Source: Candidatus Jordarchaeia archaeon (GTDB lineage: Archaea; Asgardarchaeota; Jordiarchaeia; Jordiarchaeales; Jordiarchaeaceae). From it: a DNA stretch of 11,737 nucleotides. How positions within the stretch are numbered: position 1 is the stretch's first letter; every line of letters begins with the position of its first letter. Under the pieces are notes generated by a model. It was not told where the DNA came from. It searched no databases and worked only from the letters and a program-made list of their open reading frames with translations. The stretch is taken from assembly GCA_029856435.1 (NCBI GenBank), contig JAHQXB010000015.1:1-11737 (forward strand), in the 5' to 3' direction. A program made the translations under genes and the position numbers. Below are positions 1-11,737 of this stretch, one piece after another.

Positions 1-1
1 A

Positions 2-226
2 TTCAGCGGAAAGACGAAGCGGAAGAAAGCCATACTAGCCATCGACCAGCACGACGAACCCTACTACGGAGACTCCCAGTCAGATTACGTGACCACGGGA
101 AAGAGAAAAGAGGGCACCAACCGCTTCTTCAGATTCGCAACCGCCTACGTCTGTGAGGACGGATACCGTTACAACCTGGCGGTGGAAATGATAAAAAAGG
201 AGGCAAAATGGCGGAAATCGCCCTAA
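2..226 (+). pseudogene. ISH3-family transposase, N-terminal catalytic part (open to the window edge, not in the ORF track)
   Basis: Frame +2 translates as FSGKTKRKKAILAIDQHDEPYYGDSQSDYVTTGKRKEGTNRFFRFATAYVCEDGYRYNLAVEMIKKEAKWRKSP*. LAID-x-H-xx-PYYG...GT...AT is the first-Asp region of ISH3-type DDE transposases. Confidence 0.8.
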
Positions 227-777
227 AACTGATAGAACAAGCCCAATGCCTAGTAAAAATAGGCCTAGCAGTACTGGACGGAGCCTTCTACGACACAAAC
301 CTGGTGAGGGAAACCGACCAGAGGGGGATAAAATTCATAATCCGGGGACCAGTGAACGAGCCTATAAAAGGGCTGGTTGAGGAGAACAACCTTCAATCAC
401 TGAAGGAGGGTGAGGGTAAATTCTTTAAATACACCATGAGCTGCCACGAACCTGGAAGGCGCTGCACACACGAAGTCAGGTTGCCCATCTGCCGGAGATA
501 CGGAGAACTCACCGTTTTAATTGCAAACAGGGACTTGAGGAAAGGTGTGAAAGGAGTGATTGCTGTCTTCAACTCCCGGTTCGGCATAGAATCATCCTAC
601 CGGGATGGGCGGCGGTTCCAGTGGCGGACTACATCGAACAGAGACAATTTCCGGGCGGCAATGTTCTTCGTGGGGATCATACTGCAGAACTTTCTCCACC
701 TTTTCCTTAAGCGCATCAAGCAGTGGGGGGAGAACGCCTCCAGAAGCCCAACGTACAATCCTCATCTTCGTACTTAG
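208..777 (+). pseudogene. ISH3-family transposase, C-terminal part (in the -1 frame relative to 2..226)
   Basis: VLDGAFYD carries the second Asp, FNSRFGIESSYR carries the catalytic Glu, and RTTS...R...F...N is the C-terminal signature. It joins the upstream frame through a -1 shift in the A-run at 193-198. Confidence 0.8.
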
Positions 778-1329
778 GATCCTGGTCTGCTTCTACCCAC
801 CAATATAACCCTTGATGAAAAATTAAAAGGGAGGTGATAAAAATATAAAAACAGTTAACAATTCGAAAGTACTGCTAGGGTGACGCATACGTTACTGCGA
901 TGTAGATTTATTCAGCTCCATTTTCCTCATAAAGCTCTAACTCGCGAGCTATGCATTACCCAATAGGTGATAAGGTTAATTGTTTCCCTCCAATTTTGTG
1001 TGGAAAATGCATAGTTTCCTGTTCCTGCAAATAAAAGTATCACGCACATATAAAATCATGGAGAGAAAAATTACTCGATAATAATTGTGGGTAATGCATA
1101 GAAATCGTGAGGGGGATTTATAGACGCCCGTTTTTGACACATAACCAAGCCCTTCTGCACCACCGTGACGTATTTACATAAAAGCAATGCACACCCAAAC
1201 TATGAATGGGCTTTCTTTCCTTGTGGTAAAAATACGTAAATTTTTGGGAGGAGCAACTTTAAAGTATTACCTTTGCTAAAATAACATGATTTATAAGCAA
1301 TCAGTTTATGGATAAAAAGGCGGAAGGAT

Positions 1330-1764
1330 GTGTGGATGGTGGGCTTCCGATTTCTTGAGCACACAGCGGATATTAAGGTGAGAGCTTATGGAAAAACAAT
1401 TAATGAAGCCTTTCAGGAGGCCGCCCGAGCACTCTTTGAGGCAATGACAGATACTTCAAAAATTAATCCAAGGATTAAACGAAAAATTGAAGTAGAAGCG
1501 GAAGATTTGAAGGCATTACTTTATCAGTGGCTAGAAGAATTTATCTACCTGTTTGACTCTGAAGGATTAATTTTTTCAGAGTTTAAGGTAGAAAGCATTC
1601 AACAAAAGGAGGGAATACTAAAGTTAAAGGGCGAAGCCTCAGGCGAAGAATTCGACAGCAAGAAGCATGCACAGAGGTCTGCGATAAAAGCAATAACATA
1701 CCATGAAATGAAAATTGATCAATCGCCCAAAAAAACAACTCTAGAATTTGTATTAGATATCTGA
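1330..1764 (+). CDS. Archease (RtcB RNA-ligase activator / tRNA-processing cofactor)
   Basis: N-terminal FRFLEHTADIKVRAYG, central LLYQWLEEFIYLFD, C-terminal IKAITYH...VLDI. Length 144 aa. The start is GTG 1330 or ATG 1336. Confidence 0.95.
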   Translation: MWMVGFRFLEHTADIKVRAYGKTINEAFQEAARALFEAMTDTSKINPRIKRKIEVEAEDLKALLYQWLEEFIYLFDSEGLIFSEFKVESIQQKEGILKLKGEASGEEFDSKKHAQRSAIKAITYHEMKIDQSPKKTTLEFVLDI

Positions 1765-1796
1765 TTTAATCTATTATAACTTCATAAAAATAATTA

Positions 1797-1967
1797 TGGC
1801 GCCGGGAGTGGGACACTCTGGGAAGCAAGGGTTTCTGGCTTCCATTCGAACCCACGCATCCCTTGCGGGATACTGGCTCTCAAGGCTTACGCTTTAGGGA
1901 AACAACCCATTCAATCAGCGCAGTAATGTGGACTTTCTAGAGGTATTATCCACTTTGCTATCCCGGC
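1797..1967 (-). tRNA. tRNA-Ser(UGA) with encoded CCA and three non-canonical introns (D-loop, 29/30, 59/60)
   Basis: Acceptor stem GCCGGGA/TCCCGGC with discriminator G and CCA. Anticodon arm CTG|GC-CTTGAGA-GCCAG, with TGA at 1882-1880. Long variable arm TATCCCGCAAGGGATGC. T arm GTGGG-TTCGAA|T-CCCAC. Removing 1926-1947, 1887-1915 and 1814-1844 leaves an 89-nt type II cloverleaf. Confidence 0.9.
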
Positions 1968-1995
1968 TACCTATTACTTGATAATGAGTTACGAA

Positions 1996-2007
1996 TATAT
2001 TTATTTC
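1996..2007 (-). promoter_or_regulatory. Candidate BRE/TATA of the tRNA-Ser gene
   Basis: The - strand reads GAAA-TAAATATA, with the TATA-like octamer about 29-36 nt upstream of the mature 5' end. Confidence 0.45.
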
Positions 2008-2099
2008 TAACCTTTTTTGATCAATTATTTCGTTCGACTTCTAATATTTAATGGATGGATAGCAGAATCGGGCAAGGAACATATTTCTATCGATATTGT

Positions 2100-2918
2100 T
2101 TATTTTCGGCTAAGCTGGCTGAGTTCATCGAATATTTCGGGTCTCAAATCTCGTAGTACTGGTGCCGCTATTCTTGAAGCTTTTAGCTCTGAGTAGTCTA
2201 TTGTTGCAGTTATCAAATCTTCTTCGTCATATTTTGCGTTCTTTATTACTGTACCGTCTGGGCCTACTATGCGGCTTCCGCCCCAAAAAACTAGACCATC
2301 TTCAACTCCTACAAGGTTTACATATGCTAAAAAGACGGTGTTTTCCATAGCTCTAGAGGATACAAATGTTTCGAAGTATCTTGTACGAGTGCCAGGTGAG
2401 GCGGAAATACATACTATCAGTTGGGATCCCTTGATAGTTAGCAGGCGAGCAATTTCCGGGAAGAATATATCGTAGCAGATCATTAACCCTATTTTTCCAA
2501 TTTCGGTTTCAAGAACCTGCGTTTCATATCCTTGCCTAAAATACCTTTTTTCTTCGAAAACTAGATGTGTTGGTAGATATTTTTTCCGATATTTTCCAAT
2601 ATACCCCTTGGGGCCCACCATTACCGAGGTGTTGTATAGCACACCTTCCTCTGCTTCTTCCGCCATTCCAAAAATCACATATACACCATTTTTGTTAGCG
2701 ATACTTTCTATTTTTCTCACAGAGGGCCCAGGAATACTTTCTGCTAAGGAGTAATAGTTGTCTCTGCAAGAATAGCCTGTGAGAATAAGTTCTGGAAAGA
2801 TTACTAGTTGTGCTTGTTCACATGCAGCTTCAGATATAGCCTTGTCCATTTTTTGTAAATTTTTTTCTTTGTCTCCGAGTGTAGGAATTATTTGCGCCAA
2901 GGCTAACTTCACTTTCAT
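2100..2918 (-). CDS. Carbon-nitrogen hydrolase (nitrilase superfamily), similar to the glutaminase domain of glutamine-dependent NAD synthetases
   Basis: Triad E43 (FPEL), K112 (YRKK), C148 (ICYD). Loop LPTHLVFEEKRYF. SD GGAGG at 2930-2926. Confidence 0.92.
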   Translation of the reverse strand: MKVKLALAQIIPTLGDKEKNLQKMDKAISEAACEQAQLVIFPELILTGYSCRDNYYSLAESIPGPSVRKIESIANKNGVYVIFGMAEEAEEGVLYNTSVMVGPKGYIGKYRKKYLPTHLVFEEKRYFRQGYETQVLETEIGKIGLMICYDIFFPEIARLLTIKGSQLIVCISASPGTRTRYFETFVSSRAMENTVFLAYVNLVGVEDGLVFWGGSRIVGPDGTVIKNAKYDEEDLITATIDYSELKASRIAAPVLRDLRPEIFDELSQLSRK

Positions 2919-2940
2919 AATTTTTCCTCCAACAGTTTAA

Positions 2941-2958
2941 TATATTTCGAGAAATATA
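2941..2958. promoter_or_regulatory. 8-2-8 inverted repeat TATATTTC-GA-GAAATATA in the 86-bp divergent intergenic region
   Basis: Perfect 8-bp arms, seen directly. Function unknown: it could be an operator or back-to-back TATA elements. Confidence 0.35.
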
Positions 2959-3004
2959 GTAGTTTGATAAACTCTTATAAGTTATATACTGTGGTGGTTT
3001 CAGA

Positions 3005-3847
3005 GTGAAACTCTCACAAGATTTGCTTCGTATAGATCCCGAATTTGTTGAGAAACGCATAGTCAAATTTATTCGCGCTAAAGTCATCGATGCAGGTTTT
3101 TCAGGGGCAGTAATAGGACTAAGTGGAGGTATTGATTCTTCCGTTGTTGCAGCTCTCTGTACTAGAGCATTAGGTCCTGATAAAGTGTTGGGGCTTATGT
3201 TACCTGAGAAAGATAGTGAGCCTAACGATGTTAAAGATGCGTTAAAAATAGCGGAACAACTTAATATACCCTATAAGATAATAGATGTGTCTCCAATAAT
3301 AAATGCTTGTAGGGCTACTTATGTAGAAGACGCCACAGAACCGCCTATAATTATTGGAAATGTGAAGGCCAGGGTGCGCATGATAACACTTTATTACTAT
3401 GCAAATAAGTTACAACGTCTGGTGGTTGGTACAAGTAATAAAAGTGAAATATTAATTGGTTACTTCACCAAATTTGGTGACGGGGCCTCCGACATATTGC
3501 CGATAGGGGATCTCTATAAAACTCAAGTCCGCCAATTGGCAGAGTATCTAAATATTCCAAAAGAAATAATTGACAAAATTCCCACCGCAGGGCTTTGGAA
3601 GGGCCAAACCGACGAATCTGAAATTGGCGTTCCTTACAGTGTACTTGACCTGATACTTTATGGTTTAGAGCATTGGAAGAATGAATCCGAAATTGCCGAA
3701 GAGCTTCAAATACCTATCGAAAAAGTCAACAGAATAGTAGAAATGTGGAGAAGGAGTGAACATAAAAGGATAGGCCCTGTAATCTTTAAAATAGCATACA
3801 GGACTCCCAGTTTAGACTGGAGAGTTCCATTAAATTATTACAGGTAA
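3005..3847 (+). CDS. nadE: NAD+ synthetase (single synthetase domain)
   Basis: GLSGGIDSS PP-loop, GNVKARVRM, GTSNKSE, GYFTKFGDG, DLYKTQV, PTAGLWxGQTDE, HKR. GTG start. Confidence 0.97.
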   Translation: MKLSQDLLRIDPEFVEKRIVKFIRAKVIDAGFSGAVIGLSGGIDSSVVAALCTRALGPDKVLGLMLPEKDSEPNDVKDALKIAEQLNIPYKIIDVSPIINACRATYVEDATEPPIIIGNVKARVRMITLYYYANKLQRLVVGTSNKSEILIGYFTKFGDGASDILPIGDLYKTQVRQLAEYLNIPKEIIDKIPTAGLWKGQTDESEIGVPYSVLDLILYGLEHWKNESEIAEELQIPIEKVNRIVEMWRRSEHKRIGPVIFKIAYRTPSLDWRVPLNYYR

Positions 3848-3869
3848 AATTTTAAAAAGGGGTGAAAAT

Positions 3870-4130
3870 ATGGGGCGTAGAAGAAGAAAAAAAGTACAAA
3901 GAAGACCTGAAAGGCGAATACCTACCGTTTTTGAATGCCCGTCCTGTGGGGAGAATGCTGTGAAAGTGGAAATCAATAAAGTTGAGGAATTAGCAACGGT
4001 GGGTTGCGGCAATTGTGGACTAACTAAAAAGGTAAAAATAACCAAATTGACAGAAACTGTAGATGCATATAGCGAATTTGTAGACGCCTTTTATGAGGGG
4101 GAAAAAGCTGTTTCAAATGAGAGAAAATAA
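3870..4130 (+). CDS. elf1: Transcription elongation factor Elf1 (zinc ribbon)
   Basis: Basic N-terminus MGRRRRKK, FECPSC...CGNCG zinc ribbon, VDAYSEFVD motif. SD-like GGGGTGA just upstream. Confidence 0.93.
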   Translation: MGRRRRKKVQRRPERRIPTVFECPSCGENAVKVEINKVEELATVGCGNCGLTKKVKITKLTETVDAYSEFVDAFYEGEKAVSNERK

Positions 4131-4149
4131 GAATTTTTTCATGGTTCAT

Positions 4150-5070
4150 TTAGAAGAGTAACAGGTATATAGCGAATGCACTAATTGCACCGATGGCCGT
4201 TGCGACGAAATTAACAATGTTATTGTCGATAGCCTTATGGCCTCTCAGATGAACTGTGACCTCTCCGCAATGAATATCGTGCTCAGTTATTTTTCCACAA
4301 ACGGGACATTTGTAGAGTGCTTGAACCGTGGCTCCTATTAAGCTATCTGCAGTACTTCCAATGAACCCTGCACCTACAGCAATTATTATCAACTTTACAC
4401 CAGTTGGTAACCCAAAGTTAAATATATCCAACCAAGGAAACAGGCCAATTCCAAGAAGGTTAAAGTTTTGCATAAGGAAAGCTACGCCACCAGTAATTAG
4501 GCCGCCCATAAGTATTGCAAGCTCTCCGAGAGGTGAGACGCCTCCTGATGTGCCAGGTACAACCTTCTTAGAAAGGTTAGTGATTAGTCTGGGAGGATGA
4601 GGATTTAGTAGGCCTACCTCAGTTGCTAATGTATCCGCAGCAGCAGTAGCTACAGCCCCGATAAAACCTGCGAGGAAAATATCGAATCGCCCTATGGGGA
4701 TAAAGAACAGGCATACCCCCTCCATCACAGCCAGAAAAGCTGCAAGTCCCCCATTCGCGATAACATTTGTCCATGCCCTTGCTCCACCTTTTTCTTGAGC
4801 TGCCCCTAGTTTTCTCTTTCTCTCGTACTTGAACTTTGTGAACGCCGCAGAGACCACGAAGAATGCCAATATGATTAGAAACCAAGCCCAATTACCAAAT
4901 ATCCACACAGCTAAACCTACAACTAGCCCTGCCAGGAACCCCGAAAAATCTACCACACGTAGTTTAATTGAGACAAATCCAAAACCAGCCACCACTGCAA
5001 TACCAATTAAGAGAGAAATTATATTTGTGAATCCTGCATTGAACAGTGGTTCAAACATTTTTTCCTTCAC
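4150..5070 (-). CDS. DUF92/TMEM19-family (TIGR00297-type) integral membrane protein
   Basis: Multiple hydrophobic helices. Motifs EKGGARAWTNVIANG, AAADTLATEVG, GTSGGVS, GSTADSLIGAT, DNNIVNF, plus a CPVCG...HCG insert. The start is GTG 5070 or ATG 5058. Confidence 0.92.
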   Translation of the reverse strand: MKEKMFEPLFNAGFTNIISLLIGIAVVAGFGFVSIKLRVVDFSGFLAGLVVGLAVWIFGNWAWFLIILAFFVVSAAFTKFKYERKRKLGAAQEKGGARAWTNVIANGGLAAFLAVMEGVCLFFIPIGRFDIFLAGFIGAVATAAADTLATEVGLLNPHPPRLITNLSKKVVPGTSGGVSPLGELAILMGGLITGGVAFLMQNFNLLGIGLFPWLDIFNFGLPTGVKLIIIAVGAGFIGSTADSLIGATVQALYKCPVCGKITEHDIHCGEVTVHLRGHKAIDNNIVNFVATAIGAISAFAIYLLLF

Positions 5071-5349
5071 ACACCTATTAGTCTATAGTATTAATACTTG
5101 TTGCAAATTATTAAATGGAGAAATATCTCTTTTTAGACGAATATGTAACATAATTAATGTTTTCTAGTTTTACATACTTTCTAGATAAAAAGTTTTCCCA
5201 AACTTGATACTTTAATTCGTAATATGACGAAATAAAAGAAATTTTTCATAAAAAGTCGAAAAGATAATTACTTTGCATGGTGTGAAAACTAGTTAAAAAT
5301 TATGAAAAGTATATATTCGTGTTTAACAAGCGGTGTTTTTTGAGGCTGA

Positions 5350-6141
5350 ATGACCCTAAAACTTTATAAAAACGCACAGATATACAAATCCAGAAATATT
5401 AGGAAGAGTTTAAAAGAGATGCCTAAAGTAATTTGCGTCTCCCCCGCGTACAATGAAGAAAAAACAGTCGCTAAAGTAGTGCAAGCGGCTCTAAAATATT
5501 CTGAAGGAGTAATAGTTGTAGATGATGGAAGTACGGATAGTACCTATGAAGAGGCGAAAAAAGCGGGGGCTACAGTTGTTCGGCACTATAAAAACCTAGG
5601 CAAAGGAGCCGCTTTAAAAACAGGTTTCAAAGAAGCTTTAAAGATGGGAGCGGACATAGTAATTGTTTTAGATGCAGATTTGCAACACAATCCAGAAGAA
5701 ATACCCAAACTGCTTAAAACTATGGAGAGGGAAAACGCAGATATAGTGGTAGGTTCAAGATTCCTTGGCGTAATAAAGGGTATGCCACGAATACGAATTC
5801 TGAGTAATAAGTTAACCACAAGTATTTTACGCTTATACTTCAAACTACCAACTACAGATAGCCAAAGCGGTTTTAGAGCGTACAAAAGACGAACTTTGGA
5901 ACAAGTTGAATTTTCAGCCCCTAGATTTTCTGCTGAAACAGAGATACTAATTGATGCTCATAGGAAAGGCTTCAGAATCTCAGAAACAAAAATTCAGACA
6001 ATATACGGAGAAGAAAAATCTAAAATGCGGAATTTTGAAGACACTATACGTTGGATCTGGGATGTGGATAAGCAGTTAATTAAAACGCTCATTTATAAAA
6101 GGGTATATAACAATAAGCCAAGCCTTAATAGATACCATTAA
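5350..6141 (+). CDS. Family 2 glycosyltransferase, DPM1/polyprenol-phosphate glycosyltransferase-like
   Basis: PAYNEE, VVDDGSTD, NLGKGAA, DADLQH (DxD), GSRF, DSQSGFRAY. No obvious C-terminal transmembrane helices. The real start may be ATG 5419 (MPKVICV). Confidence 0.93.
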   Translation: MTLKLYKNAQIYKSRNIRKSLKEMPKVICVSPAYNEEKTVAKVVQAALKYSEGVIVVDDGSTDSTYEEAKKAGATVVRHYKNLGKGAALKTGFKEALKMGADIVIVLDADLQHNPEEIPKLLKTMERENADIVVGSRFLGVIKGMPRIRILSNKLTTSILRLYFKLPTTDSQSGFRAYKRRTLEQVEFSAPRFSAETEILIDAHRKGFRISETKIQTIYGEEKSKMRNFEDTIRWIWDVDKQLIKTLIYKRVYNNKPSLNRYH

Positions 6142-6367
6142 TCCTTTGAATCGGCAATTTTTCATTTATTATTATGTGCTTTATCTGGCGCGCTTTTCCC
6201 CTATAATTGAGAAAAACGGCTTTTTGCCTATTTCAGCAAATTAGGAAATAAAAAACACGTACCAGCCAGCAGCACATCTACTTAATAAGTAATGTTTTTG
6301 TTGCGGACTTGAAGACACAGTTTCCTCATTTTTAACATCTTTGTGTAGAAAAGGGAGGGCGGACGAA

Positions 6368-6442
6368 ATGCCGAGGCGAGCTAAGGGCAAGGCACATCAC
6401 ACAAAACTAGCGCCATGGAGTGTTATTCGAAAATATGGATAA
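6368..6442 (+). CDS. Small basic protein, 24 aa: MPRRAKGKAHHTKLAPWSVIRKYG
   Basis: ATG with GGAGG at 6354-6358 (9-nt spacer). Lies wholly in intergenic space, in a GC-richer patch than its surroundings. Seven K/R and no acidic residues. Too short for the supplied ORF track. Confidence 0.55.
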   Translation: MPRRAKGKAHHTKLAPWSVIRKYG

Positions 6443-6476
6443 AAATGGAAGTTTTAAATTGCGAGGGGGGAATATT

Positions 6477-8795
6477 CTAAAAATAGTTATGAGCTTCTTT
6501 AATTTCTTGTTCCTCCCATTTTGAACTAGTAGGTAATATGAAGTAAGATCCTATACTTCGGCAATATTTCGCTAAGTTATCGCTTGAAGAACCACATTTT
6601 GGGCACTTATTTTGAATACCATTAAACGATTCTAAGCAATGAAAACAATAGGTGAGGTATCTAGTAAAGGTGAAACATCCTATTTGAGTCTCTGTACAAA
6701 TTTTTTCGCTAAGATCTAACAATTTATCAGAAGAAACCTTCCTTCCAAGGGGGATATTCATTAAATGCCCACCTAAAAGCAGTTCATGAAACATACCTTC
6801 CATCCTTATTCTTTCATCGATCGTTAGAGGTGCTGAAATCCGGATATTACTAGTTGAATAATAAATGTTATTGCCTACCCCTCGCACACTAACATTCTTT
6901 TTTCCGAACATTTCAACGTCAAGCTTAGCTAACCTATTTACGTAATAGCCACTTACAGGTTGAGTTACTACCCATCTTAATCCCGTGTTAATTTTTAACT
7001 CATCTGTATACTCATTTAGATATTTTAAAATTCTTATAGCGAAATCTAAAGATGCCTTGTTATTATCTATTGATGTGCCTACATGTTTCTTAACCGCTTC
7101 ATCTAGCCCAACAAAACTTAAGGAATGAGTTGCATTATCAATTCGGTAGTATAAATCACCGTCTAAATCAGAAGTCAATGCAGGAAGTGTTCTATCATTA
7201 AACATTCTTTCTCTAATAGCTTGTGACTTTATTTTAAGCACTGCAGAAGCCATGCCCAACCTCTCATTAAGTAACTCGAAAAAAAGCGTATCATCACCAT
7301 TTGACTCATAAGAGATTCGGGGCAGGTTAACAATTACTGTTCCAAGATTCCCAGTCCTTAAAGTGTCAAGCTCCCAATCTTTGCTCCAGTCTGTGCCTAA
7401 ACGTTCCGCTGCTCCGGTATAGTTAACATTATCATTCTGCCATTTAGGTGAAAAATTTATAAAAAAGGAGTTACCCCAATTAGCTGACAATTCAAATATC
7501 TTATTTAGAATTGGTAGAATAGCATCATTTTTCCAAATATCTGGCCTTAATTTAAAAATTGTGTGACAGTTAAGAATGGGTTTTCGCGCTAAATTTTCTT
7601 CTTCCAGTAAGACTTCAATTAAAGCATCAACAAATAGCTGAGCTTCCCCCTCAAAATCTTGATATTTCCCCACAGTTTTCCAGTTTGGGCCAATTGCAGG
7701 TTTATTTTTAAGATGTTTAGGCAGTACAATTTCCAAATTAATGCTGATTGAACGACCCATATTGTGACACAATTCACTAATAAAATAACGCGTAATATTT
7801 TTAATTTCATTATATGACAGGCCTCTTAAAAAGGGAGCTATGAAAAAATTAAAATTATCTAAAGATTGTTCCCCACTTAAATCTGCTTGAAACAAGTTTA
7901 ACAGCTTAGGTAATTGCATAATTAGGGTCTTAGGGTCATTTATTCTATTTAATTGAGTAAATATTCTCTCCCCCAATCTAGATTTTAAAGATAGCAAACT
8001 GTAGATATCGTGTTGGATATTGTTGGGACGTAGTACCCAATAACTGGCATCTGGTATATGTATGGCTCCGGAGAGATGGGCATCAGCTATTTCCCTAGGT
8101 AAAATCTTTAAAAGTAGATACTGCTCTAGAACAGCATCGCCAGCCAGCTTATGTATTCTTTCAGCATTCGAAACCTCGCTCTTAGGGTTTTTTATTATGG
8201 TCGTAACATCATATACTGGAAGCCCTAAGCGTGTGAGTGCATGTCGATACTCCTCTAATCCCTTTTCTAACAAGATTGCATTAACAAATTCTCGAATTAA
8301 GGGAGCGGTTAAATATCTAATCTTAGATTTAAGTAAACGCTCTTCTGCTTCCATAGCAATATTTTCAGCAAGCTGCTTGGGAACTCTAGCTTCCCTCATC
8401 AGCGAATCCGCAATTTTTTTCCTATCAAATCGTTCTATAGCCAATCTCGACGTCCTAACGAAAAGCTCTCCTTTCTCCCTTCGACTAAATTCCTCTAGCA
8501 TTCTAATAAATTCAACTGTCTTTTCTCCCAAACTCGTTAGTGTATAGTTATTATCTTCATCACAGTCAACTAATTGAGCCTTTTTTGTCAGCTCACCAAG
8601 ATGGTAGGCAAACTTTCCCGCCTCTTTCTTTGGATCCATATCTAATAGTTGCATAATTTTAGTAAAAGAAAGGGGACTTTTCATACTAAGAACTTTTAAT
8701 ATCTGTATACGTGTTTCGCTAGATAATGCAGACAAAACCGCCGAAGTCAACTTCCAATCTTCTAATCCTTCAGACACATTAGACCCCTGTAACAT
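6477..8795 (-). CDS. Fusion of an ArsR-type winged-helix domain, an ATP-cone and a class III ribonucleotide reductase (NrdD) fold with degenerate catalytic sites
   Basis: aa ~15-102 wHTH (LSSETRIQILKVL...GKFAYHLGEL...YTLTSLG). aa ~111-195 ATP-cone (VRTS...FDRKKI...TAPLIRE...LTRLGLP). NrdD landmarks AHLSGAIHI, SGEQS, GNLGTVIVNLPR, VGLDEA, RLAKLD, GGH, and a CFHC...CPKC Zn site. The catalytic Cys positions are substituted. Confidence 0.9.
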   Translation of the reverse strand: MLQGSNVSEGLEDWKLTSAVLSALSSETRIQILKVLSMKSPLSFTKIMQLLDMDPKKEAGKFAYHLGELTKKAQLVDCDEDNNYTLTSLGEKTVEFIRMLEEFSRREKGELFVRTSRLAIERFDRKKIADSLMREARVPKQLAENIAMEAEERLLKSKIRYLTAPLIREFVNAILLEKGLEEYRHALTRLGLPVYDVTTIIKNPKSEVSNAERIHKLAGDAVLEQYLLLKILPREIADAHLSGAIHIPDASYWVLRPNNIQHDIYSLLSLKSRLGERIFTQLNRINDPKTLIMQLPKLLNLFQADLSGEQSLDNFNFFIAPFLRGLSYNEIKNITRYFISELCHNMGRSISINLEIVLPKHLKNKPAIGPNWKTVGKYQDFEGEAQLFVDALIEVLLEEENLARKPILNCHTIFKLRPDIWKNDAILPILNKIFELSANWGNSFFINFSPKWQNDNVNYTGAAERLGTDWSKDWELDTLRTGNLGTVIVNLPRISYESNGDDTLFFELLNERLGMASAVLKIKSQAIRERMFNDRTLPALTSDLDGDLYYRIDNATHSLSFVGLDEAVKKHVGTSIDNNKASLDFAIRILKYLNEYTDELKINTGLRWVVTQPVSGYYVNRLAKLDVEMFGKKNVSVRGVGNNIYYSTSNIRISAPLTIDERIRMEGMFHELLLGGHLMNIPLGRKVSSDKLLDLSEKICTETQIGCFTFTRYLTYCFHCLESFNGIQNKCPKCGSSSDNLAKYCRSIGSYFILPTSSKWEEQEIKEAHNYF

Positions 8796-8821
8796 TATTT
8801 AAATTTCTTTTATTTCAAATA

Positions 8822-9025
8822 TTACACAACTATGCTAAATTTAACTTTTGTCTCATTTTTGATGAGATATAAAAAGACTGTCTCCTTCGAAGCTTGGAAA
8901 TCGTAACACTGAAGGTGATGGAAAATGTGTATTACTGAAGTTAACATGTGGTTTATAAATGATTCAATACCAATACTTTTTGGCGGCATCCGGCAAGCAT
9001 TTTCGAAAAACGAAACAATGAACAC
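8822..9025 (-). CDS. Hypothetical 67-aa ORF, doubtful
   Basis: GTG start with GAGGTGA at 9042-9036 (10-nt spacer). No recognisable motif, and it overlaps an antisense ORF that also has an SD-like sequence. Confidence 0.2.
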   Translation of the reverse strand: MFIVSFFENACRMPPKSIGIESFINHMLTSVIHIFHHLQCYDFQASKETVFLYLIKNETKVKFSIVV

Positions 9026-9353
9026 CTATAACTTATCACCTCATTGTTCGGATACTCCATTTTAACAAACCCCAACGTCACTTTTACAAATCTAATGAGC
9101 CCAAAAAAATTGATTTTTATCTTAAAAAAGGCGGCTCCACACTCTCTCCATATCTATCTTATATGATTAAAGAAATTTTGCATACGAAGTGTATCGCGTG
9201 TAACTTTAGAATAAACCGCAAACACTTTGATGAGACGTTATAGCTCCACTCATAGCCTTCCAAAATTCAAACGCTTAAGAGAAATACCTTAAAAGAATAC
9301 CAATTTTAGCAAACAGATTTTAAATTCATATGCACATACTTACCTTTAGTTTT

Positions 9354-9773
9354 TCACTCAATCGTTTTCCTAATCAGAGGTCTAAATTTAATTGCATAAT
9401 AAACTACACCATCTTCACCGTCTTCTTTTACCTTACGAAGTGTAGCTTCTACTGGCATACCAATAAATATTTCATCGGTATCGCAGTCAGTTAATTGGCA
9501 AGTTACTTTCACCCCGTCTAATAGTTCAATTAAAGCTACAGGGTATGGTGCATATCCTTCAAAATTATTTGGTGGTTTTCTTATTATGGTATACGATAAA
9601 ACTTTTCCTCTATCTGGAAGTCTTTGAGAGCTCAACTCTTTACTTCCACAGTTTGGGCAAACAATTCTAGGTGGAAAAAAGGAGGAGTTACAATTTTTAC
9701 AAGTAACCCCTTCTAACCTGTATCTTTGAGGTATTTCCCTCCACAAATTGGGTAATCTCATTTCCTCTCCCAC
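9354..9773 (-). CDS. DUF35 protein (zinc ribbon + OB fold; acyl-CoA-binding thiolase partner)
   Basis: RYRLEGVTCKNC...FFPPRIVCPNCG, G-x-V-x-SYT, PYPVALIEL, IGMPVEATLRK, Y-x-x-KFRP. Starts 8 nt downstream of the thiolase stop. The start is GTG 9773 or ATG 9761. Confidence 0.93.
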   Translation of the reverse strand: MGEEMRLPNLWREIPQRYRLEGVTCKNCNSSFFPPRIVCPNCGSKELSSQRLPDRGKVLSYTIIRKPPNNFEGYAPYPVALIELLDGVKVTCQLTDCDTDEIFIGMPVEATLRKVKEDGEDGVVYYAIKFRPLIRKTIE

Positions 9774-9781
9774 CAGAGCAT

Positions 9782-10975
9782 TTAAACTCTTTTAAGAATA
9801 TGTACAGTTACTAAGGATCCTATGCCTGCAGCGTTTTGTATTAGTGCTACTTCTGCAGGATCCGCCTGATTTTTTCCAGCCTCGCCTCGAAGCTGAAGTG
9901 TAGCCTCTACTGCTTGATAAACGCCAGTAGCACCCATAGGGTGTCCTCTAGCCTTGAGGCCCCCACTTAAATTAGTGGGTATAGGCCCATTCAAGTCAAT
10001 TAGACCCTCCTCAACAGCTTGTCCCACTTTCCCTCTCTCGATGAGACCTAAATCTTCCAAAGCAAGGAATCCAGAAATAGTGTAGGAATCATGTATTTCA
10101 AATAAATTTATATCCGAAATTTTTAATTTAGAATGTTCCAGTGCTATCTTAGAAGCCTTTGATGTCCCATCAAAGGTAAGTATATTTTTTCTATCGTAAA
10201 GTGCTAAAGTATCTCTCGCCTGCCCCGCGCCCACTATCTCTATGGGAGTGTCTGTGAATTCTTTAGCTTTCTCCAAAGGACACAAAATAACTGCTGCTGC
10301 TCCGTCTCCAGTCGGAGCTGTATCAAATAAGGTCAGAGGGTCAGCAACTGTTTGCATATTCAACGCATCTTCCACAGATATTTCGAAGGGTAATTGAGCA
10401 TACCGGTTCTTAGCTGCATGTTTATGCATTTGAACTGCAAATAGAGCGAAGTACCTTTTTGATACATTATAATAATGCATATAGTAACGCATAATTATCG
10501 CGAATTCCCCATCAAGGGATAGACCATGAAATGCCTCATATTCCTGTTCAACTGCCATAGACCCTATTCTCCTGTTCTCCCCCCTCGTAGCTTCAGACAT
10601 TTTTTCCACCCCCACCACAATAACGAAATCATAAAGCCCTGAAGCAACTGACTTAAAGCCTTCATAAAGGGCAGCCCCACCGGACCCATCAGCACACTCC
10701 ACAAGTACACATGGTGTAGATTTTAAACCTATGGAATCAGATAGGAGAACACCAATGTTCTTCTGAGAAAAATACTCGCTTGCAGACATATTTCCTATGT
10801 ACATTGCGTCTAAGTGAGGATTGCCCGCATTTTCTATTGCATCCAAAGCAACTCCAGCGAATAGCTCGCGGAGGGATTTGCTGTAATAATTTCCGACTTT
10901 ACATAGGGAGCGACCACAGATTGCTACTCTCCGCAATATCGCAGCCTCCACTTTATGAAAGTAAATATACTCCAT
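9782..10975 (-). CDS. Archaeal/SCP2-type thiolase-fold protein (acetyl-CoA acetyltransferase family) with an altered nucleophile motif
   Basis: VGVEKM, DGAAA, EIHDSY, NLSGGLKARGHPMGATG, QN-x-x-G-x-G. The likely true start is TTG 10936 (MRRVAICG), with GGAGG 8 nt upstream. Confidence 0.92.
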   Translation of the reverse strand: MEYIYFHKVEAAILRRVAICGRSLCKVGNYYSKSLRELFAGVALDAIENAGNPHLDAMYIGNMSASEYFSQKNIGVLLSDSIGLKSTPCVLVECADGSGGAALYEGFKSVASGLYDFVIVVGVEKMSEATRGENRRIGSMAVEQEYEAFHGLSLDGEFAIIMRYYMHYYNVSKRYFALFAVQMHKHAAKNRYAQLPFEISVEDALNMQTVADPLTLFDTAPTGDGAAAVILCPLEKAKEFTDTPIEIVGAGQARDTLALYDRKNILTFDGTSKASKIALEHSKLKISDINLFEIHDSYTISGFLALEDLGLIERGKVGQAVEEGLIDLNGPIPTNLSGGLKARGHPMGATGVYQAVEATLQLRGEAGKNQADPAEVALIQNAAGIGSLVTVHILKRV

Positions 10976-11279
10976 TAACTCATTCTAAACATTTTTCTAG
11001 CAAATGGCAAATGAGCGATAGCCCTCGAAAGTATTTTTACTCAGGGACGGCTTTTGACAATTTTCCCTTTTCACTTTTTATTCACAAACGGAAATCAACT
11101 GCCAATCGAAATACGTGTTTGACTACCTTTATTTGTTCAACTTCGCCTTAATAAAGGGTTGAATATTTATAATTCCAAGACGCATATTAGAATCTTCCGC
11201 AAACTTGCTGAAAATTTCAGTTTAGACCTTAATTTAAAAGACAATTTCTAGTTAAAAGGAACTTGTTAAAAAAATAATT

Positions 11280-11737
11280 GGCGTTGGGGGTGTTTTGCCC
11301 TTTTTTGTGTTCCCGTGCTTGTTTGGGGTGTATGTTTCTCTCTCTACTCTACATATTCCAGTCTTCTTGTAGTGGGGGCTGTGAGGCGGACTAAATGGGG
11401 TGGACTAAGCCTGTTTTTCCACAGATTGTCTGCTCTATGAACTGGAGTAGGGCTACTTCCTCAGGAGGCGGTTTTCCGAGGGGAACGAAGAAGCGCCTCA
11501 TCCCAAGGAGGAACAATACACGCTCGATGTTGTGATAAATAGCCCCCAGCTTGAGGACCTTGTCATAATTCTCCTGCTCCCCGTAGTGACTTGTTTTGCC
11601 CGCTCTGGCCTCCATGTTGGCGAAGTTTCGTTCCACCAGCTTTCTCCAGCAGTACAGGTTTTGGTCAAACACCTCCCTGCAGCGTCTAAACACCGCTCCC
11701 CCGTAGTCTTCTCCCCCCCACTTTTTAGGCCTTATGT
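11280..11737 (-). mobile_element. IS5/IS4-like DDE insertion sequence, 3' part, truncated by the window edge
   Basis: Composition shifts to higher GC at about 11280, and the region contains a transposase C-terminus. The left boundary is approximate and no inverted repeat can be confirmed. Confidence 0.6.
11391..11735 (-). CDS. DDE transposase C-terminal fragment (frame open to the window edge)
   Basis: IRPKKWGGEDYGGAVFRRCREVFDQNLYCWRKLVERNFANMEARAG...IYHNI fits the FD...Y-xx-R-xx-VE-xx-F...G...N pattern around the catalytic Glu of IS5/IS4-type transposases. Confidence 0.7.
   Translation of the reverse strand: MRPKKWGGEDYGGAVFRRCREVFDQNLYCWRKLVERNFANMEARAGKTSHYGEQENYDKVLKLGAIYHNIERVLFLLGMRRFFVPLGKPPPEEVALLQFIEQTICGKTGLVHPI

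Follow-up and report, generated by a model that had tools for sequence, protein, structure and literature searches.

What becomes of an anaerobic ribonucleotide reductase (RNR) that appears to have lost its catalytic residues and gained a DNA-binding head is the question raised by the minus-strand gene at 6477-8795 of the window, i.e. the whole 11,737-nucleotide stretch analysed here (positions 1 to 11,737 of contig JAHQXB010000015.1 from a Candidatus Jordarchaeia archaeon). The initial annotation described an intact frame of 772 residues, and this frame, read from ATG 8795, is indeed open throughout, with its stop at 6477-6479; all coordinates and motifs were verified. Translation probably starts at codon 7 instead, a GTG at 8777, which leaves 766 residues: codon 1 is ATA in a same-genus ortholog (G003), and residue 7 is the first one of a 95% homolog (P0002). 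Pfam matches to DUF7347, ATP-cone and NRDD agree with the domain order proposed at the outset. The ArsR/SmtB-like winged helix-turn-helix (wHTH) domain, which corresponds to DUF7347, covers residues 19-97 (8505-8741, minus strand as for all features below; 43.8 bits), and a profile search of the genome gives the same span. It is followed by an ATP-cone at residues 113-184 (8244-8459; PF03477, 28 bits for a cut-off of 25.8), by a cone-to-barrel linker at residues 161-196 (8208-8315; YLTAPLIREFVN..LEKGLEEYRH.LTRLGLPVYD), and by a full NrdD fold, namely the ten-stranded barrel and C-terminal domain, at residues 210-767 (6495-8168; PF13597, 252 bits), which we consider non-catalytic for the following reasons.

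Two comparisons served to establish the register of the catalytic residues: a MAFFT alignment of the protein with E. coli NrdD and with the canonical NrdD encoded elsewhere in this genome, and a profile of 71 family sequences set against solved NrdDs. The Cys and Gly register holds in both. The first redox-Cys region (residues 245-263, IHIPDASYWVLRPNNIQHD) is devoid of Cys, as originally read. It includes the former beta1 cysteine site RPNNIQHD (residues 256-263, 8007-8030), where N259 takes the position of E. coli C175, PcNrdD C171 and the T. maritima Cys. Across the wHTH-fused family, this column counts 53 Glu, 29 Ser, 17 Asp and 11 Asn, and Cys in none of 121 sequences. The finger loop YTGAAERL (residues 459-466, 7398-7421) was likewise rightly described as lacking Cys, with E464 at the thiyl-radical position (E. 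coli C384, PcNrdD C416). Its beta-hairpin is retained in the AF2 model (strands 457-459 and 465-467), and the Cys itself is found in 35 of 121 close homologs and in less than 40% of a diverse set. The accompanying statement that Thermotoga-type NrdDs lack the finger-loop Cys was inaccurate, since T. maritima NrdD shows an aligned CC pair there. Degradation of the TPAE(S) substrate-binding motif to QPVSG (residues 612-616, 6948-6962) is also seen in the alignments, with S615 at the place of the Glu (E581 in PcNrdD), a residue that connects substrate, flap and Tyr712 in the latter enzyme (PMC11226230). At the substrate flap, active archaeal NrdDs have N..xNPE(T/S)IHK; in the family, the corresponding region (residues 204-211) varies.

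With regard to the glycyl-radical motif, the reported loss stands for the RxxGY context, of which the relic reads RSIGSY (residues 746-751, 6543-6560), but not for the glycine, as G749 still occupies the aligned radical position (G681/G711). In the family, this column is Gly in 58, Ala in 47 and Ser in 8 of 121 sequences, and the C-terminal tails are variable. The radical-loop Tyr falls on S750 (a Lys in the family) in the profile alignment, and on Y751 in the pairwise alignment, where S750 is an insertion. The altered loop argues against function, without proving its loss for a single protein. The CxxC-x10-CxxC zinc ribbon (C717/C720/C731/C734, 6594-6647) is kept, in agreement with the initial annotation, as is the ATP-cone; its four columns are invariant in 71 of 71 sequences and hold the sole conserved cysteines of the family, none being located in the wHTH. 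C343 and C410, which might have substituted in the active site, are not conserved, the family majority being Asn and Pro, respectively, and no other Cys is. The score against TIGR02487, the NCBIfam equivalog for NrdD, is 288.3 bits, below the cut-off of 326.35. Judged by its aligned residues, the protein is a non-catalytic paralog of NrdD, the catalytic subunit of class III RNR.

The fold is nevertheless that of the enzyme. The AF2 model has a pLDDT of 88.3, and its top structural match in Foldseek is NrdD, with TMt values of 0.63-0.77 to 9dca, 8p23, 4coj and 1hk8. The profile alignment is unreliable around the specificity site (PcNrdD Asn298, loop 2). As residues 7-205, modelled from a single sequence with AF2, reached a pLDDT of 59, too low for structural matching, a profile-versus-PDB sequence search was used for the wHTH. 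With the family profile, it retrieved HlyU, CadC and ArsR at E-values of 1.3e-4 to 2e-4 over about 85 aligned residues; Pfam HTH_20 and HTH_5 match this domain below threshold. Complex prediction for two copies of residues 1-205 (wHTH and cone) gave 0.35 for a mark of 0.42, and is neutral on dimerisation.

Proteins of this family are numerous, at least 575 GTDB species genomes (Asgard, Bathyarchaeia and Methanomethylicia) carrying one. In the tree, the wHTH-fused, non-catalytic proteins form one clade (support 98, 67 rows), which includes the gene of the window but not a single canonical member, and which branches within the archaeal NrdD radiation. Catalytic loss thus tracks exactly with the wHTH fusion, and the family is, as far as the tree indicates, one ancient clade of single origin. 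The nearest active archaeal NrdDs, such as P0139 with about 40% identity, carry a second ATP-cone where the family has its wHTH. Inteins, which many active archaeal NrdDs carry, are absent from the wHTH-fused clade. Purifying selection acts on the gene, with an overall dN/dS of 0.09-0.12 (canonical NrdD from these genomes: 0.03-0.04), and is strongest in the wHTH (0-0.07) and ATP-cone (0.02-0.03), the core showing 0.10-0.16; the two N-terminal domains match the active enzyme in constraint. Among 25 relatives searched, all seven that have the family gene also have a canonical NrdD. No family gene was found in one same-genus genome out of five, nor in any of five sister-family genomes; all of these keep canonical NrdD, and the family gene is therefore dispensable.

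The genome studied here has its own means of reducing ribonucleotides, as it carries a class II-like RNR and a separate intact nrdH-nrdD pair, with the canonical NrdD on contig C133. An NrdG-like activase is encoded on contig C29; the window contains no nrdG, and so none next to the gene, as had been noticed. A search of the genome for NrdR with TIGR00244 returned no match. In the window, no nucleotide-metabolism gene adjoins the gene, which follows thiolase-DUF35 genes behind a 558-bp spacer with the presumed promoter (8796-9353, read in the direction of the gene and aligned over five same-genus loci). About 470 bp of this spacer, which is single-copy in the genome, are an insertion specific to three of these loci (G000, G001 and G003). 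Rfam and ARAGORN had no match on the window, so neither explains the spacer. The sequence TTTAAATA (reverse complement of 8796-8803) abuts ATG 8795; a role as promoter element, with a leaderless transcript starting from GTG 8777, would fit this arrangement.

In relatives, 61 loci extend 3 kb or more beyond the family gene; 36 of them have nrdH-nrdD and/or pyrB-pyrI directly downstream of it, and class II RNR takes this place in three further loci. In 12 of 65 loci, spread over two phyla and including the window, thiolase-DUF35 genes immediately precede the family gene in the same orientation, and in relatives the gap between them is often tens of bases; linkage to RNR or pyrBI is the more frequent of the two. 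The conserved neighbourhood may partly reflect inherited synteny.

In many Bathyarchaeia, RNR promoters that adjoin family genes carry a box TACA-N7-A[TA]A[CG] ahead of a TATA-like element. It occurs in 16 of 25 such promoters, for an expectation of about 0.5, with class II as well as class III genes among those it precedes. As a probe, this candidate box reads TTATACAGAATTTTATACCA, followed by the TATA-proximal flank. A complete Bathyarchaeum genome has a single copy of its 20-mer form; a second site there, with three mismatches, lies beside small unannotated ORFs and was rejected, control hits being equally many. Allowing up to two mismatches in 151 Bathyarchaeal-class genomes, matches were obtained in nine genomes, compared with two for a reversed control. 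Only the two best (0 and 1 mismatch) fall between the family gene and nrdH, and the remaining ones are in coding sequence or beside unrelated genes. The 20-mer is therefore confined to a subclade. The box is present in none of 23 pyrB-pyrI intergenic regions, and neither a PWM built from 15 boxes nor a relaxed regular expression found it upstream of nrdH, class II RNR, nrdG or the gene itself in the present genome. The lone PWM near-match (12.7 bits) stands in opposite orientation 45 nt before class II RNR, with about 0.03 expected over the four regions. Footprinting of the region upstream of nrdH in ten related genomes revealed conserved blocks at genus level, none of them common to the gene's own upstream region, and no operator common to the nrd genes of this genome was found. 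What ties the box to the family protein is adjacency alone, and the box could be a core promoter part (BRE/TATA-like) and not an operator.

Taken as a whole, the analyses support the initial interpretation, and the computational checks proposed with it came out in its favour: the protein reads best as a nucleotide-sensing transcription factor, a function that we infer, and we consider it somewhat probable that it is a nucleotide-responsive DNA-binding regulator derived from a non-catalytic NrdD paralog. In its favour, the recognition helix, AGKFAYHL, is almost invariant, G60, Y64, H65 and L66 being strictly so across phyla and F62 nearly so. The cone and linker are also the best conserved parts. 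The former is of the archaeal 'VRTS(R/K)..E.FD..KI' type, with motifs common to canonical NrdDs (P0122, P0139, P0145 and P0185), and its residues V113, R114, F123 and I128 are invariant in the family; we know of no biochemical characterisation of this VRTSR variant. The linker is the most conserved stretch of all, with a mean column conservation of 0.85 versus 0.47 for the barrel. Against a regulator count the weakness of the ATP-cone match (28 bits), the position of the gene away from nucleotide-metabolism genes and the absence of the box in this genome, the dispensability of the gene, and the selection on a barrel of about 560 residues, which a sensor using only its cone does not explain.

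In the mechanism that we propose, dimerisation through the NrdD barrel would bring two wHTH heads together, and ATP or dATP bound at the cone would shift their position or oligomeric state, in a manner mirroring cone movement in active NrdDs and in NrdR. Deoxynucleotides at the former specificity or active sites might contribute to the same switch, which would alter binding at promoters of nucleotide metabolism, i.e. those of RNR genes, perhaps of pyrBI, and perhaps its own. In the present genome, the gene would have moved away from these proposed targets. A bolder version, in which the dead barrel still binds dNTP effectors at the specificity site and NTPs at the active site, and so carries the full allosteric read-out of an RNR into transcription, is tentative and rather doubtful. 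If true, the family would provide archaea with a master regulator of DNA-precursor supply, acting on class II and class III RNR and pyrBI promoters independently of the bacterial NrdR.

Several of these observations could be accommodated by other explanations. Selection on the whole barrel and zinc ribbon (core dN/dS 0.10-0.16) would be expected of a non-catalytic partner, which forms a heterodimer with active NrdD by way of the conserved NrdD dimer interface, or docks on an RNR, and so modulates the activity or allosteric behaviour of the enzyme, the wHTH serving for autoregulation or protein contact; the frequent nrdH-nrdD adjacency, suggesting an origin as tandem duplicate, and the co-occurrence with canonical NrdD in all seven relatives point the same way. 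However, the family gene also stands directly upstream of class II RNR and pyrBI with no nrdD nearby, the strongest constraint is on the wHTH and cone rather than on the barrel, and the near-invariant recognition helix is expected of DNA contact, so that we regard such a partner as quite improbable. The thiolase-DUF35 genes raise a different prospect, namely a wHTH transcription factor sensing a non-adenine signal (metabolite, redox or metal) through the barrel or zinc domain, with a regulon that possibly comprises these mevalonate-pathway genes. Their position upstream in both Asgard and Methanomethylicia, gaps compatible with co-transcription, the weak cone match, and the metal or redox sensing typical of ArsR relatives are consistent with this idea. 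It is nonetheless unlikely, given that conservation is highest in the ATP-cone and linker, whose type is that of active NrdDs, that the family has no conserved Cys/His cluster outside the structural zinc ribbon, and that RNR/pyrBI linkage is commoner than thiolase linkage.

Could the protein still be an enzyme, either an RNR or another radical enzyme, working with unconventional residues or with G749 and a displaced Tyr? G749 on the radical-Gly column, the finger-loop Cys kept in part of the close members, the intact fold, and the presence of an NrdG-like activase in the genome are what such an enzyme would have; against it, the beta1 Cys is missing from every family member examined, the Gly column varies between Gly, Ala and Ser with variable tails, E464 sits at the finger loop with no other conserved Cys to replace it, the TPAE Glu and flap are gone, and an activase gene adjoins in one locus only, where it follows a canonical nrdD. 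Retained catalysis is accordingly very unlikely. As for a decaying pseudogene or an annotation artefact, the erosion of the catalytic motifs and the failure to find the gene in some close relatives might evoke it, but the intact 772-codon frame, a dN/dS of about 0.1, the occurrence in at least 575 species genomes, and the confident model refute it.

The nucleotide-responsive regulator thus remains our preferred reading. To our knowledge, little has been described of the transcriptional control of archaeal ribonucleotide reduction, and the combination of an ATP-cone with a DNA-binding domain, the adjacency to RNR and pyrBI genes, and the occurrence in at least 575 species genomes make this family a concrete and testable candidate. 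Its members bear the database name 'anaerobic ribonucleoside-triphosphate reductase', so that metabolic reconstructions may count one class III RNR too many in these genomes. As a large radical enzyme turned sensor, the family would make a clear example and, in Asgard archaea, would bear on DNA-precursor control in the lineage nearest eukaryotes. No description of DUF7347, nor of an HTH-fused or inactive archaeal NrdD, was found in the literature, and a paper on RNR phylogeny makes no mention of HTH-fused or inactive NrdDs (PMC9531940).

Among the closest known systems are the NrdDs of P. copri (8p23), S. thermophilus (9d3x), T. maritima (4coi) and phage T4 (1h78), which share the same fold from ATP-cone to zinc ribbon, and archaeal NrdDs also have the cone and linker motifs in common with the family. 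Unlike active NrdDs, the protein has no beta1 Cys, finger-loop Cys, TPAE Glu, NxN-type flap or conserved Gly-Tyr radical loop. Its head aligns from alpha1 to the wing and alpha5 with ArsR/SmtB regulators (HlyU 3jth, CadC 1u2w, ArsR 6j05 and PH1061 1ub9), with which it shares the recognition helix pattern ...HL..L...L(V/I). However, the match is weak (E about 1e-4), the head constitutes its own Pfam family, DUF7347, and it is fused to a sensor of about 670 residues, whereas ArsR/SmtB proteins are stand-alone dimers of 100 residues. The logic proposed here resembles that of NrtR, which associates an inactive Nudix domain with a wHTH and uses the degraded enzyme domain as ligand sensor; the likeness lies in the design principle, and the difference in the enzyme family, the scaffold being here a multi-site allosteric one (cone, possibly specificity site, and dead active site). 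NrdR, mostly bacterial and rarely archaeal, also couples an ATP-cone to a DNA-binding domain, near genes for nucleotide reduction. NrdR is reported to sense ATP/dATP, change its oligomeric state, and bind boxes upstream of nrd operons (PMC9110341). Any boxes of the present protein are unlike these, and homology is limited to the cone, since NrdR has a zinc-ribbon DNA-binding domain, whereas the present protein combines a wHTH with a dead RNR barrel; it is an analogue of NrdR, and not a relative.

The minus-strand gene at 6477-8795 of the window keeps 772 codons open and encodes three domains, namely, a winged helix of the DUF7347 type (wHTH; aa 19-97, Pfam 43.8 bits, with sub-threshold matches to HTH_20 and the ArsR model HTH_5), an ATP-cone (aa 113-184; 28 bits, cut-off 25.8) and an NRDD domain (aa 210-767, 252 bits). 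The protein scores 288 bits with the NCBIfam NrdD equivalog model, under its 326-bit cut-off, and the family is labelled anaerobic RNR in the databases. AlphaFold2, run on 71 family sequences, gives a confident model (mean pLDDT of 88.3), and every top structural match to it is a class III RNR (from S. thermophilus, P. copri, T. maritima or T4; target-normalised TM scores of 0.63-0.77). With regard to the head, a profile of 41 sequences matches the ArsR/SmtB structures HlyU, CadC, ArsR, PH1061, NmtR and CzrA (E ~1e-4) over the entire wHTH, the AGKFAYHL..L helix of the family falling on the ArsR recognition helix; no variation is seen across phyla at R29, G60, Y64, H65, L66, Y84 and G90. One same-genus ortholog has ATA as codon 1, a 95%-identical homolog begins at residue 7, and TTTAAATA directly adjoins ATG 8795, which would fit a leaderless mRNA from near GTG 8777.

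The catalytic register was established from an alignment that combined the protein, 120 homologs, E. coli NrdD (NC_000913) and P0122, the canonical NrdD of the same genome, and was checked again by aligning the family profile to solved NrdDs. In P. copri NrdD, Cys171 lies on beta1, Cys416 forms the finger-loop tip, Gly711 is followed by the conserved Tyr712, and Glu581 links the substrate to the NxN flap (PMC11226230). The initial annotation, whose motif coordinates are each exact, had described a catalytically dead enzyme, and this holds for both Cys sites and the TPAE Glu. The beta1 Cys is replaced by N259 (E, S, D or N in the family, with Cys in 0/121), the finger-loop Cys by E464 (35 of 121 close homologs, and less than 40% of a diverse set, do have Cys) and the TPAE Glu by S615, a variable position. 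The flap region 204-211 is likewise variable and has an SNAE context here, where active archaeal NrdDs read N..xNPE(T/S)IHK. The radical Gly, however, is still there (G749; G in 58 family members, A in 47 and S in 8), with its neighbouring Tyr apparently displaced (the conserved Tyr aligns with S750 in the profile alignment, but with Y751 where S750 is read as an insertion) and C-terminal tails that diverge widely across the family. Apart from the four Zn ligands, no cysteine is conserved in the family. Most relatives have N and P in place of C343 and C410, the substitutes considered by the initial annotation, and P0122 reads C..WD, a CC finger loop, TPAES and RITGY. The statement that Thermotoga-type NrdDs lack the finger-loop Cys was mistaken, since T. 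maritima NrdD aligns with CC there, which leaves the conclusion unaffected.

A word-index search with the protein gave 974 matches. The best 120 of these are of equal length, nearly all annotated with this domain set (NRDD plus at least one of DUF7347 and the ATP-cone), and come from Jord-, Frey-, Hel-, Hod-, Odin- and Njordarchaeia, Atabeyarchaeia, Bathyarchaeia and Methanomethylicia. In GTDB species genomes, at least 575 relatives were confirmed. A tree was built from the barrel columns of 134 representatives (from clustering at 50% identity, with E. coli NrdD and the paralog added). All wHTH-fused, motif-less proteins fall in one clade of 67 rows (SH-like support of 98) without any canonical NrdD, so that Cys loss tracks with the fusion; 13 short rows of this clade are mostly N-terminal fragments, and the internal order of this FastTree tree, which has several long branches, should not be over-read. 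The closest active archaeal NrdDs carry about 90 extra N-terminal residues forming a second ATP-cone, whereas the present family has the wHTH. The fusion therefore coincides with the loss of chemistry and took place a single time.

In two more clades of the same tree, both the wHTH and the catalytic motifs (Cys, TPAE and Gly) are missing (P0176, P0180, P0190, P0193 and P0251; P0196, P0200, P0212, P0224, P0233 and P0246). These clades are placed among active NrdDs and seem to be RNR pseudoenzymes of independent origin; P0176 and P0200, the two scanned, have two ATP-cones and a barrel cut off ahead of the glycyl-radical domain. Of the 47 canonical archaeal representatives, about 30 span 960-1700 aa and match in two to four stretches, and intein splicing and LAGLIDADG domains were found in the canonical NrdD P0153. 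The wHTH clade appears free of inteins, since none of its 67 members exceeds 800 aa.

Homologues are under purifying selection, with whole-gene dN/dS of 0.09-0.12 against two same-genus orthologs (dS 0.17-0.18). In these pairs, values are 0.00-0.035 for the wHTH, 0.02-0.03 for the cone plus linker, 0.11-0.16 for the barrel and 0.07 for the C-terminal domain, compared with 0.03-0.04 for canonical NrdD in the same genome pairs; two remoter ortholog pairs are concordant, but their dS is saturated. Cross-phylum conservation decreases from linker (0.85) to cone (0.67), wHTH (0.56), barrel (0.47) and C-terminus (0.39). By both measures, the N-terminal regulatory part is the most protected by evolution. 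The barrel evolves under looser constraint than a working enzyme, yet far from neutrally.

The genome encodes intact RNRs elsewhere. On contig C133, an intact NrdD comes after a thioredoxin/glutaredoxin-like gene; C29 carries an NrdG-type activase scoring over its curated cut-off, and C110 a 701-aa RNR large subunit (PF02867) with an ATP-cone-like N-terminus of its own, which we label class II-like without subclassification. NrdR (TIGR00244) was not found in this genome, which is 97.8% complete. A tRNA-like, apparently interrupted sequence lies at the start of C110 (L003 1-420), upstream of the RNR gene. Judging by gene content, the dNTP supply does not hinge on the dead paralog. Among the 25 relatives searched, all genomes with the paralog also carry canonical NrdD; canonical NrdD occurs in 5/5 same-genus and 5/5 sister-family genomes, and the paralog in 4/5 and 0/5, respectively. 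Given this distribution, the paralog is accessory, not essential.

In the window, thiolase and DUF35 genes (the acetoacetyl-CoA thiolase pair) precede the gene on the same strand, and a GT2 gene is convergent; further along lie DUF92, an Elf1 homolog, NAD synthase, CN-hydrolase and archease, in an order retained in close relatives. The 558 bp between DUF35 and the gene (8796-9353) include a non-coding insertion of about 470 bp, confined to the source genome and two same-genus genomes (~90% identity, single-copy); neither Rfam nor a tRNA search matches it, and it contains a TCTCATCAAAAATGAGA hairpin. The 86-aa zinc-ribbon protein at 3870-4130 (+; PF05129, 77.5 bits) is homologous to the eukaryotic transcription elongation factor Elf1 and keeps its position in relatives, while a 189-aa ORF at 208-777 (+), which matches a DDE transposase weakly and below threshold (17.5 bits), is a possible transposase remnant on the edge of the window. 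No tRNA is detected anywhere in the window by ARAGORN or by Rfam at its gathering threshold; a proposed multi-intron tRNA-Ser at 1797-1967 escapes both.

More informative than the close relatives are the distant ones. Across 88 oriented loci, (nrdH-)nrdD lies directly downstream of the family gene on the same strand in 22, and pyrB is nearby in 32, usually convergent, with pyrI diverging from it; these counts are descriptive, because Bathyarchaeia dominate the sample and relatives are not independent. Of the 61 loci in which at least 3 kb of sequence follows, 36 have nrdD, pyrB or both after the family gene. Three further loci have there a class II-like RNR gene about 65% identical to the PF02867 protein of the source genome, in one case at a distance of 126 bp. 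Thiolase-DUF35 is upstream in 12/65 loci (Asgard and Methanomethylicia). The ancestral order was likely thiolase-DUF35, family gene, nrdH-nrdD, pyrB and pyrI, the right-hand part (nrdH-nrdD, pyrB/pyrI) having been lost in the lineage of the window.

In about 15 of the 22 loci, the stretch from the family gene to nrdH/nrdD contains TTATACAGAATTTTATACMA or a closely similar sequence, placed 55-85 nt ahead of the start codon, and a TATA-like AAAAAATTAAATA follows it after some 10 nt; class II promoters adjoining family genes share this layout (TACATTTTTCTATAC ... AAAAAATTTAAATA). The relaxed, forward TACA-N7-A[TA]A[CG] was found in 16 of 25 family-adjacent RNR promoters (~0.02 expected per promoter), in 10 of 88 regions upstream of the family gene itself (~1.7 expected) and in none of 23 pyrB-pyrI spacers. 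The exact 20-mer occurs once in the complete Ca. Bathyarchaeum tardum genome, and in 151 genomes of the bathyarchaeal class, the only matches to fall at family-gene/nrdH junctions were those with 0 and 1 mismatch. This is what the operator of a dedicated local regulator would look like, but the box could equally be a conserved second BRE/TATA, adjacency being its sole tie to the protein. No counterpart was found in the source genome. Upstream of nrdH in relatives (L101-L105, L106-L110), genus-specific conserved blocks represent candidate promoters or operators: TATC(T/A)AAAAAATTTTAGTAA...A(T/C)ACAACAC in the genus of the window and TTAAAGATTAAAGAAACTTTTAAATT in the sister family, where the dead paralog is missing.

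Judged from sequence, the family joins a non-catalytic NrdD scaffold to a conserved cone and wHTH, is maintained by selection and is genomically linked to RNR and pyr genes. We propose that a barrel-mediated dimer would present two wHTH heads, which adenine nucleotides at the cone would reposition, or whose oligomeric state they would alter. The retained barrel suggests a role beyond dimerisation, perhaps dNTP binding. This nucleotide-responsive regulator has to be weighed against a regulatory partner of NrdD acting without any DNA role, against a wHTH regulator with a different ligand or regulon, in favour of which the thiolase linkage speaks, and against a residual enzyme.

The literature searched makes no mention of DUF7347, nor of HTH-fused or inactive NrdD. 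To the proposal of a (d)NTP-sensing transcription factor, the present analysis adds linkage to class II genes, the box, selection resolved by domain and the pattern of presence and absence. As for a regulator switched by nucleotides at the cone, ATP and dATP reorder the cone of P. copri NrdD and shift its dimer-tetramer balance (PMC11226230), and NrdR acts through nucleotide-driven oligomerisation (PMC9110341). Precedents for the design exist both in degraded enzymes serving as sensors joined to a wHTH and in ATP-cones joined to a DNA-binding domain, of which this family would represent an unusually large and widespread instance.
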